A stretch of 63,371 nt of DNA, counting the filler, from Ministeria vibrans ATCC 50519 (taxonomy: Eukaryota; Protista; Filasterea): NCBI GenBank assembly GCA_943704425.1. It is 7 parts of 7 records of this genome, joined end to end, with 100 filler letters (N's around TTAATTAATTAA, not from the genome) between each part and the next. Parts side by side here need not be neighbours in the genome. Positions count along the whole stretch, not along the records: positions 39,850 to 55,555 come from CALSCP010002060.1; 6 more parts are not named here. The stretch is one strand, 5' to 3'. Positions 1 to 63,371 of the stretch are shown in pieces. The translations under genes were made by a program, and so were the position numbers. The notes beneath the pieces are model-generated. The model made no database searches, was not told where the DNA came from, and was given only the letters and a program-made list of their open reading frames with translations. Positions within the stretch are counted from its first letter, which is position 1. The number at the start of each line of letters is the position of its first letter.

Positions 1-1
1 T

Positions 2-481
2 GTGTTCCAGGCACAAGGAGACTACAGTCGTGCTCTTGAGTACTATGAGCGTGCTCTGACCATTAAAGAGAAGTCTGTTGGTCCCGACCACCCATCCACA
101 GGCGGCACATTGAACAACATGGCTGGTGTGTTTGAGGCACAAGGAGACTACAGGCGTGCTCTTGAGTACTATGAGCGTGCTCTGACCATCTGTGGGAGGT
201 CACTTGGCCCTGACCACCCGTCCACAGGAGAATCTCTTTTTAATCTGGGCATTTACTTTCTAAAGCTACAAAACGGCTCTCGTGCTCTCGAGTACTTCCA
301 GCGGGCTCTATCTATTTTCCGTCGGTCCCTTGGCGACGCCCATCCGCACACACTCAAAGTCCAAAACGCCGTCCGATCCCTGCGTGCCCACCACTCGGTG
401 CACGATTACTCGCGAGCTCTTCTCATTGCTGTCTCACTCGCTCTTCTTGCAGTGGGGATTGTGGCTCGTCTCAAACGTTAG
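2..481 (+). CDS. TPR-repeat protein (kinesin-light-chain/NPHP3-type 42-aa TPRs) with C-terminal hydrophobic tail; 5'-partial
   Basis: Repeats of 'QGDYxRALEYYERALTIxExxxGPDHPST..xLNNxA'; C-terminal 'ALLIAVSLALLAVGIVARLKR' is a TM segment followed by basic residues. Confidence 0.85.
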   Translation: MFQAQGDYSRALEYYERALTIKEKSVGPDHPSTGGTLNNMAGVFEAQGDYRRALEYYERALTICGRSLGPDHPSTGESLFNLGIYFLKLQNGSRALEYFQRALSIFRRSLGDAHPHTLKVQNAVRSLRAHHSVHDYSRALLIAVSLALLAVGIVARLKR

Positions 482-749
482 AGAAGTACATGATAAACCT
501 ATTTTCTCTTGAAAATACGCCCGTCTTCAAATTTAATATCTGTGGGAACATGTGCTATTTCAAATGATCACGCTTTGACTTTCCACAAGCTTTTACAAAT
601 CAAAAAATCAATACCAAAGCCAAACTGCTAGACACTGCTCCCAGTTCAGAAAAAATGCTACGCAGCTGCGTCGACGAGAAAACTAGTCGCCCTTACAAAA
701 ACAATACACAACAGTGACACACCTTGAAGGAAGAAGAAAAAGATAATCA

Positions 750-3538
750 CTATACATTAGAAAATGAGGAAGTAATGGAGCGAAGTCGACGAAGGAGCGC
801 CTCAAGAAGCTTCTTCTTGGCCTTGTTGTTCTGGCCGACGTAGATGGCCGGATCGTCGGAACGAAACCTGTCATGAGCAAAAAATGTGAGCACAAAAAGA
901 GAGTCAATTGCAAATAAGATGAGATACTTTTCGAGAAGGGTGATGAGAATGCGGGGTTCGACGGACGGGTAAAGCAGTGGACGGCGCTGATCGTCGCAGA
1001 ACCCGTCAAAGTCCCATTTGTGGAAAATACTCACAGTCTGTTCCAGTGGACCAAACGTTTGCTAACGATGAAAAGGGTGTGAGTTGTCATAGAGGCGCTA
1101 GTGTTGTGCGTACAGCAAGACGATCAACGGGACACTCATTCGCAAACTGGACGCAGTGGTTGACGTCGGCTGAGAGAGCAGCAAAGGCATTGCGGTTGAT
1201 GGTGGTGGGCTGAACAAGGACTGTCAGAAGATGACGCGCAATCGACGAGCAGGCGTGGAAGTATGCGTGGCGCGCCACATGCTCGGGGAAGTGCCGCATA
1301 CTAGTCAAAAAGAGGACTGAGCACAAAAACAAACTACAAACTTTAAAGGGTGTACGACTAATAATAATACCTTTGGAACATGATGGAGAGGTAAGTTGAG
1401 AGATCGACGAGCCAGCCGGAGGGTTCGGTGATGGGCTTGGGGGGCAACCACTGGTAGTCCATAAGCTGGGCAAATTCGTCGACTTTGGTGCTGAGCATGC
1501 GCTGGATGGTCTGCTCGACCTGTCGACGGTGGTCGCGAAAGACGGCAACGCCCACCAGACGCACCGCCTCTTCGTCATCATCGTCCATTTCAGTGTGCAG
1601 CAGCTCGGCAAGGTGGCCCTCCAGCGACGCAAAGGCCGTGGCGAGAGCACTCGCATTCACCATGAGCTGTACCAGCTGGTTCAAGGAGCTGCCAACCATT
1701 TCGACGTGGCGCAGAAATGCATTGGAAAGCGCACCGGAGAGCAGTTCGTTGACGGCACGACGCAGGATCACGTCTGTCTCGGCAAACGACACGTTGAGGT
1801 CGTCGACAAAGCGCAGTGTATCTGCCGCAAACTGACGCACGCCCGCATACACATCAACGACAAGACGCGACCACACAAAGGTGTAGGGCAAGTCGGTCGC
1901 TTGGTCAATGCCGTCGTCACCTGTGCCGCCTCCCTCTCCACCACCACCACCATCGCTGCAGGGTGGTACGTCGCCCACGTCGCCCAGAGGATCTTCGGTG
2001 GGGTGTGCAAGGGAGGCGGCGAGGGCGGGGCATGCGATACGAAGCAGACGCAGGTCTGACTCGGTGTTGACCGTGTACAGGTCAAAGGGATCGTGTGCCA
2101 GCAGCGACAAGAAGTGCTCGGTCCACTCTTCCATGAGAAGATCGACGTAGCGGTCGCGCAGCTCGGCGACCATATCCATGACGGGGGTTGTGTTGAAGCC
2201 ACGTGCCTGAAGAGCGCGACAGAACACGACAAGGAACGTCTTGGCGTCGAGCAAAGAACGCGACTCGCTGCAGGCACTGCCTGCAAGCTGGATGAAGGCA
2301 CGGATTTGCGACATGGCAATGTCCCAAAGCTCGTTGACGATGGCACGCGTCGAGAGGGTCTGTGCCGTCTCGATGATGGTCGACTCGACAATGAAGAAGC
2401 CGAGGACGTCGTGGAAGTGCTCGCGAAAGCCCTCGAGGACAGGTGTGACAAGCGGCGCGAGTACGAGCTGTGCTTGGTTGCGACGTGCCTCGCGGTACTC
2501 CGATTCAAGTTCACTGCGCTTGCCCAGCACACTGTAAATATGCATACAGCGGTAGACGGGCTTGTAGTCGACAATGCCCTCGGCACCCAGGTCCGCCGAC
2601 GACGATTGACCTGTGATCGAGACGCAGGAGGGGCGTCGCTCAGTGGAGGCGGAGACGCTACTGTGGGGGGCTGTCTCTGCAGTCGCGCTCGTGGGAGAGA
2701 CGGTGGCACCTGCGTCAGCCTCGCCAATGGCACGGACGCCGACGCGACGAGAGAGTTCGCGGATGGTCGAGAGCCAGTCGTGCAGCTGGTTGAAGACGGT
2801 GGTGCGAATGTGTTCGCGGAGGCGCGGAATGTCGTCTTTGATGAGACGCGTGAAGGAGTAGGCGGGCAAACTGGGCAAATAGGCAATCTCGATGGCTTCG
2901 AGGGAGCGCAGTGCCGGGTAGAACGAGTCGTTCTGGATCTGTTTGAGTGCCTTGTCGTACAGTGCCAGTAGAGGCACACACGCCGTCAGTGCCTCCGTGG
3001 CTGCGACCACGTTGCGTTGGATTTGTCGACAGGCCAACAGTGCCTGGGCCGATTCGAGAAGATTGCCGCCCGACTCTTGCAAAACACTGTCGCACTTGGA
3101 GACGCTGGTGCGCAGTGTTGAGGCGTCCGCACGAACCTGACACATATCGATTAGAGAAGTAGAGCATAGGAGGAAGCAATAGCAGGGGGGTACCTTGAGG
3201 AGCTCTTCGACAGTTTCGACAAAGCCCTGGTAGTGGAAGTTGCAGGTAACTTCGATGTCACCGTCAAGCTTCTCAATGTAGCGCTCAAGACTGTCGCGGA
3301 AGGCTTCGCGCTCGCACGAGTCGTACACGGAGCGCAGCACGGCGCCAAGCTGGCCGTCGTGGCTGGCCAGCTCCTGGATGAGGTTCTGGTGCTTCTTGTG
3401 CTCCTGCTGCTTCCCTTCGGCGCGCATTGCCTGCGCAATCTTGATCGTCGTCAGCGACTTTTTCCATTTGCTTTTGCTCACGCTCGCGAGCATGGGGGGC
3501 TTGGCCGCGTCGGCTGGGTTGGCTGGGGTGTCGGCCAT
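750..3538 (-). CDS. EXOC6: Exocyst complex component Sec15/EXOC6 (spliced)
   Basis: 'IEVTCNFHYQGFVETVEELLKV', 'VDYKPVYRCMHIYSVLG', 'FHDVLGFFIVE' match Sec15 motifs; GT-AG introns at ~3137-3193, 1301-1370 and further 3'. Confidence 0.9.
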
Positions 3539-3610
3539 GGCAGGGGGGNNNNNNNNNNGGGGGGGAGAGAGAGAGGGACGGGAGAGGGGAGGGAGAGGGA
3601 GAGAGAGGGG

Positions 3611-3844
3611 CTAGTCGTAGTTGACTTTGACGCGAGGCTTCTCAGCGACGAAGAAGATGTGGTAGAGCCAGTAGACCTGCAGGAGGGGGGAGGGGGCGAG
3701 GGGGGTGAGTGAGCGAGGGGGCGCTACACGACGCACGACACGTACAAAGGCAAGTCCGTGTGCTGCGGCGACGATGCAGATTCCGTAGATGACAAAGTCG
3801 ACAAAGGTGAGGGGCGCTGCTTCCGCAATGTCCACCGTTGCCAT
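3611..3844 (-). CDS. Putative 54-aa single-pass membrane micro-protein (one phase-0 intron, 3677-3745)
   Basis: ATG; GTACGT...pyrimidine tract...CAG intron; spliced product MATVDIAEAAPLTFVDFVIYGICIVAAAHGLAFVYWLYHIFFVAEKPRVKVNYD. Confidence 0.5.
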   Translation of the reverse strand: MATVDIAEAAPLTFVDFVIYGICIVAAAHGLAFVRVVRRVAPPRSLTPLAPSPLLQVYWLYHIFFVAEKPRVKVNYD

Positions 3845-4144
3845 GATATTCAGTAGATAAAGTGTTGGAAGTTTGAACTTGGTTTGATCATTTCATCATT
3901 ATTCATTTGAAAGTAAAAGGATCGTGTCTCTCACCCTTACCTCTTATGTGATGTATGCCCGTCAGGACCCAGGCCGTCGACTGCGCACGTCGCACGCTTA
4001 ATCCACGCTTGATCGGCGTTCTTATCAGGTCACGATTGGGTCCAAGTTCAACACGATAAACGATTGTCGATTGATCATTGAGATAATTCTTTTCATAAGT
4101 AGTTTTTCTTCATGCTTTCCTCCTCAACCTCACGAAAACTCCTC

Positions 4145-6757
4145 ATGGCTTCTGCGTCGTTATCTACAACCGCTTCGGCGTCAGGCCGCCGCGTTCTGGT
4201 TGTGGGTGGTGTTGCGGGCGGTGCGTCGTGCGCTGCTCGTTTGCGTCGTCTGTGCGAGAAGTGCGAGATTTCCATTTTTGATCGAGGGTAAACCGACGCT
4301 TAATCTTCACGAGTATTGCGTGCGGGGCGCGTGTCCGTGCACTACGCTGCTGGCTACATTGACTGGTCGCGTAGCTGCTGTTGTTTGCGACTTCAAACGT
4401 CATTAGAGCAATTTCGGGGTTTTTAATGCGATGTCTGTAGTCCGTATGTGAGCTTTGCAAACTGTGGACTCCCCTACCGCGTGGGCAACGTCATCAAGAG
4501 TGACTCAAAGCTGTTGGTGGCGACTCCGGAGATCTTCCGGGATCAGGTAGGGCATACGGCGAATGAATAATACTCCGGTGTTTATTACTATGGCACTGGC
4601 AGCACAAGATCAATATCCACACCATGACGAATGTCAAGTCGATTGACCGCGCGAGCAAGACCATTGTTGTTGAGCATGATTCCGTCGAGGTATGCGCCGT
4701 TTGGTGGGAGACAAGAGCGACACTCACTTCGTCATGTGGCACAGCGGGTGGAGCCGTACGACACACTCGTGCTGTCCCCGGGCGCCGGTCCCATTGTGCC
4801 CCCCTGGCCTGGCGTCGACTTGCCCAACATATTTTCCATGCGCACCGTTCCTGACTCGCAGCGATTGCGCGAGGCTCTTGTGGGGAAGGTTCGACTCAAA
4901 GAGTGTCGTGCAGACGTATCATACATCTAATTAATAATAATAATAATAATAATAGAAAACGGCTCTGATTGTCGGTGGTGGCTTCATTGGCCTGGAAATG
5001 GCCGAGAATCTTCATGCAAGAGGTATGCATCACAATGGTTGTTATTGAAGAGTGCTCATGGCACAGAGTAGGACTGGACGTGACGGTGGTGGAGCGACTG
5101 CCGCAGCTGATGCCCTCGATGGATGCGGAGCTGCTGCCTCCTCTGTACGCTCGCATGCGCGCTGCCGGTGTTCACATACGCTTCAACTCGTCTGTCACGG
5201 GTTTCCGCCAGAACGGCGATTCTCTTCTTGCAGACCTTGTGCATACCAGTACGAATTGTTTCGTTCTTTGCTTTCTCATTGGCTCTACTTTTTTCATTTT
5301 TTTATGTTTCTCCCTCCTTAATGTGTCTTCTTTTCTTATCGCTCTCTTTCTCGTTCTCTTTTTTCTTTTTCTTTTTCATCTTGTTTCTTTTTTTTCTCTC
5401 TTTCTCGTCTCTGTATCGTTCAGGCGAAGGAGCGTCCACGGTGGAGGCGGATGTGGTGATTCTTGCGCTGGGAGTGCGTCCTGAGACGGCCCTGGCGGAG
5501 AGTGCGGGATTAGCTCTGCGCCCGCGCGAGCAGGGCGGAGGAATTGCCGTCGACGAGCACATGCGCACCTCCGATCCCAGCATCTACGCTGTCGGCGATG
5601 CTGTCTCGGTACTGTGTACTCCCGTTCACACGCTCTCTTTCTCTTGTTCTTACGTTGTGTTTGCGTAGACACTGAACACCGTTACGAATGCTTGGGGCCT
5701 TGTGCCGCTCGCGGGTCCTGCAAACCGAATGGGACGAATTGCGGCAAGCAGCATCACGGGACAGACTCACGCCCTAGCCGGCAGCCGACACTTTCGTGGC
5801 GTGCAGGCGACAGCGGTGTGTCGTGCCTTTGACGTCACCGTCGCCTGTACCGGCGCCTCCCTCACCGCCGTCCATCGTGCCCTCGCATCTGGCTCCCTCC
5901 GCCTTGATCCTGTTCCGTCATCCCCTCTCACTCCCGCCCAGCGCATCTCCACTGTCTATGTTCATCCAGGCCATCACGTCGACTACTACCCTGGTGCCAC
6001 CCCAGTTCATTTCAAGCTTGTCTTTGATTCACTCACTGGAAAGGTAGTGGTGAAACCCAGACATCCTCGCTTTGCGTGTGTATCTTCGTGTTTATTGTTG
6101 ACCATCACTGTTTTTCTTTTCTTTGGCAGGTGTTTGGCGCTCAGGCAGTGGGCGAGAATGGTGTGGTGGAGCGCATCAACACGATTGCAATGGCGCTGCA
6201 GAAAGAGGCCACAGTCGATGATCTGGCTGAAAGTGAGCTCTGCTATTCGCCTCAGGTGAGCGAGCGAGAGAATAACCAAACGTGCACATCAGTTGATCTT
6301 TTGTGCCTTGTGTTCTTAGGTTGGCTCGGCCAAAGACATTGTAAATATGGCGGGCTTCCTGGCGAGTAATGTGATCGATGGGTTGTGTCCGCTGGCGCCC
6401 TGGGCGGCCCTGAGCGGTGAGACGCCCCTCCCGCGTGACGACTATGTCCTACTTGACGTCCGCCATGCCGATGAGTATGCCGCTGAGCACGTCGCCCACT
6501 CGGTGAACATTTCCCTGGAAGACATCCGCAACAAATCGGCGCTTGCCCGAATGCGCGAGCTCACCGCCGACGCAAGCAAGCCTGTCTTCGTCTATTGCAT
6601 TGTGGGCCAGCGTGCCTACTATGCAGTCCGCGCGCTTCGCACCCACGGCATCGACGCACGCCTCTTGTCCGGCGGTATCACAACTGCAAAGCTCCTTGAC
6701 GCCGCCAATGCTTGCCGAGTCGAGTCACTGCCCCCGCTCGTTGTGAATTCCCAGTGA
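4145..6757 (+). CDS. CoA-disulfide reductase with C-terminal rhodanese domain (CoADR-RHD/Npsr-like flavoprotein), 9 introns
   Basis: FAD motif 'VVGGVAGGASCAARLRR', active-site 'SFANCGLPY', NAD motif 'GGGFIGLEMAE', 'IYAVGDA', 'LAGPANRMGR', 'ELCYSPQ/GSAKDIVNMAG', rhodanese 'LLDVR..EY..H...YCIVGQRAY'; exons join in frame via GT-AG introns. Confidence 0.9.
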
Positions 6758-8972
6758 AACATTGGTTTTCTTTCATCGAAGATTTAGTAGCTTCTTTTGT
6801 TTTTAGACCAACGTCTTAATTTTGGTTAAGCTCTTGTCCAAGCCGTATGATATCGTCCTAAACAGAAACCAAGGCAGACGAGAACCTTTGCAATCGACTT
6901 TGACCATGCTAGGGTCGAGAGGAGCTTGGCTCACACTCTTTGATACAGCGACACTCGCGAGCGTCTCAAAACTCTCATATGTCGCCCAGTCGCCGGTGTA
7001 CATGGAGGAGCACTCGTCTTTTTTTGCTCCTCGTGTACATATTTCTGTCCCATCTTTCTGCTTCACCTTCCATCTCCATCACTCACACACTCGTGGTGTG
7101 CCTCTCGCCGCGTCTATGGGCGACGTACTCTGCGACTTTCACTTTGTTTCTGTAACCCTACCACCCGCTTTCCTGATGTCTCAAAGCCCCATCTTCTTCT
7201 CCATAACGTGCGTACCAGCACTGCCATCCGCGACATACTCGTCGCCTCTCTTCTTCACGCTTACTCTCTTCGTGAAACCACCTCAGTAATTTTCTCACGT
7301 TTTCTCCAACCACCACAAATGTCGCGACGGCCTACACTCACATCATCGCGACATGTCAGTAGGTTGCTGCCTGCTTCTTGTGTTTGTTTTTTTTTTCATT
7401 TTTTTTTTCTTTCCTTCCTTCCTTTTTTTCCCTTTCCCCTTCTTGCATTTTCCTTCTTCCCTTTTTCTTCTCCCTTTTTGATGCGAGATGCTTAGTTTAA
7501 AATCATGAGGCGTTTTCAGCTGCTGAGCGGTTTACTTGCTTGAGCGAATGGCTCTGCATGCAAGTCTCTCATAAATTTCCGGTTCGGCCCATGCGGGGGT
7601 GAAGCAGCCGCTTCGGATGGTTAGATTATATTGTCTTATACAATGAAGAAGCTTTTGCCCTAGGACTTTTAGTAATAATAAAAAAACATCATCATCGCGA
7701 CAGGTGACACTCCGTCCAACGACAAACATACCCCCCTGTAGTCATTTTGGCAAAGACTCACCAACAAGCGACGCTTGAGACGACGTCGTTTTTTTTTTTT
7801 TTTATCGAAAGAAGAGAGACGGTACTTTCACCCCTTCATACCACACCCCGGCTGGAGTTCTTTTAGGGGCCTCTACGAACCCCATTTACCAAACACCTCG
7901 TAACTCGAATGAATAAAAAGAATTGATATTAAAAAAGAATTTCATGTATTCGAGTATGATAATATTAAGACGTTCAAATTTAAATAAGCTGTATTTGTAT
8001 TATTTTATTTAAATTTTTCGCCGTTTGAAAGTTATGGCGAATTGAGTTGGTGTCGTAACAGACACATTGCGAAATATTCTACTTTCTGACGAGTTAAGGA
8101 ACTGTACACTCGGCGAAAAATAATAGTTTAATTAAAAGCGAAAAATAGTAAGTTACACCGGATGGTGACGGCCTGATTTATTGAATGTTGGCGCAATTGT
8201 GTGTTCTAGGCGTGTGTAGAATTTTTGCTGAACAAACCGAGTGCGGATCGTGGAGTGAGTGAGAAGGATGGGTGCCTTGGGTCCTTGGGTCTTCTCAGTC
8301 GGCAATTTTTTGGAAGAACTAGTGCAAAGGCTTCATTGTTTATATAAGAGCAATGCTGCTAGTGATAGGCAGTGTTGTAATCAAGACTGGGTGCCTTATG
8401 TTGGCTTGTATCAATGAAAGTCACCTGAAAGGTTAATTAAAAAGCCTCCTGATTCACCTCACATACGAAAAATGAATATTTTTTTTTGAACCCCTACTTT
8501 AGTATGCCTGGCTCCAGCGAGGCTGTGCGAGTCCGTTTGAACAGCGTATCCGCCGTATTGTTTTACGCCTTCTCTTGGCGAAAGAGGGGTGACGGATGAA
8601 GTGCACAAGCACCTTCAGCTTGAGAGAAGAAGCACGGTCGTGTTTATCTGAATTTTATCTCAAACCGAAGAAAATATGAAAGGTTACATGAAAGTAAAAA
8701 AAAAACCAAGGAAGAAAAAAGGAAGAAAATGAACATTTCAAATATACTTATATTGCCTTAATTAGTATAGTTTTCTCGGTCAGCGGTGGTGCTATTGCTG
8801 TGTGCATCTTAGTTAGACTGTCTTGTACAACGAAGTGTGTTTCTTATGTTGATTCATGAATATAGTTATAGTTATGAAATTATTATATAAATAAATTTAT
8901 TATTATTAAAGCCCAATCAAAAAAAATAAAATAAAAATAAAAAAAAAAAAAAGCCCAATCAAACCCCTACAA

Positions 8973-10806
8973 TCAAATCCAAGCCTTTGTCACGATTTTT
9001 CGACGAACAAACCGAAGAAGGGACGCAGTGTCACGAGCACAAGACTCTAAAAAGAAGATAAAGAAGAAAAATAATAATAGGAATAATATTATTACGCCTT
9101 TATAATTATTGCTGTATCATTAATAAATGGGTTGTATTCTTCTAATTATTACTGTATTAGTTTGTTACGGTGTTGTTACCAATTTCATGTTTTTTCCTTT
9201 CAATGTTCATTGCCTCCAACTGTTTCTGAAACGAGCGACTTACGCGCGCAAAAGGATGCCCCTGCCAAAAAAATGAAATAATTGAAGATACTCTATTTGG
9301 GACGAAAGGCTCTTACAAGAACACTCTGCATGAGCGCCACATCGCGAGGAGACCATGCCTTTGCCTCTGATTGACTCGTGTACACATCTTCAATGTGTAC
9401 TCCAAGCCAATGCGCGGGAGTTGCTATGATTTTGGAAGTGAGAATATTTACGACGAGGATAGTAACTATAATGTTGACTTCACTTATGTAAAGGCGTGTC
9501 AATTTTTTTTTTGGAAGTCCTAGGGCAAAAGCTTCATTGCTAATGTGTCCTTACCGTAGAGGTAACTCTCCAAAGCACTTTGTCGTGCACCAAAACGATA
9601 AGTGAGAAAAATGTTGACACCATCTGGATTATGGTCGGTAAGAATGAGCACAGGCAGTTGCAGTTGTCTCTCGAGGGCTCGCACGAGTTGCCGCACTGTC
9701 ATGGGTGGGTAGCCATGGCCTGTCAAACAAAATAGTAATAGCAATAATAATTAATTAATTTCGATATTACTATTGTGGTCCGTCTTGCTGCTGCTTACCC
9801 GTCACCAAAATGCATGGCACTGAGTGAAAAATGCGTGCACTCACCAACTGTTCAAAGATGGCGTCCTTTTCCACCACCAGAATCCATCGGGCTCCTTTGT
9901 TGCGAAACGAACCGTCACCTCGCGCAATCTATTTAAATCAATTTTAATGAAAATAGCAATAAAAATAGAGATATTTTTTGAAAAGATTAAAGATTAATAA
10001 AATAATAATAATTCTATTCATTCTTTTCGAGATAATGTTTTAGTCTTATTATTAATTGACAACAAGTTTTTTTCTCACTTGAACTCCTGACGGACCAACA
10101 TGGGACAGGTCCATCCAACTGGCTCCCGCGTGTGTCTAAATACAACGAAAACAGCTTATTAATATTTATTGCTATGGGTTGTATTCTTCTTCTTCTAATA
10201 TTTATTGCAATTCAACTATCAGTCACCATAGCGGAAAGACATTTGCATTTCATACGTCGTCATACCTTCCACTCGACAAGCCCGGCTAACGAGCCTCGAG
10301 CTTGGGGAATGATGGCGACGCTTGCTCGGGTGCTCTGTAACAACTGTAGCACTCTCGCGAGCGATCGGTTTGCCGTGTAGGTTGACGGACACAGACCCAG
10401 AGGCACCAGGCGGTAGTACAGTTCACGCAGCGTCAACTGTTTTCCTTGCAACAGTGCACGGATGACAAGCACAATGACTTGCCAAACTGAAAAATGTTAA
10501 AAAAACAAGAGCAAGACAATAAAAATTAAATGAGTTAAATAGTTTCGGCGCATAAATTCTCGTACTTTGAGCGAATTGCATTTGTGTGGCATTGATTTTC
10601 GTCGTAGTCAAGCCCAAGCGGACGACAAGAGATGTTGGATCATAATGGATATTGGAGTCTTCCTGAGAGAGCACACTGAGCGTGGGCATCTGTGCACGGC
10701 CGAGCGAGCGGAGCGTGTCGCGAACGAAGTGCTGAACACGCTCAACGACAACTGGCGGCGCTAGCGAGCGGGACTCTGCAAAGCGAGGATGGGCTGCTGA
10801 ATCCAT
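8973..10806 (-). CDS. SPO11: Meiotic recombination protein Spo11 (Spo11-2-like), multi-exon
   Basis: Catalytic 'TLRELYY', Toprim 'ILVVEKDAIFEQL', 'TGHGYP', 'TDHNPDG..I..TYRFG...ALESYLY', C-terminus 'HEIES...FVRRKIVTKAWI*'. Confidence 0.9.
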
Positions 10807-10960
10807 GGTTTGTTCTTTTCACAACGAGGCAATGAACGTTTTGACGAGGAGAGAGAACAAAAAGAAAGAAAAAATTGAAAAAGTTAGAAAATCAATTCAT
10901 TATATTATTGATGATCGACATAATTTTTTTTATAAACATTTTCCGTCTCGAAGTTCTGGA

Positions 10961-11458
10961 ATGGACATCGAACAGCAGCCTCGCCCACCCTGTGCGGGGT
11001 TTGTTGTGTTGGATATGGATTCAAGGGAGCCGCGCGTTGTGATAGTGAAAACACACGCAGGACACGCCGGATTTCCCAAAGGCAAACGGGAAGGCACCGA
11101 AGGCGTTCTTGAGGGGGCTCTGCGTGAACTTGGCGAGGAATCAGGGCTTGGAGCGCATCAGATTACCATTGTTCCGGGCGTGTTTCGAGATGAGATGGTA
11201 CAAACCGTCTGTTTATTATGCAATTACTCAACCATAATAAATAATATTATTACTTTCTCCCTCCAGTCGGCCAAAGGCAACCCTGCCACACGCTATCAGG
11301 TGGCACTAGTCTCAAGCACCACGCCGCTCCGTGCCTACGACGAGGACGAGCTGGCTAGCGTCGAGTGGATGGCAGTGGGCGATGCCGCTCGGATGCTGCG
11401 TGAGGGCCGACGGCACATTCTCAACTGGGCCATCACGCAGGCGCGCAGCAGGATGTAA
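10961..11458 (+). CDS. NUDIX hydrolase (Ap4A-hydrolase-like), one intron ~11198-11266
   Basis: Nudix box GKREGTEGVLEGALRELGEESGL preceded by 'FPKG'. Confidence 0.85.
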   Translation: MDIEQQPRPPCAGFVVLDMDSREPRVVIVKTHAGHAGFPKGKREGTEGVLEGALRELGEESGLGAHQITIVPGVFRDEMVQTVCLLCNYSTIINNIITFSLQSAKGNPATRYQVALVSSTTPLRAYDEDELASVEWMAVGDAARMLREGRRHILNWAITQARSRM

Positions 11459-11582
11459 ACACCCAAGACGAACTCTAAAAACGTAGGAGCGGATGAAAGA
11501 GAGGCACGCCATACAGTTGAATGTTAAAGTATAAAAGAAGGAAAAGAGGACTGTAATGTATCAAGAAGAGGAGGTTGTTTCT

Positions 11583-14258
11583 TCAACGGGCAAACTGACG
11601 GCCCTGCGACTTGGCCTTGTGGTCTTCGGCAGCCTGTTTCTGGAAGCGCTTGCGGTTCTGGTGCTCCTTGGTGAATGCGGGGCCGGATCCGGCAGTACCA
11701 CGACGACGGACAACGCCGCTCTTGCTGGCCTGGACCTTGAGGTTCACGGCAGGGGGCACGGTGAAGCCAAAGGCGCGCGCAACCTAATAACACGTACAAA
11801 ATGTGAATGAGTATTACGAGTGTGTGTGTGTTTATGATAATTTATGTGTATGTATATGTGTGTGTGGGTACCTTTTGAAGATCGAGTCGGTTGACCTCGA
11901 AGATTTGCTTGAGAGAATGTGAGGCGTATGCTTGGAGGTAGGAGCGGAAGGCGTCCTTGGCGGACTGATGGAGATGGTAGTTTGTCGTGACAATCTTCTC
12001 GAGCTGCATCTGAATGTTTGCAACTTTGCTCGAGGGAAACTCGTATTCGTTGAGGGGCACGCGAGCGTGCTTGAGAAAGCGCAGGAAGCCAATCTCTTCG
12101 GGAAGGAGGAAAAGCAGAGCGCGCCCCTTGCCCTCTAGCCCACGCGCGGTGCGGCCCACGCGGTGGATGTACTCTGCACAATCAAGAGTGAAGGGTGTGA
12201 GGGGCATAAGAAAGAAAGGGAAACAAAAAAGAACAAAGTTATAGAGAGCGGGAGAAAGAACAAAGTGATGGAGAAAGTGTGCAAGAGACATAACACACAT
12301 ATATGTGCTACAAGTAGGTCAAAATAAATAATGTTGTTACCCTTGGGATCATCAGGGGGGTCAAACTGGACAATCCAGTCGACGGCGGGGATGTCAAGGC
12401 CGCGGGCAGCGACATCAGTGCAGAGAAGAGTGCCATGAGCGGCATTGGTGAACTCGAAGAAAGTGCTGGTGCGGCGTTGCTGTTTGTGGCGTCCGTGAAT
12501 GTCAAGGACGGGCAGGTCGATGTAGTTGAGCAGCTCAGCGTGATACTTGACCGAGTTACACGAGGAGAAGAACACCATAATCTAAATAGCATATGATAGA
12601 AGGCGTGTGAGCGTGTGTGAGTGAAACGAGTGTCAATAAGACAGACTGGGTGATTGTGTAGTGTGTATAAATGAGTCGATTAAAACAGACAGAGAGTGTG
12701 GATGTGTGAGTGAGTGAGGAACACACCCGTCTTACCTTCTTCTTGCGATTCTTCTTCAAAAAGGTGAACAACAACAAAAAGCGCGCATGGCTCTCACACA
12801 CAATGTACCCCTGCTCCAGCCCACTAACCGTGGCCGTCGCCTGCGCATCATCCACTCCCACATACAGCGGTGTGTTGTGCAGTGAGATGCGCGCAAGATC
12901 ATCCACCCGCCGGGTCTGCGTTGCGCTGAACAGGACTGTGCGTCGTTTGCTCGGCAGTAGTTTGATAATTTGTTTCATTTCTTCTTCAAATCCGACCTAC
13001 AATAAAAATACAATATCATAATATCAGTCACAATTGACAATTCAGTTCATGATGACAATTCAATAATTAATAATAATTAATAATTAACAACTGTCATTGA
13101 ATTGTGACATTTTGAACTAATCTCTCTCTCTCTCTCTTTCTCTCTCTCAATGTTTCCATCCCCAACCACATTCAACATTGACACATTCAATTCACTGAAG
13201 CGACTCTATGAAGTCATTGTTTCTAACCTGAAGGATTCTGTCTGCTTCGTCAATGACCAACATTTGCAAGTTTTGGAAATTGAAGCCTTTGGTGTTCTTA
13301 ATGTGGTCAAGAAGCCGACCGGGTGTGGCCACAATGATGTTGACACCCTTGGCAAGTCGCTCAGCCTCTGCTTTGCGGTTTGCACCACCCATAATAATAC
13401 CAAAGGTGTGCGAGTGGTGCTCAAGCAGATCCCTCAGCACACCGTATGTCTGGAGAGACAGCTCGCGTGTGGGCGAGATGATGATCACGCCTGTCCCGTT
13501 GCGCGCCATAAACTTTAGCTTGTACATGAGCTCCACGGCCGGCACAAGGAATGCCATTGTCTTGCCTGAGCCGGTGCGCGCGGCGCCGAGCAGATCGCGT
13601 CCCTCAAGCAGCGGCGGAATGCATCGTCGCTGCACCTCTGTCATGTGGGTGAAACCCATCGTCTCAATCGCCTTCATCGTCTTCTCCGACACTTGCGATG
13701 CCAGCGACGAGTAAGGCACGCGCTCGCCATCGCTGCCGTCCATGCCAATCGCCGCAACGTGCTGTCGCCAGGCAGTGCGCCCCGTCTCCTCCGCGCCCTC
13801 GCCGCCCTCGCCGTCGTCGTCGTCGTCGTCGTCGTCCTCCTCCTCATCGTCGTCGTCCTCCCCCTCGTCGTCGTCGTCCTCGCTGTCGTCGTCGTCGTCA
13901 CTGTCGTCGTTCTCGTCAAGTTCGTCGCCGTCGAACCGTTCGTCGTCGTCGTCGTCCTCCTCGTCCTCATCTTCGTCCATTGGAGTGTTCACAGGCTTTG
14001 ACAGCTTCCCTCGCGTCGACTGCGACGAGCTCGCTGCCGCCGCAACCGCCTTGCGTTTGGTGGGGACTGTTTCGGTCTACACGTGAGACGAGAAAAAAAA
14101 GGAGAGAAAAAAAAAGAAAAAAGAACAATAACAGTAAGTTGGCAGTGGAGGCGAGAGACACTGGCGCATGCCTTTGTCGTCGTCTTGGGTCGCTTCTGCA
14201 CTGGCCCGGGCGACGTCGGCGCACCTGCTTCCCTCCCACGTTTACTTGTTTTGCCCAT
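11583..14258 (-). CDS. DDX18: DEAD-box RNA helicase HAS1/DDX18
   Basis: 'ARTGSGKT', '[17 protein letters not shown]', 'IDEADRIL', 'FSAT', '[26 protein letters not shown]', '[11 protein letters not shown]', '[11 protein letters not shown]'; acidic N-terminal tract. Confidence 0.95.
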
Positions 14259-14442
14259 CAAATGAATAGAAATTTCTGACTATTCTCTGATCAAATCCTT
14301 CCGATCTCTTTGCGTACTTTTTGACACCCTTTAGCTCACAGGCGGAGTAGTGACTAGTGAGTTGTGTGTTTCACCATTTTCAGAAGAGATTTTATTACAG
14401 TGGGGGGGTCAACAAAAACAATCGAACACTCTGGGTTTGTTG

Positions 14443-14656
14443 TTAGTGGGCCATGGCAGCAGAGGAGGGCGCGGTCTGGATCAGCGTAATGTTGTCTCCC
14501 TTGAGCAGAATGGTTCCTGCAGCAAACACAAAGTGGGGAAACGTCAGTGGACGAGTGTGTGTGTGTGTGAGAGGAGACAGCAGGAAGAGGGAAGAGAGCC
14601 AAAGTGATAGAGAGGGGAGAGAGAGGAGAGAAGGAAGAGGAGAAAAAAACACAAAG

Positions 14657-14733
<77 letters not shown>

Positions 14734-15667
14734 AAGAAAGAAGAGGAGGAGAGCCAAAGTAATAGAGAGAGAGGGGGGTGGGAAGAGAAGAAACAATTTT
14801 GTACCGAGCGACTCGTTCTCCTTTCCCTTCTGCTTGATCTCCGAAGCATCCAAAATGACGTTCATGAACTCATCAAAGCCACTGATCACACCCTCAATGC
14901 GCACCGACGGTTGGTCGTACACCCAGATCTGAACGCGTGTTTTCTATGTGTGTGGTTGTGTGTGAGTGTGTGTGAGTGAGAGAGAGAGGAAAGGCAGAAA
15001 CTCAAAACGGTCGATTGTCCGAAATAGGGACAGCTGGAACACGGTGCAACAAAAGAGCCAGCCTCACAGTGGAGCAGAGTAGCCGGTTTGGGACAGAAGT
15101 GAGAGAGGAGAGCGCAGGAAAAGCCGAAAGTTGGCAGTTTCGCAAAAGTCGTCTGTTTCTCCATCTTGCACGTCAATTCGCGCACCATGCCAAGCAATCG
15201 GGCAGGGTTTCGCATGGGCACACTCGGGCCGACGCCAGAGAGGACGTTTGGCAATGTGGGGGCATTTTCCATCCAATTCGTACGAAAAACGAAAAGTGTT
15301 CATGGAGAACACAGACGACGCGACTCCATGGCGGGGTGAGTACACGCGGCGAGCGTTGCTGGTTGGAAGGCGCATGTGCACGGGTGAAGAGGAGGAGAGG
15401 GCGGGAGGAGAGAGAACGAGAGAAAAGGGGTTTTTTTATAATCTCTCCTTCACTTCGCCATGAAGCGATGTTCACGCCCCGAGGAGCGGAAGCAGTGCGC
15501 CGCAGTAGTGCAGGACCACCCAGCCGACAAAGTACGCTCACTTACCGACTGTAAAAACCGGAAAATCAGATTGATCGGCGGTACCAACACCTACAGCAAA
15601 CAGCCAGTCAGCGGCTGCAAGGCGTACTCAAATCGCATACCTTCTGCACACTTCGTCGCCCTGACAT
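14443..15667 (-). CDS. SNRPE: Small nuclear ribonucleoprotein SmE (4 exons)
   Basis: Spliced: MSGRRSVQK|VLVPPINLIFRFLQS|KTRVQIWVYDQPSVRIEGVISGFDEFMNVILD...|GTILLKGDNITLIQ; Sm1 and Sm2 motifs typical of SmE. Confidence 0.93.
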
Positions 15668-16238
15668 GATTTTCGGCAGGAGAGTGATAATTTTTTTGAA
15701 AATTGTAATGGTTTTGAGTCACTTTGGACTTTGGTTTAACTTCCTCTAACAGCACAAACGTGGCAACATACTGAGAGTCTACAGCAAGTCCTAGCTACAC
15801 ACAGTTGTACGCTGTGCTACTGTGGGACGTGGGTGATGCAATAGGTTGTATTGTGTGTGTCAGAACGTGTGATCATTTTCACTTACTTCGATCACACAAC
15901 ATCACTTCAAGAAACACCACCTACACGATTCATCTACGTTGCAATACACTCTGGCGACATCCTCAACAAGAAAAAGTGATCCGACGTAATATTTTTATTC
16001 TTTGCAACAGAGTTGTACGCAACACTAATGAATAAATTGTGAAACCATTAATAAGATTGTCTCCTGTTTGTTCGCGTGGTGACTGTATCATTAAAATGGG
16101 TTGTATTCTTCTTCTTCTTCTAATTAATAAACCTTTTCAGTCACGAAAACCAACACAGCCGGACGGCAGCTTGCACAAGGCAGCCAAGGAGTTAAGAGGC
16201 GTATGTAAATGTAAGTTCGCGTTCCAGTCATGAGATAT

Positions 16239-16707
16239 TCACAGTGACGCGGAAAGTGCTCCTCTTGAGGGCGGACAGGGTAGCTCACTGGACACACAAG
16301 GAAGAGGATCCTCAAAGAAATAGTCATGTACAAGTGCGGCGTCGGCCGACATGCGCTGCGTTGAATCGTACACAAGGAAGGCACTCAAAAGCGAAAGGGC
16401 ACTCGCAGGCGCATCGGGAACAAGCGAGCGCAGCTCAACGGGTGCCATTGCGTCAAATTCAATCTTGCCATAATCGGGTAGACATGAGAGACCCGGCCAC
16501 ACCTCTTCAGTGGGTGTACCCAACACACTCTGCACTTGGTAGAGCTGATCAATGTCATTTTCGCCACAAAACAAAGGTGAGCCGCCATTCAAGAGCTCCC
16601 CAAAAATACACCCCACTGCCCACATGTCCACACCACTGTCGTACGTTTCGCTTCCATACAGCAGCTCAGGCGCACGATACCAGCGCGTTGCCACAGCGTA
16701 TGACATT
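16239..16707 (-). CDS. CDK20: CDK20/CCRK-like kinase, C-lobe exon
   Basis: 'VATRWYRAPELLYG', 'VDMWAVGCIFGELLNG.SPLF.GENDIDQL', 'LPDYGKI.F', 'FEDPLP'; phase-compatible with the exon ending at 20291. Confidence 0.85.
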
Positions 16708-16746
16708 CTGTGACAGACAAAACAATACAAACAATCAAGGGAGTTT

Positions 16747-16850
<104 letters not shown>

Positions 16851-17041
16851 NNNNNNNNNACGACCAGCGGCGACCGCGACGCGATCCCACGGTTCGCTCA
16901 TCAATTAAATTGAGAATTTGAAATTATTTTTCGGTTTTCCATTTTCCAAAATAATAATCATTTCCAGCGGGTAAAATAATCACTAGCGCCAACAAACCGA
17001 TTCAATCTGGTCCTTCACTCCTCTTTTGGAAATATTTTGTT

Positions 17042-17131
17042 TATTGGCGAGATTCATCCACGCTACATATCCCATGGCACATCGGAATGAAAATGAGCCT
17101 TTCTGAGACGCGTTTCATCAGACGCACAATA
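17042..17131 (-). promoter_or_regulatory. Candidate SECIS element (type II-like) in the 3' UTR of the selenoprotein gene
   Basis: Helix I UAUUG(U)GCG/CGCCAAUA; AUGA...GA core; helix II ACGC+GUCUCA/UGGGAU+GCGU with a bulge; AAA; apical ministem GGCUCAU/AUGUGCC; folded by eye only. Confidence 0.55.
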
Positions 17132-17151
17132 CTTTCAAATATTATCCTTCC

Positions 17152-18037
17152 TCAAAAGCCATTCAACACAACTCGAGCAACACATAGCAGCAGCAGCACA
17201 GCAAGGACCACAAGCACAGCGTGCAGTCGACGAGAAGACGGACTCTCGAGTGCGCTGAGCCAGCGTGTCGTCGTGTCGCTGTAATGAGTGGCGGCCGAGA
17301 CACCGTCCGACGACACGTCGAGGGCCGCAAGAACTTCCTCGACAGGCGCATGGTCGACGGGATGTGCTTCGCGGTGAGCGTATAAACACGTGTCGGCGTG
17401 GCGAGAAAAGACAAAGGAGCCTCCCTGAAGCACCGACGACGTGACCAGGTGACGCTGTGCGCTGCCAATGCGCAGACCGGCAATGGCAGCCGCAACGCCG
17501 TGCTTGCGGATGCCTTCGGGCGAGAGAAGCGGCAAGACAATCGATCGGAACCAACCAGAGTGGAGCTTGAGCGCAGAGCGCTGCAACGTCTGCGTTGGGT
17601 CCAGCAAGAGCGACTGACGGTCCATTCTGACGTCTGGAAGCTGCAGGAAGGTGTCAAAACAGACGCGCAGAGCCAGCCACGCGAATACCTTGAGAAACTC
17701 TCTCGCTTGCACCGGAGTAGCTGCGGCAACAAAGAACACACCCACGCGCGGGGGCAGCTGGAGTGTTAGGATTGCCTGCGCCTGAATCCGACACGCTGAA
17801 CGAACGAGAGAGAAGGAAAAAATTAAGTTCGTTTGCTTTTTCGTCAGTCCTCTGACCCAATCATGCGAAGTTGCGCAGAAACACAACAAGGTTGGTTTCC
17901 TTGGTCAGCAGATCGGGAAAAGAAACGGTGTGGCCCTGAAGGAGAAGGAGAAGGTGAGGATGAGAATGGATTTTTGATCTGCCTACCTCAACAGTGGTGA
18001 CGCAACAAGCCCTAACGGAGGCCAGGTCAACGTTCAT
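17152..18037 (-). CDS. Selenoprotein, AhpC-TSA_2/PRXL2 (SelU-like) thioredoxin fold, UxxC motif, C-terminal TM
   Basis: 'VVFLRNFA-TGA-L-A-C-R' across intron 17796-17856; family motifs 'LLLDP', 'QGGSFVF', 'LYAHREAHPVDHAPVEEVL'. Confidence 0.8.
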
Positions 18038-18110
18038 GTTGATGGATGAGAGGGTTCGTCTAAAAGGGAATGATAATAATGAATAATGATCAAAGTTCAC
18101 TCATATTTTG

Positions 18111-19142
18111 ATGATCTTTGTGGTGTCTCTTTTGCTCCTTCTCACTGTCGTCGCGTACCTTCGTCGTCGCATCGAACAGAAACATGTACATTCGTTGCCG
18201 TCTGGACTGCGTGTGGCGGCTCGTGCTCTGACTCGCGGTATACTGAAGGGGAATGTTCTTCCGTCCGGCGCACTCTCGTCGCCAAAGCCCATTGTGTATC
18301 GCGTTGAGTGCTTCTCTGTCGACGAGCAGCAGGCGAAAGCGTACGCCGACGCCTGCGGCTACACCTGTGCTGCCTTAGCGCAGCTGTGCTACCTGGAGAC
18401 GCGTGCGTCCGTCCTGTACGGGTGCATTGCGACCGACGATGCCTTTCCCGTCAACCCGTTTGGGCTGATCCACCTGCGCAACTCGGCCACGCAGCACGCC
18501 ACGGTGGCCCCCCGACAGCAAGTTGATCTTGAGTGTCGTCTGGGTGAGATTCGCGAGACTGAGCTGGGCGTAGAGTTTGACTTTGTCGCTGAGCTGTTTG
18601 ACGCACAGCACACTCGGCTGTGGCAGAACACGGCTGTGCTGCTGAAGCGAGCACCGAGGACGCGAGCGAAGCCACAGACGCGTGTTCGTTCACTAGGTGG
18701 AGACATATCTTCAGGGCAGAAGGTGGACGAGTGGCATCTTGCTGAGTGGGCAGGGCGGGCGTACGCGCGTGTCTCGGGCGACTGGAACCCGCATCATATT
18801 CACTGGACCATTGCTCTCGGCTATGCAGGTCCCATTGCGCACGGAATGTACCTGGCAGCACGTGCAATTGCCACCGAAGCACGTCGTGGCCAAAACAACA
18901 GCCGCACTCGCAGTCCAGTGCACTATCCACTTCGAATGGACTGCGCGTGGAAACGGCCGCTTGTCCTTCCCAACTCTGCACACATGGTCATTCACCCCAT
19001 CAGTGACTGTGCATCTCCTCCACCGCTTACACACATCCCTGGTGTACTACTCCCTTCCTCGGCCTGTGCGTCGTGTGTCTCCATTGGCATTTTCAGTCCA
19101 GACGGAGTGCCTCATATGAGAGCGGCTCTCTCCACTCTCTGA
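18111..19142 (+). CDS. MaoC-like double hot-dog (R)-hydratase/dehydratase, N-terminal TM, intronless
   Basis: 'YARVSGDWNPHH' and 'PIAHGMY' hydratase-2 motif; 'FPVNPFGLIHLRN' N-terminal hot-dog half. Confidence 0.85.
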   Translation: MIFVVSLLLLLTVVAYLRRRIEQKHVHSLPSGLRVAARALTRGILKGNVLPSGALSSPKPIVYRVECFSVDEQQAKAYADACGYTCAALAQLCYLETRASVLYGCIATDDAFPVNPFGLIHLRNSATQHATVAPRQQVDLECRLGEIRETELGVEFDFVAELFDAQHTRLWQNTAVLLKRAPRTRAKPQTRVRSLGGDISSGQKVDEWHLAEWAGRAYARVSGDWNPHHIHWTIALGYAGPIAHGMYLAARAIATEARRGQNNSRTRSPVHYPLRMDCAWKRPLVLPNSAHMVIHPISDCASPPPLTHIPGVLLPSSACASCVSIGIFSPDGVPHMRAALSTL

Positions 19143-19244
19143 TGTAATTTCCATTTTGTACACTTTATTCAGATTAATTAATTTGGAAGGCGTCTCTCTC
19201 TCAAGCAATGTCTGGAATAGACGGCGGGGTATGGTGCACACACT

Positions 19245-19931
19245 TACTCATCCCCATCTAAAATGACAGTGATTGTGAGTGATTGGTGCGATTGATTGAG
19301 TGTGTATGTGTCTGTGTTTGTGCGTGCGTTTTATTGTGTGTTTTTGTACCGTATTGTGTGTATCTGCGAGAGTTCCACCGCACTGACAAATTGACGCAGC
19401 TGTGCGTTTATCGGTGCGCAGAAGATCAATTCCTAAAAGAGAAATAGGGAAAGTGGTGGTGTGCGTGAGAACAGTCAGAGAGGCGTGTGTGTATTGTACC
19501 GCCAGTGAGCACTGCCACGCGAGGCATTTGAAGAGCAACCAAACCAGACGCAAGCTAACAACAAGAATAACAGAATCAGTTTACATTTTATGCGCACGCA
19601 CGCACACCCAGTGTCGATGACACAGGGGGCTAAAAAAACATGTACAACAAACACTTGTCTACCTTTGGCCCAGCAGTCCCTCGCGCCCCCACCACAACCA
19701 CATACGCTCCTTTGTACTCTCCAATCTGCTCTTCCGCCGCTTTCAATGCTCGTGCGCGAATATGAACCGACCCGTGAAAGTGTCCCCTTTCAAAGCTACG
19801 TTAACTAATTAATGACAAAGCTCATAGAGTAAACTACGACCTTACTCTTCGGAGCTGCGCACATCTACAATCACTGCTTGAAGCAACACTTGAAGTGTAT
19901 CATCCAATGAAATACGCGGAGAAACATCACT
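19245..19931 (-). CDS. TBCK: 3' exons of TBCK (C-terminal rhodanese-like domain); 5' part absent
   Basis: Spliced exons 'SDVSPRISLDD..IVDVRSSE', 'FERGHFHGSVHI...YKGAYVVVVG', 'LASGLVALQMPRVAVLTG|GIDLLR' resemble the TBCK C-terminus; missed by the ORF track. Confidence 0.7.
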
Positions 19932-19995
19932 CTAACAAGTCAACAATGAGTACGAGAAAAAGATTTTAAAAAGAAGGAGAAAGAAACAAAGTGAC

Positions 19996-20134
<139 letters not shown>

Positions 20135-20290
20135 AACAAATTGATAGAGAGAGAGAGAGAAAGGAGGGAGAAAGAAACAAAGTGATAGAGAGAGAGAAAG
20201 TTCAGAGAAAGAAGGGAGAAAGAAACAAAGTGATAGAGAGAGACTGGAGGGAGAAAGAAACAAAGTGATAGAGAGAGAGAATATGTTTAC

Positions 20291-20840
20291 CTATCGCTTG
20301 AAACTCGGGCTAAACCAAAGTCAGCAAGCTGGAGTCTTCGCGTGGCGGGTGCAATAAGAAGATTGGCGGGTTTGAGGTCGCGATGGAGAACATTGTGAGA
20401 GTGACAGTGAGCGACACCCTGCAGAAGCTGCTTCAGATAGCCCTTGACGTGTGCTGGGCGGAGCCGGGGGACCAACGGGTGGCACTGCAACACGCACGAG
20501 AGGTCGCTGGCAAGGTAGTCGAAGACAAGGACCACGGAGGAGCCGCTGGCGAACGAGTCGCGGAGGCGCACCACATTGCGATGGTCCAGCACTCGCAGCG
20601 CCTCCATTTCACGCAGAACTGCCGTGGGTATACTCGTATCACGGCCGCCAGACAACATTCCCGCAATTGGTATCTTCTTCAAGGCAACAGTTTCGCCATT
20701 ATTAACGAAAATGGCCTAACGATGAAAACCTCATTCAAAACAAACCAGTTCTATTAATAATAAATATTTTTGTCCAGTGCCTTGAACACACAGCCATGAG
20801 CGCCTTCTCCGATAGTACCAAGAATGCGGTATTGTTCCAT
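20291..20840 (-). CDS. CDK20: CDK20/CCRK-like kinase, N-terminal exons 1-2
   Basis: 'MEQYRILGTIGEGAHGCVFK|AIFVNNGETVALKKI', 'HRDLKPANLLI', 'LADFGLAR'. Confidence 0.88.
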
Positions 20841-21141
20841 GGTATAAAAATGATTAGATGAATAAGAATAACGCAACTGAAGTAAGTGAGTAAAACTTAA
20901 ATACTATTTCGAATCATGTCTGTTTATAATGAATAACGAATGAGTAGCTTTCACACACTTTCACACACACGCGGTGAGACTGACGGATCCAATCTCTTGA
21001 TAGTTGATACACTATTAACACTATGTATTCACTCCGTTGCCTTCGGTTCGTTACGGTCTCACGTGCACAGTTTATAAACAAACTTAAAACAAAAAAAGGT
21101 TCATTGAAACAATTGCAAAATACATTCCACACGTTTGGCTC

Positions 21142-21980
21142 CTATACCGTCGTATCCATGGCTGCGGCACTATCGCACGTCCTCAATACATAATCCACCA
21201 AACCCGCGCAGAACCTAAACCAAATGTTTGTCAACAATGAAAAACGAAACAAAAAGTAGTGCATACTTTTTGCGGGAAAGAAGACAATTTCGGCCCTATC
21301 AGCGGTCCAACGAGCCATAGGCGTGCTACCAACAATCTTGGTCGCACCAAAAACATTGGCAAGAGACGATCTGTTGTCGAGCAGAGCCACAATCACGGGG
21401 GACGAGGGGTCGTACGCCGAAGGTGTAATCTCCGCCGAATTCGGCACTACCAGCTCGACAAAGACCTCATAGGCCATCTCAAGCGTCGCGTGTGTTCGTG
21501 CCCTCACACACCACTGAGTGACCGTAATATTCGACTTGATCACGTCGCCCATCTTTCGACGGTGCTGCTCAAGTGTCAGACCTCCATGCCGCCACGGCTT
21601 CACCCTCTTCTTCTTCTTCTCCGGCTCCGTCTTCAGTGACTTCCTAGCCGCCACGACCATCCTGCTGCCAACCACATACGCCGGCGGCTCGTCCTCGATG
21701 CAGCCTGACGCAACAAGCTCGACGTCGCTATCAGGGTCGTCCGGAACGTACTCGTCGTCACTCGAAGCGACTGCCTTGCGCTTCGTCGGCTTGCCCTTTG
21801 CCGCCACCTGCAACCCTTCCTCTTTGGACGTCGCTGCCGACGGCGACAGGGAGCTGAGCCCTGAGGATGATGGGGTCAAGAGAAAAACGAAAACTGTAAG
21901 TTCTGAGACGCACAGTACGAAGAGGAGGACACGCATGGACTGTAAACCATGCCTTATCCCTGCGTATGAGGAGCTCATGC
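21142..21980 (-). CDS. Hypothetical protein (basic/acidic N-terminal region, possible globular C-terminal part)
   Basis: Long GC-rich ORF with apparent short in-frame introns; no recognisable motif. Confidence 0.4.
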
Positions 21981-22243
21981 GACTTAAACGCACGGGACAT
22001 GCGCCAGTTGCTCTGCGCGCACAAATCGTACAATTTGTATTTTCATTTTTGCGCGCGCAAATTTTACCATTTCCATTGTCTCCGGTCGCAGCGCCTGAAT
22101 TAGAAGACTTCGACAAATCCAGACATTGAACGTCGCTGTAGCATTGCATGTTTAAAAGGAAATAAAAGAAAAAATGATTAATGAACTGGACAACTGGTGA
22201 GACTGTGAGAGGCAGTCAGATAAAGAAAGCAATATAATTATAA

Positions 22244-22313
<70 letters not shown>

Positions 22314-22767
22314 ATTAATATTAATTTTATATTATAATAATAAGCTGCTCTACTTGTTTTGTACAATGTCTTGTTATACCATTGAGTACAGCTTTCTAGT
22401 CGGCATTAATTATGTTATTATTGATTTCTTCTTCTTTTTTCATTAGCCAACCCGTCTCTGCTCCCTCTCAATGCTCCTGTGGCTTACATAGTGGTTCTGA
22501 GCTGTGTATGCCGTGGCTTTTTCGTTTGTGATTGATAATAAATTGTAAATGTCTCTTCTTCTAATAATAATTTAATGAAAAGTGCAGAGTGCGACATAGG
22601 AGACGAAGTAGAGCTGCGATTATCATCATTAAAAAGATAAAGAGAAATCTACATTGTTGAATCAAAAAAGAAAGCGACAAAAATCAAAAAAGCAGCTTAT
22701 TGACGACCACTCGCTAAAACAATTAAACAAGAGAGGAAGGGAAAAGAGTGAGAGGTGCAACGCAAAA

Positions 22768-25730
22768 TTAATTGCATTTTTTTTGGGTACCAATAGTGCG
22801 CAAATCGACAAACGGAACACTGGTGAGAAGATTACGGGTGAAATCCTGCTCGAACCTAAAGAAAGAGGAGTGAGCAAGACAGTAAATAGGTGTCATGTGT
22901 GTACCGAGTGTTCTCAAAGAGTACTGCAGGGTTGTCCGAAGGGCATCTGAGGAAGGACGGGGCAAAGACCATTGCAAGGTTATCAATGGACATGAGGGTC
23001 ATTTTCCTGTTTTCAACACGACCGACGCGCTGAAGAAAGGCAATAAGATACTCTGCGACTCTCCGGTTGAGTTCGGGCAGTCGCTCCAGCATCTCCACCG
23101 CCCCCAACCCAGCACCAATCTTGATGCACTCGTCGTAGAGGGACGCGGGAATGAGAGGCTCCTCCAGCTCACGCAGCCACAGCTTCAAGAGCGACGCCGC
23201 CTGGTGCGGGTCGTCTACCTGACACTCATCATAGTCTCCCTTCTCAATGACCAGCTTGAGCGCAGAGACCCCCTCTGTGTCACCCGGCACACGAAAGATC
23301 CCTTCCGTCTTCTCGCCACCCGCATTCAGCACAGCCTCCACCAGCGTCGTCAGCACCCGTGGCAACAGCCCGTGCTCCTCCGGTCGCTCCATAATGTCTT
23401 CCAACGTGCTTCCAAACACAGACGGGTTGTATGGCAAATCCCGCAGTCGATCAATCTCCGCAATTGACGGCACTCGTGCTCCCGCCCCGTGTGCACAGAT
23501 CTTGTCCAGTTTCTTCGACGAGAACCTACCATACATCGAGATTGAGACATGAGTCGCGGGCGTGGGTGATTTTATTGATAGTCTTTTGTACCTTGAGACG
23601 GTCATGACGTCTCTGTGTTCGTCGTTGTGATGCTCAGCAAAGAAACTGAAGAGGTACCCTTCAAAGTTGCGACTGGGTGGGAACACACTGACAAGAACCG
23701 CCATGAGAGTCCATCCGCGACGAACGCTGTCCTCACTATACAAAACAAGAGAAAGGAGTGAGTACACTGTTGAAATTGTTGAACTTGTTTCACTGAATTA
23801 GTCTCTCTATCACTTTGCTCCCCTCTCTCTGTCTGTCTCTTCCATTTCTTACGTTGGGTTCTTGGTGAGTTGCTTGATGAGCTGCACATAAACCTCATCG
23901 CGAATCTCGGGACAAAAGAGGGCCTTCTCAAGCACAACCTGCGTGAGACGCGATGGAGACTGCCGCACTTTGGCCTGGCGGTCTGCCATGCACGCCTGGA
24001 TCGTCTTAAAAATACTCACTGCGTCCTTTGCAGTGTATGACGCCTGAACCACAAACAAAGAAAAAAGCGAGAGTGCGTGTAAAAGATGTGTAGAGGAGGA
24101 ACAGACACACGCTACGGAGGAGAGTTGCTTACCTTTCCTCTCAGACCCAACAAAGCGCCCGGGATGGGCTCTGCCTGCCATACCATCATACTCTCAAGAG
24201 GAATCTACAGACAAGAAGAGAAAAGTGAGTCGTTGTCTTTCGTGTAATGTTGAGCGTTTTGTACCTTTCGACGGAACAGGCCCTTTTTGTGCACTGCAAA
24301 GTACTTTTTCGCATAGCCCTCCATTTGAAAGTTGGCAATGGCATCTTTGAGAGACGACGGAAGGGCAGGGATATGATCGGGCAAAGTCTCAAGACTACAC
24401 AAAGCAACCGAGGGTGATGGAGGAAGGAGAGTGTGAGCTTTGGGTGTTTAAGGAGTGAGTGTGAGTAATCAGTGCGCAAAGTGCGTGTTTGTGAGAATGA
24501 GAGTGAATGTGATGCGCTCAGTGAATGTACACTTGTTGCGCTAGTGTGAGACTATACACATATTCGTCTTACGCGCCGTGGAGTCGAGCATGGTTGACGG
24601 TCGCCTCCTTGACAAGGTCTGAGTTCGTCTTGACGCCGTGTTGGCCAGCGTTGGCTGGGTTGAGAGGGCTCATGCTCCATGCGGCGTCAATGTTGAGCTG
24701 CGGGGTGCTCATGTCGCCGTGAGTGCTGTCGATGCGTGTGTCACGCAGATCAACAACAGGTTGACGAGGCATACCGACAATAGAACGTGTCTGCATCTAC
24801 GACATGCACAAGAGTTGAGTTTCATGGGTCACTCACCCTTCGATTGGTACCTTTCTTGGGTCCGTCGTAGCCATTTCGTAGAAGTGCGGGGGCGCAGGGG
24901 CGGGTGGAATGTCTGTTGCGTCAATGCTGTTCTCGCGTGAATTTGCAATGCGCGAGGGATGGCTGCTGTTGTTGTTGCTGGTGGAGAGGGAAGTGACTGA
25001 CTGGGTCGCAAGTGAGTTACTGCTGCTCGTGGGTGAAGGGAGTGCCGAACCGCCGTTGGACAATGTAGTTGTAGTTGTGGTTGTGTTTGCCAGTTTGGGT
25101 TTGGCAAGTTTAGTGGGTGGAGATTTGGCCTGCTTGCGTTGTTGCGGTTCTGCTTGTTCAGCTTGTTGTTGGTGTTGTTGTGTCCGGCTAGCACTGGTCA
25201 TTCTCTGTAGATAATCATCGATGGGATCCGTGGTGGTGTCGTTGTTGTCGCCGTCGCTGAGCTCGCCCAGATCGGGAGGACCCGACACAGTCGATTCCTC
25301 GACAAGCATTGTCTCCTTGACACCAGTCGAGTCGACACGCGACACTTGCTTGACAGGCGACTTGCTGGGCGATGCACTGGGATCGACGGCTGGCACAGTG
25401 GGTCGTTCCCATTGCGATTTCGAGGTGAAAAGGTTGATGAAGAAGTTGAGGCCTGTCGAGTCGTCGTACTGCACGTCCCAGCCGTCGGGCAAGTCGGCCG
25501 CCGTCAGCGGTTGTTGCTGCTGCTGTTCTGCGTATTCCTCATCCTCCTCATCGTCGTCGGGAACGGCATTGCCATTCTCGTCAATGGTACGCGCAATCTC
25601 CGACAGCTTCACGCGCATCAGGGGCAGCACAGCACCGTGTGTGGGTCGGCCCCACTCGGTCACTTTCGTCGCAAAGTTGAAATAGTACGGAAGCTGCGAC
25701 GTCTCGTCACAAAGCTCCCACCATTCGTCT
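22768..25730 (-). CDS. ARHGAP39: WW-MyTH4-RhoGAP protein (ARHGAP39/Vilse-like), multi-exon, 5' end uncertain
   Basis: Two WW domains ('WWELCDE..PYYFN..TEW.RP', 'LPDGW...FFIN..SQWERP'), MyTH4 'EIRDEVYVQLIKQLTKNP', RhoGAP 'EGIFRVPG', 'LKLWLREL.EPL', 'NLAMVFAP'. Confidence 0.88.
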
Positions 25731-26214
25731 GAAACACAACCAACATATGAGATGTTCATGTCTGAGGGTGAAATGCCCGCGCGCTAAACCCCTGTGGCGC
25801 ACAAATGATGACGCGTCAAGCCAAAGGCCCACTTTTTTAGGCAAACAGCCACAGCGCTGGATTGCGTCCCTCAACGGCGACTTGCAACGGTCTGCACGTA
25901 GCACATATACACAGCAAAGAAGGTGGGCCAAAGATGCAGTGAATTCGGCGCGAAATGCAGCGAGGAGCAGTCGACACAAAGACGGCCGTCCGCGTCACTA
26001 GGGGGAAGCCGAGAAAAAAAAAGAATTCCGCGTCTGAGCAGACACGCACGCGAAACGGGCGCACGTGCGGCCAGCCACCGGCGCCCCAGCACCCCCCTCC
26101 GACGGCATGGCGCCGCCCCTAGTCGCCCCATCCCCTTGATCGCTTGTCTTTTCAGCCTTCCACCAGCAATTGCCTCGCGTAATGCACCCTCACATTTTTC
26201 TCATACCGTCTTCT

Positions 26215-26314
26215 NNNNNNNNNNNNNNNNNNNNNNNNNNNNNNNNNNNNNNNNNNNNTTAATTAATTAANNNNNNNNNNNNNNNNNNNNNNNNNNNNNN
26301 NNNNNNNNNNNNNN
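26215..26314. other. Artificial contig linker N44-TTAATTAATTAA-N44; also at 30837-30936, 32547-32646, 34540-34639, 39750-39849 and 55556-55655
   Basis: Identical 100-nt structure occurs six times; the palindromic core gives stops in all six frames; genes are cut off at each. Confidence 0.97.
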
Positions 26315-26388
26315 ACATTGACAAAGCCAGCGCCCTGGGGAAGCCACACTCGCTGTACAAGGGATTATGTTTTGACTGTTGGCAAAAG

Positions 26389-27540
26389 GTCATTCGTGGA
26401 CTGCCTGCGACGGGGCCGGTGAAGCCGAGCAACGACGACAAGCTGCTGTTCTACTCGCTGTACAAGCAGGCGACCGCGGGCCCGTGTGCCGGGGCGCGGC
26501 CGTCCTTCTGGGACGTGATCAATCGCGCCAAGTACGACGCCTGGCTTGCACTCGGCGATCTCTCGCGCGACGCAGCCATGCACCGCTACATTGCGACGAT
26601 CACGCACATGGCCAAGGGCCTCCCCGCCTCGGCCGGCATCGACCCGGCCGCCCTCGTCCTGCCGCCCCTGCGCCCCCAGCAGAGTGCGCACGGACTGTCC
26701 GCCCAGCAGCCCTCCGCCACACCATCATCATCATCATCATCATCACCACCACCACCACCATCAGCATCAACAGCAGCAGCCGCGCCTCCTCCCTCGTCGC
26801 CTGCACGACCCGCCGCCGCAAGCAGTGCCCCCTCCACGCCCCAGGGTCGCATCAACAACACCGCCTCGGCCACAGCACCCCGCACTGCACCGCCCATACA
26901 GCGCTCCGCTCCCATCACCTCAGCACAATTCAACGACACCCGCTCCGAAGTCAGCGACGTCTTCTTCGACCCCGAAAACGCGGAAGAGGACGACGGGACA
27001 ATTTCAACAGAACCCACAGCGCACCACTCAGGACTTTCGGCGCACGCGCTGGCCGCGGCGACGGCGACGGCCCCCGAGGGCGCCGGGGGCGGCACCGGAG
27101 CCGGTCGCGTCGGCGATGTGTCCGAGGAGCTCCGCGAAGTGGTCGCGCAGCTCCAGACGGACCTCACAAGTGCCCTCGAACGAATTCAAAGGTGCTTCAC
27201 ACTATCGCTATAATTATGATGATGACAAAGAGGGAGAGAATATCAAAATCAAATAACAAACAGTCTGTTTTTTCAGTGCGGAACAGCAACTTGAGCAGAT
27301 TGAGAATCAAGTTCAAACGGTAAGGCGCTAACGAGACGAAAGAAATGGGCAGAAGTGATGTTTTTTTTTCGTTCTTTTTCTTGGGATGCTTTTTAGAGGG
27401 AGGGCGATTCGAATGGTCTTCCGTGGCCACTCAATACACTGCCGACTGCGACGGGTGCATTGCTGCTTGTATGGCCACTCATTGTCACTCTTGTTGCCAT
27501 GGCCATTGCACACCGGAGGAGAGCCAATCACAGACATTGA
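26389..27540 (+). CDS. ACBD5: Acyl-CoA-binding domain protein ACBD4/5-like, tail-anchored, 5'-partial
   Basis: 'KLLFYSLYKQATAGPC...PSFWDVINRAKYDAW'; FFAT-like 'SEVSDVFFDPE'; coiled coil; last exon 'LPWPL...LLLVWPLIVTLVAMAIAHRRR'. Confidence 0.85.
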
Positions 27541-27979
27541 AGACGGGACCGACTCAGTCAGAACACGGATGCGGAAGGATATCAAAGACGGAGGAAGAGC
27601 CAGTTTGAGAGTGAAGAGTCAGACACATATAAAAGAACCGACTCAAAAGTATCATACGAAGCAAATACCACGGAATTCAATCGTTTTTATTGTTCCTTTC
27701 GTGTGACACACAATCATGCTTTGCAATGAAGGAGCCCAAGGGGACTCTAAGGAGTAGGGAAGAGAGTAGGCAGTGAGAATCCTAGCAAGTGGACGCCTTT
27801 TAAATAGCAAAGTTGTGGATATAAGTATAAGGTTCGTATAAGGGGTGTTTGAAATTTAACTTTGAGGTACAAATTGTACAAAATTTCCTTCTTAAACAGT
27901 GTGGTATTGTCAACAAACAAAATTAGAAAAAAGGGTTCATTTCACGAATAAATAAATAAGTCACGAAAAAAGAAAATAA

Positions 27980-30836
27980 TTAAAGGGCATCGTCCGCATC
28001 GTGGTGGGCATGAGCATCAAGCGAATGAAGGGCAGAGAGGAGCGCAGGCTTGGCACGCACAGTGGTCGAGTCGAGATCGCGACATTGAGTGACGTCTGTG
28101 GCGTATTCGATGTCGCGCTCCATCATGGACGACTCCTTGGTGCTGCACTGTGAGTGTGTGCTGGAATCAAGCATGTCGACCGCAGACCCACCTGCGCTGA
28201 ACTTGCGCGAGGCCCATCGCTTGGTGGCCGAGCCAACGCGTGTTTGGCCCATGTCAACTGCGTTAAGCGTGTCCTGGCCCATCCATGAGCCGTTCTGGCC
28301 CCGGACCATCTGCAAACCGTCGGCAATGGGCACGGCCAGGCTGGAACGACGAGAGTGGTCGCGTGAGGTGCCGCTGGCCGGTGTCCACGATGCAAAGGTC
28401 GAGTCTGCCGCGCCCGAGCTCATGTGGTTGTGTACGCCGCCCATCTCGCTGCTGCGAGCCGAGTTGAGCGACGAAACCGAGTCCATACGCTGCAGCATGT
28501 GCATTTCGTCGCCGTGCGCGCCCTTCTCTTCGACACTGACGTTGCTGTCGCGTCGGGGCACCGCCTCGACAATCATAACACGGTTGCGCTCGCGACGACG
28601 GTACGCCGCAATGGCAACAATGAGGAGGAGCAGAGCGACGGCGACGACAATCGGAATGATGGTCGAAAGGGAAGTACCCGAGCTGGATGAGCCGCCCGAG
28701 AGCGGCGCAGTATTCTGAGTGGTGCCGCAGGTGGCGCCGGTAAAGCCGGCGGGACACAAGCAGATGAAGCCGGTCGTGTAGCTGTGCTGAAAGCAGGTGC
28801 CGCCGTTCTGGCAGGGGAACGATGAGCACTCGTTGACGTCGACGGTGCACAGATGGCCCGTGTAGCCCGGAGGACAGGCACAAGTAAAGCCACCAGCATG
28901 GTTGTCACAGCTGCCACCGTTCTTGCACGGGCTTGTGGTGCACTCGTCAATGTCCTGCTCGCAGAGCTCGCTGGTGTAACCGGGCGCGCAGTCGCAAGTG
29001 AACGTGTTGGGTCCGTCGTTGCAAGTGGCGCCGTTGAGACACGGGTAGGAGGCACACTCGTTGATGTTCGACTGGCACGCGGTGCCAGAGAAGCCAGGCG
29101 CACACAGGCACACGAAGAGGCCGACACCATTGACACAGGTGGCACCGTTCTGGCAAGGATTTGACGCACACTCATCGATGTTTGTCTCGCATTGCTTGCC
29201 GGTGAAGCCGGTGCGGCAGGCACACTGGAAGCCACAGGTGTAGCCGGGTGTCGTCGAGCAAACGGCACCGTTGCGGCACGGGTTGGATGCGCATTGGTCG
29301 ACAGAGTACTGGCAGCGGGCACCCTGAAAGGCGCACGAGCACACGCACTGGTAGCCCGAGAGATCATCGACGCAAGTCGCACCATTGGAGCACGGGTTTG
29401 AAGCACACTCATTCATGTTGGTCTCGCACTGCACACCGGTAAAGCCAGGCTTGCAAGTGCACGAGAACTGAGCAATCTCGTTCCAGCACGAACCACCGTT
29501 CTGGCAAGGGTAAGAGGCACACTCATCAATGTCGGCATCGCAGAGGACACCAGTGTAGCCGGCCGAGCACTGGCAAGTGTAGCCGTTGTGCATGTCAACA
29601 CAGGTGGCGCCGTACTTGCACGGAGACGAGGCGCACTCGTTGGTCATGACTTCGCAAGTGGCTCCAAAGTAGCCCGGGGCACAATCGCATGCAAAGCCGT
29701 AAGGTTTGTCGACGCACGTACCATCGTTCACGCATGGCGACGACGCGCACTCGTCAATGGCCGATGCACAGCCAGGCCCGGTAAATCCAGGGTGGCACAA
29801 GCAAGAGTAACCGTAGCCCAAGTCCTGACAGATACCGTAGTTTTGACAGGGAGATGAGGCACACTCGTCAAGGCCCGTTTCGCAGTCGACACCGGTGAAG
29901 CCAGGCTTGCACGTGCACGAGTAGCTGTTGATCTCGTTCCAGCATGAACCGCCGTTCTGGCACGGGCTGGAGACACACTCGTTGATATCAGTGTCACATC
30001 GAACACCGGTGAAACCAGGTTTGCACGTGCACGAGTAGCTGTTGATTTCATCCCAGCATGAGCCACCGTTGTAGCAAGGATTAGAATCACACTCGTTGAT
30101 GTCAGTCTCACAGCTAACACCTGTGAACCCAGGCTTGCACATGCACCAGTAGCGGTTGACCTCGTCACCACAGGTACCGCCATTCTGGCAAGGGTACGAT
30201 GCGCACTCGTCAATGTTCGTCTCGCACATTTTGCCGGTGAAGCCAGGCTTGCACGTGCACGAGAACTGAGCAATCTCGTTCCAGCACGAACCACCATTCT
30301 GGCACGGGTTGGAGGCACACTCATCAATGTCCGACTCGCAGTGCACTCCGGTGTAGCCAGCCTTGCACTTGCAAGTGTAGCCGTGCGCCATGTCCATGCA
30401 AGTGGCACTGTTACGGCACGGACTCGATGCGCACTCGTTGGTCTCGACACCACATGTAGGTCCGTAGTAGCCTGGCTTACAGATGCACACAAACCCGTTT
30501 GGCTTGTCAACACAAGTGCCATAGTTCTCGCAAGGAGACGACGCGCACTCGTCAATGTTTGTCTCGCAATCAACGCCAGTGTAGCCGGCGGCACAGCGGC
30601 ACCGGTAGCGGTTGATCTCATCGCCACAAGTGGCACCGTTCTGGCAAGGACTCGACGCGCACTCGTCAATGTTTGTCTCACAGTTGACGCCAGTGAAACC
30701 CGGCTTGCACGTGCACGAGTAGCGGTTGACCTCGTCCCAGCATGAACCGCCGTTGCGGCACGGATTGGACGCACACTCGTTGATATCCGTCTCGCAGTCG
30801 ACACCAGTGTAGCCAGCGGCACAGCGGCACCAGTAC
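27980..30836 (-). CDS. Single-pass membrane protein with tandem calcium-binding EGF repeats (Notch/fibropellin-type), 5'-partial
   Basis: About 18-19 repeats of 'DINECASxPCQNGGxCxDxxNxYxCxCxPGFTGxxC'; TM 'IIPIVVAVALLLLIVAIAAY' followed by RRRER; Ser-rich tail. Confidence 0.93.
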
Positions 30837-30936
30837 NNNNNNNNNNNNNNNNNNNNNNNNNNNNNNNNNNNNNNNNNNNNTTAATTAATTAANNNNNNNN
30901 NNNNNNNNNNNNNNNNNNNNNNNNNNNNNNNNNNNN

Positions 30937-31018
<82 letters not shown>

Positions 31019-31081
31019 CTTTGTTTCTTTCTCCCTCCTTTCTCTATCTTTTTTTTCTTCTTTTTTCTTTCTTTTTTACAG

Positions 31082-31476
31082 GGTTCGATCGTCACTTTTT
31101 TGCCTTGCGTAAAATTGCCGAAGCGCAAAAGCTCGAAGTGCCTATGTTCCAGGACGAAGCGTACAGTCGCATCAACCACGTCATCCTCAGCACATCCACA
31201 CTGGCCTCCGACGCACTGGTACAGTGACCCTCACGCACACACACACACATACTCATACACACACTTATGACTCACACACGCTAATGTATGTAGCTTGCGG
31301 GTGGGTTTGGGCCCGTCGTTGACGATGGTCTGGGTCTGGGGTACTCGCTGGACACCGGGCGCAGCGGCGTGCACATCACGTCGTATCACAAGGGAGAAGC
31401 CGAAGGCTTCATTACCCACTGGCTTTGGGCCATCTCACAGATCAAAGAGTGTCTCGATGCCACTGCCTCCAAATAA
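31082..31476 (+). CDS. CPT2: Carnitine O-palmitoyltransferase 2, C-terminal exons
   Basis: 'GFDRHFFALR', 'INHVILSTSTL', 'GGFGPVVDDGLGLGY'. Confidence 0.85.
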
Positions 31477-31534
31477 ACTTTTTTTTTGTTTTTTTGTTTC
31501 ACACACACACATACACGAACGCTAGGAGAGAGAC

Positions 31535-32360
31535 TCAAACGAGAAGGGGAGAATCAAGGACAGCGACATTGGCAGCAACACCACCGTCGTCAATATCGTG
31601 AGGCTTAGAGCGCAAGAGCACGCCCGCGCAAGTGAACTGGGGCGCGCTATCATGATCCGCCGAGACCACTGCAGTGCCAAATACCCCCAGCTCACTCACC
31701 ACACGACACGCAGACACTCCGCCATTGCTATCCAGATGCAATAGATCACGAGAGTAAGTTGAGATGATCGGGTGACACTTCTTTCTTTGTCTTTGTTGTT
31801 TTTCGTACCGGCCTAGTAGAGAGGGTGCAGACGGCGGATGGAGCCTGTCCATCAGAATGAACGCCTCGCGCTCCTCTCGACTCATTTTCTTCAGCGCGTC
31901 AACAATCTCTTCGCCGTACAGATTGTTACCGCCCCCTTCGCGTTGCTACAGAGTGCAGGTTTAAATATTGTCCATGCTGTGAAGGGAGGGGTGTACGGGC
32001 TTGAGCACATAGTCGTCAGGATGGGCTAGGGCACGCGCGGCCGCTGCATCGCCTGCATCTGTCGCATCCAGCGAGTACAGTCCTGCATAAGTCGAGCGCA
32101 CCCCATCAACGTCATCCCCTTCTACACACGCACACACACATCATTATTATAGACGGACCAACTCAGTGCCAGTCTCAAACATGTACCGTCAAGGAAGCGC
32201 TCCGTCTGTCCCGGCTCGGCCAACACCTGTTGAACCTTCTTGAGCCCACACAACTGCTGACCAATCGTCGGCACTGCCACACACCCACTCTGCTCAATCA
32301 ACTCACGTGCACGCCACTCCACCCCACTTTCACTGTAGTCGTTGGGTGTGTATCCCGCTC
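31535..32360 (-). CDS. GSS: Eukaryotic glutathione synthetase, C-terminal exons
   Basis: 'RAGYTPNDY', 'KKVQQVL', 'YVLKP|[11 protein letters not shown]', 'SELGVFG', '[13 protein letters not shown]'. Confidence 0.92.
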
Positions 32361-32481
32361 TACAATCGACAATTAGGACTCTCACAGTTTTGTTTCTTCT
32401 CTCTCTCAGTCTTCATATCACTTTTTTTCTTTCTCCCTCCTCTCCTCTCTCTGTCTCTCTGTCTCTCTCTGTCTCTCTCTG

Positions 32482-32546
<65 letters not shown>

Positions 32547-32823
32547 NNNNNNNNNNNNNNNNNNNNNNNNNNNNNNNNNNNNNNNNNNNNTTAATTAATT
32601 AANNNNNNNNNNNNNNNNNNNNNNNNNNNNNNNNNNNNNNNNNNNNAAAAAAAAAAAAACAGTCGAACACAAACCGAAAAAAAGTCGAATGGCTTTGGAA
32701 CTCCGTTGGCACGAGATGTCGCGATACTGCAGTGGGGTGTGTGTGGCGCACTTGCCGCGTGTGATCGGCGCTCTTGAGGGTTTTGTGCTGCAACTGTGAC
32801 AAACTCTCCGTTCTCTCCGCCAG

Positions 32824-34539
32824 GGCCACCTTTGGCTACGCCGGCAAGCACAAGCTCTGTGTGGATGCCACCGGAACCGGTAGCCTTGATGCCGCCTCTG
32901 CTCAATTCGCTGATGATAAGGTAAGTCGTTTTTTTGTGTTTTTTTTTGGCTTTTTTTTTCGTCTCTCTGTTATCACTTTGATTTTGTGAACATACACAAA
33001 AAATATTTATATCATCTGTTATTCCGAGGATTGCCCGTTATTATCTCCATACTGATGCATTGGTTTTCTATTCAGATCCTGTATGCGCTCGTTCGCATGT
33101 CTGACGGTGATCAGGAGTCGAAGCGAGTCAAGTTCGTCATGATCACTTGGACTGGCACCAAAGTCGGAATGGTGACCAAGGGACGCGTCGCTGCCCACAA
33201 GGTCAGAACATAGTGTGTGTGTATGTGTGTATGCCTTTGTGTGTTTGTGTATGCCTTTGTGGTGTGTTTGTGTGTGTGTGTGTGTCTTTGTGGTGTGTTT
33301 GTATGTGTGTGTGTGTCTTTGTGGTGTGTGTGTGTGTATGTGTGTATGCCTTTGTGATGTGAATGTGTGTGTATTCTTGGCTTCTCTTTTACTCCCTCCT
33401 CAATTGCTGCCTCTCTTCTTCGTAGATCAGCGTGTCGGACATGATGGGTCAAAAGCACGTCGAGATCCATGCGGACGAGCTGAAGGAGTGCAGCGAAGCG
33501 CTCATCCGCAAGAAGCTCAAGGTGGCGGGTGGCGCAGACTACGACACGGGTGCCAATGTGGGCGGCTACAAGAGCAGCGGAAACATCCGCGCCAAGGCCC
33601 TGGCAGCGTACACCGAAAAGGAAAAGGTCGGCAACGTATCGGGTGTCGTGTATGTCAAGAGTGCGCTGCCCGCTTCGACTCCCGTGGACCTGTCGGGACG
33701 ACCTATGGTCGCGAGCAAGTCGGAGGCTCTCAAGAATACCAAAGACACCGAGAAGGTGGACACAACCAAGTGGCAGGGCAAGGCGTCGCCGTCGCCCGTC
33801 AGCACGTCTGCGCCTGCTGCCAACACGTCGAGCAAGCCGTCTGTGTCCGCTGAGAAGCCTGCGATTCCGTCAAACAAGCCGACGAACGCTGTGCCGCGAC
33901 GCGTGGCGAAGCCGATCAAGCGTTTGTCGACAGGTCCCGAGGTGGAGGCGCGCCTGAAAGAGGCAGAAGAGAGAGAGCAGCGACGAATTGAGGCAGAAAA
34001 CAAGAGACAATCGTCGTTGCTGGAGGCCAAGGCCGCCGCCGAGGTTGCTGCTGCCGAGGAAGCATCGGATGAACCTGCGGCCGAAAAGGAGGAGGAGGAT
34101 GTTGAGGCTGCTGCCGCTGCCGAGTCTATTGAGGAGCCTGCAGCTGAGGAAGCAGCAAAAGAGGAGGAGGAGGTTGCGGCTGAGGAAGCAGCGAAGGAGG
34201 AGGCTGCTGCCGAAGAGTCGAATGAGGAGCCTGCTGCCGAGGACACCAAGGAGGAGAGTGCTGCAGAGGAAGCAGCGGATGAACCCGCGGTCAAGGAGGA
34301 AGAGGAGGCTGCTGTTGAAGAGTCAAATGAAGCGCCTGCGGCGGAGGAAGCACCAAAGGAGGAGACTGCTGCCGAGGTGGCTGCCGTCGAGGAGGAGGCG
34401 GCAGCTGTGGAAGCAACGGAGGAACCTGCGGCCGAGGAGGAGGCGGCAGCTGTGGAAACAGCGGAGGAACCTGCGGCCGAGGAGGAGGCGCCTGCTGCCG
34501 AGGACGCTAAGGAGGAAGGTGCTGCTGAAGCAGAACCTG
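32824..34539 (+). CDS. Coactosin-like ADF-H domain protein with a long Glu/Ala-rich extension; both ends cut by linkers
   Basis: 'DGDQESKRVKFVMITWTG..VG...KGR', 'IRKKLKVAGGADY'; tail of EEPAAEE-type repeats. Confidence 0.8.
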
Positions 34540-34639
34540 NNNNNNNNNNNNNNNNNNNNNNNNNNNNNNNNNNNNNNNNNNNNTTAATTAATTAANNNNN
34601 NNNNNNNNNNNNNNNNNNNNNNNNNNNNNNNNNNNNNNN

Positions 34640-37600
34640 GAGATTGTTGTGTTCAATGTGTCGGTTCCCATGCCGCACAGCGAGTCGGAGACGGTTGTCG
34701 TGTCGGTGTCGGTGAGCGACGGGACACTTGGAAGCGGTTTGCTGTCGCTCACGAATGCAACTGTGTCATTCATTGGCGCACAGTTGTCGTCGCTGGGTCT
34801 TACGTTGGGCTCGCCAGCAACGCTTGTGGACACCAACGCAGACACATTCTTCGACACAGCTGTGTTCAACTTCAGTACCGTGGGCAATGTGCCGGACGGT
34901 TTGCGCAACGCAGACGATGAGCTGCACATGCGACTTGAGGGTGTTGTTGTGAACGAGGCTGCGAATGTACAGGGGGCTGTGATCAATGTGAACGCGTCGG
35001 TGACGACGACGTTGATTCAGAGCGGTGTGTCAAGCGACGTGGATTTGGCGGTGGTGGAGCCTCTGCTGGACTTTGTGCTCTCGGCGAATGCGACCATTGG
35101 CGTTGTGGGCGACGTTGTGGAGTACACGATGACGCTGACGCCGGCTGCGGGACGAGTTGCATCGTCGTATGCAGTGGACGCGACTGCGCAGATTCCGGAC
35201 TACCTTGACCTGCACGTTGGGTCAGTGACGGTTGTGTCGGGCAGTGGGGCTGTGGTGACACACGGAAACACGGGTGGCGATACGGACGTGCGCGTGACGG
35301 CTGAGCAAGTTGCTGCTGGAGATGGCCCGGTGACTGTGACGTTTCTTGCGACTGTGTCAACGTCGCTTCCGGAGCATGCGTCACTGAATGTGACGGCTCT
35401 CCTGGCGTACGAGAGCGTGTCAGCGAGTGACGACATCATGTCGCAGGGACGCGGGTACAAGGCTGAGGATCTGGCGGTGTGGTCGCGAGCGCACCCGGCG
35501 ATTGTCGGAGTGGAGGCGGTGTCGTCGGATGTGACGGAGACGCCATTGAGCGAGGCGGTCGTTGGCGAGGTGGTGAACTTTGAAGTGGAGGTGATCTTCC
35601 CGCCGGGCCAGACGAACAACTCGGTTGTGACGATTCGCGGACTGCCGTTTGGAGCGGTGACGGGAGACACGCCGCGGTTCGAGTTGCTGTCGGCGACGCT
35701 GGGATCCGTTGGGAGCGCACTGGGGTCGTCGGCGCTGTCGGTGGGGGCAGTGGCGGTGCCAGTGGACACGAACGGCGATGGACTGGCGGACGCGGTGGAG
35801 TTTGATCTGGGGACAGTGAGCAATGCACAGGACTTCAACTTTGTCAACGATCTGATGATCTTTAATGTGTCGGTGCGTCTGCCGAAGGATGCGAGCAATG
35901 CCAATGGGGATACAGTAACGCTGGCAGTGTCACTCAACTACACGGACGGCTACAACGAGGGTTCGACGAGTCTGACGATTGTTGAGCCAGTGTTGGGTGT
36001 GAGTCGCAGTGTGACGACGGGTCCTGGCGGTGCGGTGTTGGATGCGGGCGACAGCATGGACGTGAACATTACGATTTTTGTGGCTAGCGGCTCGACTGCG
36101 CCTGCAGCGTACAATGTGACGCTGACGGACACGATTGAAGGATACCTTGTGGTGGATGCAGGGTCGTTGACGTCGTCGGTGGGGACAGTGTCGGTGGATG
36201 CTTTGGGCAACATAGTGTTGAACATTGAGGCAATGGATTTGACTGGCGACGTACCGGTGACGGTGACATACTCGGGAGTGGTGCGCAATGATACGCGTCT
36301 GAATGCAACGTACACGTCGGCAACGGAGGTGGTGTACCAGACGTCGCCGGAGCAGAGTGTGTCGCGGGTGGACCGCATTGAGCCGAGCGCGTTTTCATTT
36401 GACGTTCCCGCACCGGTGCTAACGACGGACACGCCTGTCAAGTCGGACACGACCACGGCACCGAGTGTAGTGCAGGTGGGCGAAGTGATTCGAGTGAATG
36501 CGACGATCCGACTGGGCGAAGGGGAGACGCTGTTGTCGATGGTGGCGCGCACAGCGACAAGCGGGGCTCGACTGGGCGTGTTGTCGGCGACCGTTGTGTC
36601 TGTGGGCGGCCACATTGTGAATGTCAATGGAATCGTGGCGGGATCATCGTCGAGCGGCGTGGACACGAATGGAGATACGGTGTTTGACGAGGCGACGGTC
36701 GACTTTGGTCTGACGAGCAACTTGCCGGACAACGTTGTGATTGGCGCAGGCGACGACATTGTTGTCGAGTTTGAGATGTACGTGCCGGATGTGGTTGAGA
36801 ACACGGACGGAGCGACGGTGAGTGTGGACATGAGTGCGGTGCTGGACAACGGCAATGTGCTTGAGAGTTCGAGTCCGGGGATTTCGTTCACGGTGCGCGA
36901 GCCTGCGTTGGCGATGACGATGACGCCTGCGCTGGTGAGCGACGTGGATGGCTATTCGCTTGTGAACGTGACTGTGAGGGTTCCACCACCGACGGCGGGT
37001 ACGACTGCGTACAATGTGACGGTGAATGATTTGGCGGCAGTGCTGTCGGAGGCCGGGAACGCGCTTGAGCTTGTCGAAGGCAGTGTGACAACGACACTGG
37101 GAAGTGTGGTGAGCGGCAACGGCGGGGGCGATACGGCGGTGGCGGTGAGCGTGCCGGTGTACGAGAGTGGCTCGACGACGGATCTGGTTGTGACGTACCA
37201 GGTGCGTGTGCCGACTGTGGATTTCACGCGAGTGGGCACCGAGGCGACTGTGGACTGGGTGAGTGCGGCGACGGATGCGGCGGCGACGCCTGAAAGTGCG
37301 CATGCGCGTGCGGGAGTGCAATTGAGCGACGCTGTGGACGTGACGATTGTGGCGCCAAGCAGTCTGACGGCGGAGTTTGTGGGCACGTCGTTGGGCACGT
37401 CGACGGCGCGGAATGTGACGGTGGGCGAGACGGCGACGTGGCGAGCGACGTTTGGCGTGCCGGAGGCTCAGCTGAACAACGTGGTGTTGCGAGTGAATGC
37501 GAGTGGACAAGCACTGGACCTGGATGGTATTGTGTCGGCGACTCTTGCGGCGGGCGTGACGTCGAGCAATTACGACGGGGTGTCTCTTGCGGCGTTTGTT

Positions 37601-39749
37601 GCGGCGCATGCGACGCTGGAAGGGACGGGCGACGACAACTCGGGCGGGGTGTGGTCGTTGGATTTTGGCACGGTGACAAATGCAAATGGCGACGACCTGA
37701 CGGCCGACGACATTGTGGTTGACTTTGCGATGGCGGTGACGGACACGCACGGGGTTGTGGCAGGCGACGAGCTTGCGCCCGAGGTTGCGTTCTCGTGGAC
37801 ACGCGACGACACGTTGGGTGGCAATGAAGCGGGAACGCTGACGGCAACTGCGCCTGCTGTGACACTGGCAGAGCCAGTGGTGTCGAGTGAGCTGGCGTGG
37901 AGCCTGCCGACGCTGCGAGTGAATCCTGGGGAGGAGTTTAACATGACTGTGACGGCGCTGAACGCAGATGTGGGGTCGGCGACTGCGGCGACTGCGTACA
38001 CACTGTCGACGGTGGTTTTGTTGCCGCCGGACCTTGAGCTGACGGGCACGGACTATTCGAGTGGCGCTGGTGGCGCTGTGACGGTGGTGGAGACGGCGCA
38101 CGCTACGCTCAGTGGGTGGCGGAATGTGGAGATCACGTGGACGAGTGCGGTTGATGTGGGAGAGGCGGGCATTGCAAATGTGGGGGTGCGAGTGGCGTCT
38201 GGCGCGTCTGTGGGCACGAACATGACGGTGAATGGGACGTCGACGTGGCACTCGTCACCGCCAGGTTCGCCTGCGGTGCGGGTGTACACTGGCAATGTTG
38301 AGTCTGCACCGTTGCAAGTGCTGTCGCTTATTGTGAATGCACCGCCGGTGGCTGTCGATGACTATGTGACGGTGTTGGAGGACACGGACATTCTATTCTA
38401 CCCGGCAGCCAACGACATTGATCCTGAAGAGGGAGTTGGCAATCTGGACCTGACGAGTTGTACGATTCTGGTTGCGCCTACCATTGGAAATGCAACGGTA
38501 AATGCGACCAACTGCGAGTTTACGTATCGGTCGCTGTTGCACAGGAACGGAGCGGACTCGCTTGTGTACCAGGTGTGTGACGTTGACCGGGCGTGCGTCA
38601 ATGCGACGGTGTACTTCAATGTGACGCAGGTGTTGGATGCTCCCGACTCGCTGCCGGAGGTGTTTGTGCTGCCTGGCAACACCAACCAGACACTGGATCC
38701 TCTTGCTCAGGTTGTGTTGATTGACGAGCCCATTGCTTCGGTGACGGTGATTAGTCTGCCTGCCGCGGGCGATGTGATTCTTACTGGCGGTGATGTACTG
38801 CTGGCGAACACGACGATTGTCGTCAGCGGTGGGCAACTTGTCGATGGACTTGGCAATCCCATCTCGCTGACGTACGTGCCTCCTGCATACTGGTATGGCA
38901 ATGTCAGTCTCGTTCTTCAGGCGTGTGATACTGCGAACCTGTGTACGAATGTCACGATTGAGGCTTCGGTGTTCCCGCCCTCGCCGTCCATTGCTCAGGA
39001 CGACGTGATTTGGGTCAACGGCAATGCCACCGAAAACAACTTGTTTGCGCCGCTTCTGCTGAATATCACGTCGAACGATACACTGAACGACGTGGGAAGC
39101 ACCAGCGACATTGTGTTTAGTGTAGCGCCGGTGTATGGTACGGTGGAGGTGGTGGAGCTGTCGGAGAATAGCTTCTCGGTGCTGTACACTCCTGCAGGTG
39201 GATCATTGCGCAACGACTCGTTCACGTATGTGGTCTACGACCGGTGGGGATTCAACACGAGCGCGACGGTGACGATCTACACGGATGGCGTGTTTGTGTC
39301 GACCGAGGAGAGCAGCGAACTGCACGCGCGTTGCTTTGGCGGACAAATGTTGATGGGTTTGGCTATCACAGTCGGCTTTGAAGCCGTCTCGTTCGGCTCG
39401 GCCAGTCGCGTGTGGTCGTACACGGACTACGAGCAGTTGCTGACTGCGACGGGACAGATGAATGGCAACTACCCCAACTACTATGTCAACTTTACGGCGT
39501 GCTTCTCGTGGTTTAATCTGGCTGAGACGTTTCCGTGGCGATTCAATGCGGATAAGGACGAGTCGCAGACACTTTGGCAGTTTGAGGCGTTTGCTCGTCG
39601 GACTGGCGATCGCAGTCTTTTGTCGCAGTCGCTGTACGAGGAGAGCATTGACTTTGGCAACGATGGCTACTACAACTACTTTGCCAGTGTTGCCTTTATC
39701 TACTGGATTGTGGTTGGCGTGCTGTCGATTTTCTTGATTATTGCACTAG
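34640..39749 (+). CDS. Large surface glycoprotein: bacterial-pilin/DUF11-like beta-sandwich repeats, Big_9/cadherin-like Ig repeats, start of a multi-TM region; partial, intronless
   Basis: Repeats ending in 'VVEP.L' and starting 'VGEVV.F', DTNGD Ca-loops, 'NAPPVAVDDY..V.ED', many NxT/S sequons, hydrophobic C-terminal helices. Confidence 0.75.
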
Positions 39750-39849
39750 NNNNNNNNNNNNNNNNNNNNNNNNNNNNNNNNNNNNNNNNNNNNTTAATTA
39801 ATTAANNNNNNNNNNNNNNNNNNNNNNNNNNNNNNNNNNNNNNNNNNNN

Positions 39850-42800
39850 ACTTACCGACGCAGCGGTAGTGCCACTGGTTGTCGTCCACAATGTCACGGA
39901 AGGTTGCCGCCTTGGGATAGGTGGAGGGGGCGTCCGTCTCGGTCATGGTGATGGAGCGGAAGGTTGTGCCGCCCAGCTGAATGAGCATGTTGGCGCCGAC
40001 GCCGTTGGGGATCTTGTAGGCAAAGCACATGTACGGGTAGACGTTGGTGTCGTAGCCGGTGGACGTTTGAGAGCCTTCAAGGCCGCTGCTGCCTTCAAAG
40101 TTGGTTCCGTAGTTTCCGCCGCTCATGTACAGCGAGTACTGGCCACGGAAAGCAGTTGTGTTGGTAATGATGGGGTCACCATTGTTGCGCGGGAGCCAGT
40201 CGTCGGAGCTGCCGGGACCACCCTCGAAGGTATCCAGGTCATAGAAGACGGACGAAGAGAAGTCAAAGTCAGCATCGGGATCGGTGGCAATGAGCGGCAG
40301 TCCAAGCTGTGTGCCACCCGTGGTGGTCTCGGGAATAGTGCGCCAGTTGTCCTCAATGGTCGGCGGAGTGTCGTCAATGGCCGCACACACGGTACACGAG
40401 AGCTTCCAGTTGGTGACGTACGCGCCAAAACCACTGTCCTCAACCTCGACGGGGTAAATGCGGTTGCCCGATTGGGAGCTAGCGGATGCACCTGGATACG
40501 CTTGGGGGTTCTCGTCAACGCACGCCCAGTCAGACTTGGGGTATCCATAGTAGCCGCTCATGAGGTAGCCGCGGTACATAGTGTGGAAGCCGCTGGGGCA
40601 AATCTGGTTTCCGGTCTGCATAAAGACACTCGGTGCGGGCACCTGGCACACAACACAGGGCACTTCGTAGCCATCGAGTGTGGTAAATTGCGACGGCATG
40701 CCAGAAGTGGAATACTCTGTGGCCCACAGTCCACCTTCGTCCTGACTGCCCGTCGAGTGGTAGGTTGAATCGGGGAACTCGTCGGGAATGTCCGCCATGC
40801 AAAGGTAGTTGAAGCCACCACCGTAGTAGGTTGAGCTCGTCGACTGGAAGTTACCAGCCATCCATCCCTTGTACAGCTCGACTGTGTTGGCGGGACACGA
40901 ACGTTTTCCCCAACGCACAAATGCAGGGCCTTCGTTGGACGAGCACTGGGCGCAGGGAAGTTCGTCGTTGATCGTATAGGCGGTATTGCCCACCGGCACC
41001 GATTCAAGTTCAACACTCTCCATGTTGGAACCAGTCTCAGCGTTGAGGTTGGACGACTCACCCGGCTCTGCATCCAGGTCCATGCACGAATACTTGGTGC
41101 GATACTCGCGAAACGATGTTGAGCTAGTCTCGTCGTAGGTGCGCGAACTAGATACAATGAAACCTGAGTAGTCTAAAGTCCAGCGAGGCGGACAGGTCAG
41201 CTTGCCGTGCATTATCACCGAGTGGTGACGTCCAGTGGCCACACAGGATGCACATGGCACGGACGCATACAGGTTGGAAGACAGACGCGGCACCAGCTGG
41301 CCATACTCGGCGGTGTTAAGACCACCACCGCTGTTCTGAGTGCCGGCCACGGTATCGAGCCATTCGGGCTGAGGGGGCATGCACAGATATTCGGCAACGC
41401 CACCAGAACGACCCGACCGTTCTCCGGCGGCAACGCCCGAAAAGAGAAGCTCGGAGCCAACAGGACACGTTTTGCGTCCCCACCGAATGTATTGGTCGCC
41501 AGTGTTGGAAGGGTCGCTGCCATCGGAGATACATTGAACACACGCTACTTCACGGCCGACATACGACGAGTAACCCTGGACGTCGGTGATCTCAATAGAG
41601 TATGCGAGTGCACCATTTTGGTTGCCCGCCGACAAGACTGACTCAGGATCTTTGTCAATGCACTCGTAGGTAGAACGGTACTGTCCGTACTGGTTAGAGG
41701 CAATGTAGCCTTGATAGGCGACCTTGAAGCCCACGGGGCACGACGTATGACCAGGCTGCACAAACGTAGCTGTGTTGTTATTGTAGCCACAGAGGGAACA
41801 CGGGATATCTTTGTCACGTAGAGCGCTCAGTGGCGACGGACTATTGGTCGTAGCAAACTCGTATTCGTAACGGTACATACGACCCGTATCCGTAGAACTT
41901 GTGCTGAAGCCGTAGATGTAATTGATGGCAACTGGCATGCACAAACGCCCAGCACCGCTACCCAACTCATTGTAGTTGGATCCTGCGCCATAGCCATGGT
42001 AGATAAGGGAGGTGCCGTCGGGACAGCTTGTGCGTCCCCATCGCACAAAGTTGCTACCATGTTCGCCAACACGATCGGGAAGCACAACAACATACACCGT
42101 AGTCACGCTTGACCACTGGTCGCCTGTCTTGACACGGACCGACAGGTCGTACTGCGTCTTCACTTCGTAGTCAAGGCCGCCATTGGGCAGGCTGAGCTGG
42201 CCCGTTGTGGGCGAGAGCGCAAACAGCCCACTTGGATCCGAAATGATCTGCCACTCGGGCGAGCCGGTCCAGGTTGCGGCATTGGCCTGGCGCGCAAAGT
42301 ACAAGTGGGGCTCGCTGATGGTGCTGATAGAAAAGTCATCAATCTATAAGGAGAGAGAAAAAAAAGAGGAAGAAAAAAATAAGACACTGAGTCCATCTCG
42401 AAAGTGGCACGTACCCAAAACTCGCTGGTGTAACCCGCGTTGGAATTGCTACTTCCCGGATGGAATTTGATACCAGTGACAAAGTGTTGAGACGATCCAA
42501 TGAAGGCATCCAGGAACGCATCCAGGTTCTTGCACGAGTAGTGCCATTCGCCATCATCAATGATGTCGTTCCACGTCGCCTTCTTGGTGTAAATGGAAGG
42601 AGACTCCGTCTCCGTCATGGTCATGGAGTACCATNNNNNNNNNNNNNNNNNNNNNNNNNNNNNNNNNNNNNNNNNNNNNNNNNNNNNNNNNNNNNNNNNN
42701 NNNNNNNNNNNNNNNNNNNNNNNNNNNNNNNNNNNNNNNNNNNNNNNNNNNNNNNNNNNNNNNNNNNNNNNNNNNNNNNNNNNNNNNNNNNNNNNNNNNN

Positions 42801-45800
42801 NNNNNNNNNNNNNNNNNNNNNNNNNNNNNNNNNNNNNNNNNNNNNNNNNNNNNNNNNNNNNNNNNNNNNNNNNNNNNNNNNNNNNNNNNNNNNNNNNNNN
42901 NNNNNNNNNNNNNNNNNNNNNNNNNNNNNNNNNNNNNNNNNNNNNNNNNNNNNNNNNNNNNNNNNNNNNNNNNNNNNNNNNNNNNNNNNNNNNNNNNNNN
43001 NNNNNNNNNNNNNNNNNNNNNNNNNNNNNNNNNNNNNNNNNNNNNNNNNNNNNNNNNNNNNNNNNNNNNNNNNNNNNNNNNNNNNNNNNNNNNNNNNNNN
43101 NNNNNNNNNNNNNNNNNNNNNNNNNNNNNNNNNNNNNATCAGGTTCTTGCACGAGTAGTGCCATTCGCCATCATCAATGATGTCGTTCCACGTCGCCTTC
43201 TTGGTGTAAATGGAAGGAGACTCCGTCTCCGTCATGGTCATGGAGTACCATGACGTGCCGACTTGCACCAGCATGTTGGTCTTGACTCCCTGGGGAATCT
43301 TGTAGGCCATGCAGATGTAGGGGTACACGTCGCTGTCGTAGCCTGCGGTGGTCTGGCCAGCCTCCAGGTTGGTTGACGACGAACAGTCAAAGTTGATGCC
43401 CCACGGACCATCTTGAAGGTGCAGCGAGTAGGTACCACGGTAGGCAGTCGCCGAGGTGATGACAGGCGTGCCCAAGGTACCGGGGGCCCACGAGTCAACA
43501 GAGTTGGGACCCGCTTCAAAGGTGTCCAGGTCCCAGAAGGTGTCCATGGAAAAGTCAAAGACAGCGTCAGGATCAATCGCCTGCAAAGGCTTGCCCACAT
43601 CCGCACCACTGCCTGCAGTCTCAAGCACAACCACAGACTGACCGGTGGTCACCTGAGGAGGTTCGTTTGTCAGACGAACGCACTGCACGCACGAGGACTC
43701 CCATCCTTGGTACATGGCCTTGCCACGCTCGCCTGTAGTTGTGAATCCCGCGTACTCGGAGGGGTACAGATAATGAGCACCTCCACTGGTCGAGCCGCCC
43801 GGAAGCATCTCGGCGGTGGCATCAATGCACACTGAGTCACCTTGGTAGTTGCTGCCGGCATAGGCAGGCATGAAGATGAAGCCGCTATAGGCAGTGCGGT
43901 AGTTGACAGGACAACTCTGTGATCCCATTTGCGTGAACACATCGGGCGCAATGGTCTGGCACACCACACAGGGAACCATGCCGCCGTCGAGGGCAGTCAT
44001 ACCTGGAATACCACCATTGGCCGTCTGGTAGCGTGTGTTGTACAAACGCGCCTCTGAGCTGGATCCAGTCGAGACACTGGGATATTCAGGAGTCGCTTGA
44101 GCGCACAACAAGTCGGCACCACTGCCAGTGTACGAATAGTAACTCGCAGAGGCAAACCCTGTGTAGACAAGGCCATCGCCCGCAGGACAGTCTGAGCGAC
44201 CCCAGCGTACATAGGTGGGCCCTTCGTTGCTGCTGCATCGCGAACACGCAACCTCCTTTCCAGACGACCAACCACTTCCGCTCACCGTCGTTCCATAGTA
44301 CGTGTCGGCGTAGACCCACGACGATGATGACGACGAACTATCACCCAGAGGATCGGGGACAAAGTCCTTGTCAAGACACATGTGCGTCGTGCGATAGTAG
44401 CTCGACGTGTAGTAGTTGGCTGCAAGAATGCCGCTGTAATCGAGAGTCCAGCGATCAGGGCAAGTCTCGCTGCCCGTGACCATAATAGACGTGTGGCGAC
44501 CCTGTGCAGCACAGCGAGCACATGGAACCTGTGCATAGTTGTTGTCAGAGAAGGTGGTCGACGAGGAACGGAACTCGGTGGAGTAGGTGTATGCACCACC
44601 GTTGTTGCCGGGCTGCGTTTCATCCCACTCGGGCGAGAGAGAAAAGCATTGGTAGTCGGTACCACTACCGGCGTCGTTGTAGTAGTGACCGCCTGTGACG
44701 CCACGGTAGAGCATGTCCGAACCGACAGGACAGTCGACGCGGCCAAACCGCGTGTACGCTGCGCCTGTTGGCTCGTCCGCAATACATTGAGTGCACGTGA
44801 ATTCAAATCCATTGGTGCTAGTGGAGTAGCCGGTCAACCCGAGGTTCTCAGCGAGGTAAGCACGCCCTATTGTGGTGGTGGTGGTGATAGAGAGGCCGTC
44901 CGACAGCTTGTCAACGCAGATGTAGTTGGAGCTGTACTGTCCCGTGGCCGACGCAAAGAGGTAGCCCTCAAAGGCTGGCGACCAGCCATCGGGGCACGAG
45001 CGGCTTCCGGGCATCATAAAGGTGTTGGTTGCATTGGTGCGACAGACGGCGCACGGCAGCTCTTTGCTGTCCAGCAGCTTCATCGTGGCGAGATTGCTGT
45101 ATGCGGCCGTATAAAACTCGACGGGATACGAACGGCCAACGTAGCTTGTTGAGGCAGTGCCAGTGGTCACACCCGAGGCGTAGCTTGTGTCTGTGGTCTG
45201 ACAAAGACGACGGAAACTCGAACCNNNNNNTCAAACTCGACGGGATACGAACGGCCAACGTAGCTTGTTGAGGCAGTGCCAGTGGTCACACCCGAGGCGT
45301 AGCTTGTGTCTGTGGTCTGACAAAGACGACGGAAACTCGAACCAGATGCAGAATAGTAGTTGCCAGTCATGACACCTTGGTGGACAAGGGTGGAAGAGGC
45401 AGGGCAGGTGACCTTGCCCCAGTGAATAAAGGTGTCGCCTTGGCCATCAATGCGGTCTGGGAGCACCAGAATGGTGACCGTGGCCGGCGTAGAGCTCCAC
45501 TGACCACCGGATTTGGCGCGCACTGTGATGGTGTACGAGGGTGTCAACACCGAGTCGAGTGTGCCCGTCTTGAGTGTCAGCTGGCCTGTTGATGCACCAA
45601 TCTCAAAGAGCCCAGTTTCGTCCGTCAGAATCTCCCACTGCGGTGGTGAGGACCACACACCCGCATGTTCTTGGCGCGCATAGTAGACGGACGGCTCGGG
45701 AATGGTACTGATAGAGAAGTCATCAATCTACAAAAAAAAAAAGCAAAAAAAAGCAAAAAAAAAACAAGAGTCAAATTTAAAGAAACCCCAAAACAGACAC

Positions 45801-48800
45801 ACACACACATTCGTACCCAGAATTCACTTGTAAAGCCAGTGTTGGACGTACTGCTTCCCGGATGGAACTTGATCGCGGTGACAGCGTGTGTTGCTGTCGA
45901 CAACAGTCCATCGAGTTCCGCATCGAGGTTCTTGCACGAGTAGTGCCACTCGCCATCATCAATGATGTCGTTCCACGTCGCCTTCTTGGCGTACAGCGTG
46001 GGCGACTCCGTCTCCGTCATGGTGATCGAGTACCAGTTAGTGCCGCCAATCTGTACCAACATGTTGGTCTTGACTCCCTGGGGAACCTTGTAAGCCATGC
46101 AAATGAAGGGGTACTTGTTGGTGTCGTAGCCTGCGGTGGTCTGACCCGCCTCAAGATTGATGTTGGACGAACAGTCAAAGTTGATGCCCCACGGACCATC
46201 CTTGAGGTGCAGCGAGTAAGTGCCACGGTAAGCAGTCGCCGAGGTGATGACAGGAGTGCCATGCGCACCGGGCGCCCACGAGTCAACGGAGTTGGGTCCC
46301 GCTTCAAAAGTGTCCAGGTCCCAGAAGGTGTCCATAGAGAAGTCGTACACGGCATCGGGATCGGTCACTTCGAGAGGAGCACCCACAGCACCACCAGTGG
46401 TAGTGGAGTCAAGGACAAACACGGACTGATCCGTCACAATGGGTGGGTCATTTCCGAGCGACTGACACACGGCACAGGTAATTTCCCAATTTGTGTAGTA
46501 GCCACGAGGAAGCTGAGAGCCTTGCAGCGACACCGGGTAGAGGAGCGCGACGCTTGATGTGGTCGTTGACTTGCTGAGACCCTGAAGCGAACGAGGATCG
46601 TTGTCGATGCAAATGGGGTCGGTTTTGAAATTGTTGTACTGCGTCGAGAAAAGGTAGCCGGTGTAGGAGGCACGGTAGTTTTGCGGACAGGTCTGCCCGC
46701 CGCTCTGGACAAACACCGTGTTGGCACTCTTGGTCATGCACACGGCACAGGGCACACCATCACCATGCAGCGCATTGAGTCGCGTCAGACCAGTGCCCGA
46801 CGTCACGTAGCGTGCCATGTAGATGCGAGCAAGGTCGTTGTTGGAGGTGGTTGAGGAGTAGCCGGAGCGAGGACGCTGTCCGGCACGCGGCATGCACATG
46901 TACTCAGAGCCAGCACCGCCATACGAGTAAGCTGTGTAGCTGTCAGGACCACTCACAAAGCCTTCGTAGACAAGACTCGCGTCCGTGGGGCAGTCAGGTC
47001 GACCCCAGCGGGTGTAGGTCTTGCCAATGTTGGTTGAGCAGCGTGTGCATGGCACCTCTTCATTCGTGACGTATCCCGAGGCGCCCGACGGGAAGTTTTC
47101 AATCTCAAGTGAGTACATGAGAGCCGCCTCGCTAGTAGTGTCGTCGGTACCCACCGGGTTACGCTGTGCCGTCAGGTCTGTACACATGAAGCCAAGACGA
47201 CGATGAGAGTAGTGCGACGAGAGGTACATGCCGGAGTATTCGGTGCGCCAGCCGGCAGGACATTCGGTGTGCTGCGGGAACTCACGTGTCTCAACCTGGT
47301 CTGGAGCCTCGCAACGAGCGCAAGGCACCTCGCCTCCACTGAGATACGAAAAATTAGGAATTTCCGAGGAGGTACGGTACTCGGCGGGCATCAGGCGGTT
47401 GCTCGTCTGGTAGCCAGCGGTGTAGGTCAAAAAGGTGGGATTCATCGTAAGACAGGAGAATCCTATGACACCGTCCGAGTTGTAGTCGCCTCCAACGGCT
47501 GTTCCACTGTAGACCACATTGGAGGAGCGAGGACAGATGGAACGACCGTAGATGACGTAGGAGGTACCGGTAGGGCGACGGTGGTCTTGTAGATTAAGTT
47601 GGGGCTGAAGCGAAGCCGACCGGGTGCTGAAGCAGACGGCACACGTCACTTCGTAGCCCGCTTGGCTGCTGGCATAGCCTGGCATAAAGTAGTACAGCTC
47701 GGCAGGGTACATGTGAGCGCTTGATGCTTGTGAGGATTGATCGGCGTCCGAGGCAACGGATTGCTGGTCGACGCAAACGAGTTTCTGACGGTAGGTGGAC
47801 GCGCCAAGCAGGTAGCCTGAGTAGGCACTGGTGTAGCCGGTGGGGCACTCGGTGGTACCAGGCAACTCAAAGACGTCCACGCCACTGTCGACGGAGCAAA
47901 CAGCGCAAGGAATGCCACGGCCGTAGAGAGGCAAGAGACTTGACGTGCCCTGAGACGACCGCCAGAAGTAGCGCGCGAAGTAGATGTAGGCGTTGCTGCT
48001 GGCAGCTGTCGTGAAATCATGGTAGGTAGGGTCACTTGTGAGACAGACAGGCTCGGCCAGGGAACCACGGTCGTTGTAGTACGATGTGGACATGTCACCG
48101 ACCAGCACCACGGTTGTGTTGGGGGGACAGATACGTGTGCCCCAACGTGTGAAAGTGGGTTCGTGCGCGGATACCTGAGGCGGCGTGGGCAGTACGTTGA
48201 TACCAACTTCGACGGGTGCAGACCACATGCCCCCCGACCTGGCCTGAACCGTCACGGTGAAATTGGTGTTGCCATCGCTCTCGGGCAGAGTGACGTCCGC
48301 CTTGACGACCAGCTGACCGGGTGTCGTTGACGATAACTCAAAGAGATCCGACGAGTTGGCCAGACGCCACTCCTTGACGGCCGATGTCCACGTCGCCGCA
48401 TTCGCATGTCGCGAAAACGCAACTTGAGGTTCGGGAATGCTCGAGATTGAAAAGTCATCAATCTACAGAGACAATAATAAAAATAAGATTAACAGTAAAA
48501 CGGATGAGGGTGTGACGTATTAGGTTTAAGGCTCACCCAAAATTCGTCTGTGAATCCCGTGACAAGATTGCTACTGCCCGGGTGGAACTTGATGCCCGAG
48601 ATCTGGTGAACACCGGTGCCGATGAGAAGGTCAAGCTGGGCGTCGAGGTTCTTGCACTCGTAGTGCCAGGCATTGTCGTCGAGGACTTCTGTCCAGAAGG
48701 CACGTCGCGGGTAGATGGAGGGTGACTCCGTCTCGGTCATGACCATGGAGTACCAGGTGCCGCTGATGAGAAGAAGCATGTTGGTTTTGGTGCCCGGTGG

Positions 48801-51800
48801 GATTTTGTAGGCCATGCAGATGAAAGGGAAGTCGTTGGTGTCGTAGCCGGCGGCCGTCTGGTCAGTTTCAAGGCCTTGCGAGCCGACAAAGTTGACACCC
48901 CAGTTGCCTTCGGTCAGGTGCAGCGAGTAGGTGCCGCTAAAGGCAGTTGTCGAGCTAATGGTCGGTGCAGCACCAAACTCACCGGCAAGCCACGCGTCGC
49001 TCGAGCCGGGACCGCCCTCAAAGGTGTCAAGGTCGTAGAAGATGGCCGTTGACATGTCACTGTTATCGTCGGGATCAACAGCGAGAAGGGGCGCGCCAAT
49101 GGCAGCGCCAGTCGGAGCGCTGTCAAGCACCGCCACGGTCTGGTTCACCACGACGTAAGGCGGTTCGTTTTGGATGGAGATACACTGGGCACATGTGAGT
49201 TCCCAGAAATTCGTGTAGCCAGGCGCCATTGTGCCCTCCGCCTCAACTTGGTAGTAGCGCATGGCTGAATCGGCACCAATGCTGGAAAAGACAACGGGCT
49301 CAGGAGATTTTTCAAGGCAAATGTAGTCGCTTGCATAGTTGCTATAGTGAGACGACATGAGGTAGCCGTTGTAGGCGGTGCGAAATCCCCAGGGACAAAT
49401 CTGGGAGCCAGGTAGAGTGAAGGAGGTGGCCACTGCGGCCTGACAGACCGCGCAACTGAGGTCCTCCTTGTAAATGTAGTTGTTCTCGCTTTGTGGCCAA
49501 CTCGACTGGTACACTTCGGCGCGGTAAATGAGAGCGCCAGTGTTGGACGACGTCGAGTATGTGTTGGTCTCGGGGAAGTACTTGGCGGGGGGCAGACAGA
49601 GAGTGTCGGAGCCGGAGCCGGTGTGGCCGTAGTACTTGCTTGCCATGAAACCTTGGTACAAGAGAGCATCAGGGTTGTTGCAGTCGCGCGCGCCCCAACG
49701 TGTGTAGGAGGGACCACCGTTGGAAGAGCACATGGAACAGGTGAGCTCCTTGTAATTGGTGTAGTCCCACGGGCCAAAGTCGCTGCTCTGAGGCTCGGTC
49801 GGATACATGTAATTGGCAGAGTCGGCCGAACCTGAGCCGGCTGGGTCAGCCTCAGCGTTGCGGTCCATACAAGTCCACGTTGTCGCGTAGTAGTTCGACG
49901 TGTAGTAGTTTGCCATGAGAAAACCATTGTACTCTTGAGTCCAGCCGACGGGGCACTCGGTGGTGCCGGGCACCATGAGTGTGGTAGGACGTCCAATGGT
50001 CTCGCAGCGCACACACGGAACGTCTCGGCTGTTGAGGCCCGTCAAAGCACTGATTCCATAGCCCGAGGTCTTGTACTCGCTTCGGTAGACGTATCTAAAA
50101 GGGACGCCAAGAAAGGATTAGATGGTGTAGAATAGTTGACAAACAAAAAGTCGCAAAATACAAACTTACGCGCCGCCATTGCTCGATGCAGACGATTCGG
50201 CCCAAAGGGGTGACTCGGTGAAGCACTGTGGATCGACTCCGCTGCCAGAGTGTGAGTAATGCTTGCCACCGACGTGACCCTGATAGATTTCAGTACTGCC
50301 AGCGGGACACTCGGTGCGACCCCAGCGCACGTAAGTGCCAAGACCAGCGCCTGACGCACCCACGGATGGACTCGTTGCATTTTTCATGCATACAGCACAG
50401 GTAAACTCACGACCCTGGTCGGCTTCGTAAGCGCCAGGAAGACCAACTTCTTCGGCGGGGTACGCACGACCTTGATTCGAGGCAGAGGCGAGACCCAGGC
50501 CCTGCGCGACGTCCGACACACACATGAAGTTGAGGCCCCACTGGCTGGTGTAGGCAGCGGCAAAGAGGTAGCCCTTGTAGACGGTGGTCCAGTCGCCTTC
50601 GGAGGGGCACGCAAGTGTACCAGGAATCATAAAGGTTGCGGCAGGCTTGGAGGGGCGGCAGACAGCACAGGGCATCTCGTAGCCATTGAGAGCTTGCATG
50701 CTGGTCATGCCGTGGGTCGACGCGATGACGTATTCGAGAGGGTAGAGACGACCGCCCGCGTCGTTGCTCGTGGACACGTTCATGTAGTTGACATTGTGTG
50801 TCATGCACTGGACATTGGTGCCGGAACCGGCCGAGGAGTAGTAGTGAGCGGCAGCACTTCCCTCGTACACTATATCGGTGCCGGCGGGACAGTCACGTCG
50901 ACCCCAGTGTGTAAAAGTGTCGGCCTGCCCGCCCTGAACAGACTCGGGAAGGATTTTGACAATGACAAAGCCGTTGCCGGAGATACCACCCGAGTGAGCA
51001 GCAACCGAAACAACCACCTCGGGCTGTCGCAAAGCGCTGAGCAAACCCGCCTGTTGCACAAAGAGCTGACCGTCCGATGTGATGTTGAAGGCACCGCCGG
51101 CCGTGTCCGACACAATGCTCCACGTTGGCTTTGCATCCCATACGCCCGCATTGCGTTGACGCTCAAACAGGACATTGGGCTCTGACAACGACGTGATGCA
51201 AAAGTCGTCGATCTGTTGAAGGAAAGAACAATAAAATAGTGTGAGTATTTTTCATGTTTTTCAATTTTTGTGATTGATTACCCAGAATCCGCCTCTCGAG
51301 GTACTGCCGGCGTTTCCATGGTCGGCCGGAAGGAAGATGACGGCCGAGATGAAGTAAGGGTCGGTGCCAACAAAGCCGTTGAGTTGGGTGCGGACGTTGA
51401 TGCAGCGCCAGTGCCACTGATCATCGTCAAAGACAGTGCCCCACGATCCACCTTTGGGGGTGGTGGGGGTCTCACCGCCGGTCATGGTCAGCGAGTACCA
51501 GGTGGTGCCGACGAGGATGGCCATGTTGGCCTGGACACCCTTTGGAATGCGGTAGGCCATGCACATCCAGGGGAACAGGTCGAGGTTGTAGCCGCCGGCC
51601 GATTGACCCGCCTCGACTCCGTCAGCACCCTCGAAGTTGCGCCCGTAACTTCCATCGCCCATGTACAGCGAATAAGAGCCACGGTAGGCGGTGGTGTTGG
51701 TCACGGTGGGGTTTCCGCCGTTGCGGGTCGTCCAGTCATCGGCACTGCCTGGGCCTCCTTCAAATGTGTCCAGCTATGCAACATCAAACAAACACGAGTC

Positions 51801-52746
51801 AGTGACTTGAGAGGTTTCGTTTCGCGATTGATTTACATCGTAAAAGTTGTTGGTCGTGACTTCAATGTCGCTGTCAGGATCGGTGGCGACAACGAGTGGG
51901 CCCACGGGAGTGCCGAATGCGGCGGATTCGACGGCAAAGGCCGACTGATTGGCAACGACAGGAGGCGAGTCGACGAGAAGTTCGCAGACGGTACAGGTCG
52001 TCTCCCAAAAGTTGTTGTAGTAGGGCAAAGAGGGACCGCCTGAGGTCTCTGTTTCGACGGGACTGAATTCGGCGGAGACAGAGACGCTAATGTCGGAGAA
52101 GGAGGTGGTGGCGGCCGCCTTGTCGACGCAAATGTACTGTGTGCTGTGGACGGTGTACTTTGGCGCCATGATGTAGCCGTTGTACACGGTCACGTACTTC
52201 TGCGGACACTGCGAGCCGCCCATGACTGTGGTGACCTTGGGCGAAGTGGTGAGACAGACGGTACAGGCGGGTGTCTCACGATTGACCCGGTTCATTGATG
52301 TGATGCCAAGGCCCGACGTGTAGTACTCGGCGCTGTAGAGGAAGCCGCCATTGTTGCCGCTGCTGCTGTGGTACGTAGTGCCAGGGTACAACTAATGGAG
52401 GGAAAAAAATGAATGCAAAAGATGAAGAGACAGACAATGGGATGGTGTACCTGTCCCTCCGGGTGCATACAGAGGGCATTGTTGCCACTTCCGTCATACG
52501 ACGAGTACGACGAAGAGGTGCCCGTGTCACCATAGTTGATATTGGCCGCAATGAAACCCGAGTAAACGAGGGTGTCCTTGCTGGGGCAGGTGAGGCCGGC
52601 CCAGCGGGTGTAGAGGGTGCCCGTGTTGGCAGAGCAGTGCACACATGGGATTTCATAGCTGTTGCGGTATGTTTCGGTGGTGCCGCCTTGCCACTCGGTT
52701 GGGTACCACTGGGCATTACTGATGTGTAAGAAAATAAAGAAGTGTA

Positions 52747-52777
<31 letters not shown>

Positions 52778-54513
52778 AAGAATCAAAATATTGATAGAGA
52801 AATAAAGTAAGTAACAGGCACATGACAACTAGTTGGTCGTACGAAGAGACGAAGGTGCCCGAGGAGGGGGTTGCATCCTTGTCAATACAGACATACTGCT
52901 GCTGGTCGTGGGTGTAGTAGGCGGACATGTAGACGCCCTGGTAGTCGGTGGTGAAGCCATTGGGGCACTCGTAGCGACCGGGCACGGTGACGGAGGATTG
53001 ACGCTGTTTGGTCTCGCACACGGCACAAGGGATGTTGGTATTGGACAAATCCGTAAACGCACTAATGCCATAGCCAGACGTGATGTAGCGCAGTACATCA
53101 AGACGCGCATCGGCCTGCAATCCCGCGACTGTTTCATCAAATGCCGGATTGGGAGTCAGACTAATAATATTAATGAGAATAATAATAACAATAGTAAAGT
53201 ATGGTGAGACGATGAAAATCATAATAAATTATTTATGATAAGGTATTCTGTTATCGCTTGCGATCGTACCATTGGGGAGCACTTGTGCCTCCGTTTTCAT
53301 TGTAGCGGGACGACGCTGTCTGGCCGGCGTAGATCAAGGTGGATTCGGAGTCACACACATCTCGACCCCAGCGAATGTAAACAGAGCCGAAGGACTAAAA
53401 TAAGAAAGATGTATTGGGGAAAAAAAAAAAAAAAAAAAAAAAAAAACGTCAGAATAATCTTGTGGGTTTTGTGGGCTTTTTTACGTTTGTCGACTCTGTG
53501 TCCTTGACACACTGAGCACAGGTCATTTCCTGGCCAGAGGGCTGGTACTGCTCGCCCTTGAGGGTGTTGGTCTCGATGGGATAGACGCGAGAGCCGTCTG
53601 TGGCAGCGCCAACGCCGACAGGGGCGTTGTTGATGCAGACGGCGGAGGTTTTGTAGTTGTTGGCGCCAGACGAGAACAGGTGGCCACGGTAGGCGGCCTT
53701 GTACCCCGCCGGGCACGTGTATGAGCCTGGCTGCATGAACGTGGGCGTGTCGCTGGTGCAGATGGCACACGGAAGCTGCTGGTTGACGATGGGGGCGAGC
53801 CAGGGTAGGGCCGTCCAGGTTGCGGAGACGCTCGGCTGATAAGTCGCGTACAGGCGACCCGACGCCTCGCTGCCGGTGGAAAACTCCATGTAATTGACGT
53901 CCGACGTCATGCACAGAAAGTTGGGGCCGCTGCCTTGGGCGCCGGAGTAACCTCCTGCGAGAAACAAGGAAGAGGGAACGAGGAAAAAAAAAGAAGGTCA
54001 AGTGCCACGAGAAAACCTCACAAAATCCCGTTGAAACTGTCGGTCCATCCGCAATGGCGGTAGTGTTAATGAAAGGGGGGGGGTTTAGCTGAACGTCGGG
54101 GGATTTTAGACGGTGCAGGAGCTGAGATGTTTGGTCAACTGATAAAAGCGTGGGATTTTTTTTTTGGGTCTCGGTTCGTCTCAGGAGTTGAGAGAGTGGA
54201 GCCATTAAACGAGCTTAGATTATGAAGGAATGTGATTGGATATAAGTACAAGCCAATATAGGATAAAGGGGAGAGCGGAGATGAAGATTTAAGGGGCAAG
54301 AGGGAGTGGACAAATGGAGAACGCGCGAGAAGGGTCCGATATAAGGTCCACCGCAAACGTACCCGCCATCCGGCCCTGCAGAATAAAATCCGTGCCGTTT
54401 GGACACGAGGTCACACCCCAGTTGATAAACATGGTAGATGAGTATCCGTCTGAATAGTCGTTTGTGGCGAAAGCACAGTAGGCCAACGCAAGAATCGCGA
54501 CCAAACGTCTCAT
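39850..54513 (-). CDS. Giant secreted multidomain protein: at least 5 copies of [3 short-chain-collagen/NC1-like domains + cadherin-like domain with inserted ~170-aa domain]; 3'-truncated
   Basis: Signal peptide 'MRRLVAILALAYCAFA'; 15 domains with '[YF]xRWGxxxCP...VPCAVC...PGxxxCPxG[WY]...ELxCxxC'; cadherin motifs 'NxPP', 'PLxAxDPD', 'LFxIxxxTGQL', 'LDYE'; exons join via GT-AG introns. Confidence 0.85.
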
Positions 54514-54934
54514 TGACGGTTTGGTTGTCGCGTTTTCGATGATCGAAATAGAGAAAGAGAGGGAGAGGTGGTTGGAGAAGCAGTGTCCAAAGGACTCACT
54601 CACAAAGTGAAACGAGGCGCAAAAACACTGATTAAAAATTTTTTTTCTCTGATCACATTTAAGTGCTGGGCGGTGATGTCTCGGGCTCTGCCACAGCCCG
54701 TTAGTTGGATGACTCGCAATCGCGATTTGTTTTTTCCCCGATGACATCATCGTAGTCTATGCATCAACGCAATTTGATGATCACCACACCAATGGGCGGC
54801 AATGACCAGTTTTTGGATATGGGAGAATCGAATTGATAACGCATCTTGAAAAAAAAAATTTACAAAAAAAAAACTTTTTGGGTACGTGGGTACAGTGTGA
54901 TGGTCTATGGGAAAGTAATAAACTTATTTTATTT

Positions 54935-55523
54935 TCACAATTCATCGTTCTCCTCGACGGGCGGCACGCCGTCCTTGCCGTCCCAGGGCGCCGTCTTGAC
55001 GAGTTTAGGGTCGCCCTTGGGAAGCGACATGGTGCGTTCCTTTCCGGTCATAAGACCCCCAATAAACTCACCAATGGACTTGACGGCAAAGCCACCGCGC
55101 AGAACCGCATAGCGACCCTTCTTGACGTTCATAGCAACCATCGCTGAAAATGAGAAGAGTGATGAAAAGAAACGATGAGTTGGAGGTTCGTTAAGGGGAA
55201 CAAAAAGAAACACACAAAAGACACAGACACACCAAGCCAAACACGGTCTTACCGGGGTAGCCAAAGCCACCGACACCGACAGACTCTTCAAAGGCAAACT
55301 GAGCGGCAGCCTCGGCCCAGACATACTTTACTGGCTTGCGCTTGTACTTGTCGGCGACCTTTGTAAGCGTGTCGAGGTAAGCATTGCGCCCAGACGCTTG
55401 GCTGTCGAGAATATGCGGCAGGAATGCCACGACGCACAGCGAGGTTGTCTTGCACACGTCGTCAAAAACACTGCTCGAGGTCAGCTCGACTGGCTTGGGC
55501 GCCGGAAGGTTGGCAGCGACCTC
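54935..55523 (-). CDS. PDIA6: Protein disulfide-isomerase A6 (P5), C-terminal exons
   Basis: 'LCVVAFLPHILDSQASGRNAYL', 'GGFGYP|AMVAMN', 'PWDGKDG', ER-retention signal NDEL*. Confidence 0.9.
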
Positions 55524-55763
55524 CTACGATGAAAAAAAAGAGGAAGAAAAAAAAANNNNNNNNNNNNNNNNNNNNNNNNNNNNNNNNNNNNNNNNNNNNT
55601 TAATTAATTAANNNNNNNNNNNNNNNNNNNNNNNNNNNNNNNNNNNNNNNNNNNNCACATGTTTGCGTGCACTGCATCTGGGGTTAGTGGTATAGAGCGC
55701 GCCCTGGGCGTACTACAGGCAGGCTTTCAAGAATGGTTGAAGGATGCGTCACAGGATGGTGCG

Positions 55764-55793
55764 AACCCTAACCCTAACCCTAACCCTAACCCT
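55764..55793 (+). repeat. Interstitial telomeric-type repeat (AACCCT)5; a shorter tract at 56015-56029
   Basis: Direct reading of CCCTAA units. Confidence 0.9.
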
Positions 55794-56010
55794 CTCATTT
55801 CGTCAGTTTTTTTCCTCTTTCCACCATCACATAGTCCTGAAGAAGTGTATTGACTACACGAAACGTTGAATCTCTGTGCTGGAACGCCCAAGGTATCAAA
55901 ACTCGACGAAACTTTCACTCTTTCATTTTTTTCAAATTTTTCCAATAGGGTCAAGTAGCACCTTTGGCCCTATTGCCGTCTTCGACACCCTTCCAACAGG
56001 CTTCATTCTT

Positions 56011-57490
56011 TTATCCTAACCCTAACCCAAACTCGAGCGATGCGACCACCTGGGTCTTGAATCCGTCGCTCTCTCCCTCGTCTTCAGAGTCATTTACGAC
56101 CGTGGAGTCGGCAGCCTTCGCACCGACCTCCTGGACCTTGGATCCGTCACTCTCGCCCCCATCGACAGCGTGGTCGACGACCGTGTCGCCGTTGGAGTCG
56201 GCACCCTTCTCACTTGCGAGTCGACCAACTTCCTGGGACTTGGATCCGTCGCTGACGACTGCGGCGGCAGTGGGGTCACCATCCTTCTCATTGGCGAGTT
56301 GGACAGCCTCCTGGGACTTAGATCTGTCGCTCTCACCCTCGTCGTCAGGGTCTTCGATCTCGCTAAAGACTCCAGCGATCACCTCAGGGTTGGATCCGTC
56401 ACTCTCGCCCTTGTCGTCGCCGGGGACCGTGGTGGTGTAGGCATCTTTCTCACTGGAAACCCCTTGAGAGTTTGAGCTGGCACTCTCGCTCTTGTCGCTG
56501 GAGACCTCAGCGCGCGCCCGTTTGTGTTTCGGTGACAGACTTGCCTCGTGCGCAACCTGCCGCTTTCGCTCGTTCTGGAGTGCAGCGCCGCCCGGTTCCT
56601 CCACTGCGCGCGTGAGCCAGTTGAGTGCGCGGTGCAGTGGCTCAAGCGTACGATCAGTGACGGGGATGCGCGGCATGAGCTGGTCGAGGCCGGGGTCGTT
56701 GACGTATTGCAAGCGCTTGTCTTTGTTGAAGAAGGCGCAGTCTTTTGCGAAAACAAAAGGTCCGATTGTTTCGTGTGAAACACTGTACTGTTTCAGGTCC
56801 GGACCCACATCGTCGCCGTCAAACACGCCGTAGAAAGTGACTTCGGGGTCGTCGCACGACATCTTGATCACGGGGTAGGCGACGGCCGTGGTCGCTGGCG
56901 AAATCGCGTCCACCTCGCGCGTTCCCAACTCCAAATGCGTAAGCACAGAGACACATGCACGCACAGCCTCCACAGGAACGCGAGACCATGCTTCGAGCAT
57001 GCCCTTGTTGACAGCCTTGCCACCTTCCCGGAGCCCCTGCCCCAGACAACGCAGATACGGGAGTATCACGGAGTCGTACTCGGCCTTATATTGCAACAGT
57101 GCTTCGACAGCGAGACGGACGAGCTCGTGACACTGTGCAAAGGCCCTGACCACCGCGTCGGTGAAGACGTCTGGACACACCTCTGCGTAGCGATCGAGCG
57201 TCTCCTTGCGCGGCCATGCCAGCTGGTGCCGCCGGATCGTGTTGCTCTCAGACTAGCCAATTGCACAGCCCGGCTTGAGACCGAGTACGCTATTTAATAG
57301 CTTTAATAGCTGCACTCGCATTGGCAGAGCCCAGAGCCGACGCTGCCTCATACACTCCCACCGCCTTCTCGTAGTCCTGCCAGAATCACGAGTCAGCAGC
57401 GACCCACTCACACATCTAACCACACCTGGCTGACACCACGGCCATACCCGTAACACACACCAAGATTGTACTTTGCGTTGGCAGAGCCCA
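56011..57490 (-). CDS. Hypothetical protein or pseudogene: partial Sel1-like repeat, unknown domain, acidic 'GESDGSxxQEV' repeats
   Basis: Spliced 'GSANAKYNLGVCYGYGRGVSQ|DYEKAVGVYEAASALGSANA' is Sel1-like; the main exon ends in telomere-derived GLGLG*; no start codon found. Confidence 0.5.
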
Positions 57491-57621
57491 GAACTCTCTC
57501 TCCAAATAAAACTACTCCTCTGTATATTGGTTCATAATTTTAAAGGCAGGCTGCAACCCACGGAGAAGAAACCCAAAGGCGGCAAGCACGCAAAAGCGGA
57601 TATTATCCGCAAACCAGCCAC

Positions 57622-59148
57622 TCAGGATCGGATCTCGAACAAGAGAGCAGGGTGGTTGAGGAGGAAGTCTCGTTCGTCGGCGGTAAGCCGATTGATAGCG
57701 TGACGGGTGCTCGAAGATATCTTGAATTTGTCGCAGAAAGTTCGGTGCAGCTGAGCCGATGACGCGGTGGTGGTATTGTAGTACTGAGTTCGCACGTCTA
57801 GTTGTTCCGAGTGCACAACGAAGTCGATGGGGTTCTCACGGCGTCCTTCTGAAACTTCGCAGACACGGGCACACTTGAGGCGCATGTTCTGGAACTTCTT
57901 CATTTTCGAGGCCATGTGCTTGTCATTGAAGTCGCCAGCAGCGACAATAGGCAGTCGCACCCCACGACGTATCTCAGCCTGACGGTATACACGCGTGAGA
58001 ACACCGTCGGCGCGCTGGGCGTCGCCGCTGCCCTCTTGTGCGCAGTGAACACTTGCAAAAGCGTACGTTGTATCAGTCGCCACCGAGGTCGCCTTCACAA
58101 CCAGCTCGCGGCCCCTAAGGCCTTGGGTTAGAACCTGCACGTTGGCCCAGTCCGACTTCTTCAGAGCGACGATGATCTTGAAACTCGAGTTGCTCTCGTC
58201 GACGATGCTGAACGACTCGTAGAGCGCCAAACTCTCCTTAAGCTTTCCCTGATCCGACCAGGATTCTTGCAGCAGCACCACACTTGGTTGCTCGTGAGCT
58301 ATTTCCTCAGCAACGATAGTCAGCCGCAGGTCGGCACATCGACCGTCGGCGACGTTTTGGCAGAGACAAATCAGTTGGCTCCCCTCGCCAACAGTCGAAA
58401 CGCTCGCATCGTCGGCAAAGGTATCATCGTCGCTCAGCATCTCGTCGTCATGGGCAGCACCGCCTGCAACAGTGAAGCCGGCAGCCTGCAGCTTGGTAAC
58501 GAGTGCCGGTCCCACACCCGACACGGTGAGGACGTCGTCCCAGCAGGAAAACGGGCGGGCGGCCACAAGCGCGGCTGCCTTGGCCGGTCCGACGCCGACG
58601 ACACCCTCCAGCTGCCCCGTCGTTGCTGTGTTCAGCGACGCTCCGTGGCTGCTGTCAGTGTGTGCTGTCGTACTGCGGGATGATGTTGTCGCCCCGCGGG
58701 CCGCAGCACCGCCTGCAACAGTGAAGCCGGCAGCCTGCAGCTTGGTAACGAGTGCCGGTCCCACACCCGACACGGTGAGGACGTCGTCCCAGCAGGAAAA
58801 CGGGCGGGCGGCCACAAGCGCGGCTGCCTTGGCCGGTCCGACGCCGACGACACCCTCCAGCTGCCCCGTCGTTGCTGTGTTCAGCGACGCTCCGTGGCTG
58901 CTGTCAGTGTGTGCTGTCGTACTGCGGGATGATGTTGTCGCCCCGCGGGCCGCAGCACCGCCTGCAACAGTGAAGCCGGCAGCCTGCAGCTTGGTAACGA
59001 GTGCCGGTCCCACACCCGACACGGTGAGGACGTCGTCCCAGCAGGAAAACGGGCGGGCGGCCACAAGCGCGGCTGCCTTGGCCGGTCCGACGCCGACGAC
59101 ACCCTCCAGCTGCCCCGTCGTTGCTGTGTTGATGTTTGTTGTTGCCAT
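57622..59148 (-). CDS. Three ComEA-type helix-hairpin-helix domains plus an EEP (exonuclease/endonuclease/phosphatase) domain; EEPD1-like architecture, intronless
   Basis: 'NINTAT..QL..V.GVGPAKA..LV..RPF....DV..V.GVG' x3; EEP motifs 'QNV', 'LLQE', 'SVH', 'AGDFN', 'IDFV', 'NH'. Confidence 0.8.
   Translation of the reverse strand: MATTNINTATTGQLEGVVGVGPAKAAALVAARPFSCWDDVLTVSGVGPALVTKLQAAGFTVAGGAAARGATTSSRSTTAHTDSSHGASLNTATTGQLEGVVGVGPAKAAALVAARPFSCWDDVLTVSGVGPALVTKLQAAGFTVAGGAAARGATTSSRSTTAHTDSSHGASLNTATTGQLEGVVGVGPAKAAALVAARPFSCWDDVLTVSGVGPALVTKLQAAGFTVAGGAAHDDEMLSDDDTFADDASVSTVGEGSQLICLCQNVADGRCADLRLTIVAEEIAHEQPSVVLLQESWSDQGKLKESLALYESFSIVDESNSSFKIIVALKKSDWANVQVLTQGLRGRELVVKATSVATDTTYAFASVHCAQEGSGDAQRADGVLTRVYRQAEIRRGVRLPIVAAGDFNDKHMASKMKKFQNMRLKCARVCEVSEGRRENPIDFVVHSEQLDVRTQYYNTTTASSAQLHRTFCDKFKISSSTRHAINRLTADERDFLLNHPALLFEIRS
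58454..59130. repeat. Essentially identical 249-bp (83-codon) tandem repeat, ~2.7 copies
   Basis: The same sequence recurs at 58493, 58742 and 58991. Confidence 0.95.
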
Positions 59149-60590
59149 TCTACAAAAGACATAAAATCAACGTTGTCATAAAACCGTCCAAAATCGCTTC
59201 TATCGCCTTTCCGGGCTCAGATATATCTACCCACTTCATTTCAGTAGCGAATCGAAGGGGTTTGTGCAAGTTTTCCGCTTCGATAGCACCCCACGAACAC
59301 TCCACGAGAAACCAGTGCAAACATCTACTCAGTGCCGACAGCCAGATTCGAGACAAAGGACCTCAAGGCGCGGTAGCGTTGAGCATATGCTTACAACCCC
59401 CGCTTATAGATGAACTCACTTCACACACTCTCGACCATTTCAGCTAGCGAGATTGAGGCAAAGCAACATGAACAGAAAAAAACGCCTTCTCCAACAAATC
59501 ACCCCCATTTCCCTCCAAGCCCCACCACTTCACCCCCATAGGCCCATATAACAACACATGGTGGACGAGCTGGCCAAATCCAATATCACGGAAACGAGTG
59601 TTGGCGAGCAGGGCGATGTTTCGGGAACAAAAATTTAAAAGAGCAACTCGCACCGCCGTTTACCACCACACAGCCTGCAACAGAGCCATCAGCGCGGCGC
59701 CAAACATCCAACACTCACTCCCTACACCCATAAGATATTCTATTATTTGCAGGCGCTAGCGGATAGGGCGAGTGTATCGGTTCACACAATAAAATGAAAA
59801 AAAAATAATAATGAGCGAGAGCGGCTCTCACAAGAAATCACCGCCCTCCGCCATCATACATCTTTCATAAACACACTATATACATACATATGCAACGTTG
59901 TGCCCAAAAGCCACGCCCCGATTTGCAGAGGTTAGCAGTGTTTTTCTGAGAGTTAGTCACAAAACGGAAATAAGCGAGAACGGAGAACGCCGGCCAAAGA
60001 AATTCTCACACTCTTAAGCATCGTCGTTTACACAGGTGGCAACCAACAATCAACCCCTGATCCAAACGGCGGACGGCGATTTGCAAGAAACCGGTTGGTT
60101 CAGGTCCAACTGTTCCGGCCACTGCAGCCATCGCGACAATTCATAAGCGAGACAACTCCATATACGGACTTACTGTTCTCCTTGGCTGTGGCAATGAGCA
60201 ATGACTATTTATTTGAAGAGTAAAGAGTTCCTGTGGTTGCAACTCCCTGATGAATGAATGACCATAGTCATTCATTCCCTGATCCACCTATTTTCTTGCC
60301 CTCCCCGCCTCCAATACGCCGATGCGGGCGACGGGAGTCAAACAGAAGTGTCTGAGAAGTAAGTGGAAGATGCCGAAGAAAGCGACGACTGAAGCGGTGA
60401 AAGGTGCCCAAGAGTGGTACCAGAACCACGTCGAGAGTCCCAGTACCTAAAACAAAAAGTCAACAAATAAAGCGGACGATTGGTCTCGTATTATAAGGCT
60501 GCGATTTACTGTACTTGCTGTGGAAGATAAAAGTATGGAGTATAGTACCGCAATGGAAGAAGAAAGTTTATTCAGAAAAGAAGAGAAATA

Positions 60591-60807
60591 CTGTGCGCTC
60601 ATAAACGCGCCTGAAAAAATTAATTCCGGAAAAAAAATCAGCAACTTGGGCTCAATCGTGTGCATAGGACATAGGTCATGACTCATGAGTCATGACTCAT
60701 GAGAGCGCCCTGGCGCGAGTTTCAGCGAAACGTATATTTTTCCTAACTGTAAAAGTTGCTGAAAATCTTTGGAATTAAATTTTTCAGGCGCGTTTATGAG
60801 CGCACAG
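60591..60807. mobile_element. MITE-like element, 217 bp, ~37-bp TIRs, TA flanks (Tc1/mariner-type)
   Basis: TA|CTGTGCGCTCATAAACGCGCCTGAAAAAATTAATTCC ... GGAATTAAATTTTTCAGGCGCGTTTATGAGCGCACAG|TA (1 mismatch). Confidence 0.8.
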
Positions 60808-62044
60808 TAATGACTTCATATTCTTCTTCACTCCATTTTCAGTGCTGACATATAATTATGTTTCGCGAAAAATCGACATCGATGCATTCGACAAAGATTG
60901 AGCCGTTCCCGCCAGACAGATCACAGATGCAAGTCATCAGTTCTCGGTAATAACCCCCAACAAAGGGCTTTCTGCCGCAAATTGGTCGTGTCGTGGTGTT
61001 AAAATCAAACCGCAAGGAAACTGCAAGTAGTGACACCAGACAGAGGAGCCAAATACGCCCCGCCATGTACGGAATCGTTGGGCAGTAGGTAAATACGTTG
61101 ATTGGCCGGGCGGCGGAGGTCAAAAAAGGCCTCTGTCATGAGTGTGAGGTGCGCAAAAAAAATGAAGAACAAGAGCAAGAGGAAGTGTACGATGACTACG
61201 ATCAAGTCATCACGCAAAGACACAGCCAGACCGCCCAAAGATCAAAGAAAAGACCAAAAATGGACGAATCCATCCACATGAGTAATGACTGATGAGTGAT
61301 GAGTCACTCATTTGAGTCATTTCTCTATTTCGACCCCTAAAACTAACGGTACGCGATTTTTTGGGCACATCATACTTAGCCGAGAATTGTGCATTGTCTC
61401 ATTTTTTTTTTCTTTTTCCACATTTTCAGGTCCCAACAAAAGAGACTATTCCAAACTAAAACGGTATGCACCCGCCCGGTAGTGTCTAGTTTATCATTAC
61501 GTCTCGCTACGGGTGTAAATTAATAGTACTACAAAAGGACATTAGAGAGGTTATTGCGAGGATTGAAACGATTTAAATTCCGTGACCAAAAAAAAAAGGG
61601 CTGTTTGAATTCCCGGGGGGTCTTCATCACGATTTTCACAAAGATACATGATAATAATAGAATACTTGGTCTGACTACTACAGTCGCGGGCTGGCGGAGA
61701 GTGCCTTTTTTTGTGAACACGCATTTGTCGCTCAAATCTCGTTTATTGCACGAACGTCGCGTATCTTCCTCAAGCTCGCGTCTTCTTCGTCTCTTCGTCT
61801 TTTAAAGTATATAATCGCAAATGCAAACATGGGTTAGCAATACTTATACTTGAGCTTGGGGCTTTTTGGCCTTTTGCGTGGAGATGTAGAGAAGATGTAG
61901 ATTTCCTGTAGATGTCTCTTCCTTCAAATTACCTTCCATGCACATGGTCGACGAATTACCCATGCATGCATGGAGTTTCTCATGAGTTTTAATGTACTCA
62001 CACGCCCGAATGCTATTATATGTAGTCAACAATCCGTCGTGCAA

Positions 62045-63170
62045 ATGAATTCGTTTGCGTTTTGGCTGCTTTGCATCTGTTTGTCAACCGCAACATCGAC
62101 ATTCTCGAAAGACATCCTGAACCAGCGACCATTTGGTCTTGGAAATAACGAGCCAGCGATGAAACGGCAGGCGCGAGGTGCCCCAAACTGCGGAGCCGGC
62201 TACTACCGTTACACGACCTCAGTTTGTCAAGAGTGCAAGTACGAAACAAGAAAAATTGTGTGTGTGTCAGTGTGTGTGTGTGTATGTGTGCTTATATCCC
62301 AGGAATATAATAATAATAATTATTATTAATAATAATTAATAATAATAAAATAATAACAATAATTATATTATTATTATTATTAGTAGTATTATTATTATTA
62401 ATATTATTGTTATATTTATTATTAATTATTTTTCAATCTTAAAAAATTCTTCTCAAATCACCCCCAGCTCATGCAATTGTGGTTGGGTTAACTGGATTTG
62501 GTGCTCGGGTAACTGCGACGAGTGTGGTTGCAACCACTAGTAAGTTTTTAAAAACATAATGAACATATTTTTGCGCACTGGGTTTCGGTTCGAGGGTTTT
62601 CGTGGAGTTTTCACCTCGTTTTGACTTCGTTTTGACTTTGTAGCCTTAGGTGTGCCAGCTGCACCCCCGGTCGCTACTCAACATCCACAAACTCTGAAAG
62701 TTGTTCTAACTGTCCCGCTGGACGATACCAAAGCGCATTCAGCGCAAAATCCTGGTTCCATTTCTATCTTATTACCCCAAGGTTGACGTTTCTCATTCTC
62801 TTCGAACTATCTCTTATGTAGCTCCCTATTATGCCCCGTCGGAAAATATTCGCCTTCTGGTTCTTCCTCATGTTCCAATTGTGACTTGGGCACCTACTCT
62901 GCAGCGTCAGGTGCTGGTAGTTGTACAATGTGCGCCTCTGGTCGATACGCTTCGAAAACCACTGCCAGCAGTTGTATCGGATGTTCTCCTGGTAGCTACT
63001 CAGCAAGTTTCGGCGCCAGCATGTGCAGCACTTGTCCCGAGGGTCGCTTTTCAATATCACAAGGAGCATCAGCATGCGACAACTGTTCTCCAGGACGATA
63101 TCGGCATAGAACAAGTGTACAAACCTCAAATGCCGATTGTCCCTACGTCTGTCCAAGCGGTCGCTTTTCG
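62045..63170 (+). CDS. Secreted cysteine-rich protein with CxxCxxGxY (Ephrin_rec_like/GCC2-GCC3-type) repeats; 3'-partial
   Basis: Signal peptide 'MNSFAFWLLCICLSTATS'; exons 'CASCTPGRYSTS..CSNCPAGRYQS' and 'CPVGKYS..CSNCDLGTYS..CTMCASGRY..'. Confidence 0.75.
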
Positions 63171-63177
63171 GTACGTA

Positions 63178-63371
<194 letters not shown>

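Follow-up and report, generated by a model that had tools for sequence, protein, structure and literature searches.

A giant collagen-free gene in the Ministeria vibrans assembly with triplets of NC1-like domains that may fold as single-chain pseudo-trimers

Gene model and repeat layout

We analyzed a window of 63,371 nucleotides (nt), by which we mean the whole stretch of DNA, composed of pieces of the Ministeria vibrans assembly. One piece carries on its minus strand a gene that starts with an ATG at 54513 and runs to 39851, where the piece edge cuts its 3' end. In the gene model, 11 GT-AG introns (408, 90, 109, 124, 59, 63, 69, 75, 74, 89, and 71 nt) separate 12 exons, and the reading frame is stop-free over 4,232 amino acids (aa; 12,696 nt of coding sequence) up to that edge. 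Exons were joined by script only, with length, phases, and stops counted, and sequence searches were run exon by exon. The encoded protein consists of five units, each with three Cys-rich [YF]xRWGxxxC(P) domains followed by a spacer. The features are as follows.

39851..54513, minus strand: whole gene within the piece; intron phases all consistent, stop-free, 3' end at the piece edge
54466..54513, minus strand: start codon and signal-peptide-like N-terminus (MRR, hydrophobic run, AFA), assigned by eye
51984..54429, minus strand: triplet 1 (domains 1-3), across exons 1-6; a split codon at intron 3 restores an invariant Cys
50916..51983, minus strand: spacer 1; cadherin-like start, beta domain (51773-51282), intron, IDDF strand, and divergent cadherin-like part; no Pfam match
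49182..50915, minus strand: triplet 2 (domains 4-6); intron 8 interrupts domain 5
48154..49181, minus strand: spacer 2; cadherin-like start, beta domain of about 190 aa, intron 48536-48463, cadherin-like part
46465..48153, minus strand: triplet 3 (domains 7-9), in a single exon
45431..46464, minus strand: spacer 3, including intron 45816-45728; Pfam Cadherin at 25.4 bits (E 1.9e-5), under the cut-off
43680..45430, minus strand: triplet 4 (domains 10-12), with a 6-N gap (45225-45230) inside
42050..43679, minus strand: spacer 4, with a 503-N gap (42635-43137) and intron 42414-42344 inside; Pfam Cadherin at 34.1 bits, over the cut-off of 28.8
40385..42049, minus strand: triplet 5 (domains 13-15), used for the structure model
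39851..40384, minus strand: spacer 5, cut by the piece edge within the beta domain

The motif [YFW]xRWGxxxC occurs nine times in minus-strand coding frames, and its single plus-strand occurrence is a chance one; the variants INWG, HWG, RWA, IYG, and RFG bring the domain total to 15 in five triplets. Ten of the 15 domains lie whole in one exon, and each of these has exactly eight Cys at conserved positions. Introns or the 6-N gap interrupt domains 1, 2, 3, 5, and 10, and splicing makes these domains whole; in domain 2, a split TG/T codon gives back the invariant Cys. The preliminary description had read the gene as a signal peptide followed by 15 domains in five triplet-and-spacer repeats, longer than 4,000 aa and 3'-truncated, and the gene model bears this out. 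Its statement that Gly-X-Y is absent also holds: runs of four or more were looked for on the coding strand, and none was found.

Both flanks of the 503-N gap carry an identical 112 nt, and both flanks of the 6-N gap carry an identical 111 nt. When each flank overlap is merged, a single open exon (45727-42415) results, which is in frame with exon 12. The larger gap may hide at least one additional repeat unit, and the gene is best counted as having at least five. We rejected the possibility that the repeat units are assembly duplicates, since the DNA identity between units is at most 87%, the two overlap artefacts of 111/112 nt aside.

Within the triplets, the domains are joined by mostly short linkers (6-24 aa). 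Sequence identity is higher between domains that occupy the same position in different triplets than between domains at different positions (34.1% versus 29.5%, p 9e-5), and the same-position domains group in a tree. Because of this similarity and clustering, we conclude that the triplet was duplicated as one unit.

Each spacer is composed of a cadherin-like start of about 45 aa, a beta domain of about 190 aa, and a cadherin-like part of about 80 aa. The beta domain runs from DLDTFEGGPGS to EFW/IDDFSIS, with a conserved phase-0 intron at the slash. When compared with Pfam Cadherin (PF00028, cut-off 28.8 bits), the copy between units 4 and 5 scored 34.1, the copy in a related locus (L001, see below) 29.0, and the copy between units 3 and 4 25.4. 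No match was obtained for the copies between units 1 and 2 and units 2 and 3, nor for the cadherin-like halves that precede the beta domain. The beta domain itself had zero matches in Pfam. Its leads are weak: CBM22 of xylanase Y (E 0.06-0.18 over 45 residues) and Laminin_B (E 0.77-0.78), and its AF2 model reached a pLDDT of 50. It is possibly a CBM-like domain of the CBM4_9/CBM22 kind, perhaps a nested jelly roll. The preliminary description had placed one cadherin-like unit in each spacer. The cadherin-like parts were found, but the spacer is not a single plain cadherin, as the extra beta domain is present.

Family and predicted packing of the Cys-rich domains

We place the Cys-rich domain in the spongin-type "short-chain collagen C4-like" family, which is sister to collagen IV NC1 but divergent. 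Animal members were matched in Branchiostoma (P0004; E 1e-20, 36% identity) and Sycon (P0005; E 3e-12), and the nearest Atlas clusters bear the name of this family, in agreement with the earlier proposal that the motif marks the C-terminal domain of spongins and short-chain collagens. A profile of the domain matched 3,708 representative proteins at E<=1e-3 and 2,257 at E<=1e-10. In the PDB, two profiles (A1 and A4) matched collagen IV NC1 chains only (E 1e-6 to 0.03), with noise starting at E 0.25. HMM alignment to 6mpx and 5naz placed both CPxG...YxG motifs and the CAVC (CxxC) motif in register with NC1, and alignment A1 revealed two homologous lobes per domain, each with CPxG...YxGY and ending in CxxC. 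Spongin-type domains have been published as homologous to NC1 for animal members (Aouacheria 2006, as related in PMC5395295 and 10.1101/2021.10.08.463732).

The domain differs from collagen IV NC1 in having eight Cys per domain versus 12, and RWG in place of the HSQ motif. The Pfam model C4 (PF01413) matched none of the 10 intact domains even at E<=10, and whole exons likewise gave no match. Of the domain assignments suggested earlier, NC1 was recovered by profile but not by Pfam C4, and Cadherin exceeded its cut-off in one spacer copy of the window. With spongin short-chain collagens, the protein shares the [YF]xRWGxxxCP start, the two lobes, the Cys pattern, and the lack of HSQ. In contrast to their single C-terminal domain after a short Gly-X-Y region, it has 15 internal domains in triplets and no collagen part; it shares the domain with these collagens and is not a member of the same whole-protein family.

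We modeled triplet 5 with AF2, using an alignment of 24 rows, and obtained a pLDDT of 86 and a pTM of 0.90. In a Foldseek search with this model, the best four matches were single-chain NC1 trimers (E 7e-15 to 9e-13), with TM-scores of only about 0.5. When the model was compared with engineered single-chain NC1 trimers in VIA-align, the Z-scores were 12.1, 10.8, and 10.4. These alignments took in 413-433 residues, spanned model residues 1-555, and kept the chain order, at an rmsd of 4.5-5.1 A and an identity of 13-17%; NC1 monomers gave a Z of about 5. In a wide fold search against 48,161 representative chains, only two reached Z>=2, and both were NC1. Together with the profile matches, this sustains the proposed relationship of the domain to collagen IV NC1.

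The three domains were also submitted to complex prediction as separate chains. The ipSAE was 0.49, compared with 0.14 for the best control; contacts agreed to at least 91% between runs, and partner pLDDT was at least 76. Of 78 solved complexes, 51 reach the pass mark of this test, as do two of 108 mismatched pairs, and passes up to 0.60, including this one, are graded as weak support. NC1 complexes are present in the training data of predictors of this kind. The models predict that a triplet packs within one chain as an NC1-trimer-like pseudo-trimer, as had been suggested from the sequence. In its predicted fold and its arrangement of three two-lobed domains, the triplet would resemble the collagen IV NC1 trimer/hexamer (1li1, 1m3d), where NC1 is C-terminal to a long Gly-X-Y triple-helical region that the domains of the window lack. 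The engineered single-chain trimers (6mpx, 6wku, 8txn) are laboratory fusions, whereas the triplet of the window is natural. Unlike animal spongin-type members, the protein would not need three separate chains.

Related proteins

The sole close relative is locus L001 in the genome of another organism (GCA_025491055.1, contig JAOQFC010008119.1, protein P0009), with 50% identity over 831 aa. It shares the unit order of the window gene (IDDF strand, cadherin, triplet, cadherin-like start, beta domain, and the EFW/IDDF intron), but its 5.5-kb contig is incomplete at both ends. P0009 was the sole match when homologues were searched with the spacer. Metagenome contigs, searched with a single protein, yielded zero related loci, and the C-terminus was not recovered there.

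Triplets of the same domain, free of collagen like the window protein, were found in other protists. Choanoeca perplexa P0006 has nine domains and Bicosta minor P0023 three; in both, as in P0020, TNFR_c6 follows the triplets. Three proteins of Ancoracysta twista (P0001, P0010, and P0014) combine MACPF with three domains, and the triplet domain is also present in proteins from Picozoa single-cell assemblies (SAGs; P0026 and P0031). In metagenomic P0007, six NC1-like domains are followed by Ephrin_rec_like, TNFR_c6 repeats, a TM-like region, and SH2 domains. These protist proteins differ from the window protein in their low identity to it (about 30%), in their partner domains (MACPF, TNFR_c6, Ephrin_rec_like, SH2, and Methyltransf_FA), and in the absence of the cadherin/beta-domain spacer. 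Complete or long collagen-free relatives have three, six, or nine domains; collagen-bearing animal members have one. Molluscs, amphioxus, and sponges have many members of the family, and multi-domain proteins occur in the molluscs Tegillarca (P0022) and Batillaria (P0034).

We found no description of the collagen-free protist triplet proteins in the searchable literature. The combination of modules had been called unfamiliar at the outset. The triplets themselves are not unique to this gene, as they recur in many collagen-free database proteins; no paper describing such triplets was found. InterPro-based surveys name Ministeria as the sole non-animal bearer of NC1 and list no choanoflagellate with it (10.1101/2021.10.08.463732; PMC5395295). 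The Ministeria vibrans protein MvCN is described as carrying a single canonical NC1 with HSQ behind 81 Gly-X-Y repeats (Grau-Bove 2017; 10.1101/2021.10.08.463732). Both MvCN and the window protein are non-metazoan and have a domain of the NC1 type; in contrast to MvCN, the window protein is of the spongin type, lacks collagen, and is made up of triplets.

Interpretation and alternative readings

In our preferred reading, to which we assign a probability of about 70%, a genuine nuclear gene with introns, from a marine microbial eukaryote, encodes a giant extracellular protein of adhesion or of a matrix, composed of natural NC1-like pseudo-trimers that each form within a single chain, its role being proposed by analogy alone. 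The module would be three tandem spongin-type NC1-like domains, each two-lobed and with eight Cys, free of a collagen helix. Joined by the mostly short linkers, the three domains would fold into a compact pseudo-threefold body like the collagen IV NC1 trimer cap. At least five such bodies would be strung along the chain, with the cadherin-like parts and the beta domains of about 190 aa between them. The bodies may serve as rigid docking or adhesion knobs, possibly paired face to face as NC1 trimers are in the collagen IV hexamer, a head-to-head assembly that has chloride sites and a sulfilimine Met-Lys cross-link, and the spacers may add Ca-dependent stiffness and perhaps glycan binding. The product would be a secreted or surface protein with a function in adhesion, in a coat, or in a matrix.

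The stretch could instead be the ectodomain of a giant type-I signaling or adhesion receptor, with the triplets as ligand-binding heads and with a TM region and cytoplasmic signaling domains in the missing C-terminus. This is a possible but doubtful reading. The domain order of P0007, the TNFR_c6 that follows the triplets in P0006, P0020, and P0023, and the fact that the gene is cut at its 3' end all speak for it. However, TNFR, Ephrin-receptor-like, TM, and SH2 parts were not found in the 4,232 aa, and the five-fold periodicity of knob and spacer looks structural; L001, the sole close relative, is likewise incomplete. We consider it unlikely that three parallel chains align in register and that each NC1-like domain trimerizes with its equivalents as in collagen IV, even though the single C-terminal domain of animal proteins is thought to trimerize between chains (Fidler 2017, PMC5395295). 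Such an arrangement is disfavored by the domain numbers of three, six, or nine in collagen-free proteins, by the mostly short linkers within triplets, by the three distinct conserved positions, and by the intrachain model, whose pTM of 0.90 goes along with matches to single-chain trimers in the same chain order.

Two further readings concern the origin of the contig and of the NC1 likeness. That the contig comes from a contaminating invertebrate and not from a protist is very improbable, despite the abundance of the family in molluscs, amphioxus, and sponges and the multi-domain mollusc proteins. A PDIA6-like neighbor gene lies only about 420 nt away, and the introns (the 408-nt one aside) measure 59-124 nt, both of which point to a compact genome. 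A search with the PDIA6-like fragment matched only fragments with 47-58% identity. The stretch was matched in small 2011 isolate runs, in algal and seawater metagenomes, and in one poly-A metatranscriptome, and a metagenome scaffold carries a 96%-identical open reading frame. The collagen part is absent, and the closest named multi-domain relatives are protists. It is hardly credible that the likeness to NC1 is convergent, with an unrelated Cys-rich beta fold and an NC1-like model that is a prediction artefact. Such convergence would fit the E values against single NC1 chains (only 0.0016-0.03), the failure of Pfam C4 to match, and the different Cys count. Against it, two profiles match NC1 exclusively with the CPxG...YxG motifs and CxxC in register, NC1 was the sole fold found among 48,161 chains, and the homology of spongin-type domains and NC1 is published for animals (Aouacheria 2006, via the two sources cited above).

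The preferred reading, that of an adhesion or matrix protein built of pseudo-trimers, bears on the history of NC1. NC1 selects, trimerizes, and networks collagen IV and counts as a hallmark of basement membranes in animals. The domain described here, NC1-like but divergent and of the spongin type, is missed by Pfam C4, belongs to a family of more than 3,700 representative clusters without any Pfam model, and occurs without collagen in protist proteins. It is conceivable, although on balance rather improbable, that the collagen-free triple NC1-like module is an old, widespread extracellular building block of protists and the ancestral state, and that the NC1 of animal spongins and collagen IV arose from one domain that split off and was fused to Gly-X-Y. 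If so, the intrachain pseudo-trimer would have become the inter-chain trimerization and network-forming knob of basement membranes, and the window protein would be a surviving case of an "NC1 matrix" that predates collagen. The gene offers a concrete, testable route by which the collagen IV/spongin NC1 trimer could have arisen, and its predicted natural single-chain NC1-like trimers are material for structural work.

Gene model, assembly gaps and host genome

All long open stretches between positions 39850 and 55555 lie on the minus strand. The features of this region are as follows.

54935-55555, minus strand: 3' end of a PDIA6-like gene with one intron, ending in an ER-retention-like NDEL
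39851-54513, minus strand: giant gene, from its ATG at 54513 to the edge of the piece
45225-45230: 6-N gap, flanked by 111 identical nt (45114-45224 and 45233-45343)
42635-43137: 503-N gap, flanked on both sides by 112 identical nt (42523-42634 and 43140-43251)

Eleven introns of the giant gene were located from GT-AG sites and the consensus of the repeats. They are 408, 90, 109, 124, 59, 63, 69, 75, 74, 89, and 71 nt long, and their donors follow the pattern GTA(A/C)G. Sequence searches were run with each exon separately, and exons were joined in scripts solely to count length and stops. The 12 joined exons were open throughout and their phases agreed from exon to exon, giving a coding length of 12,696 nt (4,232 amino acids [aa]) that is still open at the edge of the piece. 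At one splice, joining a split TG|T codon yields an invariant Cys, a good internal check of intron placement. Simple repeats were observed in introns: (TC)n(CA)n in intron 4 (52719-52842) and long T runs in intron 10 (45725-45773). The protein starts with MRR, a hydrophobic run and AFA, followed directly by the first Cys-rich domain; by eye, this N terminus resembles the signal peptide proposed in the preliminary description.

The 111-nt flank of the 6-N gap had no further copy anywhere in the piece, so a repeat is not the cause and the break is an overlap between contigs left unmerged. By the same reasoning, the 503-N gap most likely has this origin as well, with its size misjudged. The duplicates of 112 and 111 nt at the gap borders look like unmerged k-mer overlaps between contigs, and merging both overlaps yielded a single open exon in frame with the next one. 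The 503-N gap may conceal additional units (one triplet of Cys-rich domains plus one spacer each), making five a minimum count. Remaining gaps of the assembly may be spurious too, each duplicating about 111 nt.

The PDIA6-like gene lies upstream on the same strand, its stop about 420 nt from the giant-gene ATG. Its fragment matched the human PDIA6 b-domain (E = 1.4e-24) and plant PDIL2-3 (E = 1.5e-23). Together with spliceosomal introns of 59-124 nt in the giant gene, this close neighbor indicates a compact eukaryotic nuclear genome. Animal contamination would be another origin for the contig; it is unlikely, and the giant-gene stretch was also found in small 2011 isolate runs, in algal and seawater metagenomes, and in a poly-A metatranscriptome.

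The repeated Cys-rich domain and its kinship to NC1

Motif and exon reading confirmed 15 Cys-rich domains arranged in five triplets. The ten domains encoded in single exons are 173-184 aa long, are 27-35% identical to the first, and contain exactly 8 Cys each at fixed positions. Each domain consists of two lobes, and every lobe has a CPxG...YxG motif and ends in CxxC. As described initially, the giant-gene coding strand holds no Gly-X-Y run. Units are no more than 87% identical at the DNA level and are thus real copies that have diverged. Domains at the same position in different triplets of the window were 34.1% identical, versus 29.5% at different positions (p = 9e-5), and they clustered in a tree, indicating that duplication copied whole triplets, whose three positions are distinct. 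The tree also showed other lineages in which the domains of one triplet were mutual closest kin, so triplets were either formed more than once or homogenised.

When used singly, the Cys-rich domains gave no match in Pfam. In the PDB, a ten-domain profile matched collagen IV NC1 and nothing else before noise began at E = 0.25; a fused NC1 trimer scored E = 6e-6, and single NC1 chains 0.0016-0.008. Both CP motifs and the CxxC were aligned in register. A broader profile including animal members also retrieved NC1 only. Direct sequence relatives include animal short collagens ending in the Cys-rich domain (Branchiostoma, Sycon), and the closest Atlas clusters are named "short-chain collagen C4-like". 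These matches agree with the earlier assignment to a spongin or short-chain collagen domain related to NC1. The domain lacks the HSQ motif, the absence of which separates spongin-type domains from canonical NC1 (10.1101/2021.10.08.463732).

The family comprises 3,708 representative proteins at E<=1e-3, of which 2,257 remain at E<=1e-10. Four single-domain members (P0080, P0081, P0089, and P0090) carry varied N-terminal partners (CBM96, a proprotein-convertase P domain, FG-GAP repeats, a short collagen), and none matched the Pfam model C4 at E<=0.01. The whole family seems to have no Pfam model. In the related proteins P0016, P0029, and P0043, an RWG-type motif recurs every ~90 aa, so each lobe of a domain retains it; this form is more symmetric and may be more primitive.

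Predicted triplet packing and spacer

The unit-5 triplet (domains 13-15; 555 aa) was modelled with a 24-row alignment. Mean pLDDT was 86 and pTM was 0.90, showing that the three domains are confidently placed against each other. The top four Foldseek matches were single-chain NC1 trimers (6wku, two chains of 8txn, 6mpx; E = 7e-15 to 9e-13). Against single-chain NC1 trimers, VIA-align of model residues 1-555 gave Z scores of 12.1 (rmsd 4.5, 413 residues aligned), 10.8, and 10.4, versus only about 5 for NC1 monomers. In a Foldseek-independent structure search, 2 of 48,161 chains reached Z 2, and both were NC1. With the three domains supplied as separate chains, a complex test scored 0.49 against 0.14 for the best control, with contact agreement between runs of at least 91% and partner pLDDT of at least 76. 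The tool's verdict was "weak support": among 78 solved complexes, 51 reach its pass mark, as do 2 of 108 mismatched pairs, and passes up to 0.60 count as weak. NC1 complexes are known structures and stand in the training data of such models, which may contribute to this score. The proposed single-chain pseudo-trimer is backed by the predicted model.

The same model (ma548938e211d) had weak, low-probability Foldseek matches to apicomplexan perforin-like proteins, in their three-fold APC-beta domain (6d7a, 5ouo, 7pln; E = 7e-4 to 1e-2). NC1-like triplets may thus have a link to the C-terminal domains with which perforins bind membranes.

The spacer had been described as one cadherin-like unit. 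Cadherin-like parts are present, but a further domain lies between them:

Part 1: about 45 aa including a DPD motif, by eye resembling the first strands of a cadherin repeat; no Pfam match
Part 2: roughly 190 aa, beta-rich, from DLDTFEGGPGS to EFW|IDDFSIS
Part 3: about 80 aa, matching Pfam Cadherin in some copies

Part 3 scored 34.1 bits in the unit 4/5 spacer (above the cut-off), 25.4 in unit 3/4, and 29.0 in the related locus L001; the remaining window copies had no Pfam Cadherin match. A phase-0 intron at EFW|IDDFSIS has an identical position in all four complete units. The sequence suggests a single cadherin repeat into which a jelly-roll domain is inserted. The AF2 model of the middle domain had a pLDDT of 50, and weak leads were CBM22 (E = 0.06) and Laminin_B (0.77-0.78).

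Relatives and possible function

Among 166 retrieved proteins, members with collagen or another N-terminal part have mostly one domain, and complete or long collagen-free members have 3, 6, or 9. The collagen-free proteins of this kind were as follows.

Choanoeca perplexa: collagen-free, 9 domains
Bicosta minor: collagen-free, 3 domains
Picozoa single-cell assemblies: collagen-free, domains in 3, 6, or 9
Ancoracysta twista (P0001, P0010, P0014): MACPF plus 3 domains
P0007 (JGI metagenome, 3,827 aa): six NC1-like domains followed by repeats of the Ephrin_rec_like and TNFR_c6 types, a TM-like region, and two SH2 stretches

A metagenomic protein, P0017, likewise fuses MACPF/perforin to one NC1-like triplet. 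L001 (GCA_025491055.1, JAOQFC010008119.1, 1-5556), a locus in the genome of another eukaryote, is orthologue-like: it shares the unit architecture at 50% identity and the EFW|IDDF intron position, but has additional introns within the beta domain. An exon 96% identical to the giant gene was found on a metagenome scaffold.

The giant protein combines a secretory-type start with over 4,200 aa of disulfide-rich modules of extracellular type, and the predicted pseudo-trimer body, modelled for one triplet, occurs at least five times along the chain. We infer an adhesion, coat or matrix protein. Each body would be a rigid knob held by 12 disulfides, and its flat face may dock to a second body within or between molecules, as in collagen IV. 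The cadherin parts could supply Ca-dependent stiffness, and the possible carbohydrate-binding domain in the spacer could supply glycan attachment. Alternatively, it could be the ectodomain of a receptor of giant size resembling P0007, which has the look of a giant receptor in the choanoflagellate style whose heads are NC1-like; this hinges on the C terminus.

NC1 was reported as undetected in 22 choanoflagellate proteomes and, outside animals, as present in Ministeria only (10.1101/2021.10.08.463732), and spongins were placed as originating within animals (PMC5395295). For animal members, the domain family and its NC1 kinship were already known, and collagen-free triple NC1-like modules were not described in the papers that our literature search covered. 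New relative to these papers would be a natural NC1 trimer in single-chain form, predicted here in protists and in a new multi-unit architecture.
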